Origin: Carcharhinus amblyrhynchos
Taxonomy: Eukaryota
Direction: 5' to 3'
DNA length: 64,000 nt
Assembly (NCBI GenBank): GCA_965287045.1
Contig: OZ336882.1
Location: 23,188,001 to 23,252,000, forward strand
Of this stretch, positions 1 to 64,000 are shown in pieces (positions within the stretch are counted from its first letter, which is position 1; each line of letters opens with the position of its first letter). The notes beneath the pieces are model-generated. The model was not told the origin of the DNA. It saw only the letters and a list, made by a program, of their open reading frames with translations, and searched no databases. Made by a program: the position numbers and the translations under genes.

Positions 1-39
1 ACAGTCCTGTCTTCAGGCATCTGTGGCATGTATGACTTT

Positions 40-620
40 GAGTTTCAAAACTCTTAGTTCTCGCTTCAGCTGACATTTTGTATACTCGAATATTCAAACT
101 CAGTTGCTGAACTTCTTTTGCAGACAGCTCCATCAAAACACCAATTTCTATGGCTTCTTTTAGTGCAAGGTTACTCTCGGTTAGCAACAGTTTCTGTATT
201 TCCTCACTTCTTAGACCACAGACCAGTCTGTCCCGAATTGTATCATTTAATACATCACCAAACTCACAGCGCTCGGCAAGTCTTTTTTCATACAGCCATG
301 AATTGTACAATTGATTTTTCTTTTTCATTTCTTCATGTTTATGAAATCAGAAGTGCTTTGCAATCACTAAAGGCTTTGGTGAATAGTGCGCTTGCAGAAT
401 CTCTTTGATTTCTTCATACATCTTAGTGCCTAGCTTCTCTGGCTGCAATACACTTCTGAAACTTTTTCCCCGCCATTATGCTCAAGCATGTGGGGAACTT
501 ACTATCTTCGGTTATTTTATTTGCTTGCACAAAATATTCGAACCTGCTTGGCATCGGAGCTCCATTGCTTCACACTTTTATCGAAGGGTCCCACGGCGCT
601 GAAAACTCCTGTTATTTTCT
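40..620 (-). mobile_element. Degenerate Ty3/gypsy gag remnant
   Basis: Manual translation of the minus strand gives ...YEEIKEILQAHYSPKPLVIAKHF*FHK...LAERCEFGDVLNDTIRDRLVCGLRSEEIQKLLLTESNLALKEAIEI, typical of gypsy Gag; contains stops and frameshifts. Confidence 0.8.
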
Positions 621-1204
621 TCCTGACGGGAGGACCACTTAGTGCGCAGTTTGCAGTGTATTTTCAGCAGCTACCTTACATTTCTCTTTTAAAACAGGGA
701 ACAACCCAAGCTTCAATCCGTATTTTACATACCTCCAGCACTATTCTTGCTTCTGCAATTGCTGTTTAATCACCTCGGAGGGCGATCGTGACTCATGGCC
801 ACTGAGCCCGTTCTATCCGGAACACGTGGAGAGCTCCTTTCTCTCAAAGATATTTTCCTGCTCCCTCAGTGGCTAGCAAGAACTATTCAACGCCCCTATC
901 ACCAATTTCTCAGTTGTGTCCGCAAGGTTGATGCTGGGAGGCATGGAGGCTGACAAGCTAAAGGCGTTTTATTGACGAGGTGTGTTGAGTACAGACTGCT
1001 TCTGTACTCCGCACAGTTACCTGCGCTAGCAATTACTGAGGTCACTTCTGGTGATTTCATGCATATATTATTAAATATTGCAGCTCGTCCTAAATCAACA
1101 TAATTACATAAATGATATAAGAAGGACAATCTTAGTACAATTAGGCAAGTTATGTGAACTCAAATGTGGTTTTAACTGGCAGATCAGAATTTCTATCTAC
1201 TATG

Positions 1205-1392
1205 AGGTGGTGGTGGAGGCAAATATGATAAGGGAATTTAAGGGGCTTTTAAATAAGCACATGAAAATGCAATGAATAGAGGGATATGGACCCAGGGCAG
1301 GCAGAAGGGATTAATTTAACTTGACCTCATGTTCGGCTTAACATTGTGGGCCAAAAGGCTTGTTCCTATGCTGTATTGTTCTATGTTCTATA
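1205..1392 (+). mobile_element. CR1 LINE 3' end fragment
   Basis: gtggtggaggca...tttaaggggcttttaaataagcacatg...gagggatatgga...tgctgtattgttctatgttcta, the CR1 ORF2 end and 3' UTR with short repeat tail. Confidence 0.75.
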
Positions 1393-1931
1393 TTCAAAAT
1401 GTCAACCATTTAAATAAAGTTTTTTGGTATCAGTTTACAATGACAACAAGAAATAGTCACATAGGGAGGGGAAGAGAATGGTGATGGGAGATAGAAGAAT
1501 GTTCAGCTGCAGTGATAAACATGTAATCACAAAGATGCATAAAGAATAGAGAAATACACTTGCAAAGTTATGAGATTTCCTTTATGTGACACCATCCATG
1601 CCTCCAAAGCTGTGCTGGGCTTTGGAAACATGTTGCAAGTTTGTGCATCCTGTTCTGTTTTGTTAGCTATTAAAGGTGCGCATTGGAAACAGAAAGAAAT
1701 AAAACCTGAGCAAAGAACCTCCAATTATTCTGAACCCCACCTCAAAAGGCAAAGAAGATACATTTTCCTTGTGATAGTAATAACATCAACTCATTGGTGA
1801 ATATAGACATAGACAGATCCTATCTCTGGCAGAGAGGACACACATTTGAGCAATAAACATTGTTCTAGAAACAAACATACATTCAAAAATTAAATATATT
1901 TATTTTTATTGTAAAAATAAATATAAAGTAC

Positions 1932-1955
1932 CTTTGATGAAAACATCCGAAGAAG
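1932..1955 (-). CDS. GABRG2: 24-nt alternatively spliced gamma-2L microexon (LLRMFSSK)
   Basis: Minus strand ttttgttttcttaaacaaaaag|CTTCTTCGGATGTTTTCATCAAAG|gtactt; 8 codons, phase 0/0, 7 of 8 residues identical to the mammalian LLRMFSFK insert, in the expected position after the M3 exon. Confidence 0.93.
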
Positions 1956-2804
1956 CTTTTTGTTTAAGAAAACAAAACAGAATAAAAATATTTAATGAAA
2001 GCTTAAAGGGACATATTATGAAGACAAGGCAAATAAAATCTGGAAATACAGTAGAAAGAAGTGCAGACAACTCAAAGAATTAACAAGTAGTAAGAAATTC
2101 ATTGTAGAACAGGTAACAAATGTTCCTGCTGAATAATCTGGCACATTCATGGATGGAATACATTGAGGGCATTTGGAATTGAACGCATGGTGTTGACAAC
2201 TTCATAAAATGCATCTTATTAGTTATACAGAGCATGAGTACATTTCCTTATTTTTTATTGCTGCTCATAAGTAATAAATGTGTAAAAGTTATTTTGAATG
2301 CATTAATTGAAAAGTATGATGGTATGATTAACACAATTATTTTGGTACAATGAACAGCCAACAGGTACATTGGTTAACTCTCATGTCAAAGATTGTAAAA
2401 ACTGGTTTGGGTCCAGTGAAAGGTTTGATAGAGATGTAAACATGAAACATGTGATGGCATCAAACTTTAACAACACATACTTTGCATTTCCTCATGGCAA
2501 TTCAAGGTTAGATCACTACAATGCCACAGAAAAGGATGAACAAATCATTTAATTAAATGACCATATTTCATAAAATGGGCTACATTTCCATTCTAAATGG
2601 AAAAAGAACAAGGGCTTATGAAGGTCAAAATGTGCCATATTTGCGCCCAAAGAAAATTTCTCTTCCAAACATATGCTATATTTCAGTATAGTGACCTTTT
2701 TTTTTCAAAAAATGTGCAGCATCACAATCTTTGACGGAGTCAGTGCTACAGCAAGAAGCTATGACAAAGCTTTTGAAGATGTGCTTCCATGCCTTATACC
2801 TATT

Positions 2805-3256
<452 letters not shown>

Positions 3257-3661
3257 TCAAACTCCCTTATTCAGTATTTAAAACTATAACTTGCTGTAGA
3301 AAAATGATAATGAAAGGTTCTATTTGTTTATGCCTTTCACCTTCATGTTAACATTTGCTTGATGTTAAACAAATTGCATTTTAGTAATGACATTTTACTG
3401 AACTTAAGTATATCCCAATATTTCTTTCACAAACACGTCATCTGGCAAATAATTTCAATCCCAGGAAACTAAAATTGATACATTGCTGTTATTGTGTAGG
3501 GACTCTTTAAAACATATTGGTGTGGATTTAGTGGTGAAGAAACTTGTTGCTGATTTGAAGAAAGCCACCTGCAAAGAGTTAATGATCGTTGCGATCTGGA
3601 TTTTATCTTTCCTGCCTCTACTTTCTTAGAAGACTAAGGAAATTTAGCACATCAGCTATGA

Positions 3662-4165
3662 TTCTCACCAACTTTTGCAGATGCACCATAGAAAACATTC
3701 TTTTTGGCTGTATCACAACTTGGTGTGGCTACTGCTCTGCCCAAGACCACAAGAAACTATAAAAGGTCGTGAGTGTAGCCCAATCCATCACGCAAACTAG
3801 CCTCCCATCCATTCTACACTTCCTGCTGCCTTGGAAAAGCAGCCAACATAATTAAGGACCCCACATACCCCAGACATGGTCTCTTTCACCTTCTTCCGTC
3901 AGGAAAAAGATACAGAAGTCTGATGTCATGTCATGTTAACTGAATCAAGAACAGCTTCTTCCCTGCTGCCACCAGACTTCTGAATGGAAATACCTTGCAC
4001 TAAGTTGATCTTTCTCTACACCCTAGCTATGACTATAACACTACATTTTGCATTGTCCCCTTTCCTTCTCTATGAACTGTATGCTTTGTCTGTATAACGT
4101 ACAAGAAACAATACTTTTCATTGTATACTAACGTATGTGACAATAATAAATCAAATCAAATCAAA
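3662..4165 (+). mobile_element. Rex1/Babar-type LINE 3' end
   Basis: RCTIENILFGCITTWCGYCS-like coding remnant, gaacagcttcttccctgctgcc, and an aataaatcaaatcaaatcaaa tail; same family as 29070-29824. Confidence 0.75.
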
Positions 4166-4704
4166 GTTGAATCTGACACTGAACATCCAATAACAGTAAT
4201 ATCAGCAAACAGGGTAAGCAGCAAATCACATTGAAGAATTCTCACAGACAACAAACCAGGAAGTAAAATGCACTGATTACCCTTCATTTTTTTTTCAATT
4301 TTACAGAGCAAGAAATAAAGGTTGGGGCATGCAGAATGAAAGCAGAAATGAAATCATTTTTCATGATATGTGAAAACCACAGATCTTTTATCATAGTGGG
4401 AAACTTAGGCAGAGCAAAATTACAAAATTGATTTGCCAGGACCGGAGAGGAGTAGTTACACCTCATTAATAAGGCAGGATTTTTTTGGGGAGGAGGGTAA
4501 CATTGATATTACAGCACAAGAAAAGAGAATTTCCCACCAGTTCAGTAACTTCTAATTGATCTCCAACTGTTGGGACTTCAACAGCGTACCCAGTAGAGCA
4601 ACGAGAAAACCACTGACAGAGTCTTCTGGATTTCTGCACACATGCAGATGCTAGAAGTCACAATGAATTTCACAATTGTAATAACAGTTTCATGCTCATC
4701 ACCA

Positions 4705-5175
4705 CCCAACTTTGTGTCATCTGCAAACTTGGAGATAATACATTTAGTTCCCTCTTACAAATGATTAATATGTGATGTAAATAGTTGGGGTCCTAGCACA
4801 AATCCCTGCGGTATCGTATCAGTCACTGCCTGCGAATCATAAAATGACCCATTTATGTCAATTCTTTGCTTCCTATCTGCTAACCAGTTTTCTATCTATC
4901 TCAAGACATTACCTGCAAATCCCACAGGCTTTAACTTCACATAGTAGTCTGCTATTTGAGATCTTGTCAAAAGCTTTCTGGAAGTCTAAATAAACCACAT
5001 CCACCAGTTCTCCTCGGTCAATTCTACTAGTTACATCCTCAAAGAATTCCAATAGATTCGTCAAGCATGACTTCTCTTTTGTAAATCTATACTAACTTTG
5101 TCTAATTATACCACTGCTTTCCAAATGCTGAACCAGGAAATCTTTGGTAATACACTTGAGCAACTTTGCCACGAT
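4705..5175 (-). mobile_element. CR1 LINE RT-region fragment
   Basis: Contains gtgtcatctgcaaactt (minus: SKFADDTK) and DFQKAFDK coding remnants. Confidence 0.8.
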
Positions 5176-5429
5176 GGATGACTCACTGGTCTATAGCTGA
5201 GCAGCGGGATTATAAGGAGGGAAAGAAAAAATGGAAGAGGAGGAACATAAAGAGGAAAGTGAAGCTACAATGTAGACAGTCCCTTTCACTCCAGTTCCAC
5301 TGGATCAAAATAGTTCAGAACCCACATCAGTATCCTCTATCACGTCTCTCTATTCACCAACAGCCCACTTTCTCTTTTCTTCCACCTTTTGCAACACTGC
5401 AATTGTACCCATGGTTTCTTGATGTGTTT

Positions 5430-5905
5430 TCCCCTGAAAACATCTCTGAATTGAATGAGGAGTTTGACAAGGGTATTGTTTATCACCTGTCCTCTTCAAT
5501 ATCTATGCAGACATAATGGTATTAGAGGCCTTTGAAGGCACAAAATCTGACATTAAGATTGCGGGAGGCAAATGATAACCACAATTAGCTTTATAGATGT
5601 CAAAGCATTTGTAGAAAGCACAGAAGAAATATAAGAACCAGTAGATAGATTAGCAGCCATGAACTTTGGAATGAAAATCAACATTGGCAAAATCAAAGTA
5701 ATGCACATCTCAAAATCATCAAGAAATATTTGTATATTCATCAAAGGAAATAAACTGATGTGAGAAATCAAATATTTAGAAAGCATAAGTATTTGCAGAT
5801 GGACGGTGCAGAAAGAAATAAGAACAAAGGGAGCAATGGGAAAAGGCCTTATTTAGCAAGAAGAAACAGTTGCTAACCAGAAAACTAAATAAATAACTCA
5901 AGAAA
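5430..5905 (+). mobile_element. Old RTE-clade LINE RT remnant
   Basis: Remnants LSPVLFNIYADIM, GMKINIGKIKVM, IKYLES, DGRCRKEIRT, FSKKKQLLTRKLNK in shifting frames. Confidence 0.6.
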
Positions 5906-6935
5906 TGTGGCATTTTTAAAGGACAAGCCTGCAGACCATAAAGGTACAAACAAACTAACAAGAGCTTTATTGGAAAGGTGTTTACTTTACAGGCTGTTAG
6001 AATAGACTGCCCATTTGCCCGAATAAACAGCCAATGATGTCATCAGGACGTGATATGGTTGGTCCTTAAGTTGGTTCCTAGTTGTTCCATCTAGGAACAA
6101 CTAAAATACATAACACTTTCCTCCCCCTTCATATCAAACGTTCCTGAGACGAAACACCGTATAACATTAACAATGAAAATTCTCAGTATGAATAATTAAT
6201 AAACACAACAGTCAATAGTTTCGATGTTTCGGAGGACTGATTTCTGGGTGGTTGGTCATGAACCTTGGGTGTCTGCTTTTGTTGACTGCAGCCTCTTGTG
6301 TTTTTGGTTTAGTTTGGTTGTTTACACAGTCAGTGTTGAAGTACTGAGTTATTGTCTTTCCCAATTGTTTAGAGATTGTCCAGGTCTTCACTTGGCACAG
6401 CGTGTTGTGGACTCTAGACTGATTCTGTCTCTGCCAAACTGCTTGGTTGCCAAAATCGGGTCCACATGTCTTCTCTATATTACATTGTCTCAGGTTTGTG
6501 TGGTGTAGGAGACTGGTCCTGACAATGGTACATATCCACTTCTCACTGGTAATCTAGTTCCTCGCTAATCCTTCTTGACTTTATATAAAAAAATGCTTAG
6601 TCCTGCTCTCACATCATAATGGCACTAGTGGCAGCAGTTTCTGAACTTTTGCACAAGGTGAACACGTACTCAATTTCAGTATTGGTCAATGATCCATTAA
6701 TAGAGTAAATTTCCTTCCATTAACGTATTGGTAAAAATGTTTGATTCCAAAACTGATTCCTAGAGCTTCTTTCTCTATCTGTGCATTGTTCATTTGTGCT
6801 TTGTTCAAGGATCTTGATGCAAAGCTTCTCTTCACCATTGGGCATTTTGTGAGAAACCACCACCTCCACTCCATAAGGTGATGCGTCACATGCCAATTAC
6901 AAAGGTAAGTTTGGATCAAAGTGTGCCTGGACATC
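5906..6935 (-). mobile_element. Ty3/gypsy 3' remnant: RNase H fragment, polypurine tract and ~210-bp 3' LTR
   Basis: ORF 6686-6934 contains [45 protein letters not shown] (gypsy RNase H). On the minus strand the PPT aagggggaggaaag is followed directly by TGTTA at 6115; the LTR contains AATAAA and plausibly ends ...gccaCA at 5906. Confidence 0.8.
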
Positions 6936-7362
6936 TCAAACTAGTATAGAGGAGGATATAAACTAATTTGGCCAATATATAAGCACCAGGATGAAATGTT
7001 TTCAAGGAGAAAATGGTACGCATGGGACTAGGAAACATGAATGGCAAATGGAGTAGGAAGGATTAGAAAGCAGATAGATGTGAGCAGTCCAATATGGGTT
7101 TGGACTGCATAAGTGCATGCAGCATGATAAATCAGGCTGGTAAGCGTCGATACAATTCATAATCTCGGATCATGAAATAGAGGAAAAATAGAAGGGGAGG
7201 ACTGACAGCTTAATATTCTTGACTGCAGAGTATTCAGGAAATTTTAAAGAACAAATAGAGGGGGCAGCAGTATTTATCAAATAAATCATTTCAGCATTGG
7301 AAAGTGATGATGTGGTTAAGGAGTGAAAGAAGCTATTTGAGTATTGTTGAAAACAGAGACAT

Positions 7363-7394
7363 GTCAAAACTTTTCATCCTGCACTCATCAGGAC
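7363..7394 (-). ncRNA. Minimal hammerhead ribozyme motif in a Penelope-like terminal repeat fragment (~7345-7500)
   Basis: Minus strand gtc-CTGATGA-gtgcaggat-GAAA-agtttt-gac: both core boxes and a gtc/gac stem I are present; stems II and III are weak. Confidence 0.55.
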
Positions 7395-7591
7395 ACTTCA
7401 TAAGAATATCAGTATAAGGGGAAAACAACAATTTGTACTGAAGATTGGTTGGTAAGTGGACTCTAATTGGTAGTGACATTGCTATGGAGAATGATGGTGA
7501 TTGAAATATAAAGCTACAATTATTTCAACAGGCATTCTGCATTCACAGTTTGACTGACCGTTTAAAAAGGCTATTAAAGAATAAAAGTTTA

Positions 7592-7890
7592 AAGTTTTAG
7601 TTTATTAGTGCCATAACTCACCTTACATTAATACTGTAATGAAGTTACTGTGAAAATCTCCTAGTCACCACACTCTGCTGACTGTTTGGGTACACTGAGG
7701 GAAAAGTTAGCTTTGCAATGCACCTAACCAGCACATGTTTTGGAGGAAAGCAGAACACCCGGAGGAAACCCATGCAGACACAGAGAAGATGTGCAGATTC
7801 TGCTCAGTTAGTGACCTAAACCAGGAAGTGAACTCAGGTCCCTGGAGCTGTGAGGCAGCAGTGCTAATCACTGTGCCACTGTGCTGCCCT
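7592..7890 (-). mobile_element. HE1/V-SINE-like tRNA-derived SINE
   Basis: Minus strand starts gggcagcacagtggcacagtgattagcactgctgcctcacagctccagggacc (tRNA-like A/B boxes); aataaactaaaacttt tail. Confidence 0.85.
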
Positions 7891-8439
7891 GTTAGCAGGC
7901 TTTGATGCGACTGAATAGAAGTTTGTTTGCTTTTATAAGAAATTATCCACTTGAGCAGATTTAAAAGTTCTGAATAGAACTTCTGAATGGGAATTTTTTC
8001 ACTATCAATTGTGAAAGATTGAGATCTGCATTAGATTGCTAGAAGTTTATTTTTTCATCACTGTAGACTCCTGACTTGCACCCATGATGGATACTGGGTA
8101 ACTGGATATGGGGGTGGCATGAAGATTATGTGGAGCTACCTGGGGGTAGGTAAAGGGAGTGTTGGGAGGAGGTGAGGGTGAAAGAGGTTAATGCCTTTCA
8201 AACCAAGAGGGGCAATGTCCTAGAGAACTGAGGCTAACCCATCTTCGTACTCGCCTGCCCCTGTGGGCCTTCGATCTGCTCCCAGAGTCAATGGGCACTG
8301 CTCTATCTCACGTCTGTTGCATACACACCCCGTTCCCACCCACCTGCCAGAGTGAAAACTGTGCATTTCTGTGTACTTTTTGGCCAAGTGGGCAAGTTAT
8401 CTACCTCAGTTGTGCAAATCCGGTCCATACAGTACGAAA

Positions 8440-8990
8440 ACAATGACATTCAGCTAAACCTTTATATAACACAGGCTTGGGCTCACCTGGAGTATTGTGT
8501 TCAATTCTGGAAACAACACTACAACAACAATGCCCAGACTTTAGGGAAGATACAGAAGGGATTTACGAGTATGGTTCCAGGGATAAAGCAAATCAATTAT
8601 GTGGAGGGACAGGAGAAGTTGGATTTGTTCTCCTTGGAGTAAAAAACTTTGAGGTGGGATTTGACAGAGACGTTCCAAAGCATGAATAGCTCTAATGGGG
8701 TAAATGTTTTCAGTAGTAGAAGGGCCGGTAACCATGAGAACGTAGGTTTCAAGTGATGGACAAAATAACGACATAATTTGTCCGTCTCAAGTTGACATAA
8801 CCTTGAATGCAGTGCATGAAAGGGTGGTAGAATCAGCTTCCCAAAGGGAATCAGATAAATATTTAAAGGAAAAATAATTACCAGGTCATGGGGACAGAGT
8901 TGGGAAATGGGACTAATTGGATAGCTTTGTCAAAGAGCTGGCATGAGCACAATGGGCTGACTGGCCTCCTGTGCTGTATCATTCTACGAA
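8440..8990 (+). mobile_element. CR1 LINE 3' portion
   Basis: ORF 8352-8642 has AHLEYCVQFW...IQKGFTSMVPG...LDLFSLE, the CR1 ORF2 C-terminus, followed by the 3' UTR. Confidence 0.85.
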
Positions 8991-9959
8991 ATCTTTTCTT
9001 TTAATGAGCTGTCATCACTAATGTTGAATATTATTTTCAAATGATTTGCATTAACTGCTTTCTCAGGAAGATTAATTATATACCTATTATAATGGATGTT
9101 TGTGCTTTTTGGTTTGGCAGCTAAATATATCACCCTTCTCTTCCCCGGCAATTGCTCATGAAATGAAGTTCAATGGTCTCATTAGATCCTGCAACAGTAA
9201 AACTAAAATATTTTACTAATTATTGCAGTCAATTCACAGTATGATTCTGGAAAAAATGGACACGTAAAGTTTAAGTCACAGCTTGTGAGTGATGGCACAT
9301 GCAATGCCTTTTACAAAGACAGTATTGACATTTATTTACTCAATTGTTTTCTGGCGATGTGCTAAGTGACAAATCGATGAGACTAAATGCCTGTCAAAAA
9401 ATTTACCAGCATAGGGAGACATAACTACCCATTTGGACCCCACTTTAAAAGCTAAATGACTGTCTGTAATAGGTCCCACAGGATTAAAACTGAAATCAGA
9501 TTGCATGGCAATTGAGTTCTGCACATCACAGAAACTATTCAGCTCCTATGTAAAGGATAAGTGCTGGTGGTCCCACTGGATTTAACATTCATCCCATGAA
9601 CATAACTGGCCAGCAACACATGATAATAAAGTCCTCAGTGTGTTACGAATTCATTCTGCTCAGTGGATAAACATTAGACCCAGAGGGACTTCCATCTTTA
9701 TCACCGTGCTCTAAAATATGTTTATGTTCTGGGAATTATGCTATAAATTGTGAAGAACTGTGTCCAGTTGAAGTCAGGAATAGTGACTGATGTTCTGGCC
9801 ACACAAGACCAAGTAATAGGCGAGTACAGACAGAAAGGTCATTGTTATAATGCAGAATGGTGACGCTGTGTCAAGGTGCTAGAGTGGACTAATTTGTGCA
9901 GACTGTCGGTCAATTTACAATAGGCCTGTGGCTGCACAGTGGTATAAATATAGATCCAG

Positions 9960-10390
9960 CCTTGGCACTCTCCCCTCTGTGGCAGGTTGTGGGTTCAGGT
10001 TCCAGTCAAAATACCTGAGCACGTAATCTCGGCCGGCAGTTCAGCGCATCACTGAGTGAGCATGGCACAATCAGAGGTGCCATATTTCAAGTGCTACGCC
10101 AAAGCAGATTGTCCTTTTCAGATGGTTGGGAAAAAAAAATCACACGGCATTATTCAAAGGAGAATGGAGGAGATTTCCCAATGTCCTGGCTGACGTTTAT
10201 ATCCTTCAACTGATGCCTAAAAACTGATACTCGGGTAACTCGTTCCATTGCTGTGTGTAGGAGCTTGCTGTGTGAAAATGGGTTTGCATGTTTCCTAATA
10301 TGACAGAGAATACAATTATAAGTACTTCACTGGACGAAAACTGTTTCAGGTGTCCTCGGGTTATTTGGTGCTTTTAAAAATGCCTTTATA
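9960..10390 (+). mobile_element. Ancient Deu-domain SINE (SacSINE1/AmnSINE1-like)
   Basis: Motifs cctgagcacgtaatct, agaggtgccat, cttttcagatgg, ggcattattcaaagga, tgtcctggctgac and ggagcttgctgtgtgaaaatggg occur in the order of the Deu central domain as I recall it. Confidence 0.65.
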
Positions 10391-10631
10391 TGGGGATAAT
10401 ATATTAATAATGATTTTATACAAGCAAGAATCACACCAAAATACCTCCACAACACAGAATAAACAAACAATAAAAACTGTTCAGAACTGAAATATTGTCT
10501 GGAATGTTGAAATTTGACATGTTAATGCTCCACACATTTCACTTTTAAGGTCAAGGTTGCTGTTTCAGCTTGAGATTGCTGAAACAGTTGATTGATAAGA
10601 ATCAGCGCAAATCATGTAGCTATCACAAGTT

Positions 10632-10960
10632 ATAGAATATAGAATCCCTATAGTGTAGGAGGAGGTCATTTGGCTCATCAAGCCTGCACCGACCTCAATC
10701 CCATCTAGGACCTATTCCTGTAAGCCCATGCATTTACCCTAGCTAGTCCTCCTGGCACAAAGGGGCAATTTAACATGGTCAGTCCACCTAACTTGCACAT
10801 CTTTGGGCGTGGAAGGAAACCAGAGCACCTGCAGGAAACCCACGCAGACACAGTGAGAACGTGCAAACTCCACACAGACAGTGATCCAAGCCGGGAATCA
10901 AACTCAGATCCCTGTCACTGTGAGGCAGCAGTGCTAACCACTGTGCCACTGTGTTGCCCA
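10632..10960 (-). mobile_element. HE1/V-SINE with CR1-type tail
   Basis: tRNA-like head at the 10960 end; tail ending ggattctatattctat on the minus strand. Confidence 0.85.
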
Positions 10961-11742
10961 GGCGGCATATACTGACGTGGTATCAAATTTTACACTTCCG
11001 TTATGTATAATTAATTTACAATAATGGCCGATCTTCAGCAGTTTTTTGGCGTAGTACAGCAGTCTATCTGGCTATATTATTTTCATACATTATGTATAAA
11101 CTCAGTCATGAATTTATTAACTGGGGCCCTGCTGATGCTCACTACCACCAATATCAAATGGACTGTAAACAAAAAGGAAATTAAGTAAATTTTGATTGCA
11201 ATGTTAAATTAATATTCTGGGAAATTTTTTGACCAATTATGAAAAAAATGAGTTTTCCATTCTGTGGTTAATTGCCTACTTCATAAAATTTAAATTGTGC
11301 ATAATCTTTGAATAGAATGGATTTGAAGGATTGAAGGATATTTTCTCTTGATTTTTTGTGCTCTGTAGAATATGCCATAAACTCCACAGGATATAAAAAT
11401 AAAGAAAACAAATGCTGTGAGGTCATGAGACAATCTCTGGCATTCATTCAAAATTCAGTGCCCTTGCTGACAAAATTATAAGGGTGATTCTCGCATCTTG
11501 TTATGCTGCTTTCGTAGTGCAGCAAGCTGGGAGACCCTAGCGGAGGCTGTTTCGTGGGGTCCCCGCTGGGCGCCAAGACCTCCATGTGCCTCCCAGCGCA
11601 GGATTTCCAGAGCCGTCAGCTGCACACCAGAAATCGGTGCCGAGCTGCATATTAGATGCAGATTTGAATATAATTGCAATCTCGGTGGGTCCGGGGCTGA
11701 AGTCTCTGGGCCTGCTAGTCTCTTGCCCCCACCCGTAATGCA

Positions 11743-11912
11743 AGGTAAGTCCATTCAAAAGTCTGATAGCAGCAGGGAAGAAGCTGTTCTTCAGTTGGTT
11801 GGTATATAACCTCAGACTTTTGTATCTTTTTCCCAAGGGAGGAAGGTGGAAGGCAGAATGTCCGGGGTGCATGGGATCCTTAATTATGCTGACTGCTTTG
11901 TCAAGGCAGCAG
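11743..11912 (-). mobile_element. Rex1-type LINE fragment
   Basis: HPGHSAFHLPPLGKRYKSLRLYTNQLKNSFFPAAIRLLNG in ORF 11537-11872. Confidence 0.75.
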
Positions 11913-11944
11913 AAAATTAAGAGATGGGAGGTTGGCCATTATGC

Positions 11945-13205
11945 TATTCAGAGGGCAGTTAAGAGTTAACCAAACTGCTGCGGCCAGACTAGGTAAGGAC
12001 AACCGATTTCCATCGCCAAAGGACATCAGTGAACCAGATGGGTTTTTCCAACAGTTGTTTCCACGATCATCATGACCAAGACTAGGCCCGAGATTCTTCC
12101 AAAAAAATTCTAAGTGCCCGAATTCTCGTAAAAACTGGAGTAAATCCCGCTGATTTTTTAAGCAGGATTTTCAAAATGAACCTCCCACATTCTGTGTATC
12201 ACAGAGTGCACTAGCGTGAATCTCAATAAGAATCAGGTGGCGGGGTCTATTTCCACTGGAGAGGCCAGCAGCATAGTATTGAGTGGACCACTGCGCATGC
12301 GCTGATCTCTCATAATGGAGATCGGAGCATGTGCAATACTCTTGGACTCCCGGCCTCCCAATCACTGGTCAGCTCAATCACTGGCCTGCGCAGCAACTCC
12401 CTATCACTGTCCCTGACTCCACCGTGCCCTGATCGCTGGCCTCCTGGACATGTCTAGATGAGTCCCTCCCCTATTCCCCAGCCCCGACACTACCACTACC
12501 TCGATGGCCAGCTCCGATCACAGTCCACCCTCTCTCTGTCACTGACCCAACTACAGAATGACAGTGAGACACCCTACCTCTACTGATCGGCCCCCCCCGC
12601 CACAGGCCCTGCCCTCTTGGCACTGCCCAATGCCCACTGGGCAATGCCGAAGTGCCCCTGGACATTTCCCCTTGGACTGTACCAAGGGGCCAGGCTGGCA
12701 CTACCAGGTGGCACCTCCCTTACCCCTGACCTCCTGAGGGGTCTCCATGGCCTCCCTTCACTCCAGTGGGGTCGGGCTGCCAGCTCCCAGTTAGTAGGCA
12801 GCAGTTGTGACCCCGACTGGAGTGAAACACTCCGGCGGAGGCAGCTAAGTGTGGGGAGGGGGTGGAGAGAGAGAGAGAGACGCTAGGGGGCCCAGGCACT
12901 TCAGTCCCAGGCCCGCTAATAAGATTGAAATCAGAAATATAATATTCAACTCAGCTCCATGCGGTTTTCTGGCATGGAGCTCACGATGCCAGCAATCTGG
13001 TGGCCAGAGACGGTCGGAAGCCGGAAACCTTCTACACGGACCCCGCTCCTGTCGAGGATTGCCCCCCCAACCTTTCGATTCTAAATTTTATTGATTGGAT
13101 TCAAATTCCATAAGCTGCTGCAGTGAAATTTGAATCCATATCCCCAGAATATTAGCCTAAGCCTTTAGATTACTAGTCCAGTGACATCACCACGACAGCA
13201 TCTCC
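11945..13205 (-). mobile_element. Second tRNA-SINE family copy split by a GC-rich non-autonomous DNA-transposon-like insert (~12085-13080)
   Basis: 11945-12085 and 13085-13205 are consecutive parts of the same SINE seen intact at 21190-21555; the intervening GC-rich block begins ggcccgagattct, resembling the GGG/GGC termini of Harbinger-type elements. Confidence 0.6.
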
Positions 13206-13463
13206 TCTTGACAGCACAATGCATACAAGTCAAAACCCTGGGCAGGCAGTGTTGTGGGTCATGGTCTGCGTGCTCACTCGGCGATCTTCATTAATATTAT
13301 CAAAGATCACTGCTTTGGCTGTGCTGATATCAATCTTAGTACTGTCTTCGCACTCAGACTAGATACGTCTGTGCAGTGACAAATGGTGTCATGCAAAGTA
13401 ATTTCTTCCCCAGTATATTAAAAAAAAATTAGAAGGGATAAAAATAGTTATTTTTACATCTTA

Positions 13464-13700
<237 letters not shown>

Positions 13701-13767
13701 TTAGTGTTGATTTTCTGACCAGTGCTGAATGAACAATGCCAACAGCTCATTACGCATACAGCTCTAA

Positions 13768-14210
13768 GGGTGGCATGGTGGCACAGTGATTAGCACTGCT
13801 GCCTCATAGTGCCAGGGACTCGGGTTCAATTCCCGGCTTGTCATGGTGGAGTCTGCTCATTCTCCCCCCTGTCTGCACAAGTTTCCTCCAGGTGCTCTGG
13901 TTTCTTCCCACCGCCCGAAAGATGTGCTGATTAGGTGAACTGGCCATGCTAAGTTCTCCCTCAGTGTACCCGAACAGGCACTGGAGTGTGGCGTCTAGGG
14001 GATTTTCGCAATAAGATAAAGGCCAAATGTTGGAATCTGAAACAAAAACAGAAAACGCAGAAAACATTGAGTCTGGATGACCCTTGGGTTGGCTCCATTC
14101 TCTCTCCACAGATGTTATCAGATCTGCTGAGTTTCGCTAGCATTTTCAGATGACAGTACCTTCATTGCAGCGTTAATGCAAGTCTACTTGTGACACGAAT
14201 AAATAAACTT
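13768..14210 (+). mobile_element. HE1/V-SINE interrupted by a ~130-bp Penelope-like terminal repeat fragment (~14015-14148)
   Basis: SINE head gggtggcatggtggcacagtgattagcactgc; the SINE tail resumes at cagtaccttcattgcagcg after an insert that shares ggaatctgaaac and tctccacagatg with the repeat at 59966-60141. Confidence 0.75.
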
Positions 14211-15397
14211 TTAAATATACTTTGAATGAGCTTTAAAACAAAACAAAGAACAATACAGCACGGGAAACAGGCCCTTCGGCCCAACGAGCCCGCACCGCCA
14301 TTTTATTGAAATCTTTGGTGAAACGACCAAAGATAATCGGAAACCATTTCAGTGCAGCACCCTCAACATGGCACTGTGGACCTCTAAGAGAAAGGCAACA
14401 ATGGCATGTCTCTTCCACCAGTCAGACTGAAGAACCTCACTGTGACATGTACTCTAAGCACAAGCTATAATATGTAATTCAATGTAATCATATATAGAAA
14501 ATGGAACAAAACAGAATGAAAAATGGGATCAGTAAAAGAGAGAGAGAGATATTGAAAAGATATTAAAAAGGTATGTACAGGATTTTTCAGATGTTGGGAT
14601 TATCCGCCTCGCACACAAAGAGTCAACAGGAAATGAATGCCCAGTGATCTACAGCCACTTAATGCTCCAAGGACTTTAGTTACCTGGAGATGGGACTTCT
14701 GTTTCTCACTCAGGAAGAAACCCTGATTCAGAGAATTGCTGGCTTAGAAGCAGTGCCTTTGGTCACATTGGCCAAGACTAGGACTACAAACAGTCCCCAC
14801 AGTCAATGTGCCAGAGTCCAGGACTGGGTAAGGTGAGGGTGGTCGCACACAGTGTAAGGAGGTCAGGCCAAGAGAGGCGAGGGGAAAGGGATGGGCTCTA
14901 GATAGAGAAGCTGGAATTAAGGAAGTATCTATAAGGGACAGGTCTTGTAGCTTGTGCCAAATAAGGAAAGGAAACAGTTGAGGGAGGTCGGAGTAGATGA
15001 CATGCCTAGTTTTCTCCTGCTCCTAAACTCCTCCCAATAGCATCAAAATTGAGGCCAGGCAGAAAATGACCCTTCAGTGTTATTTATTACCCACTTAAAG
15101 GTCTCAATTGGAGCAAAGATGGGGCAGGCCTATTGTAAACTTGTGGACAGGTGGGGTGGATGGGAGGGCAGTGGAAGCCATCTGGAAAGTCTACAGGTTT
15201 CCTTGCCTTTAAACCAGCAGGCCAGGGAATCATAAATTCTGCTCGTATGATTAGTAAAAAAACTTTAATTTTAAGTTTAAAAATCTCCAGCAATAATTAA
15301 AATCTGAAGGACAGGTCTCCATATTTGTAAAAGTACCTTTTCAGTACAAAATGCAGTTTGTTTGATAATAATTAAAACATATCACACAATTGAATAT

Positions 15398-16213
15398 TGT
15401 TTGGGACCAGATCAGAAATCCCAAGTTTATTATGAAGTTGGCTTACACTTCAACTTTACTTGATTTTGGCGTTAGTACAAGCATAAGGTATTTCACTCCA
15501 GGGTGTGATTCTACTGACCCACTAGGTAGTAGATATCAAAATAAGCTTGCTCAAAGAATACAATTAGTATATAATAAAAAAGAATTAGCATAACTTTTGC
15601 CAATTAAAATACTTGAACATGACAAAATCTAATTCTTAACAGCTATCTACCTCTGTAGCTCCAATTTAAGCAATATCCCCAAAGGCATACATTTTACTTC
15701 AGAACAAATGGGCACCAAGTAAACAGATATGCTCACTTGGATGCTAGATTTCCAGGTTTTTGATCCCTCTGAACAGATATAGAAATATACCTGTTTTCTG
15801 ACTCCCATACAACAGTTCCCAGAGAAAGATCTACCTTAGCAGCAGAACTTCAGGGGAAAAGACCTAATTTTTGTCAGATCCCAGTTTTCAGATCCAGAGA
15901 CTGGGTGCTATTTCTTCCCTCTACAGTTCTCAAACAGCAACTGAGCTGGATTTCTCTCTGTGAGGCTAGCCTCACCATGTCATATGACCTTACTTGACCT
16001 AATGAAGCCCCACTCTGAAAAACATTAAAATAATAGCATTAGTCCAGATTAAAACAACCATTTCTACATTTAAGATTAATTATGCTGCCACAGTAACAAC
16101 ATAGGCTGCCAGGTAGAGGCAAAATGGCAGTGATAATGAAGCAAACTGCTAAAACAAATCCTGCACAAGAAAGGTCATACAAACACATTTCTTAAAGGCA
16201 CAGTATCATCACA
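15398..16213 (-). mobile_element. Probable solo LTR
   Basis: TGT...ACA termini, flanks atat/ctat (3 of 4 match to a 4-bp TSD), AATAAA on the minus strand near one end; no internal coding sequence. Confidence 0.4.
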
Positions 16214-16354
16214 CTATCCACTTCTGAATGCATGAACCCTAGCTTTCTCTGGTGTATTCAATGGGGAACTGGTGGATAAGTTCCATAATTTCATGTCCTC
16301 CTTATGCTTTAACACTGAATCTCTTGACAAAGTATTAGGGTAGCAAAGCTTATT

Positions 16355-19020
16355 GAACACAGGAGCCACAGATTATTTGCTGTGCAGAAGGAGGCCATTT
16401 GGCCCATCATATTTGCACTGACTCTCTGAAAGAGCATTCAACTTAGTCTCACTTCTCTACCTAAACCCTATAACCTTGCACATTCTTTCTTTCTGCAATC
16501 CAACTTGCTTTTGAGTACCTCAATCGAACCTGCCTCCACTACCCTCCCTGGATCTTCATTTCAGACTCTAAGCACTCTCTGGGTATAAAAACTTCCTGAC
16601 ATCATTTTTACTCCTTCTGTCAATTATTTTAAATCTGTGCCCTTTAATTCTTGATGCTGTCGTGAGTGGAAAATGGTTCTCACTATTTAACCTACTCATT
16701 GCCCTTAGGATCGTGAATAACTCTACAAATCTCTTCTCAGACACCTTTTCCCCAAAGAAAACACTCACAATCTCTCCAATCTACCCTCATAGCTACAATT
16801 CTTTAACTCTGGAATCATTCTTGTGAATCTCCAATGTCTTCCTAAAGTATGATGTTTAAGCCTGAATCCAGTTCTCCAGATATTATCGAACTATTGTCTT
16901 ATACAAGTTCAACATGATCTCCTTACTTGCATACTCAATGCCCCTTTTAACCTAGGATACTGTGTGCTTTATTAACTGCTCTCTCAACATGCCCTGCCAT
17001 CTTCAATGATTCATTTACCTATACACCAATATCCCACACCTCCTTTAGAATTTCTCTATTTATTTTCATTCTGTTTCTCCATGTTCATTCTGCTAAAACG
17101 CATCGCCTCACACTTCTCTGCATTGAACTTCATCTGCCACTTAATTAATCAATCCATCAGCGTGGCTATACTCTCTTGAAGTGCAAGGCTATCCTGATTA
17201 CAATTGATAATGGTTCTAATCTACAGACTATCTTATTTTTGAAATCAATCCCTGAACACCACAGTCTAGGTCATCAATATGCAACATGAAGAACAAAGGT
17301 CCAAACAGTGATCGCTGGGGAACTTCACTACAAACCTCCTTCCAATCTGAAAAAAAACTAGTTATCATGAATTGAACTGTTTCCTATAACTCGATTTATT
17401 ATTCAAGTGCCTAATTTCTTAGTTATTCCATGGGCTAGAATTTTACCACAAGTCTGTTGTGCGGCACCAAATCAAATGCATTTTGAAAATCCATATACAC
17501 CACATCAAGCAACATTGCCCTCATCAACATTCTCTGTTACCTCCTGAAAAAAACTTCAGCAAGTTAGTTAAACATGATTTTCCCTTAATGAATTCCCCTA
17601 ACTATCCTGCACTTGTCTAAGTGGCTATTGATTTTGTCTTCAACGATGGTTTCTAGAACTTTCCTCACCACTCAAGTCAAACTGATTGGTCTGTAGTTGC
17701 CAGATTTATCCTTTTTGAACAAGGATGTAATATTCACAATTCTCCAGTCCTCTGGCACCACTCCTATGTATCAGGAGGATTTGAAGATTTGCTACTTCCA
17801 TCTTCCCTCAGTATCCTTGGATCCATCTCATCTGCTCCTTGCACATTATCTATTATAAGTAAAGATAGCTTTTCTAAAACTTCTTCTTTCTCAATTTTAA
17901 TTTCTTCTAGTGTACCAATTACTCTCTCTCTCACCTGGGCCTGGATAGCATCTTCTTGCTTCGTAACGACAGATGTAAAGTATTTATTAAATCCTTCCAC
18001 TATTTGTCCCAGCGCGACGTGCAAGTCGCCCTTTGTATATCTAATTAGACCCATTCTTTCTTTTACCACCCTTTTGTTATTTATATGCTTGCAGAAGACT
18101 CAGGATTACCATTTGTGTTAGCTGCCAGTCTCTTTTCATGCTCTCTCCTTGCTTTTCTTTGTTTTTTCACTCCCACTCTAATCATTCTACATTCAGCCTG
18201 AATCTCCACTGCATTTCTAACTGACGTCTGTTGTACGCGTACTTCTTCCTTTTCATTCTCACCTCTATCTTCCTCATCATCCAGGGCACTCTGCATTTAT
18301 TTGTCCCAGCTTTCTCTTTCAAGGGAATATACCTTGACATCACCTGCAATACTTTTTCTCTGATCGTGGCCCATTGTTCAGCCATCATCTTTGTAGGCAA
18401 CAGTTGATTCCAACTCACTCGACTCCAATGCATTCTCAGCCCACTGAAGTTGGCTTTCTCCCTATTAATTATCCTTGCTCTGGATTGCTCCTTGTCCTTT
18501 TTCATGGCCAACCTAAACCTGATGATACAATGGTCACTGTCCCTTAGATGCTCTCCCACTGATATTTAATCCACTTGGGACAACTCATTCTCCAGAGCCA
18601 GGTCCAACAGTGCCTGTCCACTTGTTGGACCAGAAATATATTGCTGCAGGAAACTACCTTGAATAAATTCCAGAAACTCACACACATCTTGTCCCTTTGC
18701 ACTATTCCTATCCCAGTCTATGTTTGGATAATTGAAGTTCCCCATTACAATTACTCTGCAATTCTTGCACCTCTCTGTAATTTCTTTATAAAATTGATTC
18801 TCTGCATCCTTTCATTAGTTGACAATCTCTATACGATATTGATCAATGTTATTGCAGCTGTTTCATTCCTTACCTCAAGCCAGAGAGATTCTGCCCTTGA
18901 CCCCTCTGGAACACCCTCTCTCTTCAATACTGTAATACCATCTTTAATCAATAATGTCAGTTCGCCCTTTACTTTCTTTCCTGTCTCTCTGAAACACCTT
19001 GTACCCAGGAATATTTAACA
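16355..19020 (-). mobile_element. Long decayed CR1 LINE (endonuclease to 3' UTR)
   Basis: GEHLRDSDHCIIRF (ORF 18182-18559), FNKYFTSV...GADEMDPRILRE (ORF 17764-18069), DFQNAFD and 3' UTR remnants in colinear order. Confidence 0.85.
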
Positions 19021-19329
19021 TTTAGTATTGTCCTTCTTTGAGCTCGGGTCTTTGTTTTGGCAATAATATCATAGTTCTATTTGTCAACTCGTGTGTGTAG
19101 TTCACCAATCTGATTAACTACCCACCATGCTTTCATATATGTGCACATTAATCCTGATTTATGCTTTTTTACTTTCCTTTTTATCTGACCCTATCCAATG
19201 ATTCACTATTGCTGAGTCTAATTCGATCAAATGCTTCATGTATTCTGTTTACCTTGACACTACTCGCTGTCATATTCTCCTTATTGGTTAATGTGAATGT
19301 GTCTCAATCTTCTAGATTCAGCCCGACAC

Positions 19330-20130
19330 CATCAGATGCTTCATCTTAGTCTCTGTTTCTTTCATCATTCAGGGGCTTCCAGATTTCTTTATCCTACCTT
19401 TCCCCCTGTGGAAGTGTACCTTGACTGTGACTGAACTATATCCTCTTTAAAGGCAATCCATTGTTCTGTTACAGCTTTGTTTGGCTATCCTTAATTCCAA
19501 TTTACCTGGGCAGATCCTTTCTCACTCCATTGAAGTTGGGTTTTCTCCCAGATAATTAGTTTTTCCCCTGGATTGCTCCTTGCCCTTTGCCACTGCTAAC
19601 TTAAACCATACAATATTCTGATCACTGCACTCCTAAATGTTCCCCTCCTGATACATATTTCAGTTAGCTCAGTTGGACAACATGGTAACACAGTGGTTAG
19701 CGCTGCTGCCTCACAGCTCCAGGGACCTGAGTTCGATTCCCAGCTTGGGTCACTGTGTATGTGGAGTTTGCACGTTCTCCCCATGTCTGTGTGTGTTTCC
19801 TCCGGGTGCTCTGGTTTCCTCCCACAGTCCAAAGATGTGCGGGTTAGGTTGATTGGCCATGCAAACTTGTCCACAGTGTCCCAGGTTGTGTAGGTTAGCT
19901 GGGTAAATGTCTGGAGTTGTTGTGTTAGGACCTTCTGCACTGAAGGGTTTCTATGATTCTATGACTCCCCCTCATTCCTCAGAACCAGGTTCATTGGACT
20001 GAAAATAGCTTGATGGTGAAAATTCTCCTGAACACAATCTAAAAAGCCTGAACTTCCCCAACCCCCACCCCCGACCCCTAAACTCTTACTATTCAGTCTA
20101 TGTTAGGATAATTAAAGCTGTCCATTATAC
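19330..20130 (-). mobile_element. Second CR1 endonuclease-region fragment interrupted by a plus-strand HE1 SINE (~19675-19962)
   Basis: ctggattgctccttg and gatcactgcactcctaaatgttcccc parallel 18480-18560; SINE head gtggttagcgctgctgcctcacag at 19693. Confidence 0.7.
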
Positions 20131-21189
20131 CCATATCAGAATTCTTGCACCTTTTTATAATATCTTTGCAAGTTTGTTCGGTATTGTATATCAAAGCAGT
20201 TTTTAAAAAAAAAATTACGCTCTTTAAGTTGAAACACATTTTTCAAAGCATTAACTTAATAGCACTAACCAAGTTTGGCAATGAGTATGTGCTGAGTGAG
20301 TTAGTCTGAAGGAGATTAGTCATTAGCATCAGTGACCTGATTTGAGCTGGAAAAGTGTAGCCTGTGTTTTCAATTCTTCTAATGACTAGTGACTTCTGCT
20401 GATAGTCCATGTGCATACAGGCCAGGTAGGGACAAGATCAGGCTTGGCCTTGAGTCCCCATTTTCAGTCAAAAATCCCACTGGCATTTATTTTCAATTTA
20501 ACCAAAGCTGAGAGAACCATGATCCAGTGCAGCATTAATGGTTTCTAGAGAGGTAGTAGGTAAAGAGAACAGGCAGAAAAAAACAAACTGGAGGTTAAAA
20601 ATAAACAGCACCAAATGCTGAGAAGGTATAGATAACACCAAAACAAAGGACTGGGATAAAATTAACAATCTTACAATTTTGAAACATGACGCAAAAGATT
20701 AGAAGACACTGTCTTCAGGAGTGGAACAGATTGTCTGAGAAAATAGTTAATGCTATTTTGAGAAAAGTTCATAAGAGCCTTATGTAAGTACCTGGTTAGA
20801 TGAAAGATCGTGTGGACAAGTTTAAGCAAATATGATTAAAGTACTCCTGGACTATTACAGTTTCTGGGCTGCTGACAGCTCTAATACGTGATTTGCAGGG
20901 AAAAGAAAATCCAGTGCTGTACAACAGGGATGTAAAGATCAATATTCCAGACTTCAGTTTAATTACCTTTGTGGTGACAGAGTGAAATAAATTGCAATCC
21001 CTAGCCAAAAGAGATTAAATATGAAAAGCCTACATTTGAATACACGGCAGGAGTGAGTTTGCTGGCCAAATCACCTTTCTGTTATGTTTTCTTGTGTCCT
21101 GAAAGCCAACATGATACACAGAATGTCAAATAGTTTGCTGCAAAGTAAACCATAAGTATAAGCCTAGGAACTGAACATTATTAAACACA

Positions 21190-21555
21190 TTTTTTTTAAT
21201 TCATTCATGAGACATGGGTGTCACTGGCTGGCTAGCATTTATTGCCCATCCATGGTTGACCTTGTTCAGAGGACAGTTGAGAGTCAACCACATTGTTGTG
21301 GTTCTGCAGTCATATGTAGACCAGACCGGGTAAGGATGGCAGATTTCCTTCCCTAAGGAATATTAGTGAACCAGATGAGCTTTTCCAACAATTTACAATG
21401 GTTTCATGGTCATCAGTCAATTCTTAATTCCAGATATTTATTGAATTCAAATTCCACCATCTGCTGTGGTGGGATTCGAACGCGGGTCTCCAGAACATCA
21501 GCTGAGTGTCTGGATTAATAGTCTGGCGATAATACCATGAGGCCATCACCTCCCC
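21190..21555 (-). mobile_element. tRNA-derived SINE, second family (further copies ~35603-35940 -, 44750-45080 -, 61470-61665 +)
   Basis: Minus strand head ggaggtgatggcctcatggtattatcgc...ggttcgaatcccaccac (B box), core cagatggtggaatttgaattc; tail shared with the LINE end at 28808 and 43740-43815. Confidence 0.75.
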
Positions 21556-21827
21556 ACCCACTTTATGGGTCTAAAGTGGATGCTACAGGGTGCAATTTCA
21601 GGAATCACAACCCTGCGATTGGGGGACCTGAAAAATCTTTGACCTGATACTGAAACAAAGCATTTTTATTTTTCCAGTTATCAGAGACAACTGAATAAAA
21701 TTAGACTCTGCATATACCAAACATTCGCTTTTGGATCTATCGGTGCAATGTGTTGCCTTGAACACAGCAGATGCAAGCCTGTTTTATTAAAATGGTGATG
21801 GATATAGCATAAATGACACTGACAAAA

Positions 21828-22082
21828 ATATAGAACATAGAACATAGAACATTACAGCGCAGAACAGGCCCTTCGGCCCACGATGTTGCACCGACCAGTT
21901 AAAAAGCAATGACCCTCTAACCTAAACCAAACCCTTTCCATCCATAAACCTATCCACGGATCTCTTAAACGCCCCCAAACTAGGCGCATTTACAACTGCA
22001 GCAGGCAGGGCATTCCAATCCCTCACCACCCTCTGGGTAAAGAACCTACCCCTGACATCCGTCCTATAACTACCACCCCTTA
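21828..22082 (-). mobile_element. Young-looking 5'-truncated CR1 3' end with (AGAACAT)n tail
   Basis: Open frame LRGGSYRTDVRGRFFTQRVVRDWNALPAAVVNAPSLGAFKRSVDRFM, retained CpGs and a tandem tagaaca tail. Confidence 0.85.
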
Positions 22083-22765
22083 ATAGGTCAAACATTGAAA
22101 ACAAATTTTGATATGAAACCATAAGGAACAGGCCTGCTTCTCCAAGCTCCACAGGACAAGTGAGGCCTCATTTGGTCCTTCCCTCTTTTCCATTCTAGAG
22201 AGCCGGGGGTGAAGAACAGAACTAGAAGCTAATCTTCACATTATAAGCCTTTAACTTAGAGAGATGCACTTTGTAAAACATACACCTCCAGACTTATGAA
22301 ACACAAATTTAGAAGCACAAGTGAATCCTCAGTTAATGCCCAGCAACTGAACATAATTAAACATTCACTGAGCATACAATTATCCTCCTCTTGCTATTTT
22401 TTCCCTTCCCACCACTTAGCTAAAATGGAATTTGATGCTACAGATGGGCAAGCTGCAGTTTTCTCAGAATATTTAGATGTCCTTCAGTTTTGGCTAGGCC
22501 ATGCATTTGCACCGCAGCTAACTTTGCACTCAACGCCAGACATCAGCCTGCAATAGCAATGAAGACTTCAGGCAGGGTCATTCTTGGGATCATCTGCATT
22601 GGAACCTTTTTTATCACTTTGACTTTCAGACCAATTGCAGTTCAGATAAGACTTTTGTGGTGTTGTTTTTAAACTTAAATTATTTAATGTTTCAAAAATG
22701 AAAGTTTCAAGAATTGTTGTCGGCAAAGTATAGCCCTATAATGATGACATTACAGAATAAATCAC

Positions 22766-23330
22766 GGGCTTGAATTCTTGACCCACCGGACACGTACTCG
22801 GCGGACCTGGAAACATGTGCACACAGCCTGCCAGGAGTACAGGAAAAGGATGGGCAGCGAGAAAATGCAGGGTGTGGGCTGATGCCTCTAATGTGCTCCT
22901 CAGTGGAACGGCTGCTGTGGGATGGTCTGAGGAAGCTAAAAACATGTAAAAAATAAATTGCGATGGAAAAATGCCACAAAGAATGTTCAGGCAGCAAATT
23001 CAAACACAAGCCTCCATCCACAGGCACCTTTTCAAACCTGGTTTCAGCCTGGAAAGTTCATCCCTCCCTGGATAAAGGTTGCAGCTGGAACATAAAGGCT
23101 GCCTGACCAACTGGCCCTTCCGCCAACAGTGAAAGCAGACAGGCCAGGTAAAATTGTATTCTATTAGTCCTTTAATGGGTTAAGTTTCCTGCTTGACTGT
23201 TGGCGTGCACACTTGCCTCTGCTCACCAACCAAAGTATTGCGCGGTAAAATAAGGGCACGTGTCTGACGCCTTTCTCTGCTATTTCCTGTACTTCCAGTG
23301 GCAGTCCAACCAATGTAAAGTTCTGGCCCC
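22766..23330. mobile_element. Non-autonomous DNA transposon (Harbinger-type MITE)
   Basis: Imperfect terminal inverted repeats gggcttgaattct ... aaagttctggccc. Confidence 0.5.
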
Positions 23331-23369
23331 ATGATATTGTTAATGTGGAGAGAGGAAAGCAGAGTTATG

Positions 23370-23789
23370 AGCCGAAATTTTTTGGCCCTTTCCGCCAGTG
23401 GGATCTTCTATTAAAGTTAAAAATTAAAGTTTACTTATTAATAAGTAAGGCTCACTTTAACACCGCAATGAAGTTACTGTGAGATTCTCCTAGTCGCCAC
23501 AGCCTGGTGTGTGTCCAGGTCAAAGCATCTAACCAGCATGTCTTTCAGAAGGTGGGAGGAAACCGGAACGAAACCACACAAACACGGGGAGAATGTGCAA
23601 ACTCCACACAGACAGGGAACTCTGGGAATTGAACCCGGGTCCCTGGTGCTGTGAGGCAGCAGTGCTAACCATTGTGCCACCATGCTGCCCATGGTCTGGT
23701 CCTGCCAATGGTGAACCCTCACTGCGGTGTTCCCAGCAAGGGGGAGGGAAACAAAAAACGGGAAACCCCGTTCAAAGAAAATCCGGCCC
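23370..23789. mobile_element. Short MITE interrupted by a minus-strand HE1 SINE (~23412-23690)
   Basis: Termini gagccgaaatttt ... aaaatccggccc; internal ccgccagtgggatctt and ggtcctgccaatggtgaa are shared with the copies at 24540, 25606 and 50530. Confidence 0.6.
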
Positions 23790-24539
23790 AAGGTTTCCTC
23801 AGAGTCATATTCAATTCAAAACATTTACTCTGTTTCTCCTCCACATCTCCTGTCAATTTCCAGCACTTTCAGTTTCATTTCAGATTTCCAGCAACCACAG
23901 TATTTTGCTTTTATGATATTACTCATAGCCTTATTACAGGTTACTTCATTGGATCAAGAAGCTTATTTTTTGGACTGCTATAAACTTAATGCTACTTTGT
24001 CAATGTGGAATTTGAAATTTTACAATAGTGTCTATTAGATTTATGATGATTACATTAGAGTAAGTAATGTTGCAATATTCTCCTCTTTCCTCCGACTATG
24101 AAATTGCTGTAACTATCTTCCCAAGTTCTCGAATAAAAGTTTGCTTCTGACAAAATGCAAATTTAATTGCAATTTAATACTTTCTTATAGATTAATATTC
24201 TCACTGAATGGATTTACATAAGTTTACTGGGGAAAAGAAGATTCAGCAATGATCTCTAATAGTAATCCTTTCCTGTTCGAGGTTTTACACGATTAAATGC
24301 TTGGAAACAAATCTGGATAATTAATGGATGGGGCATATAGAGATTAACTGGTCTTTGGGCAGCAATTTGTCGAACATCTGTTCCTCCACTGGGATCTTTA
24401 GCAAGTCCTTCGATAATTTAATTTGTTTGTGGTTAATGAGCCACAGAAATCTCCATCATCATTAAAATATCAATAATCTGTAAAGGTTTTTTTAAGTGAA
24501 TATCTCAAAGGCAGAAAAGCCAATAGTGCCAATACAATA

Positions 24540-24735
24540 GCCAAAATTTTATGGCTGTTCCCGCCGGCTGATATTTTGGTCCTGCCAACAGCAACGCCTT
24601 ACCACAGGTTCCTCGGTGGTGAACAATGAGAAGACCCATTGATAGCGGCAGGACTGGAAGATCCTGCTGCTGGCCAATGGAGGGCAATCTCCATCACTGC
24701 AACGCACACAGTGGGAGTGTGGAAAATCCAGCCCC
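24540..24735. mobile_element. ~200-bp MITE
   Basis: gccaaaatttt ... ggaaaatccagccc termini with internal self-complementary ggtcctgcc/ggcaggac. Confidence 0.6.
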
Positions 24736-25605
24736 AGGCTGGATTTACTGTTCAGGTGGATGCCAGAGTGAAAAATGGTAACATTCAATTTTGACTCACA
24801 CATTGAGAAATTATCTGATCTTTCCATTATTTCCAGAGTTTAATCATTAGCACTTATGTCATTATAAATACCAGTCTTTGGGAGTTTCCTATTACAATGG
24901 GGGAACAGGGTGGGAGAGGTGGGTGGGGTGGGGGTGGTTGCATGAAGGAACACATTACTGCATGATTTAAAAATCTGCACAATACAAAAGTCATGTTCGA
25001 TGCACAATAGAAAGCTAGTTTATTGAAGAATGCCTTGAAAGTTGAGGTCTGCAGGAAAATTCAAAACTCCCAAGGTTACCAATGAAGGTGGAGATGCATT
25101 TCTTTATCAAGTTAAGCATTATTTTACGTAGAGTGACACAGGTCCTCAAGGAGATGGCCAGAACATTTAGCTCCAATCAATCACCCTATGGATGGCAATT
25201 TAATGCTTGAGAAAAGTTTATTGATCTGGCCAGGATGGAGATACTGAATGGTGCAGGCTAAACGTTTCAACACTGGAAATATGCCAAACATGTTAGATAT
25301 TTGCAGTAACCTCCCTTCAAACTCTATTAAAGTACTTAAATTACAGAGCAATACTGCCTTTATCTCGGTTAGATCCTTGATTCAGAGCCTGACCTGTTAC
25401 ATTCCCATTAAAAACCCTCACGCTCGCTGCCTATGTCTGTCATTAGTGTTGAAAGCTATGCCTCAAGTTGTATTACACTGTACGCCAAAGATTATTAACT
25501 GTTCTGCTTCCTGTTTAAGTACAAGATAATTGTGATTGATGGTTAACCTTTTATCTTGTCACCTTTTCTAAGGAAAGACCTTTTCTTTCCTGGGGTTAGA
25601 AAACA

Positions 25606-25834
25606 GGGGCGGGATTCTCTGCCCATTAGCACCCCCCCGCCCCACGCCTCCCCCCACCATGGTATGATTCTCAGCAGCGGGAGGTGGCCCGCTGTTGGCC
25701 AGCAACAGAATCTTCTGGTCCCACCACTGTCAATGGGATTGCCCATTGAGTCCACCAGGAAACCCTCGGCGGGGGGCGTGCAATCAGCAGGACTGGAAGG
25801 TCTGGTTCGCGGGAAAGGCAGGAAAACCCCACCC
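25606..25834. mobile_element. ~230-bp MITE (same family, opposite orientation)
   Basis: TIRs gggcgggattctc ... gaaaaccccaccc. Confidence 0.65.
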
Positions 25835-26324
25835 ATAGAGTCGGTCAGAGTAAGCTGCAGATTTATCCTAAACCCTATTCTCTTCTTGCTATTTTTTTGC
25901 GCTAGCTCTCAGGAAACTGCACAGTGAAATCTAATGAAAGCACCCTGTTCAACAATCTATTCTTTCTGTTTTTTTTCCTATATTTGCCCAGAGAAGCAAT
26001 GGATGAAGAATTGCTGGGTCTCTCTGAATGCTGCTATTCCAGCACTTCACAGCATGAGCCATTATTCACCAGCTCCCTCACAAGAACAGTTCAAAGATAA
26101 GCACTCAGTGGGCAAGTTGAGCATGTAAATAGCGTCCTGGATATACAAAGAATGAGTGAAGTGAAGTAGTTCTCTGTGGAACATGAGGAAGATATCTCAA
26201 CCTTGCTTTTCTTCTCTAAAAGGCTCCTCAAAGCTAAACGCTTTGACCAAGATTTCAATCATCCATTTTAATATCTCCTCACGTGACTCGGCACCATGTT
26301 TTGTTTTATGACGCATTTTTTAAA

Positions 26325-26552
26325 AGTTAATTTATTTGTGTCACCTAACCAGCACGTGCTGGTTAGGTACATTGTGTCAATGTACCTAACCAGCACGTCT
26401 TTCGCATTTGGGAGGAAACTGCAGCACCCAGAGGAAATCCATGCCAACATGGGTAGAAAGTGCAGACTCTGCACAGTGAGCCAAGCCGGGAATCAAACCC
26501 AGGTCCCTGCGGCTGTGAGGCAGCAGCGCTAACCGCTGCGCCACCATGCCGC
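26325..26552 (-). mobile_element. HE1/V-SINE, internally rearranged, inside an L2-like 3' end
   Basis: SINE head at 26552; local inverted copy acctaaccagcacgtgctggttaggt at 26343-26368. Confidence 0.75.
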
Positions 26553-28310
26553 TTTTGTGAAGTGTCTTGAAATGTGTTAGTATGTCAAAGGTGAGGCATG
26601 ACTACTAGTCATTGTTGTTGGCCTTGCTCAGGCAAATATATTCAGAAAAATGCATAAGGAAACCATGGGGTTTCGTATTGTACAGAGCTGTTCTTACTTA
26701 ATGCTTACTTTGTCATTGAAACTGGACATTCCAAGCTAACAAGATTTTTAGGAATTGGATAGCAACTGCTTAAATTGTTCTTTTCTCTCTTTCTCATTTT
26801 ATGGCAAGTGCCATGCCCAATACAGGGACATCATATTATGAAGTTTCAGACAATATTTTTAAAAGTTGAATACTTTTAACTATTAAATAACTATTAATAA
26901 CTATTAAAAGTGATGCTGCAAATCATCTGCACTTTGGCATTTGAGCTAGTCAGTGTCACGTCTCTGATGAGTACTTGATATGGATTTAGTTGAGGTCACT
27001 TCATAGCCATCCAGGGAATTTGCACTTCTCTTTGCTTAAGGATGGGCCAACACAAAACATTATGGAGCTTGCAGGCTGCCTGTCCCATTGTTTCATACCA
27101 GACAAAAGAGAAGATTGAAACACAATTTTTGGCAGATGACTTCTATTAATCCCCCATTGTATCATAATGCCCTCCCCCATCAAAATTAGGCTAGGTGGGC
27201 CTCAGAAATGTTAACCCCCAGCACAGGATGTGGAATCTGCATGACCACAGCATCTTATTCGGAAAAGATCTTGAACTTGTGAAAAGCCACATGATGAGAC
27301 ATCTATGTTTCTTTTGTCTTTTTCAAAGATCAGATGATAGCAGTTCACTGACCAGATCCAACAGAACCATCAATTCAGCTAATTTGTGAATCAGACTCAG
27401 AAACTTGCTGCATGACATCAACCAGCCAAAATATTTACAGTTTCCAAAGTTCACCAATGAACCAACTTCCTGGATATTTGACTACAAGAAACCTCACAAC
27501 CTGCTGTGAACAAGTACAAGACCCTAACTTCAACAATAAAGCATCAAATCCATTCAAGAAATCAGAACTGCCATGAGTGATCAGAAATCTACAATCTGGA
27601 AGCATTTACTATCTTTACCTGTATCTAATCTTTTTTGCAGCTGGGGTATGTGTGAAACAAAGTGTGACATGTTAAAATAATTTGGGGTAATTTTGTGAGA
27701 ATAAATAACATTTTTTTTATGCTTCATGTTTTGTCGGCATGTTTAAGCCCTGCCCCCTCTGTGATGCCATGAATCACCCCCTCCCCCCCCTCATGTTTTT
27801 TTGGCAGAGTGGTAGAATCTGGACAGAAGACCGACCGGTTTCTCCGGAAAGAAGCTTGCTGGTTTTCTCACCAGAAACAACACTTTGCAATTTTTTGGTA
27901 AGATTTCACCCACGAGATTTTTTTTGTTGCTGTTTCCAGGAACATTATTAAATATATCAGAGCATTTTCAGATATCTATTACACTTCACAATTCAATTCT
28001 GTCTTATCCTGACCTCACCTGGATCCCCACATGTATGCCTTCCTACATGAGTCCCTTGATAACCATCAAGTCCATAACTCTGGCTCATTTTTGCCCTCAT
28101 TAGCCCTGAGATCCTAAGGTCAGGAGTAGATTCCACTATAGCCCATGGTGAGATCAGCTAATTTAGCACAGGCTCACTATTTACTCGATTGTACATTTAC
28201 AGGGATAAGTAACTGGTCACAACATATTTTTATTGGTATATCAACTGGAAAATTGTAATAGAAAATAAATGTTGTTTAACTCCCTTCATCTACCTGTCTA
28301 TTCTATTCAG

Positions 28311-28470
28311 CAAGAAGTCTCACAACACCAGGTCAAAGTCCAATAGTTTATTTGGAACTGGTCCAAAAGCTAGTGATGTTTGTTACAAATAAATCTGTTG
28401 GACTTTAACCTGATGTTGTGAGACTTCTTATTGTGTTTACCCCAGTTCAATGCCAGCAACTCCACATCAT
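28311..28470. repeat. Penelope-terminus-derived fold-back
   Basis: aagaagtctcacaacaccaggtcaaagtccaatagtttatttg is the near reverse complement of caaataaatctgttggactttaacctgatgttgtgagacttctt. Confidence 0.85.
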
Positions 28471-28807
28471 ATTCTATTTAGCTCCAGACAAATCCTAACT
28501 CAAGCCTCTCACATAAAATTCTTGAATCACTTATGGGAAATAGGTGCTGAGGCATTTATTAACATCTTCCTCAGTTTTTGGCTGGAGTACCTTCTCTTAG
28601 ATGAGTTTGCACTAAGATTAAAGAACTCGCTTTATCACTTATGAATGCAAAGTCCAACTGTCAATCCTCAGAATGCCGATGGGAGATTAATCGAAAGTCG
28701 AGAGTAGGTATTCTGATCTCTATTCACCAGAGGGTCTAGATTGCGGCCTCCCGTCTCAAAGTTTGAATACTACCATTGAGCGAGTGTCGCTTTACACAGA
28801 TGGGGAT

Positions 28808-30235
28808 TTTTTTAATTCATTCGTGGGACATGGGAATCAGTGGCTGGTCAGCATTTATTGTCCATCGCTGGTTGCCCTTGAGAATGTGGCGGTGAGCTGC
28901 CTTCTTGAATTGCTGCAGTCCACGTGCTGCGGGTTGTCCCATAATGCCATTAAGGAGGGAATTCCAAGACCTTGACCCAGCACTGGTGACATATTTCCAA
29001 GTCAGGATAGTGAGTGGCTTAGGGGAGAACCTGCAGGTGGTGGTATTCCCATGTATCTGCTGCCCTTGGTTTTGATTTGATGTATTATTGTCATATCTAT
29101 TGGTATACAATGAAAGTATTGTTTCTTGCGCACTATACAGACAAAGCATACCATTCATGGAGTACATAGGAAGAAGGAAAGATGTTGCATGGTGTAGAGA
29201 AAGATTAACTTCATATAATGTAGGTCCATTCAAAATGACAGCAGGGAAAAAGCTGTTTTTCAGTCGATTGGTACATGATGTCAGAATTTTGTATCTTTAT
29301 CCTCATGAAAGAAGGTGGAAGACAGCATGCCCAGGTGCGTGGGGTTCTTGATTACGCTGTCTGATTTTCCGAGGTAGCTGGAAGTGTAGACGAAGTCAAT
29401 GGATTGGAGGTTGGTTTGCATGATGGACTGTGTTATGTTCACAATCCTTTGTAGTTTCTTGCAGTCTTGGACGGAGCAGGAGCCATACCAAGCTGTGATA
29501 CATCCAAAAAGTATGTTTTCTATGGTGCATCTATAAACATTGGTGAGAGAAGGGGCAAACATGCCAAATTTCCTTTGCCTCCTGAGAAAATAGAGGCATT
29601 GGTAGGTTTCCTTATTTATAGTCTTGGCATGGAGGGGCCAGCACAGATCATTGGTGATGTGGACATCTAGAAACCTGAAGCTCTCAACCATTTCCACTTC
29701 ATCCCTATTGGTGTAGACAGGGGCATGTCCTCCATTAGGCTTTCTGAAATTGATGACTATCTCCTTCATTTTACTGACATTGAGGGCAAGATTATTGTCA
29801 TCGCACCATTCCACCAGATTCTCTTTGTGGGTTTGGAAAGATCTAAGAATCTTTGGTGAATTTCTACAGCGTATTTTGTTGATAGCTCATACTGCTGCTA
29901 CTGAGCATCAATGGTGGCGAGAGCAGATGTTTGTGGATGTGGTGTCAATCAAGTGGGCTGCTTTGTCTTGGATGATGTCAAGCTTTGTGAGTGTCGTTGA
30001 AGCTGCACCCATCCAGGCAAGTGGGGAGCATTCCATCACACTCCTGACTTGTGCCTTGTAGATGGTGATCAGGCTTTGGAGAGTTAGGTGGTGAATTACT
30101 CACTGCAATATTTCTAGCCTCTGACTTGCTCACGTAGCCACTGTGTTTATGTGGCGAGTCCAGTTGACTTTCTGATCAATGTAACTCCAAGGATGTTGAC
30201 AGTGGGGCATTCAACAATGGTAACACCATTGGATA
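28808..30235 (-). mobile_element. LINE remnant (CR1/L2 group) interrupted by a Rex1 LINE
   Basis: IYKAQVRSVMECSPLAWMGAAST...LDIIQDKAAHLI coding remnant around 29950-30065; 3' tail at 28808-29070; a related plus-strand copy lies at 43250-43815. Confidence 0.65.
29070..29824 (-). mobile_element. Rex1/Babar LINE, RT C-terminal region and 3' UTR
   Basis: 177-aa ORF WCDDNNLALNVSKMKEIVINFRK...VESFRFL...LYFLRR...YRCTIENILFGCITAWYGSCS; aatcaaatcaaa tail. Confidence 0.85.
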
Positions 30236-31669
30236 CCACTCTAGATATTAATCCCAGCATTTAAAGACCAATAGTCCAGTCTTCACTCTCCTGAGGTTTC
30301 CAGAGTAGCACTAAAACCCTTCTCTTCTAACTCTAAGGTAGAAATATTACAACTAATCAAAAGTTGTACAGTGAACAGTGAATGGAATACAACTGGAGGA
30401 CCCCCTTCTAAAATAAAAACCGAAGCAAATTTAAAGAACTTTTTAAAAACCACAATCATTTATTGTTCAGCTATTTTTGTTTCTTCAGGAAAACTGCCTC
30501 CAGATGTTTCACATCAACATACCACGTGATCACCACTTTGTGGTTCTGTAAGAAGTTAATATGTCTCAAGGGTCTTTTGATTCAAAGTTAATCAATCAAA
30601 TTGACTAAACTAGATGAGAAAAGTATAATGCATTCAGACTTTGCAAACATTTGCCTCTCTGTCATAAAACAAAATTGGGAATTGATATAATCTGAAACAA
30701 TTCCTCAGCCCTCAACCTAATCATCTTTCCTTTACAAGGATATGATTTTGGACTTGAACATGATATAAATCACCGTGTACAAACAGTTAAAGTGGATGCC
30801 TCACTATTCATCCGAGTTACTAACCCTATAAGTCAGCTATCTATAAAATGATTTGTTGGCAAAAGATTATTTTAACGCATGATATTTGGCAAGAGTTTTG
30901 TCAGCAACGTTCATTTCCATTAATTTCATGAATAGGGTGGGTGCTGGTCGCAGTCATAGATTTATACTTATTCTAAAACTGTCTCTACTGAACTCAGATT
31001 ATTGCTTCTAGAAGATTGCAGATCTTATTGTACTGTCCCCATAGACAGTTGAGCTCACCAGAGTCAACAAGGTCAGATCACAACAATCTGATGAATATTC
31101 CCTCTACAAGATTTGCATGTGTGCAGTGAGTACTGGGATTGATTAGAGGAGGATATCCTGAGAACAACAGCTTTCCAAAAGCTGCTACCTGCTGTTCGCA
31201 GTAAAGCTGCCATGTGCCCAATGATAGCAAGACAAGAGAATGTGACCCAAAGATTCTGAATACACATAGCAGTAAGTTACTAACGTAGTTACATATTCAG
31301 AATAATCTATATTCAGAACAGAGGAAAGACCGCCTTCTGTGTCACCTTGTACAAGAATGACAAATGGCAGATTATTGTGTCAATGCTTTTCCAACCATGA
31401 CGGTGGACCTTGGAAGCAGATTAGGAATAAAGTTCCCTGATCTTTGTTGCCAAAGGAAATCATGCCACAGTTTGTCACATTTAATTATGTCTATGGTTAT
31501 AGTATGTAGGCCACAAGTGCTCCAAATATGGTGCAGCATAATCCTCCACATCCAAATTTCCATATCTGTCATCATGCAAGCAGAAATTTGTATCTGACGG
31601 ATAAAAATAGTAATATCGCAAATGATTTCTGTACATTGCAGAATGAGGGCACCGGTATGGATTGATTCT

Positions 31670-32995
31670 TCACAGAATCGCACAATTAATACAGCGCAGA
31701 GGGAGGTCATTTGGTCCATCGTGCCTGCACCAGCTCTTCACAAGCATCATGACTTAAATAAATAAGCTTTAAACTTTAAATATTTAAACTTTCTTTACTC
31801 CCATTCTCTTGCCTTTTCCTCATACCCTGCACATTGTTTCGATTCAAGTAATCATCTAACGCCCTCTTGAATGCTTCCAGGCAGTGCCTTCCTGAACTAC
31901 TTGGCGTGCAAAAACACTTTTTCCTTGCATCACATTTGCTTCTTTTCCAAATCACTTTAAGTCTTTGCCCACTTGTCCTTCATCCTTTTATAGGCAACAT
32001 ATCCCTATCTACTCTGTCCAACCCTCATGATTTTGAACATCCCTATTAAATCTTATCTTAACCTCCTTCTCTTCAAGGAGAACAATCCCAAACGCTTCAG
32101 TCTATCCCCATAACTGAATTTTCTTATCCCTGGAACCATTCTTGTAAACATTTTCTGCACCCTCTCCAGTGCGTTCTCATCCCTCCTATAGCGTGGTATG
32201 TAGACATATACACAATATTTCAGCTGAGGTCTAACCAGTGTCTTGTATAAATTCAGCATAGCCTCCTTACTCTTGTATCCTCTGCCCCTATGAATAAAGC
32301 CCAGAATACAATATGCTTTATTTACTGCTTTTCACTAGTTCTGCCACCTTCAATGATCTGTGCAAAAATACGCCAAGGTCTCTCTGCTCCTGCACCTCTT
32401 TAAGAATTTTACCCTTTGTTTTATATTGTCGCTCCCTGTTCTTCAGGCCTAAATGCATGATCTCACGCTTCTCTACATTGAACTTCATCGGTCACCAATC
32501 TGCCCCACTTCACTTTTTGAAGTTCTACACTGTTCTCTTCACAGTTTATAATACTATGTGTTTTGTATCATCTGCAAATTTTGAAACTGTACCCTGCACA
32601 TCAAGATCTAGGTCATTTATAATATATATTAGAAAAAGCAAGGGTTCCAGTAACAATCCCTGGGGAACACCACTACAAATCTTCCTCTGACCTGAAAAAT
32701 TGCCCATTAATCTCTGCTTCCTATTATGCAGCCAAAGTTATATCCATGCTTCTGCCCTCCCTTTAATTCCATTAGCTATAACTTTTCTCACAAGTCTGTT
32801 GTGGTACTGTAACGAATGCTTTCTGAAATGTACAGCATTACTCCCATGGAACCTTTCTGTTACCTCCTCAAAAGTCTCCAACAAGTTAGTTAAACATAAT
32901 TTCCCCTTTAGCATTCCATGCAGCTTTTACCTAATCAACCCACAATTTTCCATGTGATTACGAATGTTATCTCAAATAATTATTTCTAGAAGCTT
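31670..32995 (-). mobile_element. CR1 LINE RT to 3' end
   Basis: MLNLYKTLVRPQLKYCV...ALERVQKMFTRMVPG...LGLFSL (ORF 32053-32259), with SKFADDTK upstream. Confidence 0.85.
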
Positions 32996-33009
32996 GAAAT
33001 TCTTGTTGT

Positions 33010-33480
33010 CAGTTACCTGCACATTAATGGAATGAAGTCATTGTCTATTTTTGCAAACCATAAAACTGTTGTTAGAGGAGCAGGTGGCCACGTGTATGCT
33101 GTAAACAAGAACCTGCACTTTGGAAAACCTGCCACTTGGTACAAATGCTGGCCTCTTTCCACTGTGTAAAAAAAATAGGCATTTTGTTTGGCAAAGAAGG
33201 TTTCTGTCATTTTTTTAATACAGCAATGCACAGAAGGCAAATCAATTTAACAAATGTCAACAGTGATGGCTAGGGAGGATCCAATATCAAAAGAAAACTG
33301 AATGCTGTGTTCACCTTCTTAGTCACAGGTTGGCCCTTGATGGAACTTGTCTTGGTGTCCTATGCAATGACAGCATGCCATGCAAAGCATAAACAATGAA
33401 GACAGGCCCCTACAGACAAAGCCAGGCTTAAATGCATTCATCTTGGTTGACAACACCTCTGGTACAATTCACCTGCCTTT
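33010..33480 (-). pseudogene. Decayed PIF/Harbinger (HARBI1-like) transposase fragment
   Basis: Minus-strand remnants IGSSLAITVDIC*IDLPSVHCCIKKMTETFF, VAGFP(K)VQVLVYSIHVA and NRQ*LHSINVQV follow the order of the Harbinger motifs TGS..VGD..GISQ.SV, AGFP.V.G.IDCTH and NRKG.HSINVQ. Confidence 0.7.
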
Positions 33481-33821
33481 GTTTGCTCCTCGCAGACTTG
33501 GACTGTCATAGGAATGCTAAAATGAAACCTCATATTGCACGATTCCTTTGGTCTCCTTGACAATGAAGTTGGTCTGATATTTTACCTGGACAATGCGGTT
33601 CATTACGAACACAAGTCGGTTGACACTAAACCTGTCCAGATTATATAAAGCTTTCACTGAGTTGATGAATAGACAACCTGACTGTAATAACTCCGGAAGC
33701 CTGACTGGAAAAGAATGATATTTATTGTCAAACACAAAATAAAGCCACTATTCTATGGTGTACATACATAAATCCCTTCCCAAAGTCTGCCTTATGAAGT
33801 GCTCAAGTGACAAGTTCCAAT

Positions 33822-34115
33822 AGGGCGGCACGGCGGTACAGTGTTTAGCACTGCTACCTCACACCAACAGAGACGCAGGTTTGATTCTCAGCTTGGGCCA
33901 TTGTCTGCGGAGTCTGCACGTTCTACCCTTGTCTGTGTGGGTTTCCTTCGGGTGCCCCGGTTTCCACCTATAGTCCAAGATGTGCGGGTTAGGTGCCATG
34001 CTAAATTCTCCCTCAGTGTACCCAAAGGGGCGCCAGAGTGTGGCGATTAGGGGATTTTTCACAGTAATTTCATTGCAGTGTGAATATAAGCCTATTTATA
34101 ACAATAACAAATAAA
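33822..34115 (+). mobile_element. HE1/V-SINE
   Basis: gggcggcacggcggtacagtgtttagcactgc head; cagtaatttcattgcagtg...aataaaataaa tail. Confidence 0.85.
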
Positions 34116-34514
34116 ATAAAACCCTGGATCAGTCATTGCCTATTACTGAGGGAACTTGTATTCAAAGAGGCCCACAGGAAGATCAATTAGAGATTCCCTA
34201 TGGAGTTCATGTTATCGCATTCACATTAAGCCTAAATGGTGCAGTAAGTATTATTTACAGCCCCAGAGTGAGTCTTTAGATGCTGCATCATGATGGTTTC
34301 CTTTATGGGCTACCCATTATTTTATTAAGAAGGGACAGGCCTTCACTTAGCCCACACTGATGCTGGACAGCCTAGAAGTAGAGTTTATATAAAAGCAAAG
34401 AAATACAGAAATAATAATAGAAAGTACTGGAAATATTGGGCAGCTCTGGCAGCATCTCTGGAGAGAGAAACAGAGCAAATGTTTTGAGTAGATACTCTTC
34501 TTTAGCACTCAAAA

Positions 34515-37500
34515 TGGATCAGATATTTTGGAAAGACAGCAAGCTGGGAAAAGATGGTGGGGTAGCTCTACTGACTGAAATTGGCAAAAGTAGCCGGAAA
34601 AATGAATTCATAGAATATATTTGATGCAATTTCTTACAGCAGTATATTCTAGTGCCAACCAGGGAGCCAGATATTCTGGGCTTAGAAACGTAGAAACTAG
34701 AGGCAGGAGTTGGTCATTCAGCCCTCGAGCCTTCTCCGCCATTCATTTTGATCATGGCTGATCATTGGAATCAATATCCTGGTCCACCTCTTCCCCATAT
34801 TCCTTGAACCCTTTATCACCAAAAGCTTTATCTAATTTCTTCTTGAAATCAGACAATGTATTGACTTGAGATACTTTCTGTGGTAGTGATTCCACACATT
34901 CTTTACCCTCTGGGTGGAGAAAATTTCCTCACCTCAGTCCTAAAAGGTTTACCCCTTATCCTCAAACTACAACCCCTAATTCCCCACCATTGGGACATAA
35001 GAGAGGGGATTAAGGGTTATGGGGAGAGGGCGGGTATGTGGAACTGAGCCAAGACAGATCAGCCATGATCTTATTGAATGGCGGGGCAGGCTCGAAGGGT
35101 TAGTTGGCCTACTCCTGCTCCTATTTCTTATGTTCTTATTCTTTCTGAACCTACCCTGACTCACCCTGTTAGAATTTTGTACATTTCTGTAAGGTCCCCT
35201 CTCACTCTTCTAAACTCCAGTGAATATATTCCTAACCAACTTAGTTTCTTAGACCTGGTAGTGTGCAATGAGACAGAATTAATTAATAACCTTGCAGCAA
35301 AGATGTGCTATTAGGCTGATTGGAGGTAATAAATTGTCCCTAAATTAGTTTTCCCTCAATGTGAAATGCCATAAGCATAGATAAGGGTCATGGGTGGAGG
35401 GGGGACTGGTAATGTTAAAATGGCAGCATGGGCTCGTTGGGCCGAAGGGCCTGTTTCCTGGGCTGTTTTTGTTCTTTGTTCTTTGTTCAGTAAAGGACAG
35501 TGTTCATAACATGATAAAATTTCACATTCAGTTTGAAGGTGAGAAGCGTACATCCATGACTAATGTTTTAAACTTAAATACAGATACAACTTTTTATGAC
35601 TAATTTTTTGTATTCATTCGAGGGCCAGGGGCATTGCTGGCTGGCCAGCATTTATTACTCATCCACAGTTACAATCACATTGCTGTGCTTTTGGAGTCAC
35701 ATGTAGGCCAGACCAGATAAAGACAGCAGTTTTCCTTCCCTAAAGGACATTAGTGAAGCAGATGGGTCGTGCCAACAATTGACAATGGTTTCATGGTTAT
35801 CCATCGATTCTTAATTCCAGATTTTTTTATTGAGTTCAATTCTACCATCTACTGCAGTGGGATTCGAACACGGTTCCCCAGAATGTTAGCTGAGTTTCAG
35901 GGGTAATAGTCTAGTGATACCACAAGGCCATCGCCTTCCTCTAAATAAACTGGGAACCTAAATTATGAAGTAAGTCAGCAAAAATGCAGTGGCAGACTTT
36001 GAAGGTTATATTTAATAATTCACAGCAAAGATTTATCCCAGTGAGAAAGAATCTTTGCAAAGGATACGTTATCCATGGCTAAAAGAGGGAGTAAGGATAG
36101 TATCAATTTTTAAAAAAAGACTGTGTAAGTCTGTGAAAAATTAGAGACAAGTTAGAAGATTGGATAGATGTTAAGAACCAACAAAGACTGAGTAATAAAC
36201 TAAAGCTGGATTAATTAGAGTGCAGAAATATAAAACAGGTATTAAGAGTTTCTACAATTATTGAAAAAGGGAAAAAAAAGTAACTAAAGCGAGCGCTGGC
36301 TGCTGGGAATTAATAATGGAAAAGAGGAAAATGGCAAAAGTGTTGAACAGGTATTTTGTGGCTGTCTTCACTGCAGAAGCCTAAGAGAAATTCCTAAGAT
36401 CCTTGAAAATCATGGAGGAACATAAAACAATCATAATCATCAGGGAAAACGTACAGAGAAAATGATTAGTCCACAGGACCTGATGGCCTGCATCCTTCAA
36501 AGAAATGGTTGCTGAAATTGTGGAGACATTGGTTATCTTCTTCCAAAATTCCTTAGATTCTGGAAGGGTCCCAGCAGATTAATAAATAGTTAGGGCAATG
36601 CCTTTACTCAAGAAAGGAGAGAGGCAGAAAGCAGGAAACTATAGGTCAGCTAAACATCTGCCGCAGGGAAATTGCTGAAATCAGTGATTACAGAGGTCAC
36701 AGCAGGATTCTTGGAAAATCATAACGGGATTGGGCTTAGTCAACATGGTTTTTTGAAAAGGAAATCGTGTTCAACTTATTTGTAATGCTCCTTGAGGAAT
36801 TAACAAGAAAGATTGATCAAGGGAAACCTGTATTTGTGTTGTACTTGGATTTTTAAAAGAAATTTGATAAAGGGCCACATCAACGTTTACTGATCAAAGT
36901 AAAAGCTCACTGTGTAGGGGTAACATATTAATACAGATAAAGGATTAGTTTGCTAATAGGATGCAGAGAGTACGGATAGATGGGTCTGTTTCAGATCGGC
37001 AAAATCTATATAAATGACTGGACTGAATGAATTAAATGCATGGTAGTTATATTTTCTAATGGCACAAAGATTGGTCGAAAAGTAAATGGTCAAGAGAAGG
37101 TGAATGCATGTAAACAATTTCAGTGACTGGGAAAAAATCTGGCAGAAGGAATATAATGCGAACTTTACCACTTTGACAAAAAGATAGAAAAACAGCATTG
37201 TACGTAAATGGAGAGAAATTGCAGAACTTGATGAAACAGAGGGATCTGGGTGTCCTGGTACATAAATCACAAAAAGCTAGTGGGCGGGATCTCTAGTCCA
37301 CATTCACCGTCCACGGGATCAGTGGTGGGCCTCAATATCCAGCGAAACCTGGCAGTTGCAAGACTTGCCAGATTCATGTCCGCAATGGGCAAGAACTTTA
37401 TTTACATGCATTTTAATGTATTTCCATATCAATAAAGAACCCCCCCGTCCCTGCCAGATATTGAGCCCCAACGTATTTTCAAACCTCACTGATGCGATGT

Positions 37501-38880
37501 CACATTGGCGAGGTTTACAGCAGGTTCACCCAGACGTGAACCTGTTGTGGAGATTCCACCCAGGGCATAAAGGTGAGTATAGGACTCCTGGGGAGAGCCA
37601 TGGTCTGGCAGTGACCTGGCCTAATCCCTGGCCCTGGCACTGGTTTGTATTGGATCCATGCCAACCTGGATGCACCAACATGGATGTACCAACCTGGCAG
37701 TGCCAACCAGCAGAACCAACCCTTGCCAGGGACAGTGGCAGGGGCAGACCTCAGTGGGAGCCTCATGGGGAAGGGGGTGGATGGATTCATTTATTTGTGG
37801 TGGTGGAGATCAGGCGTGCGAGCAGGGGGTGCCAATGTTAGCCGTTTGGCCAGGGAGTGCCGGCAATGGAAGTTTGGGGGGGATACCAGTGATGGGTGTT
37901 TGGGTGGGGGGAAAAGGGTCCAAGGTTTGGAGTGAAAGTGAGGTGCGGATGTGGCACTGGCTGTCTGGCTGTTGAGGGGTTGGGGGAAGAGGTCTAATGT
38001 TTGTGAGGAAGGGTGCCATCTCTGATTGAGAGGGTGAGGGAGCTCATTGCTTTGTCTGATTGGGACGCCCTTTAAACATGGTGCCCCAATCTCAGTACAG
38101 CCGAGCTTTGCTGGCATATTGGGTCCCCGCTCTCCACATGACAGAGTGAAACACATCACCTCTTTTTATATGGCAGAGTGTAGTAGGATCCGGAGAGAAA
38201 ACCGGCATGTTTCGCTGGAGAGAAGCACACAGTTTTCTCACTGGAATCAACACTCTGCCATTTTTTGGTAAGGTCCCCCCAGTATACAGGTACAGCAAAT
38301 GATTCTGAAGGCAAATTAATGGTAGCATTTATTACAAGGGGAACGGAATATAAAAATAGCTTAAGTTTTATTTAGCAGCTGTAAAGGGCTTTGGTGAGGC
38401 AATATATGATGTACTGTGTTCTGTTTTGGTCTCTTTACTTGAAGAAGAAAACACTTGTGTTCGAAACAGTTCATAGAAGGTTCACTTGATTCAGTTCTGG
38501 GATAAAGGATTAATGAAGAAAGTTTGAACAGATTGGGCCAATACCCATTAGGATTCAGATGAACGAGAAGTGAACTTGTTGAAACATATGATATCCTTAG
38601 GGGACTTGATAGGATGGATACAAGGAAGATCATGAGGGAACAGTATAAAAATAAGACGTTTCCCTGTTAAGATGAGGGTGAGAATTTCTTTCCCTCACAG
38701 GGGCATTCATCTGTGGAATTCTATTCCCCACAAAGCAGTGGAGGCTGGGTCACTGCATTTATTTATAGCTGAGTGAAATAAATTTTTGATGGGCAAGGGA
38801 ATAGAGGGCTATGGGAGGAGGACAGGGAAAGTGAGTTGAGGCCATAATCATATCAGCCATAATCTTGTTGAATGATGAAT
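34515..38880 (+). mobile_element. Old CR1 LINE host broken by several nested insertions
   Basis: Colinear CR1 pieces: GGGVALL (34555), LDLVVCNE (35250), LNRYFVAVFT (36342), QHGFLKRKSC (36741), YLDFKKKFDK (36842), RDLGVLVH (37240) and 3' UTR (38800), separated by younger CR1 tails, SINEs and a GC-rich element. Confidence 0.75.
37281..38280. mobile_element. ~1-kb GC-rich non-autonomous DNA transposon (Harbinger-type)
   Basis: Starts gggcgggatct, ends aggtcccccc; the host CR1 sequence aaaagctagt|atacaggtacagcaa resumes directly after it. Related blocks lie at 12085-13080 and 48515-49350. Confidence 0.65.
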
Positions 38881-39180
38881 CACAGAATCCCTACAGTACA
38901 GAAGGAGGCCATTCGGTCCATCAAGCCTGCACCAACGACAATTCCAACCAGGCCGTGTCGCCGTGACCCCATGTATTTAGCCTGCTAATTCCCCCTGACA
39001 CCAATGAACAACTTAACATGGCCAATCAACCTACCCTTCACATCTTTGAACTGTGGGAGGAGACCAGAGCATCTGGAGGACATGGGGAGAATGTGCACAC
39101 AATAATTCAAAGCTATAATTAAACCTGGGTCCTTGGTGCCGTAAGGCAGCACTGCTAACCACTGTGCCACCATGCCGCCT
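38880..39180 (-). mobile_element. HE1/V-SINE
   Basis: tRNA-like head ggcggcatggtggcacagtggttagc on the minus strand; CR1-type tail. Confidence 0.85.
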
Positions 39181-41432
39181 ATAGGTAGTTGAAGTAGGGT
39201 CAAAGTAGCAAACAGCCTATCCGGCTGCTAAATCCTACATTTTTATAAGTTATCTACAGCTTTGAGAGTTGTGTAAAACAGATCCTAGTGCTAGAAAATG
39301 CTAAATATAAGCATTCCAGTGATTCTTTCAGTTAAAACGACCTTAATTAGGTCATGACTTTCCATATGATTTATTAATATAACATTTTTAATTCTCCACT
39401 TCATAAAACTGAACTGAACCACTTAATCACTCCTTCATAACATTGCCAGTACTATGCATTCTGTTTGGAATTAGTTTTACTTTGGATTATATTATGCAGA
39501 TAGAATTATTCATTTTGAAATTCATCCTTGCATGGAGAAATTGCACCAAAATGAACTTTACTGTTTTCCATTTTATAAATGAGATTTAGTTGGAACTGCG
39601 TGTAATTCTTTGCGAAGCGTAGGAAACAGAAAATATTTTTTCTTAGCTAGCTGTCTATCATTCATTTTTAAAAATCTATCCATTTCTAAGAAGTGGTTGA
39701 CAGCACAGTGTGAGCTTCCAGTGCAGCTGCCCGCAGAAGGGAAATGAAATAGCACAAGCACAGTTTCGTGAGCCTGAGAAAACAGTTGTAACTTGACAAG
39801 CTTTTCCAAAGGCACATTTCAAATAATGAACAATACACAATATCTGACTGCTGAAGTCAACAGCAGACATCAGATTCCTGCCTTGTGAAGTGACCTGAAA
39901 ATGAATTATTCATTTCTTTGCCTGCCACTCTATTCCATCAAATGGCAAGAAAAAAAACGACAGGGAATCCACCAAAATAAAAACTAAGGAAAATTTGAGA
40001 AGCAACACCAACAGCAAGTTTAACGTGCTTTTTTTCCTTTACCGTGAGTGAGAATTATTGACTTTCCAACTGTAACAAAATGGTAGGTTAACCATCTGCT
40101 CACCCAGAGGCGGAAGGAGGCTGGCCAGCCTAAATTTTTTGAGTCCTGGAATCAGGTTGCTGCATGCATACTACCACATTTTCAGTTTGCCCTTTGGTTG
40201 AATTGTGCAGCTGGGCCCTTTCCGATCCTTCCAAAGGCAGAGGGCCGGAGTTTCCCCTCCCGATGCTGAGCAAGCCTGTTCAGGAGGCCGAAACAAGCAC
40301 GCGAGACTGCAATTTCAAAGCAACTCCTGCTATTTGCCATTTTCCCTCGGTCGGGGAACATGAGCAGTGAGGAGCGGGGCTTGCGACCCAACGTGCATTT
40401 AATATGATGTTTGATTCACAATTTAAATCCCTACTGAACATTCAAGTTTCCCTTCCCATGGCATTCTCCCTGAGGTGGGTGGATTCCTGAAGGCTGCAGG
40501 AACCCCACCAGTTAAGTCTATTCTTAAAACTGCTGTGCAATCAGGAACCTTTGAACAGTTAGTTTTAGTATGCCTTGCCAATGCCCTGACATAGCCATCA
40601 TATCCGCTCCATACCCCTTTCATTACCCCTATTCACCTCCCCTTCTCCATTTATCCTCCACACCTACTCTTCAGGTATTCACTATGAACAGCTCAAAGTG
40701 CCATATTATAATAATAATAATGGCAAGTCAATCAAACAGTCATTTGTTATATTAATGCAAACACTTTAATGCTTTTAATACCTCTTAATCTTGTCCAAAT
40801 AAGGAATCGGGCATTCGAGAATCGTATAAAATAATTATTATTCTAACTTTGTAAAGCTATCAGACAAAGTTAGCATTTCACTTTGCAACAGTGCAAATAT
40901 AGCCTACAGAATTGAGTCAATTTTTCATCCTTGGTGCTCAGCCAAGCATTCAGGATGAGGCCATACTGGCAACTATATCAACAGGGGCAGGCTGAATAGA
41001 TGTTTGAAAATGGCCTAGCTTATGCCTAATGATTTAAAGGGAAAATCCAAATCAGATATTGTTAGGTACGAAGGAACTAAGCAGGCCATTCTGTCACATG
41101 AGCCTGTTCTATGAATCAGTTAGATAATAATGTTTTTGAAACTTAACTCCATCCATCTGCTTTGGTCCCTTGTTCCTTTATAGTCTTCCTTCATCCTGTC
41201 AATGATATACTTCATTAAGGGTGTGTGATGGTCTGGATCTCTATACTTTGTTGCATTTTACAGGTTTTTGATTAATGTCAGAGTGATGAGGGCAGTGATA
41301 TTCAATTCTAAAAGCCAGCAATCTCAACCTGCAAGAGAGTTGCAAAATAGTTGAGCGTTGCAAAATAAATAAGTCATACACCTTGGGAAACAAGTGTTCA
41401 CATGCAGGATTATATATCTGTTGTCACTATTT

Positions 41433-41730
41433 AGAGAATCATAGAATCCTATAGTGCAGAAGGAAGCTATACAGCCCATCGAGTCTGCACCGACCACAAT
41501 CCCACAATATTTACCCTAGTTAGTCCCCTGACACTAATGGACAATTTAGTATTGCCAATCCAACTAACTTGCACACCTTTGGACTGTGGGAGGAAACTGG
41601 AGCGCTGGGAGGAAACATATGCAGACACGGGGAGAATGTGCCAACTCTGCACAGACAGTGACCCAAGCTGGAAATCGAACCCTGGTCTCGAGAGGCAGCA
41701 GTGCTAACCACTGTGCCATTGTGCTGCCCC
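41433..41730 (-). mobile_element. HE1/V-SINE
   Basis: Same head, V-domain and tail as 10632-10960. Confidence 0.85.
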
Positions 41731-44700
41731 AATTGATTTTCACCTTTATAGAATGGAGGGCATTCCTATTCATAAAAACATTTGGTTCTCAAGTAAATCG
41801 CTAATGGTCTGACTGATTCCATGAATAATGCCCCTTCAATCATGGACAGCCGCCTTTCTGAAAAAGTTTGACACAGTCTATAGCTGGTGGATTCTTCCCC
41901 TCACTGGCAATTGCTAAAGGTGTCCTTCCTGGTAAAGCTGCCAACTGCGATGAGCTTGATGCATTTCTGCACTGATCTGACTGATTCCCTCTGACGTGCT
42001 CTGGAAATATCCTGCATCAGAAAATAAAGTTAAAGCTGTTGCGACATTTATAGCTACTGAGAAGCAACTGCATTCCTGGAGGTAGCCAATCGATCAGCCT
42101 GTAGCAAGTAGCACAGCTTCGCCACTGCCTCTCTTTGAAGTGGCAATACTGAAAACAAGTTTACTCAGACATGCCTAGGAAGGGCTACTACATCCTGTAT
42201 TTTGGCCCCAGGGATGCTGACAGAGTTAACTTAGCCTCTGCAGTACTCCTGCATTCAGAGATACTTCGACCTCATAAATTGTTTATTTCCATCCAAGTCA
42301 TGAAAGCCTAGTTGGTATCCCCAGGGGGATTCTTATCCTTTCAGTGGCAGCAACAGGAACCAGAAGTCCAGGTCAACGTGATTGGTAAAATTTCAACTTT
42401 TTTGCCAGCAAGGCCAAAAATAAATTCCTTATAATATGCAAAATCTCCAGTACAGACAGTAAATGCTTAGCGAGTTAAGTTGTGTGTTGAAATTGTGGCA
42501 ACTCAAACTGTGGCAAGCCACCTTTAAGGTGAGCTTCAAAACAGTCTGGGTGCTATCAAATAAATACTCTGTTATATAATAGTGACCAAGTCACTGAGGG
42601 GACAGTGCGCCCATTCACCCTCCCCAGTCTTATCCCCAGCACCCAAACATACTGAAAAATCCAGCACGGGTAGTGATTTACATAATTCCACTGTACAAAA
42701 CAATTGATTCACATACAACAAGTAAGCGTTTTTAATCGATCAACTGAATAATGGATGTGAGGTTCAATGGTCAATTATCTGAGCTAACAACGGAAGCCCC
42801 ATGAATTGTGCAGAGATTTGGGCAATTTATTCCTATTTGTTAAAGTTGTAGAGTTACCCTAGTTGCCTCACTTTAGCCAAACAGCTAAAAAGAATTCTGG
42901 TTAATAATCATTTTTTTTGTAAGTCAGAGGCAGAAGTCCTTTCATCAACATCCCTTTATTTATAATTCCAACAGCAGTACACAGAGGGCTATCAGTCAGC
43001 AGTCTACTTTCCGGACTGTCAGAGGAACTGACACTCCCAGTTAAATACAAGGAAAAGACTCCCTGATTGGGCAGTTGACTCCTCAATCAGCGAGTTCATA
43101 TTCCAATAGGCCAAATTCAATGGCCTGACTGAAGTCATTACAAAGTCCAATTATAGCAATGCGTGTTGATTAAGATATACATTCTAGTTAAACAGCATTA
43201 CTGTCCCAAACAGTGCAACAGAGCAGAACTAACATTAATTGATTTGCAATTCCCAACTGGACCAGCTACATAAATAATGTGATTGCAAAAGCAGGTCAGA
43301 GACTGGATATTTTGCAGCAAGTGACTCATCTCCTGATTCCTCAAACTCTTTCCATCATCTCCAAGAGGTAAGTCAGGAGAATTGCAGTTTTTGCAATATT
43401 CAAGGAATTTGACACAATCCAGGACAAAGCAGTCTGCCTTATTGGCACATATTCAGCACATTAAACATCCACTCCCTCCAGCAGATGATGGCAACAGTGC
43501 TTACCATCTGAAAGATGTACTGTGACAATCCGCTGAGGATTCCTCAATAGCATCTCCCATATCTACTGTGTAGGAAGGCAAAAGCAGAAGCATGCCAACA
43601 CCATCCACTTGTAACTTCCTCATCACATCACAGTACCCTGACTTTGAAATGTATTGTAGTTCCTTCATCATTGCTGGATCAAAATCTTGGAACTTCCCAC
43701 TGTCGTGCACTCATAATAAGTTGTTCAAGAAGACTCTCACTATCATCTTCTCAAGAGCAATTAGATATGGGAAGTAAATGCTAGCTTTGCCAGTGACATC
43801 CACATTATGTGAAAGTATTTTAAAACAAAAGTTCTTCCCCATAGCCTTGTAAATTTCTCATTTTCAAATATATATCCAATTCTCTTTTGAAAGTTACTAC
43901 TAAATCTGCTTCTACCTCCTTGTCTGTAAGTGCATTCCAATTCATAACAACTTGATGAATGAAATAATTCTCCTTATCCTCTGGCTTATTTACCAATTAT
44001 TTTAAATCTCTGTCCTCTAGTTACTGGCTGTCCAACAGTGGAAACCATCTCTTCTTACATACGCTACCAAACCCCTCATCATTTTCATGCTTCTGTAATT
44101 CATGTTTCCTACAGAAAAAAACCACAATTTAGAGTTAAACAGCAATTTCAGTGCATAGTGAAATGTCGCAAGGCACTTTATAAAACCAAGTAATGACACC
44201 AAGTCACATGAAGAAATATTGAAATGGATGTTCAAATACTTGATCACAGGTAGGTTTTAGGGAGTGTCTTGAAGAAAATGAGGCAGCAAAGTAAATGGGG
44301 GGGGGGGGGGTGGCGGGGGGGGCGGTGGTGGGGTGAGGGGGTGGAATTCCAGATCCTGGGGCTTAGACAGCTGAAGGTGTGGTGACTAGTGGCAAAGTGG
44401 TTAAAATTGGGGTGCACAACAGTACAGAATAAGAGAAACATCCCTACAGTAAGGGAAACAATTCCAGATTCCTTACTTCAACAATCCATTAGTTTAAGTC
44501 CTTTTGAGACATTGACTGGTGATGAAACAGTATGGATTGGCAAAACCATGGAGGGGTTAAAGAACTTAAGAACACTGCTACTCCTTCAGGGCTGCAATGT
44601 CAAAACCATAGATTTTCCTCCCCAACTGCACTCTGAAAGTATCTTCACCACACAGACCGCAGCAGTTCAATGGGGTTATGGTCAATGAACAAAAGAATCT

Positions 44701-46444
44701 CAATACTCCTTTGTGATCTCATCAGTTTGATCACTTATAACAATATCTTCTTTATTCATTCATATGATGTGGGCATCACTGGCAGTGTCAGCATATATTC
44801 TGCATATCTAATTGCACCTGAGAAGGTGGTGAGCTTCCTTCTTGACAACTGAATGGCTTGCTAGATCATTTCAGAGGGCAGTCACAGATGGACAAGTCCA
44901 GGTAAAGATGGTAGATTTTATTTGCTAAGAACATTAGTGAACCAGGCAGATTTTCACAACACTCCAGTTGTTAAATGGTCACTATTACCAATACTATTTA
45001 TTTCCGCATTGATTTCATCAGCTGAATTTAAATTGTCCGGTTTGAACTCATTTCTCTGGATTGTTAGTCCAGTAACATTTACCAACCCCTTTTCATTCCA
45101 ACCTCTTGTTCTGAGTGCCCTTTCAAAAATTTAACAGAGGTAATTAATTAGCATTAAATTTAACATGCTTCTGTTCCTTTTTCTCTGCAGTAATATTTTG
45201 TTTGAATATTTTCGTCCAAGTAATGAGTGGAGCAACACGACCGTGGAAATTGTCTGCAAGGATTATCGAATACAAAGGAGCTGAATAAACATCAATACGG
45301 ATAATCATTAACCCTGCATGCATCAGGCGTATTAACACTCCTACCAGCCATTCTGCCAATAATTACACCAGCACTCAACCCTTAATAAAAAGTGCTTGCA
45401 AATACATTTACATTTTCAATAGCATTCTTATAAACATCTCCATAGCGTATTGTATGGTATTAAAGTAAGGGTTATGGCAAAAGGGCAGGAAAATGGATCT
45501 GAGGTTGAAGATCAGTCATTACTTACTGAATGGTAGACCAGGCATAGGACCACGTGACCTTGTGCTCCTATTTCTTATGTTCTGACATACTTATGCTCTT
45601 GGTCACCTCAGGAAAAATGGATCAGCACAAAAATGTTGCTGTTGAGCCAAACTCACTCTGTTCTAAACAATGAACCAAAAATGGTCTCCTTACAAGTCAG
45701 CATGCCACAGACTCTGTTGTTAACCGGCAGCACAGTGGCACAGTTGTTAGCACTGCTGCCTCACAGTGCCAGGGACTCAGAATCAATTCCCGGCTTGGGT
45801 CACTGTCTGTGCAGAGCCTGCACATTCTCCTCATGTCTTTGTGGGATTCCTCCAGGTGCTCCGGTTCCCTCCCACAGATGTGGTTAGGTACACAAGAGAT
45901 TAAAATACCTTTCTCAAAACAAGTTTCCCAAACAATAAATAGGCCTTTTAAGTGAAGAACTCTCATAGATTTCCATAATATAGGAAATAAGAGCAAGAGT
46001 GGGTCACTTGAGTTTTCTATCCAATCAACTAGATCATGGCAGATCTTCTCAATATACCCGAACAGGGGCTGGAGTGTAGTGACTAGGGAAATTTCACATT
46101 AACTTCATTGTAGTGATAATGTAAGCTAACTTGTGATGCTAAAACATAAAATTTAAAGTTTAGCTGAGGTGCATAGTACGCTGAAAATCACATGTAACCA
46201 TTGCACCATATTTTCCTGTGCATTTTGAAAGGCTGAAAATATCACTGGGCTAAGCTGTGAGGCTAAAATGAATAGGTTAATTGATTTACAGGTGGAAGCA
46301 GTGTGATACTTTTAGACACAAAAGGCATATTTCTCAGAAAATATCAAAGATAGAATCAATGCACAAGAGATTAAAATAGCTCCCTTAAAACAAATTGTCC
46401 AAACAATATGTAGATCCTTTAAACTCTTTCATAGATATCCACAC

Positions 46445-47790
46445 TATAGGAACATAGGAAATAGGAGCAGGAGTGAGTCACTCGAGGTTTCTTAGCCATT
46501 CAACTAGATCATGGCTGATCTACTATCGCATTTTCCTGCACAATCTACATATCCCTTGATATCTTTAATATCTACAAATTTATTGATCTCTGTCTTGAAT
46601 ATTCTCAATAATTCAGCCTCAATGCCCTGTGATTGAAAATTCCAAAGATTCACCATCCTTTGAGTGAAGCAATTCTCCTCATCTCAGTTCTAAATGGCCT
46701 ATCTCTTATACTGAGATTGTGTCCCCAAGTTCTAGTAACACATCTACCCTGTCGAGCACTGTAAGATTGCTGTCTGCTTTAAAGAGATCACCTCTCATAC
46801 TTATAAATGATAAAGAATATAAACTTAACTGACTCAATCTCTTCTCAGAAGAAAAATATGCCATCTCAGGGATTAGTGAACATTTGTTGCACTCCCTCTA
46901 TGTTAAGTATATCCTTCCTTAGGTAAAGAGGTCAAAACTGTACACAAAACTCCACGTGTGACTTTACCATGGCTTTGTACAATTGCAGCAATACTTCTTT
47001 ACCCCTGTATTCAAATCCTTATGAAATAAAGCCCAAAATACAGTTTGCCTTCCTGATTGGGGCAGCACAGTGGCACAGTGGTTAGCACTGCTGCCTCACA
47101 GTGTCAGGGACCCAGGTTTGATTCCCAGCTTGGGTCATTGTCTGTGTGGAGTTTGCACTTTCTCCCCACGGTCTTCATGGGTTTCCTCCCACAGTCCAAA
47201 GATTGATCGGCTAAATTGACCCTAATGTCAGAGGGATTAGCAGGGTAAATGAGGGTTACGGGAATAGTAGCTGGGTAGGATTGTTGTCGGTACAGACTTG
47301 ATGGGCCAAATGGCCTTCTTCTGTACTGTCGTGATTCTATGATTGCTTGCTGCATCTGCATGTTAGTTTTCAGTGACTTATGAACAAGGACATCCAAGTC
47401 CTTTTGGTCATCAGCATTTCCCAATCTCTGACAATTTAAGAAAAGAATCTGCATTTCTGTTTCTCCTAACAGACTGGATAACTCCACATTTTACCATATT
47501 AGATTCAATCTGCCATGTTCCTGGCCACTCACTAGCCTGTCTGAATCCCCTTGAAAGCCTTTCTGCATCATCCTTACAACTTACATTTCCTCCAATCATT
47601 GTGTCATTGGCGAATGTGGAAATATTTTACTAGTCCTCACATCCAAATCATTAGTACAGATTTTTAAAAGCTGGGGCTCAAATGTTGATCCTTGTGATAC
47701 CCCACTCGTCACTGCCTGCCAACCTGAAAATGACCCGCTCTGCTTTGACTGTTAATCAATCTTCAATCTATGCTAATATACCCTTGTCCT
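46445..47790 (-). mobile_element. CR1 LINE 3' half interrupted by a plus-strand HE1 SINE (~47059-47345)
   Basis: IGGNVSCKDDAERL, QKDLDVLVHKSLK, ataggaacataggaa tail; the SINE is flanked by ctgattg and atgattg. Confidence 0.8.
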
Positions 47791-48514
47791 TTTCTGTAAT
47801 AGTTGTTTGAAATTTCAGCACCATGGACAGCCGTTCAGTTGGAAAGCAAACAAATAATCAAAATATATACCAAACAGCAACTTTACTGTGCTAATTGCTG
47901 ACGTAAGATCAATATTGTTATTACCACATTTTACTTAAAATATTTAACACAATGCCATTGTTTAGAGTGCTATCTCTTTATCGTTGGGCCCCAAGTTAAA
48001 ATCCTAGCATAACCTTATTTTCTTGGATGATTACAAAGGTTTGGAATAAATCAGGTTTTACATTTTCTCCCTAGTTCTTTCATAATTAGGATATAGAACG
48101 GGAATCTAATAAAAATAGTGTAACTCTGGCAAATTAGGACATCTTTACAATTGGGAAACTTTTCTTTTTCATCTTGCTGATAAGAAAATAAAGAGCAAGG
48201 TAAGCAGAGCAGTTAGACATTTTTGGGAGGAGAATGTAAGTGAGGCAATTCTCTATAAATATTTTTACCTCTCCGCCACCTTATCCCTTTTTTAAAACTT
48301 TTCTTGGGATGTCTATTGGTTTAAACAAGCTTTTGCTCCTAATATGTCCTGCAATGTCCAATTTTTATCTGATTGCATCTCAGAAATATATTTCATATGA
48401 AATTCAGTAAACTTATGCAAGTTGTCTGAGTTTACAGGGAATTTTATTCTATGTCCAATGTTCACTAAACTTAAAACAGCAATGCTTGATGAAAATGAAT
48501 ATTTAAAAACCACT

Positions 48515-49350
48515 GGGAATGATTCTCCGGCCCCACACGCACAGGCGAGACTATTGCCAGAGGGGCCATAATGAAATTTGTGTTGGGGAGAATTCTGAAG
48601 TTCAGAGTGCAAACCCAATTAACATATTTACATCTTTATTTAAATATGCATTTGCTATTTTAAGCTGGATTTACCCGGCTCCCAGAATTCACCCACCTGC
48701 CAGCTTCACGTTGCACCAGCGGGGATTGCGACTGGTCTCCACAAATGGAGATCAGATGTGGTGACCACACCAGAGTGCATGGGAGCCCTTGGAGCCCCCC
48801 AGGTGGTCAGGGACATAGCTGGACAGTGTCCTGTGGCTGGACAGAATCCTGGAATTGGCTCCTGGCACCCTGGCAGCTGGCATCGTCAGGATGACACCAC
48901 CAGATTGGCACTGCCAGAGAAGGGGCATGAAGGAGGAAATGGCGGGGTGGTGGAGGCTGAAAATGGGGGGGCCCTGAAGGGCGAGGGTGGAGATTCACAA
49001 AGGGGGTTGAAGGGAGTGCCTTTGGTGACCTGATAGGTGTGTTTTGCTCATTTGGGTGTGGTGGGGTGAGGGGGGGATCGTTTCTCAGAACACTCTGAAA
49101 TTTTTTGGGAGAATTGTATCCACTGTTTCTAACTCCGGTGGCAAACTGATTTGGAAAAGCAGTGCTAAGTAATTTTCATGCGTGATATAGACTTGTGTGT
49201 TTCTTTTTGTATAGGGATCCATACTTGTGCAGCTTTTAGTATATATAGCATCAATTGGTGTGACAGGTTTATGACATGGCTGTAAAAATGGGCCAAGAAC
49301 AAACAATACTCCAAGCTTTGGGGGTTTTCACAGCATTTCTCAAACAAACT
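48515..49350. mobile_element. GC-rich non-autonomous DNA-transposon-like element
   Basis: Starts gggaatgattctcc and shares the internal tggca-rich array with 37600-37750. Confidence 0.5.
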
Positions 49351-49379
49351 GTGATGTTGGCATGCTGTACAAATCTCCC

Positions 49380-50110
49380 TAACTGGTATTCACTCTTGCA
49401 ACCTCTTTTCACACATCTTTTAAGAGTTCTCACACTGTGTTAGCAACTCCACATCAAACATAGACTTTGTTAATTCTGTCAGTTCTCTCATTCTTTCAAA
49501 AACATTTAACTATCAACACATCCATCAGTCGATTAGTTGTCTGTGGAAGTTTAAAGATTTCTTTGAAGACTGGCCACCTCTATTGCACCCTCTTGACAGC
49601 AACTGTTTCAGCCTAAGCCTGAACTATTCACATATTCACCCTCTATTTAACAGCAAGCCAATCTTCTGATCTTGTAATATCTCAATCACAAATATTAGCT
49701 TTCTCCACCTCCGTTAAAATTCCCTGCCTCTGCTCCTAATAAACCTGCTTCAACCATCATCAGATATCATCTCCAGACTCAATTAAAACAATTCTTTGAT
49801 CCCTGGCTTCCAATCCTTCTCGGCTCGCTCAGAACTCTGCTGTGTGCATATTGTCGGCAAAATCCGTTCTCCCAGCATTTCTTTCCTTGCTGACATGCAT
49901 TGCTTCCTAGTTAATTTTAAGATGTTCATCCTCCTGCTTAAATTTCTTCAATATCTCGTACCTCTCTGTCACTGTAATTTTCACCAGCACTGTATTCTAT
50001 ATCAAACTTTAAGCTTCTCCGACTCGATGCCTTTGAGCATTCACTTTTGTAAAAACACTATTGATGGCCATTCCCTTTAGTTATCTAGGCCGCACAAACT
50101 GGAATTCCCT
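49380..50110 (+). mobile_element. Old L2-type LINE remnant
   Basis: ISRLN*NNSLIPG, QNSAVCIL and LADMHCFL..FKMFILL remnants (L2 SRLDYCNSLL..QNSAA..LHWLP..FKIL). Confidence 0.6.
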
Positions 50111-50919
50111 TTCTACGCCATAATTAAATGAATATATGGAATACAAGATGGGTCCTACAATCTTCTATTTGCTCGAACCAGGTTCTTATTTATGTTCAAC
50201 TGTAAATTGTAACAAATAATCTAAATGTTTTGCCCTTTACCAGCATGTATATTCTGTCAGTAAAGCTATCGATTAATCACAAAAAAAAGGGTTTGAGTTT
50301 AATGAGTTTCTGTTCTCATTGGTTGAAGCTTGCCCCATTCACACCAGGGCTTTGCGCATTCTCTCCCTTTATGCTTACTATTACTGGCCAAGCTTTTAGC
50401 TGGAAATTTTAATATTAAAGTGCTGGGAAACTGGGAGTCAATTTCGGTCAGCATAGTGCAAATCATGCCGACCTGCTAGATGACATATCTGCTTTCAACA
50501 GCAGAAAAACTGGCACTTCTGAAAAAAACATATAAACCAAAATCTTGTTGCCGTTCTGCCAGTGGGAGTTTACGGTCCCGCTGACAGCATAGTCCTACCA
50601 TAGGTTTCCTGGTGGGGAGGAATGTATTCATTGGGAAAGCCCAATGATAACCATAAGACCATAACATCCCGCCAGTTCTGAGGAGACTTGAGACTTGACA
50701 TAGTAGACACTAGCTGAATTTGTGGCTGGGATATCTAGGACATAATGCACAGTCTCAGGATGGCGAGTGGCATACCACCTTCTACCATCACTAAACATGT
50801 TGCAGAGAGGGAGAAAAATCCCACCCATTGTGACAAAACAAGTGGTATAACAGTTTACCTTTCGATACATTAGAATCAATTATCCACCATAGTGAAGGCT
50901 CTTTACTCGAAGATTGTGG

Positions 50920-51395
50920 AAACTGGTGGATACTGAGATAAGGGGTTTGTCCTTTGAAGAAAAATTTAGTAGACCACATCTAGAATTTAGAAGAATGAGA
51001 GGCAATCTCAATAAAACAATCTCAATAAATCTCCGCTGTTCTGAGGAGACTTGAGACTTGACACAGTAGATGCTGGCTGAATTTGTGGCTGGGATATCTG
51101 GGGCATGATGCACAGTCTCAAGATAAGGGTTCAATCATTCCAGAGTAAAATGAGATATTTCTTCATGCAAAGATAGGTAAATCTTTGGGATTCACTGCCC
51201 CAGAGAACTGGGAATGATCAGTTGTTGAGCATACTCAAGATAGAGGTTGGCATATTTTTTGGATAAAGGGGATCAAGTAACAATGGGATAGTGTAGGATG
51301 GTGGAGTTGAGGTAAAGATGATCCAAGATCTTATTGACTGGGGAGAAGGCTCAAAGGAATGGATGGCCTCCTATGGCTCTGATTTCTTATGTTCA
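50920..51395 (+). mobile_element. CR1 LINE 3' end
   Basis: gaatttagaagaatgagaggcaatctca ... ctttgggattcactgccccaga ... gatttcttatgttc. Confidence 0.75.
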
Positions 51396-53764
51396 CCTCT
51401 CCAGCAATGCTCCTCTGATTCACGAGATTCTCTGGGTCTGACAGATCTAATTGCACATAAGATATTCTAGCTGTAAGGATACAGGGATGCAGAAGGTATT
51501 TGGCATAAATTTAAAAAAACTACAACCTTGCCTGGAACAGCAGATCTAGTAGCAACTAATGATATGCTTCACCAGACTAATGAGTGTTTTGTTTCTAAGC
51601 AAAGGGGGAACTAACTATCTTAATATTGCCTCCCCACCAGCAGTCATGTGCACTATAGAATTCTTATTCCTTTGCTCAATTTACAATCTCTTTAATTATT
51701 TTAGAGAATTGGGCCTTCGTAGACTACATTTATTTCTTAGCTTTGAGAGGCCATAGTTACATTCATTCTCTAGCTAAAGAAAGCAATATTTTAAGACTTG
51801 ATTACAGTTCAGCGGGGTCTTTAGTTTCAAAGTCTACAAGATTAAATCAGAGACAACAGAAGCTTGCGTTGAGACTGAAGGGATAATAATGGATGGGGGG
51901 GGAATACAGGCCAAACACTGTTTGTGTCTACACAGGTACACATCACCAATACAACTGGTTAGCTTTGGGGGAGTGTAGGAGAAAATGTGATTGAACACAT
52001 TCTGATGCAGTTTTTGTTTTTATGATGTGTCCAGGGGGCTTGAAACCACTCTGGATTTAAATGATAAATGTAAATATAACAGAGAGCATCTGGCAGGTTA
52101 GCAAGACTTAACTATAGAGGCAACGTGGAACAACAGTCACAACCTTTACCCAAGGAACACTGGGGCAGCATCATTCTCAACTTTTAAGTACTATGATGCA
52201 TGAAACCTTTGCTATCTCATTTAACTGCCACTGCTATTACCAATAATAACATCACATTTGGTCAATTTAAAACAGTCTAAAATGATAACCCAACTCAAAG
52301 TCCTCTCCTGCCTTTGCTCAAGACTCCAGCTGCAAGATATGAAAAAGCCAGAAAAATTGCTCACCTGCCTTCACTCACAAGCCCAAGGGCTCATGAAGGT
52401 GAACATTCCAAGTGGCACGCACTCACCTTCAGTGGCCTCTGTTAAAATCAGAGCCGTTGAGTTGGCAATTTTAAAATCAACAGAGACTCAGTCTACTTAA
52501 CCAGACATTTGTGACATTGACTGACACATGTTTTGAATATTTCTTTGCAAGCTGACATTGCGTGCAGCAGACATTCCACTCAGTGGCATGGAAGCAAATT
52601 TAAACATCAAAGCTCTCTTTTTAGCAGCTCCACTTAGATGAACTTCGCAGTGGTTGTTGCTGGAATTGCTGGAGGCAAGTACATCTGCCGCTAACGTTAG
52701 GTAGGGACCCTAGTTATAGTCAGGGGAGTACGATTAGTGAGCTCTCCAAGGTCTGGCTGTTGGAATACAGGCAACTATGGGGAGGGATGGAATCTGAGCT
52801 TACATCCCACTGTCAATTGATCTTGCCAAAAAAAACAGAACAAGGCAAGCAAAGAAGAAAATAATTGTCTGCAGCCTTGGCAGCCATTAGTCTCTCTTCA
52901 GCAACAGAAATCCTGAATAATAGTACTCATAGCTGCAGCTGTACTATAATAGAGAATTAGGAACAGTACTAGCATGCGGTCCCTGGCAGTTTGATGTAAG
53001 CATTACTGTCCAGTTGTAGCGATCCTGTGGGTTACTAGGATTTGATAAGCTAATATATCCTGGACTCATTGTAGAGAAAGAATAATGTATCAGTGTTCTC
53101 TAATTACATTGATGGGAATGGGTTTTAGGTACTGCTTTACAAATAATTTAAAATGAATAGAGGTTCTGTCAGTTCACCATCTCAAAACCTCAAAATTGGA
53201 GAACACAGAGATCTATGGCACAAATAGGTAATATTTATCTTTCAGGAGCCCAGATCAACTCAAAGACAAATGGCAGACAAATCCTATTAAAATCACCAAC
53301 AGCATTTTTACAAGTGGTAGATTCATCTAATCTTTTTCAACAGATTATCAACAGTTCTTCCACAAATGGCAAACATGCTTACTACAATGCAGACAATCCT
53401 TTTAGAAACAGCAAACAATTGTTGTTATGTACAAACAGCAGACTTCTCCCATACAAATGTCAGATAGACTGCCCTTATACAAATCACCACAAATACAGAT
53501 ATCGGTGTCTATATATGGTTTACATATATCAATGTTATTTTTGTGCTTAAACAATTGTACATATACATTAAAATGACTAATTGGCTTGTTAACTAGATTT
53601 GAAATAAAAGAGGGCAATAAGAAAGGTAATTTAAGTGTAATTTTAACTTAGATGGCAGTATTCTTATTCTGAATTAAAAAAGACGTAGGTTCAAGGTTAA
53701 TTCCATGACTTGATATTTAATCTAATTTGACATTCCATTGCAACATAGAGGGAGAGCAGCAAAG

Positions 53765-55110
53765 AGGTCACAGAGGTTTCCAGCATGGAAACAGGCGCTT
53801 CAGCCCAACTTATACATGCCACTCTTTTTTTTAAAGAACTAAGCTAGTTCCAATTGCCCACATTTGGCACATATCCCTCTATATCCATCTTACCCATGTA
53901 GCTGTCTAAATGCTTTTTAAAAGACAAAATTGTACCCACCTCTACTACTACCTCTGGCAGCTTGTTCCAGCCACTCACCACCCTCTGTGAAAAAATTGGC
54001 CCTCTGGACACTTTTTTATCTCTTCCCTCTCACCTTAAACCTATGCCCTCTAGTTTTAGACTCCGCTACTTTGGGAAAAGATATTGATTATCTAGCTGAT
54101 CTATGCCCCTCATTATTTTATAGACCTCTATAAGATCACCCCTCAGCCTTCTATGCTCCAGAGAAAAAAGTCCCAGTCTATCAAGCCTCTCCTCATAACT
54201 CAAACTATCAAGTCCTGGTAGCATCCTAGTAAATCTTTTTTGCACTCTTTCTAGTTTAAAAATATATTTTCTATAACAGGATGACCAGAACTGTACACAG
54301 TATTCCAAGTGTGGTGTACCAATGTCCTGTACAACTTCAACAAGATGTCCCAACTCCTGTATTCAATGTTCTGACCAATGAAACCAAGTATATTGAATGC
54401 CTTCTTCACCACTCTGTCCACCTGTGACTCCACTTTCAAGGAGCTATGAACCTGTACCCCTAGATCTCTTTGCTCTGTAGCTCTTCCCAAGTCCTGCCCT
54501 GTTTCAGTCTACCAAAATGCATCACCTTGCATTTGTCTAAATTAAACTCCATCTGCCATTCATCAGCCCACTGGCCCAATTGATCAAGATCCCGTTGCAG
54601 TCCGAGATAACCTTCTTCACTGTCCACTATACCACCAATCTTGGTGTCATCTGCAAACTTACTAACCATGCCTCCTAGATTCTCATCCAAATCATTAATA
54701 TAAGTGGCAAATAACAGTGGACCCAGCACTAATCTCTGAGGCACACCACTGGTCACAGATCTCCAGTCTGAAAAACAACGCTCTACAATCACCCTTTGGC
54801 TTCTGTTGTCAAGCCAACTTTGTATCCATTTAGCTACCTCACCCTGGATCCTGTGAGATTTAACCTTATGGAACAACCTACCATGTGGTACCTTGTCAAA
54901 GGCCTTGCTAAAATCCAGGTAGACAACATCAACTACACTGCCCTCATCTACCTTCTTGGTTACCCCCCTTCAAAAAACTCAATCAAATTTGTGAGACATG
55001 ATTTTCCACTCACAAAGCCATACTGACTGTTCCTAATCAGTCCTTACATTTCTAAATGACTGTAGATCCTGTCTCTCAAAATACCTTCCAACAACTTACC
55101 CACTGCAGAT
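53765..55110 (-). mobile_element. Relatively well preserved CR1 LINE (RT domain to 3' UTR)
   Basis: ORF 54460-54876 VTSGVPQ..LGPLLF.YINDLD..VSKFADDTKIGG..LQRDLD.L..WA..WQMEFN..KCKVMHFG; PHLEYCVQFW; LRGDLIEVYKIM. Confidence 0.92.
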
Positions 55111-56409
55111 GTCAAAGCATTGCCAAAAGCATTATCAGAAGGTACCATCAGATTTATGGCTTGGCCATTTTTGGAAAACCTGATGGAATTAAGTCTGCAG
55201 TGAAACAGTGAAGGTAAATGCCTGTGTTGCAGTGGCATGTCAAATTAGATCATATATTCAGGTCTTGGAATGAATCTTGAACCTGCGGATTTTTAACTCA
55301 GAAGCAATAATGCTACCATATGACACTTAAAATTACCTTTGGTACTGCCCTCTTTTATTTCCCATCAGGAATCTATTTAATAAGTTGGAATTCTTCAGGG
55401 AGGGAAATCTAACACCTGTACCCATTCTGGTCCATATGTGAATCTGGACATAGAGCAACATTGGTTGTCTTTAATAACCTTCTGAAAGTGGCTGAGCAAG
55501 CCACTCCAATGGGAAATTAATAATGGACAATAATTAATGGCCCTGCCCTTAATACCTACATCCCATGAATGAGTTAAACAAAAGTCCTCCACTGTAACTA
55601 GGGATAAAGCTATTTTAGATTTAGTGTTGTGCAATGAAGCAGGGTTGATCAGTAATCTCACATAGATATTATTGATCATAATACCATTGAACCCCACATT
55701 AAGTCTGAAAGTTCCAGTCCAAAACAACCACCTTAAATGTAAACAAAGACAACAACATAGGAATGAGGGGAGTGCTGGCAAAGGTTGATTGGGTAAATAC
55801 ACCAAAAAGTTTGGTGATAAATAAACAGTGGCAAACCTTTAAAGAAATAATTCAAAATGTTCAACAAAAATATATTCCATTAAAAAATAAAAATGCAATA
55901 AGGAAAATCTATCCATGGCTTACTAAAGGAGTTAGATTTTAAAAATGAGACTTGTAATCCTGCAAAAAATAGCAATAAATCTGACGATTGCGGAAGTGGT
56001 TACAAAAACCAACAACTGGCTAACAAAGGTCGATAAAAAGGAAAAAGTAGAATGAAAGTAAATTAGCCAGGAATATAAAAGCAGATTGGAAGAGCTTTCT
56101 CCAGTGAACAAAAAGAGTAGCTGGAGTAATCATTGATAACTTAGAGACAGAGATGAGAACAATTATCAAGGGGAATGGAGAAATTGTGAACAGATATTTT
56201 GTGTCTGTCTTCACAGTAGAAAGCACAAATTGCAAACCAGAAATAAAGCATTTCCAAGTGGCTAACAGGAGTGTGGAAATGAAAGTAATTAATATCAGCA
56301 GGGAAAAAAATACTAGAGAAACGTAAGGGATTAAAATACAACAAATCCCCAGGACTTGATGGCCTATATCCTAGGGTTCTAAAAGGGGTAGCTGCAGTGA
56401 TAGTGAATG

Positions 56410-58966
56410 ATGTGGAGATGCCGGCGTTGGACTGGGGTAAGCACAGTAGGAAGTCTCACAACATCGAGTTAAAGTCCAACGCGTTTATTTGGCAGCACAA
56501 GCTTTTGGAATCTTGATCCTTCATCAGGTGAGTGAGGAGCTGTGTTCACAAACAGGGCATACACAAACTCAAATTACAAGATAATGGCTGGAATGAGAGT
56601 CTTTACAAGTAATCAAGTCTTAAACGTACAGACAATGTGAGTGGAGAGAGGGCCAAGCACAGGTTTAAAAGGTGTGTATTGTCTCCAGTCAGGACAGTTA
56701 ATGAGAGTATGAAAGCCCAGGCATGTCATGGGGGTTACAGATGGTGTTACATGAACCTAAAGTCCCGGTTGAGGCCGTCCTCGTGTATGCGGAACGTAGC
56801 TATCAGTCTCTGCTCAGCGATTCTGCCTTGTCGTGTGTCGTGAAGACTGCCTTGGAGAATGCTTACGCAAAGATCAGAGGCTGAATGCCCGTGACTGCTG
56901 AAGTGGTCCCCGACTGGAAGGGAACATCTTGCCTAGTGATTATCAAGCGGTGTTCATTCAACCGTTGTCATAGCGTTTGCATGGTCTCCCCAATGTGCCA
57001 TGCTACTATGCCTCGGGGCATCCTTTCCTGCAGTGTATCAGGTGGACAACACTGGCTGAGTTGCAAAAGTATGTACTGTGTTCCTTGGGGATGGTGTTCT
57101 CACGTGAGATGATGGCATCTGGGTCGATGATCCGGCACATCTTGCAGAGGTTGCTGTGGCAGGGTTGTGTGGTGTTGTGGTCACTGTTCTCCTGAAGGCT
57201 GGGTAATTTGCTGCAGACAATGGTCTGTTTGAGGTTGTGCGTTGTTTGAAGGCAAGAAGTGGGAGGGCGGGGGTGGCCTTGGCAAGATGTTCACCTTCAT
57301 CAATGACATGTTAAAGGCTCCAGAGAAGATGTCATAGCTTCTCCGCTCTGGGGAAGTACTGGACGACGAAGGGTACTCTGCCCACCATGTCCCATGTTTG
57401 TCTTCCAAGGAGGCTGGTGCGGTTTTTCACTGTGGCACTTCGGAACTGTTGACTGATAAGTCGAGCACTATATCCTGTTCTTGTGAGGGCATCTTTCAGC
57501 GTCTGTAGGTGTCTGTTGTGATCCTCCTCATCTAAGCAGATCCTGTGTATACGAAGGGCTTGTCCATAGGGGATGGCTTCTTTAACGTGTTTAGGGTGGA
57601 AGCTGGAGAAGTGGAGCATCGTGAGGTTATCTGTAGGCTTGTGGTACAGTGAGGTTCTGAGGTGACCATCTTTGATGGAGATGCATGTGTCCGATAATGC
57701 AACCGATTCCTGAGAGTAGTCCATGGTGAGTCTGATGGTGGGCTGGAACTTGTTAATGTCATCAAATGGTTGTTTCAATGATTGTTCACCATGAGTCTGA
57801 AGGAAGAAACATGTCATCAAGGATCTAGTTTATAGCATTGGTCGAAAGACAAACCCTCCATTTACACAGGATCTGCTCAGATGAGGAGGAAGATTGCAAC
57901 AGACACATACAGAAGCTGAAAGACGCCCTCATAAGAACAGGATATGGCGTGCTACTTATCGATCAACATTCCAACATGCCACAGCGAAAAACCGCATACA
58001 CCTCCTCAGAAGACAAACATGGGACAAGGCGGACAGACTACCCTTCATCATCCAGTACTTCCTGGAGCGAAGAAGCTACGACATCTGCTCCGGAGCCTTC
58101 AACATGTCATCGATGAAGACGAACATTTTGCCAAGGCCATCCTGACACCCCCACTTTTTGCCTTCAAACAACTGCACAACCTCAAACAGACTACTGTCCA
58201 CAGCAAATTACCCAGGCTTCTGGAGAACAGTGATCACAACACCACACAACCCTGCCACAGCAACCTCTGAAAGATGTGCCGGAATATTGACATGGATGCC
58301 ATCATCTCATGTGAGAACACCATCCACCAGGTACACAGTACATACCTTGCAACTCGGCCAATGTTGTCTACCTGATAAGTTGCAGGACAGGATGTCCCGA
58401 AGCATAGTACTTTGGGGAGACCGTGCAGGCGCTATAACAACGGATGAATGAACACCGCTTGATAATCACTAGGCAGGAGTGTTCCCTTTCAGTCAGGGAA
58501 TACTTCAGCAGTCACTGGCATTTAGCCTCTGATTTTCAGGTAAGTGTTCTTCAAGGCGGTTTTCACAACATATGAAAATGCAGAGTTGGTGAGCAGAAAC
58601 TGATAGCCAAGTTCCGCACACATGAGGAGGTCTCAACCGGGATCTTGGGTTCATGTCACACAATCTGTAACCCCCACAGCTTGCCCAGGCATGTAAAATC
58701 TCACTAACTGTCCTGGCTGGAGACAATATACATCTCTTTAACCTGTGCTTAACCCTCTCTCCACTCACATTGTCTGTACTTTTAAGACTTGATTACCTGT
58801 AAAGACTCACATTCCAACCATTATGTTGTCGATTGAGTTTGCGTCTGTATATGTCCTGTTTGTGAGCGTAACTCCTCACTCACCTGAAGAAGGCGCGAGA
58901 TTCCGAAAGCTTGTGCTGTCAAATAAACCTTTGGACTTTAACCTGGTGTTGTGAGACTTCTTACTA
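56410..58966. mobile_element. Penelope-like element with two inverted arms (minus arm 56410-57820, plus arm 57850-58966) and a 12-bp TSD
   Basis: RT C-terminus LDDMF...INKFQPTIRLTMDYS...TSLYHKPTD..LHFSSFHPKHVKEAIPYGQALRIHRIC; GIY-YIG remnant SANVVYLISC...YFGET near 58353-58420; tgatagtgaatg at 56398-56409 and 58967-58978. Confidence 0.9.
58881..58915 (+). ncRNA. Minimal type I hammerhead ribozyme motif with intact core in the Penelope pseudo-LTR
   Basis: cac-CTGAAGA-a-gg(cgcgagatt)cc-GAAA-gc-TT-gtg: stem I cac/gtg and a palindromic AAGCTT in place of helix III. The sister copy at 56496-56530 (minus) has GAAA>AAAA. Confidence 0.7.
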
Positions 58967-59162
58967 TGATAGTGAATGCCATTGTTATGATTTTTCAAAA
59001 GTTCCCCAGATATTAGATCAGTCCAGCAGATTGGAAATTAGCAAATGTAATACTGACATTCAAGAAAGGACAGAGAAAACAGGAAACTGCAGGCCAGTTT
59101 GCCTGACATCAATCACAAGGAAAATCTTTGAATCTATTATTAAGCATTATATCCTCAACAAT

Positions 59163-60141
59163 CCAAAAGAGAAAATGATGGAAAGTCTCAACAGGACTGG
59201 CAGCATCTGTAAGGAGAGAAAAGAGCTGATGTTTTGAGTCCAGATAACCCTTTGTCAAAACTCAGAAGAGTTCAAAATCATGTCGACACCAGAATTCATT
59301 GAGGTGGGGACGTAAGGGTACAAAGCTGAGTTGTTCGTCTCAGAGAGGGGAAGGTTGGAGGATATGGTGAATGCACGGCAAGGGCTAGGGCTAGAAGAGT
59401 TGGAGGTCGAGAGATAGGGACTGGTGGAGGGACTGGGATGGGCAGTGATGTTGATAAGCTGTTGAAGCTTGCGTTTCTTAACAGTTGCAAGAAACAGAAA
59501 AAGTTTTTTGTTAAGACATCAAATGATGCAGAGGATGAAATGAAACTGGGGACAGGGACAGCTTTGAGGGAGAGTAAGGCTGTGTTGTCGGAGAGAGATT
59601 TGAGTGTCTTCCTGTGGTGGCGCATGGCAGTGAGTGTGGCTTTCAAGATGCAGTGAGAACAGCAGTTCAAAGAATGTTGTATATCCTGGAGATACCTGTA
59701 ATCCTAGAAGTTACATGTGGGGTGGAATTTGAGTTGAAATTTTCACATGGGGTAAGTCAGAGGTGAAGACAGTTATTGAGGAATGAAATGTGACTGTGGA
59801 TGCGAGTCTTGGTAAATACATTGTCCAACACTAAGAGAGAAATGGAAAGCAGTGAAGGTGGATAGAGGGGGAATGGACATATGGAAATCCTGTTGGAGAG
59901 AAGAGCAGTATTTCTTCAGGGTAGGCATACCTGGAAGTGGAGTGGCAGTGAGTCAAGTATTGGATAAAAGCAAATTACTGTGGATGCTGGAATCTGAAAC
60001 CAAAATACAAAATGCTGAAAAATCTCAGCAGGCCTGGCAGCATCGGTAAGGAGAGAAAAAAGCTGACGTTTTGAGTCCTGATGACTCTTTGTCAAAGCTT
60101 TTCTCTTCTGGTTTCAGATTCCAGAATCCATAGTAATTTGC
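59163..60141 (-). mobile_element. Internally deleted second-family Penelope-like element: direct terminal repeats with hammerhead motifs, N-terminal ORF remnant, short inverted end
   Basis: Repeats 59163-59263 and ~60000-60099; ORF remnant LVLDNVFTKTRIHSHISFLNNCL...QLKFHP...ILKATLTAMRHH; 60100-60143 is an inverted copy of ~59968-60010; flanks ttatatcctcaacaat and ttatatccttaacaat. Confidence 0.75.
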
Positions 60142-61681
60142 TTATATCCTTAACAATGTGCTTAGACAATCATAGCATGATTTTAAAAAGTTAACATGGT
60201 TTTAGTAAACAGAAATAGCATGTGATAAATTTATTTTAGAGTTTGTTGAAGATGTAGTAGGATAAAGGGAAAATGGTAGATGTAGTGTACTTGGATTTCC
60301 AAAAGGCATTCAATAATATGCCAGACAAAAAAAAATGCAAGGTAAAGATTCATGGATTTGGGGGTAATATATTAGTATAGATAGGGGATTGGTCAATGGA
60401 CAGGATTCAAAGAGTAGTGATAAGATGAGCATTTTTAAATTAGCAGTCTGTGACTAGTGGGATACTGCAAGGATTAGCACTGGGGCCTCAGCCAAAGACA
60501 GAGTTATGTATCTAAGTTAGCTAACAATGCAAAGCTAGATGGGAATGTAAACTGAGAGGAGGACACAAAGAAGCTGTAATAAGATCAAGACAGATTAAAT
60601 AGGCAACAAGGAGGCAGATGAAACATAATGGGGGGAAATGTGAGGTTATTCACTGGTAGCAAGAAAGACTTGAAATTTATAAATGCTGACATTCAGATGG
60701 GCTTAGTTGTATTTGTACAAGGCACACAGAAAATAAGTATGCAAGCAATTAGGAAAGCAGATGGCATGTTGGCTTTTATTGCAAGGGAACTGAAGTACAA
60801 GAGTAAGGAAGTTTTGGTAAGTCTGTACCTGCAGCATACTTAAGGAAAGATATGCTCTCATGGGAGATAGTAGAGCAAAAAGGGTGGTCTCTGGGATGAG
60901 AAGGTTCAATTAATTCTACTAATTTATTCCATATATTTATTCATCTTTCCAAAAAAAATGCTGCCTGATTTCCATATTTAGTTACAATTTTTAGGTTGCA
61001 TACTCTCATTTTTTCTTAAATGTGCCATTTTGCCTGAATATGCCTAATCAAATCCTTTCACTATTTTTCTCTGTCTTTCCATGTGCCTCCGAATTTCATT
61101 CTTCAATACTTTTCAGTCTTGATTTCCATAATTCAGAAAAGCTATACCGACAAATCACTGTAAATTTCTGTTTATTGTGGGAAAATTTGAAGAAACACAG
61201 ATAAGGCTATAGGATTAATTGAATAGATTTCAAAGAGACAGTATAAGCCTGATTGACTGAATGGTCTCACTCTTTGTTGAACGATTTCTTAATTCTCTTG
61301 TTTAGCATATTTGGCCTTGTTTTCATATCCTTTCCAATTCTCCACTTTTCCCATTTTTTGTGCAGTTTTAAAAATTTATTTTAACTTAATTAAGTTAAAC
61401 ACTTAGCTCATCTTTGCAGTTGCTTCAGTTACTCTCTGCTAATTCATTAGACATTATAGTTATTGGATGCAGTAGTACAGTGGTTGCGATCCAGAGGTCT
61501 GGGTTAATAGTCCGGAGCAGTGAGTTCAAATCTCACCATCACAAATTGTGAATTTAAATTAAATAAATCTGGAACATAAAGCTAGCTTCAGTAATTATGT
61601 CCATGAAGTTGCTGGACTGCAGCAAAAATTCAACTGTTCACTAATGCTCTTTAAAGGAAGAAGCTTGTCTTCATGATCTAT

Positions 61682-61960
61682 TTAAGTTTAAGTTTATTTG
61701 TTAGTGTCATGAGAAAGCTTACACTGACACTGCAATGAAGTTACTGTGAAAATGCTCTGGTCGCCACACTCCCTCGTTGCGTACACTGAGGGAAAATGTA
61801 GCATGGTCAATGCACTTAACCAGGTATAGTCTTTTGGACTGTGGGAGGAAATCGGAGAACCCGGAGGAAAGCCACAAAGGCAACAATCCAAGTCGGGAAT
61901 CAAGTCTGGGTTCCTGGTCTTGTGAAGCAGCAGTACTAACAACTGCACCATGGTGCCATC
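61682..61960 (-). mobile_element. HE1/V-SINE
   Basis: Same family and tail type as 7592-7890. Confidence 0.8.
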
Positions 61961-63082
61961 CATATTTGGCCTAGATGGCACTACAGACGGACAGCAATGT
62001 GTTTAACTCCTAACTGCTCTCTGAAAAGATGTAGCAAAGAAATACGAAAAGAATAAAACCAGTTAACATTACCTTACACATTGGATTTGGACAAAATAAA
62101 GGCATCCCTGCCAGGGTGACCAACACCCACAGAAACGCTTAAGGGAACTTTGGCATGGGAAACCTGTGCGGGGGGATGTGCATTGACAAACCTGTCGTAT
62201 CAGGCAGCCAGGACTGAACACGCAGGGGCGTCCTGTATATGTGCTAAAGTTAATTTCCTAAGTAATGGAAAAACAGTGTTCCAACCATGTATAACCTAGA
62301 CCACAGAGCAATTACCCCACAGGAGGAGTCCATAAAACCCAGGTTGTTTGGACACACAGCCCATTTTACCCACCCACCCATCAGTATACCTTACTAACAT
62401 CCGGGGACTTGTGCCAAAATCGAGAGAGTTACTCAGCAAACTAGTCAGTCACACTCTCAGAATTATTTGTATCAGCTACAGCTCCAGATTCCTCCATCAC
62501 CATTCCTGATGTACTATTTTACCATGACCTCATCCAGCAAAAGAGGAGATCCACCAGATAAGGTGGAACTGTGGGTATATAATAAAGAGGTGGTCTCTAT
62601 GGGAGACATTAATTGTGACTCTCGTTCCCAAGAGGTCTGATGGCATTATGTCAAGCATGGGAAAGGGAAATATGAGCTGATTGCCATCCAACATTCACCC
62701 TTAGATGATGAATGAACACTAGTTGGAAAGAGAACAAAGAGAAGCAAGTTCACAGAATCTATTCTGGCTGGGAGACTTCAGCATCTATCACTTAAGATTG
62801 GCTCAGTAGTTCTACTAATCATTGTGTTCGTCAAGTTCTGATGAACACAGCTGCCATTCTAGGTGGTGGTGAGGGCACCAACACTAACTTAACCTTGTCC
62901 TCATTTATCTGCTGCAGGTGCATCTGACCACCATAGTATTATTGGAAGTGACCACTACATAGTCCTTGTGTTTGGTGCCTTCATACTGAGGACAGCCTCC
63001 ATTGTGCTGTGTGTACAATTGTGCTAAATGGAATAGATTCAGAACAGATCTAACAGCAGTAAGCTGACCATCCTTTGGGCAC

Positions 63083-63298
63083 TGATTTGATTTATTATTG
63101 TCAAATGTATCGATGTACAATGAAAAGTTTTGTTTATTGCATGCTATACAGACAAAACATAGCGTTCATAGAGAAGGAAAGGAGAGGGTGCAAAATGTAG
63201 TGTTACAGTTATAGCTAAGGTGTAGTGAAAGATCAACTTAATATAAGGTACGTCCATTCAAAAGTCTGATGGCAGCAGGGAAGGAGCTGTTCTTGAGT
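63083..63298 (-). mobile_element. Rex1-type LINE 3' end inserted at the edge of an older LINE endonuclease remnant (~62395-63080 +)
   Basis: gatttgatttattattgtca tail and gaacagctccttccctgctgccatcagac; the upstream remnant has RGGGTVG, LAGRLQHL (LGDFN) and GSDHYIV motifs. Confidence 0.7.
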
Positions 63299-64000
63299 TC
63301 AGGGAGGTATTGGACAATATTTGAAGTCTGGCCTTGATTGAGAGCTTGGGAATCTTAAAAGAAGCCTACCAAGGAGTTAGGAAATTCTGGCATGAGTATT
63401 TTGACATTAGATGCTTTATTACAAAGTTAAGGTGTTTTTGCTGCAGTAATTAATTAACCTTACCACTCCCTCCTGCAAAGGAAAATGGACCCTTACATTG
63501 ATTACTGTTGTGTTGGTGTTGAAGCGTATGGGTTACTTTTCCAATGGGAAAAGTACTATCATACATTCAAAGCTGAAAAAAAAGTGCCTGTAGACCCTAA
63601 TGTCATGATCTAAATGCCTGTGATACCTTGAATTTAGAAAGAAAATATAGTATATGGCTTTCACATAGATAAACTCCCTGACAATTGAAGAACTCTTGGT
63701 GAAACAAGCGATCCTGACAAGTGAATTTCAGACCTGATTTTTATAGTAGGAACATCTCTTGTATAACCCAGCCTCATTATAAGGCTGCCAATAATAAAAG
63801 TAGCTGTTTTTCACCACCTTCAATTATAAGTCTTGCTGTGATAACAGCAACTCTTTAATAAGGCTTCCAAATTTGCCCTGGATGCTGAATTGTTCCTATG
63901 CATCCTCTGTTTTCTGCAGGCACTTCAGATATGTTGCAAATCTCATTATGAAACTAAAATAGTCAACTTCTAGGTGGAATGCTATAATGAGCAGTGCACT

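Follow-up and report, generated by a model that had tools for sequence, protein, structure and literature searches.

A gamma-2L microexon in the gabrg2 gene of Carcharhinus amblyrhynchos, shared with other cartilaginous fishes and likely inherited from the jawed-vertebrate ancestor

The window analyzed here is a stretch of 64,000 nt from Carcharhinus amblyrhynchos (G000:C13:23188001-23252000; contig OZ336882.1). It carries, on the minus strand, part of gabrg2, the gene of the gamma-2 subunit, whose last exon lies outside the window. The gene features are as follows, in the order of transcription.

13493..13645, minus strand: preceding gabrg2 exon, 153 nt, M1-M2 region, ...VPARTSL
3014..3219, minus strand: upstream constitutive exon (M3 exon), 206 nt, end of M2, M3 and start of the M3-M4 loop, PF02932
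1956..1966, minus strand: A-rich 3' splice site taaacaaaaag, which interrupts the pyrimidine tract
1932..1955, minus strand: gamma-2L cassette microexon (equivalent of gabrg2 exon 9), 24 nt, phase 0/0, LLRMFSSK
1926..1931, minus strand: 5' splice site GTACTT (AAG/GTACTT), 6 of 9 U1 consensus positions
G000:C13:23168320-23168048, outside the window: last gabrg2 exon, 91 residues, APTVDIRP...YLYL, starting in phase 0

The M3 exon encodes a peptide that ends in ...KKKKNR, and its 3' end on the minus strand is ...AAGAATCGA/GTATGT at 3014. An intron of 1,058 nt (3013-1956), with the 3' end CTTAAACAAAAAG, separates it from the microexon. The letters of the microexon (1955-1932, minus strand) are CTTCTTCGGATGTTTTCATCAAAG, with the donor GTACTT directly after them, and the whole acceptor-exon-donor string reads cttaaacaaaaag/CTTCTTCGGATGTTTTCATCAAAG/gtactt. 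The exon has AG/GT borders, is in phase 0 at both ends, and its sixth residue is the equivalent of S343. From there an intron of 21,611 nt leads to the last exon. Coordinates and translation thus bear out a preliminary description of this DNA, which had proposed a 24-nt phase-0 AG/GT exon 1058 nt past the M3 exon, with an A-rich run directly before the AG (taaacaaaaag, 1956..1966). In the gap of 22,693 nt that separates the M3 exon from the last one there are 63 open AG-24nt-GT candidates. LLRMFSSK agrees with the mammalian insert in 7 of 8 residues, the runner-up among the 63 in 2 of 8, and under a base-composition model about 1e-6 matches this good are expected by chance in the gap.

The host gene of the microexon is gamma-2 and not another gamma paralogue, three of which are found elsewhere in the genome (C1, C4 and C10). 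The best named matches of the last exon are gamma-2 proteins of sharks, chimaera and rays (92-100%), followed by those of bony vertebrates. Its identity reaches 100% with the gamma-2 records of Carcharodon, Mustelus and Cetorhinus, and among PDB entries it matches gamma-2 chains best. A tree of 27 selected proteins groups gamma-2 from sharks to mammals in a single clade (88/99), separate from gamma-1 and gamma-3/4, while two hagfish proteins are unplaced. The C13 gamma copy also adjoins two alpha-like M3 exons and one beta-like M3 exon, a grouping similar to the mammalian cluster, whose order is gamma2-alpha1-alpha6-beta2.

The microexon is orthologous to exon 9 of mammalian gamma-2L. The two share the gene, the intron position, the length of 24 nt, the phase 0 and seven of the eight residues, R-x-x-S included; residue 7 is F in mammals and S in the shark, where the downstream intron measures 21.6 kb. 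The arginine codon is CGG in the shark, as it is in human judging from the variants R379W and R379Q (PMC6116786). Mammalian gamma-2L adds LLRMFSFK with S343, a site for PKC and CaMKII; the long form becomes more abundant as neurons mature and helps clustering at synapses, and its deletion in the mouse is mild (PMC6116786). Inclusion of mouse exon 9 climbs from P4 to P30, with Nova, Rbfox and Mbnl as activators, Ptbp2 as a repressor, and an Mbnl site located 4 nt past that of Rbfox (10.1101/247601; journal version PMC5989265). The dependence of the gamma-2L exon on Mbnl2 was confirmed in PMC9557336, and in the available text of PMC7821500 the gamma-2 microexon is mentioned for mouse only. As in mammals, optional splicing of the shark exon likely yields two gamma-2 subunits, one long and one short. 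Its inclusion would add eight residues with R-x-x-S, and so the S343-equivalent, to the M3-M4 cytoplasmic loop, and phosphorylation of this serine by PKC or CaMKII, as its sequence context suggests, could tune synaptic clustering and trafficking. Given the suboptimal, A-rich acceptor and the GTACTT donor, inclusion is likely to be biased towards neurons and maturation, as in the mouse.

Public protein records extend the exon well beyond this genome. We compared the loops of gamma-2 records in six protein clusters, in which long/short pairs are annotation models. LLRMFSSK occurs in at least 18 of the 22 chondrichthyan species listed, and both the long and the short form in at least 12 of the 22, among them a holocephalan (the elephant shark), sharks and batoids. 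Among the records listed, three of the remaining species have the short form only and one a truncated model only, an absence that means little. Presence of the segment in other sharks and rays, on which the preliminary description had let its reading depend, is thus found, and its proposal that the exon with its long/short pairs is older than the split of cartilaginous and bony fishes holds as well, since the identical peptide runs across chondrichthyans, elephant shark included. Its suggestion that automated annotation may have missed the exon does not hold: it is already part of the RefSeq/UniRef models of Callorhinchus, Carcharodon, Scyliorhinus, Chiloscyllium and Mustelus, and of skates and rays. 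Examples are the long and short models of Callorhinchus (XP_007907959.1 and XP_007907961.1) and of Scyliorhinus canicula (XP_038651926.1 and XP_038651928.1), and the long form of Carcharodon (XP_041050523.1). The insert of the three annotated long isoforms (XP_007907959.1, XP_041050523.1 and XP_038651926.1) is identical to that of our sequence, with no peptide difference.

The shark gamma-2L exon is therefore already known from public protein records, and these date it to the jawed-vertebrate ancestor at least. In the literature we found no paper stating gamma-2L in cartilaginous fish. The tables of Irimia 2014 and of Torres-Mendez 2019, both of which are said to have used elephant shark, may list the exon, as may VastDB and bioRxiv supplements. 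The text available of PMC2014790, PMC7973766, 10.64898/2026.09.05.749416 and the supplements of PMC12626420 and PMC12626424 returned nothing on fish gamma-2L when looked up by term; 'gabrg2' was likewise not found in the searched supplements of two zebrafish microexon papers. Taken as a whole, the reading we prefer is that of a gamma-2L orthologue, likely ancestral to jawed vertebrates and likely spliced into long and short forms, with a predicted phosphosite role in the loop and LLRMFSSK as the likely ancestral peptide. We give it a probability of about 0.93.

The direction of change at residue 7 follows from a survey of inserts, in which 164 of 239 proteins had a parsable loop. LLRMFSSK was found in 28 of these loops (23 chondrichthyan, 4 coelacanth and 1 lungfish), LLRLFSSK in nine, all of ray-finned fish, and LLRMFSFK in 19, from amniotes and the axolotl. 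LLWMFSFK, in which the arginine is lost, occurs in three frogs (Discoglossus, Gastrophryne and Bufo), and LLRMFAFK, in which the S343-equivalent is lost, in one newt record (P0189, P0190, P0209 and P0182 for frogs and newt together). A further 89 parsed loops have no insert, and 15 have longer or unrelated ones. Coelacanth and lungfish thus have the shark peptide itself, while ray-finned fish share its SSK ending and S343-equivalent and differ by M>L at residue 4. The FK ending occurs only in tetrapods (amniotes, axolotl, newts and frogs). Since chondrichthyans share S with ray-finned fish, coelacanth and lungfish, and only tetrapods have F, the parsimonious reading would be that S is ancestral at residue 7 and that a single S>F change took place on the tetrapod stem. 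It follows that the shark gained no serine. The preliminary description had seen an F>S change that adds a second phosphoserine, and this has to be reversed: SSK is the ancestral ending and FK the tetrapod one. LLRMFSSK is likely to be the ancestral peptide, with M>L in ray-finned fish, S7>F in tetrapods and further changes in frogs and newts as likely later events.

With R at -4 and K at +1, the second serine fits the kinase consensus R-x-x-S and S-x-K less well. The kinase site is not universally kept either, because the frog and newt inserts break R-x-x-S. An S343-type phosphosite, as predicted from the motif, is thus not indispensable: three frogs do without the arginine, and newts without the S343-equivalent. 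These amphibian losses suggest that the insert is retained for more than phosphorylation of S343.

The A-rich run before the AG of the shark exon interrupts the pyrimidine tract; further upstream, at -100 to -15, pyrimidines make up 71%. The mammalian gamma-2L acceptor is reportedly A-rich as well (Zhang, Ashiya, Sherman and Grabowski 1996). By count of U1 consensus matches, the donor of the microexon equals that of the M3 exon (6/9). A motif scan found UCUY motifs upstream at -140, -123, -104, -69 and -14. It found no UGCAUG within 500 nt of the microexon donor, the first lying at +869. YGCY does not cluster next to the RBFOX-like motifs described below, and the surroundings of the last exon show no NOVA-like cluster, with three YCAY in the last 200 nt before it. 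A triple TGCATG at about +17,770 was set aside, as by eye it resembles part of an interspersed repeat. The mammalian cis-elements are thus not obviously kept in the shark. SRRM3/4-dependent neural microexons are marked by a UGC signature upstream. The shark exon, likewise shorter than 27 nt, frame-preserving and conserved, was not assigned to this class, as no UGC lies within 70 nt upstream of the AG (the nearest is at -76).

Unlike mammalian exon 9, the shark exon has neither a nearby UGCAUG nor an adjacent MBNL cluster, and has instead an A/U hairpin and secondary RBFOX motifs just past the donor.

1895..1925, minus strand: perfect 14-bp A/T hairpin (folding prediction), arms 1925-1912 and 1908-1895, +7 to +37 of the downstream intron
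1872..1884, minus strand: overlapping secondary RBFOX motifs GAAUG, GUAUG and GUUUG at +48, +52 and +56, candidate low-affinity element

Folding predicts an extension of the stem in which 1937-1930 (the exon end and the GT) pairs with about 1890-1883 (+42 to +49), so that the 3' arm of the extended stem touches the three overlapping motifs. A tentative idea is that the 5' splice site is masked by the hairpin with its extension, and that RBFOX, binding GAAUG/GUAUG/GUUUG by the base of the stem, opens it in mature neurons. In its favour, pairing of AAG/GU at the donor is predicted at 0.79-0.99 in all four folding contexts, the fold of the 161-nt region has z = -3.46 (1 of 200 shuffles as good), and the hairpin is one of only three non-microsatellite perfect hairpins of at least 12 bp in 171.8 kb. 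The motif cluster is the sole 13-nt stretch (+48 to +60) with three secondary RBFOX motifs in the 21.6-kb intron; 0.8% of windows reach the four such motifs of its first 100 nt, but 12% the count of its first 250 nt. GAAUG, GUAUG and GUUUG are among the four secondary RBFOX motifs retained as in-vivo supported in 10.1101/840272. However, the experiments described there used six spaced copies of the motif, not three overlapping ones (10.1101/840272). The folding windows were picked after the hairpin had been spotted, and out of 500 shuffles of the 76-nt window, 5 reach an equally good fold. The stem consists of A/U pairs alone and sits inside sequence of 14% GC, where local inverted duplications easily arise. 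The relatives compared are about 97-99.6% identical, with 1885-1927 outside the comparison.

This gate would refine our main reading of an ancestral gamma-2L exon, not replace it, and we consider it doubtful. It may imply, with no better odds, that the shark switch works by another cis-mechanism than the mammalian one, a stem-loop masking the donor and RBFOX releasing it, and that the mammalian UGCAUG/MBNL/NOVA arrangement and the tetrapod S>F came later, refining a switch of jawed-vertebrate age. If true, a conserved neural exon would have kept its switch while its cis-regulation was rewired. Speculative as it is, the gate would be the only new lead here.

Somewhat less probable still is that the exon is real but constitutive, or without neuron-specific regulation, in this shark, and that regulated switching during development was added in tetrapods or mammals. 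It would agree with the canonical RBFOX, MBNL and NOVA elements not being evident near the shark exon, and with the 6 of 18 long-form species that have no plain short form among the records listed. Against this, both forms are present in at least 12 species of holocephalans, sharks and batoids, which implies skipping, and missing short forms mean little, the record listings being partial. The flanks of the exon also look constrained in a related genome (X8), where one contig spans 1650-2790. Twenty substitutions and three indels are listed, none of them between 1752 and 2066, and none of the 23 listed differences lies within 100 nt of the exon (binomial p about 0.016; 0.17 for a 50-nt flank and 0.043 for 150 nt), statistics that leave out 1885-1927 and two further differences counted but unplaced. 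The comparison lends modest support to constraint on the flanks. Another genome (X7) is nearly identical to the window and uninformative.

A different question is whether the exon has a deeper origin, shared with an exon of gamma-3. The gamma-3 gene of this genome carries, in the corresponding intron, a 135-nt phase-0 exon of the M3-M4 loop that looks optional (G000:C10:93024394-93024528, L021; LPDATLSCRVK...SQE). That the two descend from one exon that existed before the vertebrate genome duplications, which would make the optional slot older than jawed vertebrates, is an improbable proposal, for which the equivalent intron and phase 0 speak, together with their borders: both start AG/CTT and end AG/GTACTT, and these are the only AG/GTACTT sites in the four gamma introns. 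However, the two peptides show no resemblance, 2.7% of random 15-mers that follow an AG align as well as the first 15 nt do, and alignment of the flanks does not exceed that of shuffled sequence. No such candidate was found in gamma-1 or gamma-4, the insert is absent from the three of four hagfish records that have a complete loop, and rays and lizards independently gained other exons in the same intron. Independent gain of the gamma-2L and gamma-3 exons is more likely. A loop-restricted protein search gave no cyclostome among 57 matches, and no lamprey gamma record was seen, while hagfish gamma records turned up.

Models of Chiloscyllium and Rhinoraja include the 135-nt exon of gamma-3, which most of the other shark models compared lack. 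The Myxine glutinosa gamma-2-like isoform X3 (P0515) leaves the M3 exon into an ending LLSK..., with a stop after 12 residues. Hemitrygon akajei and Mobula hypostoma (P0006, P0152, P0157 and P0159) have an extra insert of 9 or 13 residues, D/EIGKSTAPK (+VGSN), right after the microexon, suggesting a putative lineage-specific second exon with two donors. A different insert, ECLV..., of about 17 residues, occurs at the same intron in the lizards Pogona, Tiliqua and Varanus (P0230, P0231, P0235 and P0237), both in records that contain the microexon and in records that lack it. Candidate counterparts of both in the shark intron were rejected, the best scoring BLOSUM 17 of 46 for the ray exon and 14 of 94 for the lizard exon, each without a GT.

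Contig runs guessed to be RNA are no evidence either way, because their filter may remove conserved exons: X1 and X2 gave only intron pieces at about 2297-2696 and a repeat, X3 gave almost only repeat, and X4, X5 and X6 gave nothing. A degenerate pattern of the microexon had no matches in metagenome contigs. A chance intronic look-alike or a dead, unspliced exon, with which the lack of an RNA junction here would agree, is very improbable against the 7/8 residue match (about 1e-6 by chance), the expected intron position, the intact AG/GT borders and phase, and the same peptide in at least 18 chondrichthyan species.

Other elements were noted in the same region. The contigs of X1 and X2, from a related organism, that cover 2297-2696 are possibly unspliced gabrg2 RNA or DNA carry-over. 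The intron upstream of the microexon holds, at 2832-2925, a high-copy short repeat with 34-nt inverted arms that are 91% complementary; it is very abundant in the guessed-RNA runs. Two broken remnants of LTR retrotransposons lie in gabrg2 introns on the minus strand: one at 6686-6940 with a piece of RT RNase H (PF17917, E 9e-11), and one at 2-650 recognized by eye, with a gag-like frame without a Pfam match. The longest perfect inverted repeat in the 171.8 kb, at about 26350-26400 (+), has 21-bp arms and a 3-nt loop and probably belongs to a repeat element.

Follow-up and report, generated by a model that had tools for sequence, protein, structure and literature searches.

The window, i.e. the whole stretch of 64,000 nucleotides of the Carcharhinus amblyrhynchos genome analysed here, contains an insertion of a Penelope-like element (PLE) in an intron of GABRG2. 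The gene was recognized by an exon match with an E-value of 2e-33. The insert is in sense orientation relative to the gene and is located between the WRLYQF exon, which is upstream of the window, and the DYVVM exon at about position 13640. The features of the insert are listed below; positions are those of the window, and family coordinates are counted from +1 of the family majority unit.

60142–60157, minus strand: upstream copy of the 16-nt TSD; the final 8 nt are shared with the inverted tail (repeat analysis and chance control)
60099–60149, plus strand: inverted 51-nt pLTR/tail piece, family 88–138, which stops at the second preferred 3' end (inverted repeat, family map)
60061–60099, minus strand: minimal type I hammerhead, copy 1, starting at family +1, the putative transcription start (sequence reading, end map)
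59929–60060, minus strand: remainder of the pLTR with both preferred 3'-end sites, and leader; family 40–171 (family map, 3'-end map)
59264–59928, minus strand: frameshifted N-terminal PLE ORF remnant, codons 1–227 of 913 (local tblastn)
59262–59264, minus strand: private junction of family 853, one G, then family +1 (pattern and homologue searches)
59224–59262, minus strand: minimal hammerhead, copy 2, also starting at +1 (sequence reading)
59160–59223, minus strand: remainder of the pLTR up to family 103, the first preferred 3' end (family map, 3'-end map)
59147–59162, minus strand: downstream copy of the TSD (repeat analysis)

Read in family coordinates, the whole insert thus consists of the inverted piece 88–138, the stretch 1–853, a single G and the stretch 1–103, all inside the TSD. 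The two TSD copies are identical at 15 of 16 positions, and none of up to 2000 random pairs of 45-nt windows gave such a 16-nt match. Direct pLTRs with a hammerhead, an inverted pLTR, a tail and a TSD together make up the layout of an EN+ Penelope-like insertion. The two hammerheads sit in a 103-nt direct repeat with 85% identity and a spacing of 837 nt. Copy 1 (minus strand, 60099–60061) reads AGCT-TTGACAA-A-GAGTC(ATCAG)GACTC-AAAA-CG-TC-AGCT, with stem I AGCU/AGCU, U3 at 60095, A8 at 60090, a 5-bp stem II, G12>A at 60072 and a predicted cut between 60065 and 60064. Copy 2, of the same type (minus strand, 59262–59224), has U3 at 59258, A8 at 59253, G12>A at 59235, G16.2>A and two new G-U pairs. 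Both copies have UUGACAA instead of CUGANGA and cAAAA instead of cGAAA.

The interval between the hammerheads corresponds to codons 1–227 of the 913-codon family ORF, spread over three frames. A local tblastn found neither the RT (YIDD at 559) nor the endonuclease (YIGET at 830) in it, and Pfam matched none of the six frames of the ORF remnant and none of three frames of the neighbouring element. An earlier note on this DNA, made from its letters alone, had described two U3-A8 hammerheads about 837 nt apart in GABRG2 sense, a flanking repeat marking one insertion, and nothing but an N-terminal Penelope ORF remnant between them. All of these statements are confirmed.

Two further observations concern the surroundings. 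Strong tracts of splice-acceptor type are part of the family pLTR; in the insert they occupy 59997–60050 and 59160–59213 on the minus strand, in sense in the GABRG2 intron, and the tract of copy 1 (59997–60050) has a mutation in its first AG. Adjoining the insert at 56442–58968 is another PLE family, in the form of a 2.5-kb head-to-head inverted repeat with arms 81–89% complementary. It carries a canonical-core hammerhead-like motif near 58871–58905 on the plus strand, with a TATA-like stretch about 30 nt before the motif, and its protein is only 25% identical to that of the U3-A8 family.

Loss of G12 abolishes hammerhead catalysis. Both hammerheads of the locus have lost this base at a CpG, as the note had pointed out, and depart there from the minimal PLE hammerhead core in its U3-A8 form. 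In copy 2 the additional G16.2>A disrupts the ACGU palindrome. Judged by their sequence, both are probably inactive and are predicted not to cleave. The two 103-nt repeats differ from each other at 15 of 103 sites and each differs from the family majority at 9 of 103, the sole common change being G12>A. This shared change reflects either two separate CpG changes or a template that was already dead. An Rfam scan of 54000–64000 gave no hammerhead at E ≤ 10 and two chance matches; the motif was therefore identified as a hammerhead by reading it directly and by comparing it with the description of minimal hammerheads given in PMC4209133. In single-strand folding the hammerhead did not form directly, which is what one would expect of a dimer-type motif.

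The variant core belongs to an abundant family. Across the 2.9 Gb of the genome, the 35-nt hammerhead with U3, A8 and an intact GAAAC is matched exactly 364 times, as against 0 for the control; for a 45-nt piece that lies downstream of the hammerhead the count is 1,419. With a pattern left open at positions 3, 7 and 8, the first 100 of 1,955 matches comprised 93 U3-A8, three U3-G8, two C3-A8 and two C3-G8 forms. Among the 78 usable of 98 family copies, U3 was found in 70, A8 in 74 and G12 in 53; G12 was changed to A in 20 of the 78, as CpG decay predicts, and the complete core was present in 33. The majority form of the family has the minimal PLE hammerhead core in its U3-A8 form.

As a ruler we used a majority built by a script from about 190 loci and extended from fetched loci. 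The majority unit is 3,299 nt long and has a single uninterrupted ORF of 913 codons from the first ATG, at +172. According to its motifs (YIDD, CX4CXXC and YIGET), the majority ORF combines an RT with a C-terminal GIY-YIG endonuclease, as in EN+ Penelope-like elements; this part of the ORF is missing from the copy at our locus. The CX2-5CxxC linker between RT and EN defines the Neptune clade (PMC8557442); Nematis has the linker as well. The stretch CNRRRCNTC at residue 780 of the majority ORF fits this definition. The CX4CXXC linker is indicative of Neptune (or Nematis), and the family likely belongs to Neptune. One copy (L005/L188) is near full length; Pfam gave for L188 a weak RVT_1 match (E-value 0.002, 18 bits, below the cut-off of 29.6) and no GIY-YIG match in five frames.

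The same genome also has a C3-G8 sister family, of which eight copies were viewed (L225, L226, L232–L237), with the same stem II and its own downstream sequence. Against this canonical relative, U3-A8 is thus a double change. The upstream flanks of the sister copies were unlike each other in all eight viewed, the search pattern having required AGCT; the sister family may share the +1 boundary.

These results bear out the PLE derivation that the note had proposed and its prediction of a TTGACAA consensus with intact GAAAC. They do not favour its non-autonomous derivative: the U3-A8 ribozyme belongs to an autonomous-type element, because the 3.3-kb majority unit carries an RT-endonuclease ORF.

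The note had further proposed an amplified retrozyme-like unit of 0.84 kb, which our searches do not support; the proposal fails by the note's own test of whether the junction is unique to this locus. A junction-spanning pattern matched once genome-wide, at the locus itself, and its reversed control also matched once. One half of the pattern matches 18 of 24 family copies and the other 42 of 71, which gives a sensitivity of 18/24 × 42/71 = 0.44 per copy, so that at least six further junction copies are unlikely (P ~0.03) and up to about five are possible. When DNA was searched with the junction, the locus was the sole one of the 40 scored candidates (of 1,500) to cross it. A hammerhead following position 853 is absent from all 29 homologues that best match the whole interval. 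In five of the 29 the layout is the same but the join is at 926, 1429, 1510, 1960 and 2177, and other samples add joins at 170, 170, 274 and 1723 and two more near 170. Nine other loci share the double-hammerhead layout with different join points. The layout recurs; the 853/+1 junction does not.

In four loci (L052, L124, L223 and L224) a position near 170, just before the ATG, is joined to +1 with differing linkers; in L223 and L224 the ~35 nt before this position are repeated as well. Position ~170 may be a preferred landing site that gives hammerhead units of about 170 nt, the size of animal retrozymes. We considered an amplified family of such units and rejected it: of three pattern matches, one was by chance and two had differing linkers.

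Copy ends were mapped in 98 of the first 100 listed matches to the 45-nt piece, from contig C1 and part of contig C2; the piece is anchored downstream of the cut site. The sample was chosen by a 45-nt exact match, three loci give two copies each, and calls may err by a few bases. Among the 98 5' ends, 36 lie upstream of -3, 35 at -3 to +5, 17 at +6 to +33 and five at +39 or beyond. Twenty-two coincide with +1 itself, the A with which stem I begins, far above background. There is no excess at the ribozyme cut site: five of the 98 ends lie at +34 to +38 against 3.0 expected (P 0.19). This speaks against the spread through ribozyme-cut RNA that the note had envisaged. In the genome as a whole, the base at -1 departs from the family in 1,039 exact copies, and contigs from three organisms show 121–154 loose ends at the +1 boundary. 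The only TATAWAWR match in the unit, TATAAATA, starts at -30. The 3' ends fall at 100–106 (43/98) and at 133–142 (42/98) in a sample that could show ends from 100 onward only. These two clusters match the two RT start sites and the tail reported in PMC11167929.

We found 27 same-strand junctions: eight at -2 to +3 (this locus counted), one at +37 and 18 scattered inside the unit. Eight of the nine junctions near the hammerhead thus fall at -2 to +3 (P ~6e-12). The exception, L089 at about +37, is next to the predicted cut site and is possibly a rare copy of cleaved RNA; microhomology could explain this junction too. A cap-templated extra G at -1 was not found in a hand count of 100 listed copies (A 43, C 38, G 19), where C is twice as common as G right before +1. 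The extra bases between the TSD and +1 are mixed and show no cap-G signature, and for the single G at the 853/+1 junction, templating through a TCT repeat is another possible source. Several loci (L056, L105, L141, L196, L213, L217 and others) are perfect head-to-head insertions that have the AGCT palindrome at +1 as their midpoint. They look as if two cDNAs, both at the RNA 5' end, had annealed via this palindrome.

What the sequences show is the layout, the private junction and the preference of copies to end at +1 (5') and at ~100–106 or 133–142 (3'). We consider it quite probable that the locus is an old, one-off, defective insertion of the abundant U3-A8 PLE family and that its double-hammerhead layout arose at insertion by a template jump of the RT on uncut RNA. 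Both hammerheads begin at +1, where family copies stop sharply. From the DNA ends and the TATA box only, we infer that +1 is the Pol II start, i.e. the RNA 5' end; the hammerhead would therefore be nucleotides 1–39 of the RNA. Counting against a start site, the AG at +1/+2 after a pyrimidine tract resembles a splice acceptor, and the cap-templated G is missing. The RT, primed at about +103, would have copied to +1 and run off the RNA 5' end. It would next have resumed at +853, either on that RNA or on another RNA of the element, and reached +1 a second time. A second cDNA, which the other target strand had primed at +138, would have been linked to this product, and the inserted repeats would have decayed to their 9 of 103 differences each from the majority. 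The order of these steps is not one that a single locus records.

Flank-to-element contigs occur in other organisms. In organism B, two runs of a single sample each have one 84-nt contig that crosses the 853/+1 junction; its short side of 28 letters is below the 31-letter rule, which makes it a hint only. These contigs suggest that the insert and the junction are old. None of the four contig sets examined, of six listed, has a contig spanning the whole stretch.

It is improbable that a full pLTR-ORF-pLTR copy later lost 2.4 kb, including the RT and the endonuclease, by a DNA deletion, or that the RT skipped forward on a full tandem RNA. The family does show many internal deletions (18 of the 27 junctions), and microhomology-mediated internal deletions have been described in PLE copies (PMC3846280). 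However, a random deletion should not stop at +1, where eight of the nine junctions near the hammerhead do, and the upstream hammerhead begins at the identical base. The short contig of organism B, with the reservation given above, crosses the same junction. Post-insertion decay, which the note had named as its own alternative, is also unlikely: the downstream breakpoint is at a fixed position common to other loci.

We regard it as very improbable that +1 is a splice acceptor or a fold-back point of the AGCT palindrome and that the junction came from splicing or self-priming. The pyrimidine tract, the AG at +1/+2 and the dominance of C and A at -1 would fit, in D. virilis a PLE intron ends at the 5' end of helix I (PMC4209133), and self-priming has been invoked for palindromic inverted junctions (PMC3846280). 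Nevertheless, the AG is kept, with 22 ends at +1 and four at +3, a shared upstream exon is not visible in 30 unique-flank copies, the gap from the TSD to +1 is only 0–9 nt where the TSD is credible, and the TATA box is exactly at -30.

A non-autonomous retrozyme-like unit that spreads via a ribozyme-cut, circularised RNA of 837 nt is scarcely credible and largely refuted: the junction is unique, the array of ~1.1 units with its single junction stops at +1 rather than continuing round a circle, cut-site ends are not in excess, and both hammerheads lack G12. This remains so despite two direct hammerheads 837 nt apart, a family core whose majority form is intact and, against the C3-G8 sister, compensated, the proposal that animal retrozymes are PLE derivatives with units of 51–972 bp, and the finding of retrozymes in one chondrichthyan (both in bioRxiv 2026.07.22.740005). 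A circular origin is disfavoured because a circle gives no reason for two stops at +1, and a ribozyme-cut template because the cut RNA would begin at +36.

The template jump at insertion is thus our preferred reading of the locus. A broader proposal is tentative and somewhat doubtful: in these vertebrate PLEs the hammerhead may be the first 39 nt of a TATA-driven RNA, uncut RNA may be what integrates, the RT may routinely jump from the RNA 5' end to a different place on a template, and cleavage may be a self-decapping switch under selection. If this were true, a jump that landed at the RNA 3' end would recreate the partial tandem that restores the promoter, and one to an internal site, as at our locus, would yield hammerhead-flanked mini-units, the raw material of retrozymes. 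Many genomic copies would then record jumps, and the question of how PLE tandems form would become testable. On the self-decapping reading, the swap from C3-G8 to U3-A8 suggests that cleavage is kept under selection.

The locus is an ordinary decayed PLE insertion with an already described ribozyme variant, and by itself, as one decayed copy among thousands, it has little weight. The family end maps are of more interest. They give in vivo DNA support for the in vitro use of uncut RNA and of two internal RT start sites, and they suggest that PLE tandems and retrozyme precursors may stem from a 5'-end template jump. The basis of PLE tandems was left open by Schostak et al. 2008 (PMC2377424). The coincidence of the TATA box, the 5' end and the hammerhead start, together with jump-class insertions, is a modest lead; a narrow literature search of main texts found no statement of this coincidence or of such a class. 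The U3-A8 and C3-G8 sister families form a natural test of ribozyme selection in vertebrate PLEs.

The covariation U3-A8 was reported in the Cercyon PLEs of Schistosoma, with ~1,300 matches (Cervera and De la Pena 2014, PMC4209133). According to the description there, the hammerheads of our family resemble those of metazoan PLEs, including Cercyon, in having no helix III loop, a palindromic 15.2–16.2, an extra base between 9 and 10.1, a short stem I, U3-A8 in place of C3-G8 and mostly solo copies. Unlike Cercyon, our family is from a vertebrate and has a C3-G8 sister with an identical stem II in the same genome. Our narrow literature search found no paper on the U3-A8 variant in sharks; Lunse et al. 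2017 may already list it.

With animal non-LTR retrozymes, as characterized by Cervera and De la Pena 2020 (PMC7229834) and Li et al. 2026 (bioRxiv 2026.07.22.740005), the locus shares two direct type I hammerheads, PLE ancestry and a lack of coding capacity. However, retrozymes are multi-copy tandem units, mostly of 170–400 nt, that are expressed as circles, whereas the locus is a single-junction interval of 837 nt with damaged hammerheads. Two genomic criteria were examined against these sources. An amplified family with one unit and one junction was not found in the genome-wide search (sensitivity 0.44 per copy). Instead of at least two consecutive tandem units with complete hammerheads, the locus has one 837-nt unit plus 103 nt, with G12>A in both hammerheads. 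By these two criteria the locus is not a retrozyme.

Canonical EN+ PLE insertions, as described by Arkhipova et al. 2013 (PMC3846280) and Craig et al. 2021 (PMC8557442), share with the locus two direct pLTRs, an inverted pLTR, a tail (~35 nt here, 30–40 nt in known cases), a TSD, palindromic inverted junctions and a TATA box in the pLTR. The locus differs from them in that its ORF is cut at codon 227 and its downstream repeat starts at +1 without an upstream promoter.

A further comparison is with Poseidon PAc of Anolis, for which uncut RNA was the main template in vitro and hammerhead mutants had no effect on insertion (Frangieh et al. 2024, PMC11167929). A 5'-end template jump is not described for PAc in the parts of that report on which we draw. 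The PAc ORF begins inside the hammerhead, whereas the first ATG of the shark family is further downstream. PAc shows no reads at the hammerhead cut site, which is in line with our end map, and PAc, like the shark family, has two RT start sites ~35 nt apart near the RNA 5' region, which define the tail (PMC11167929).
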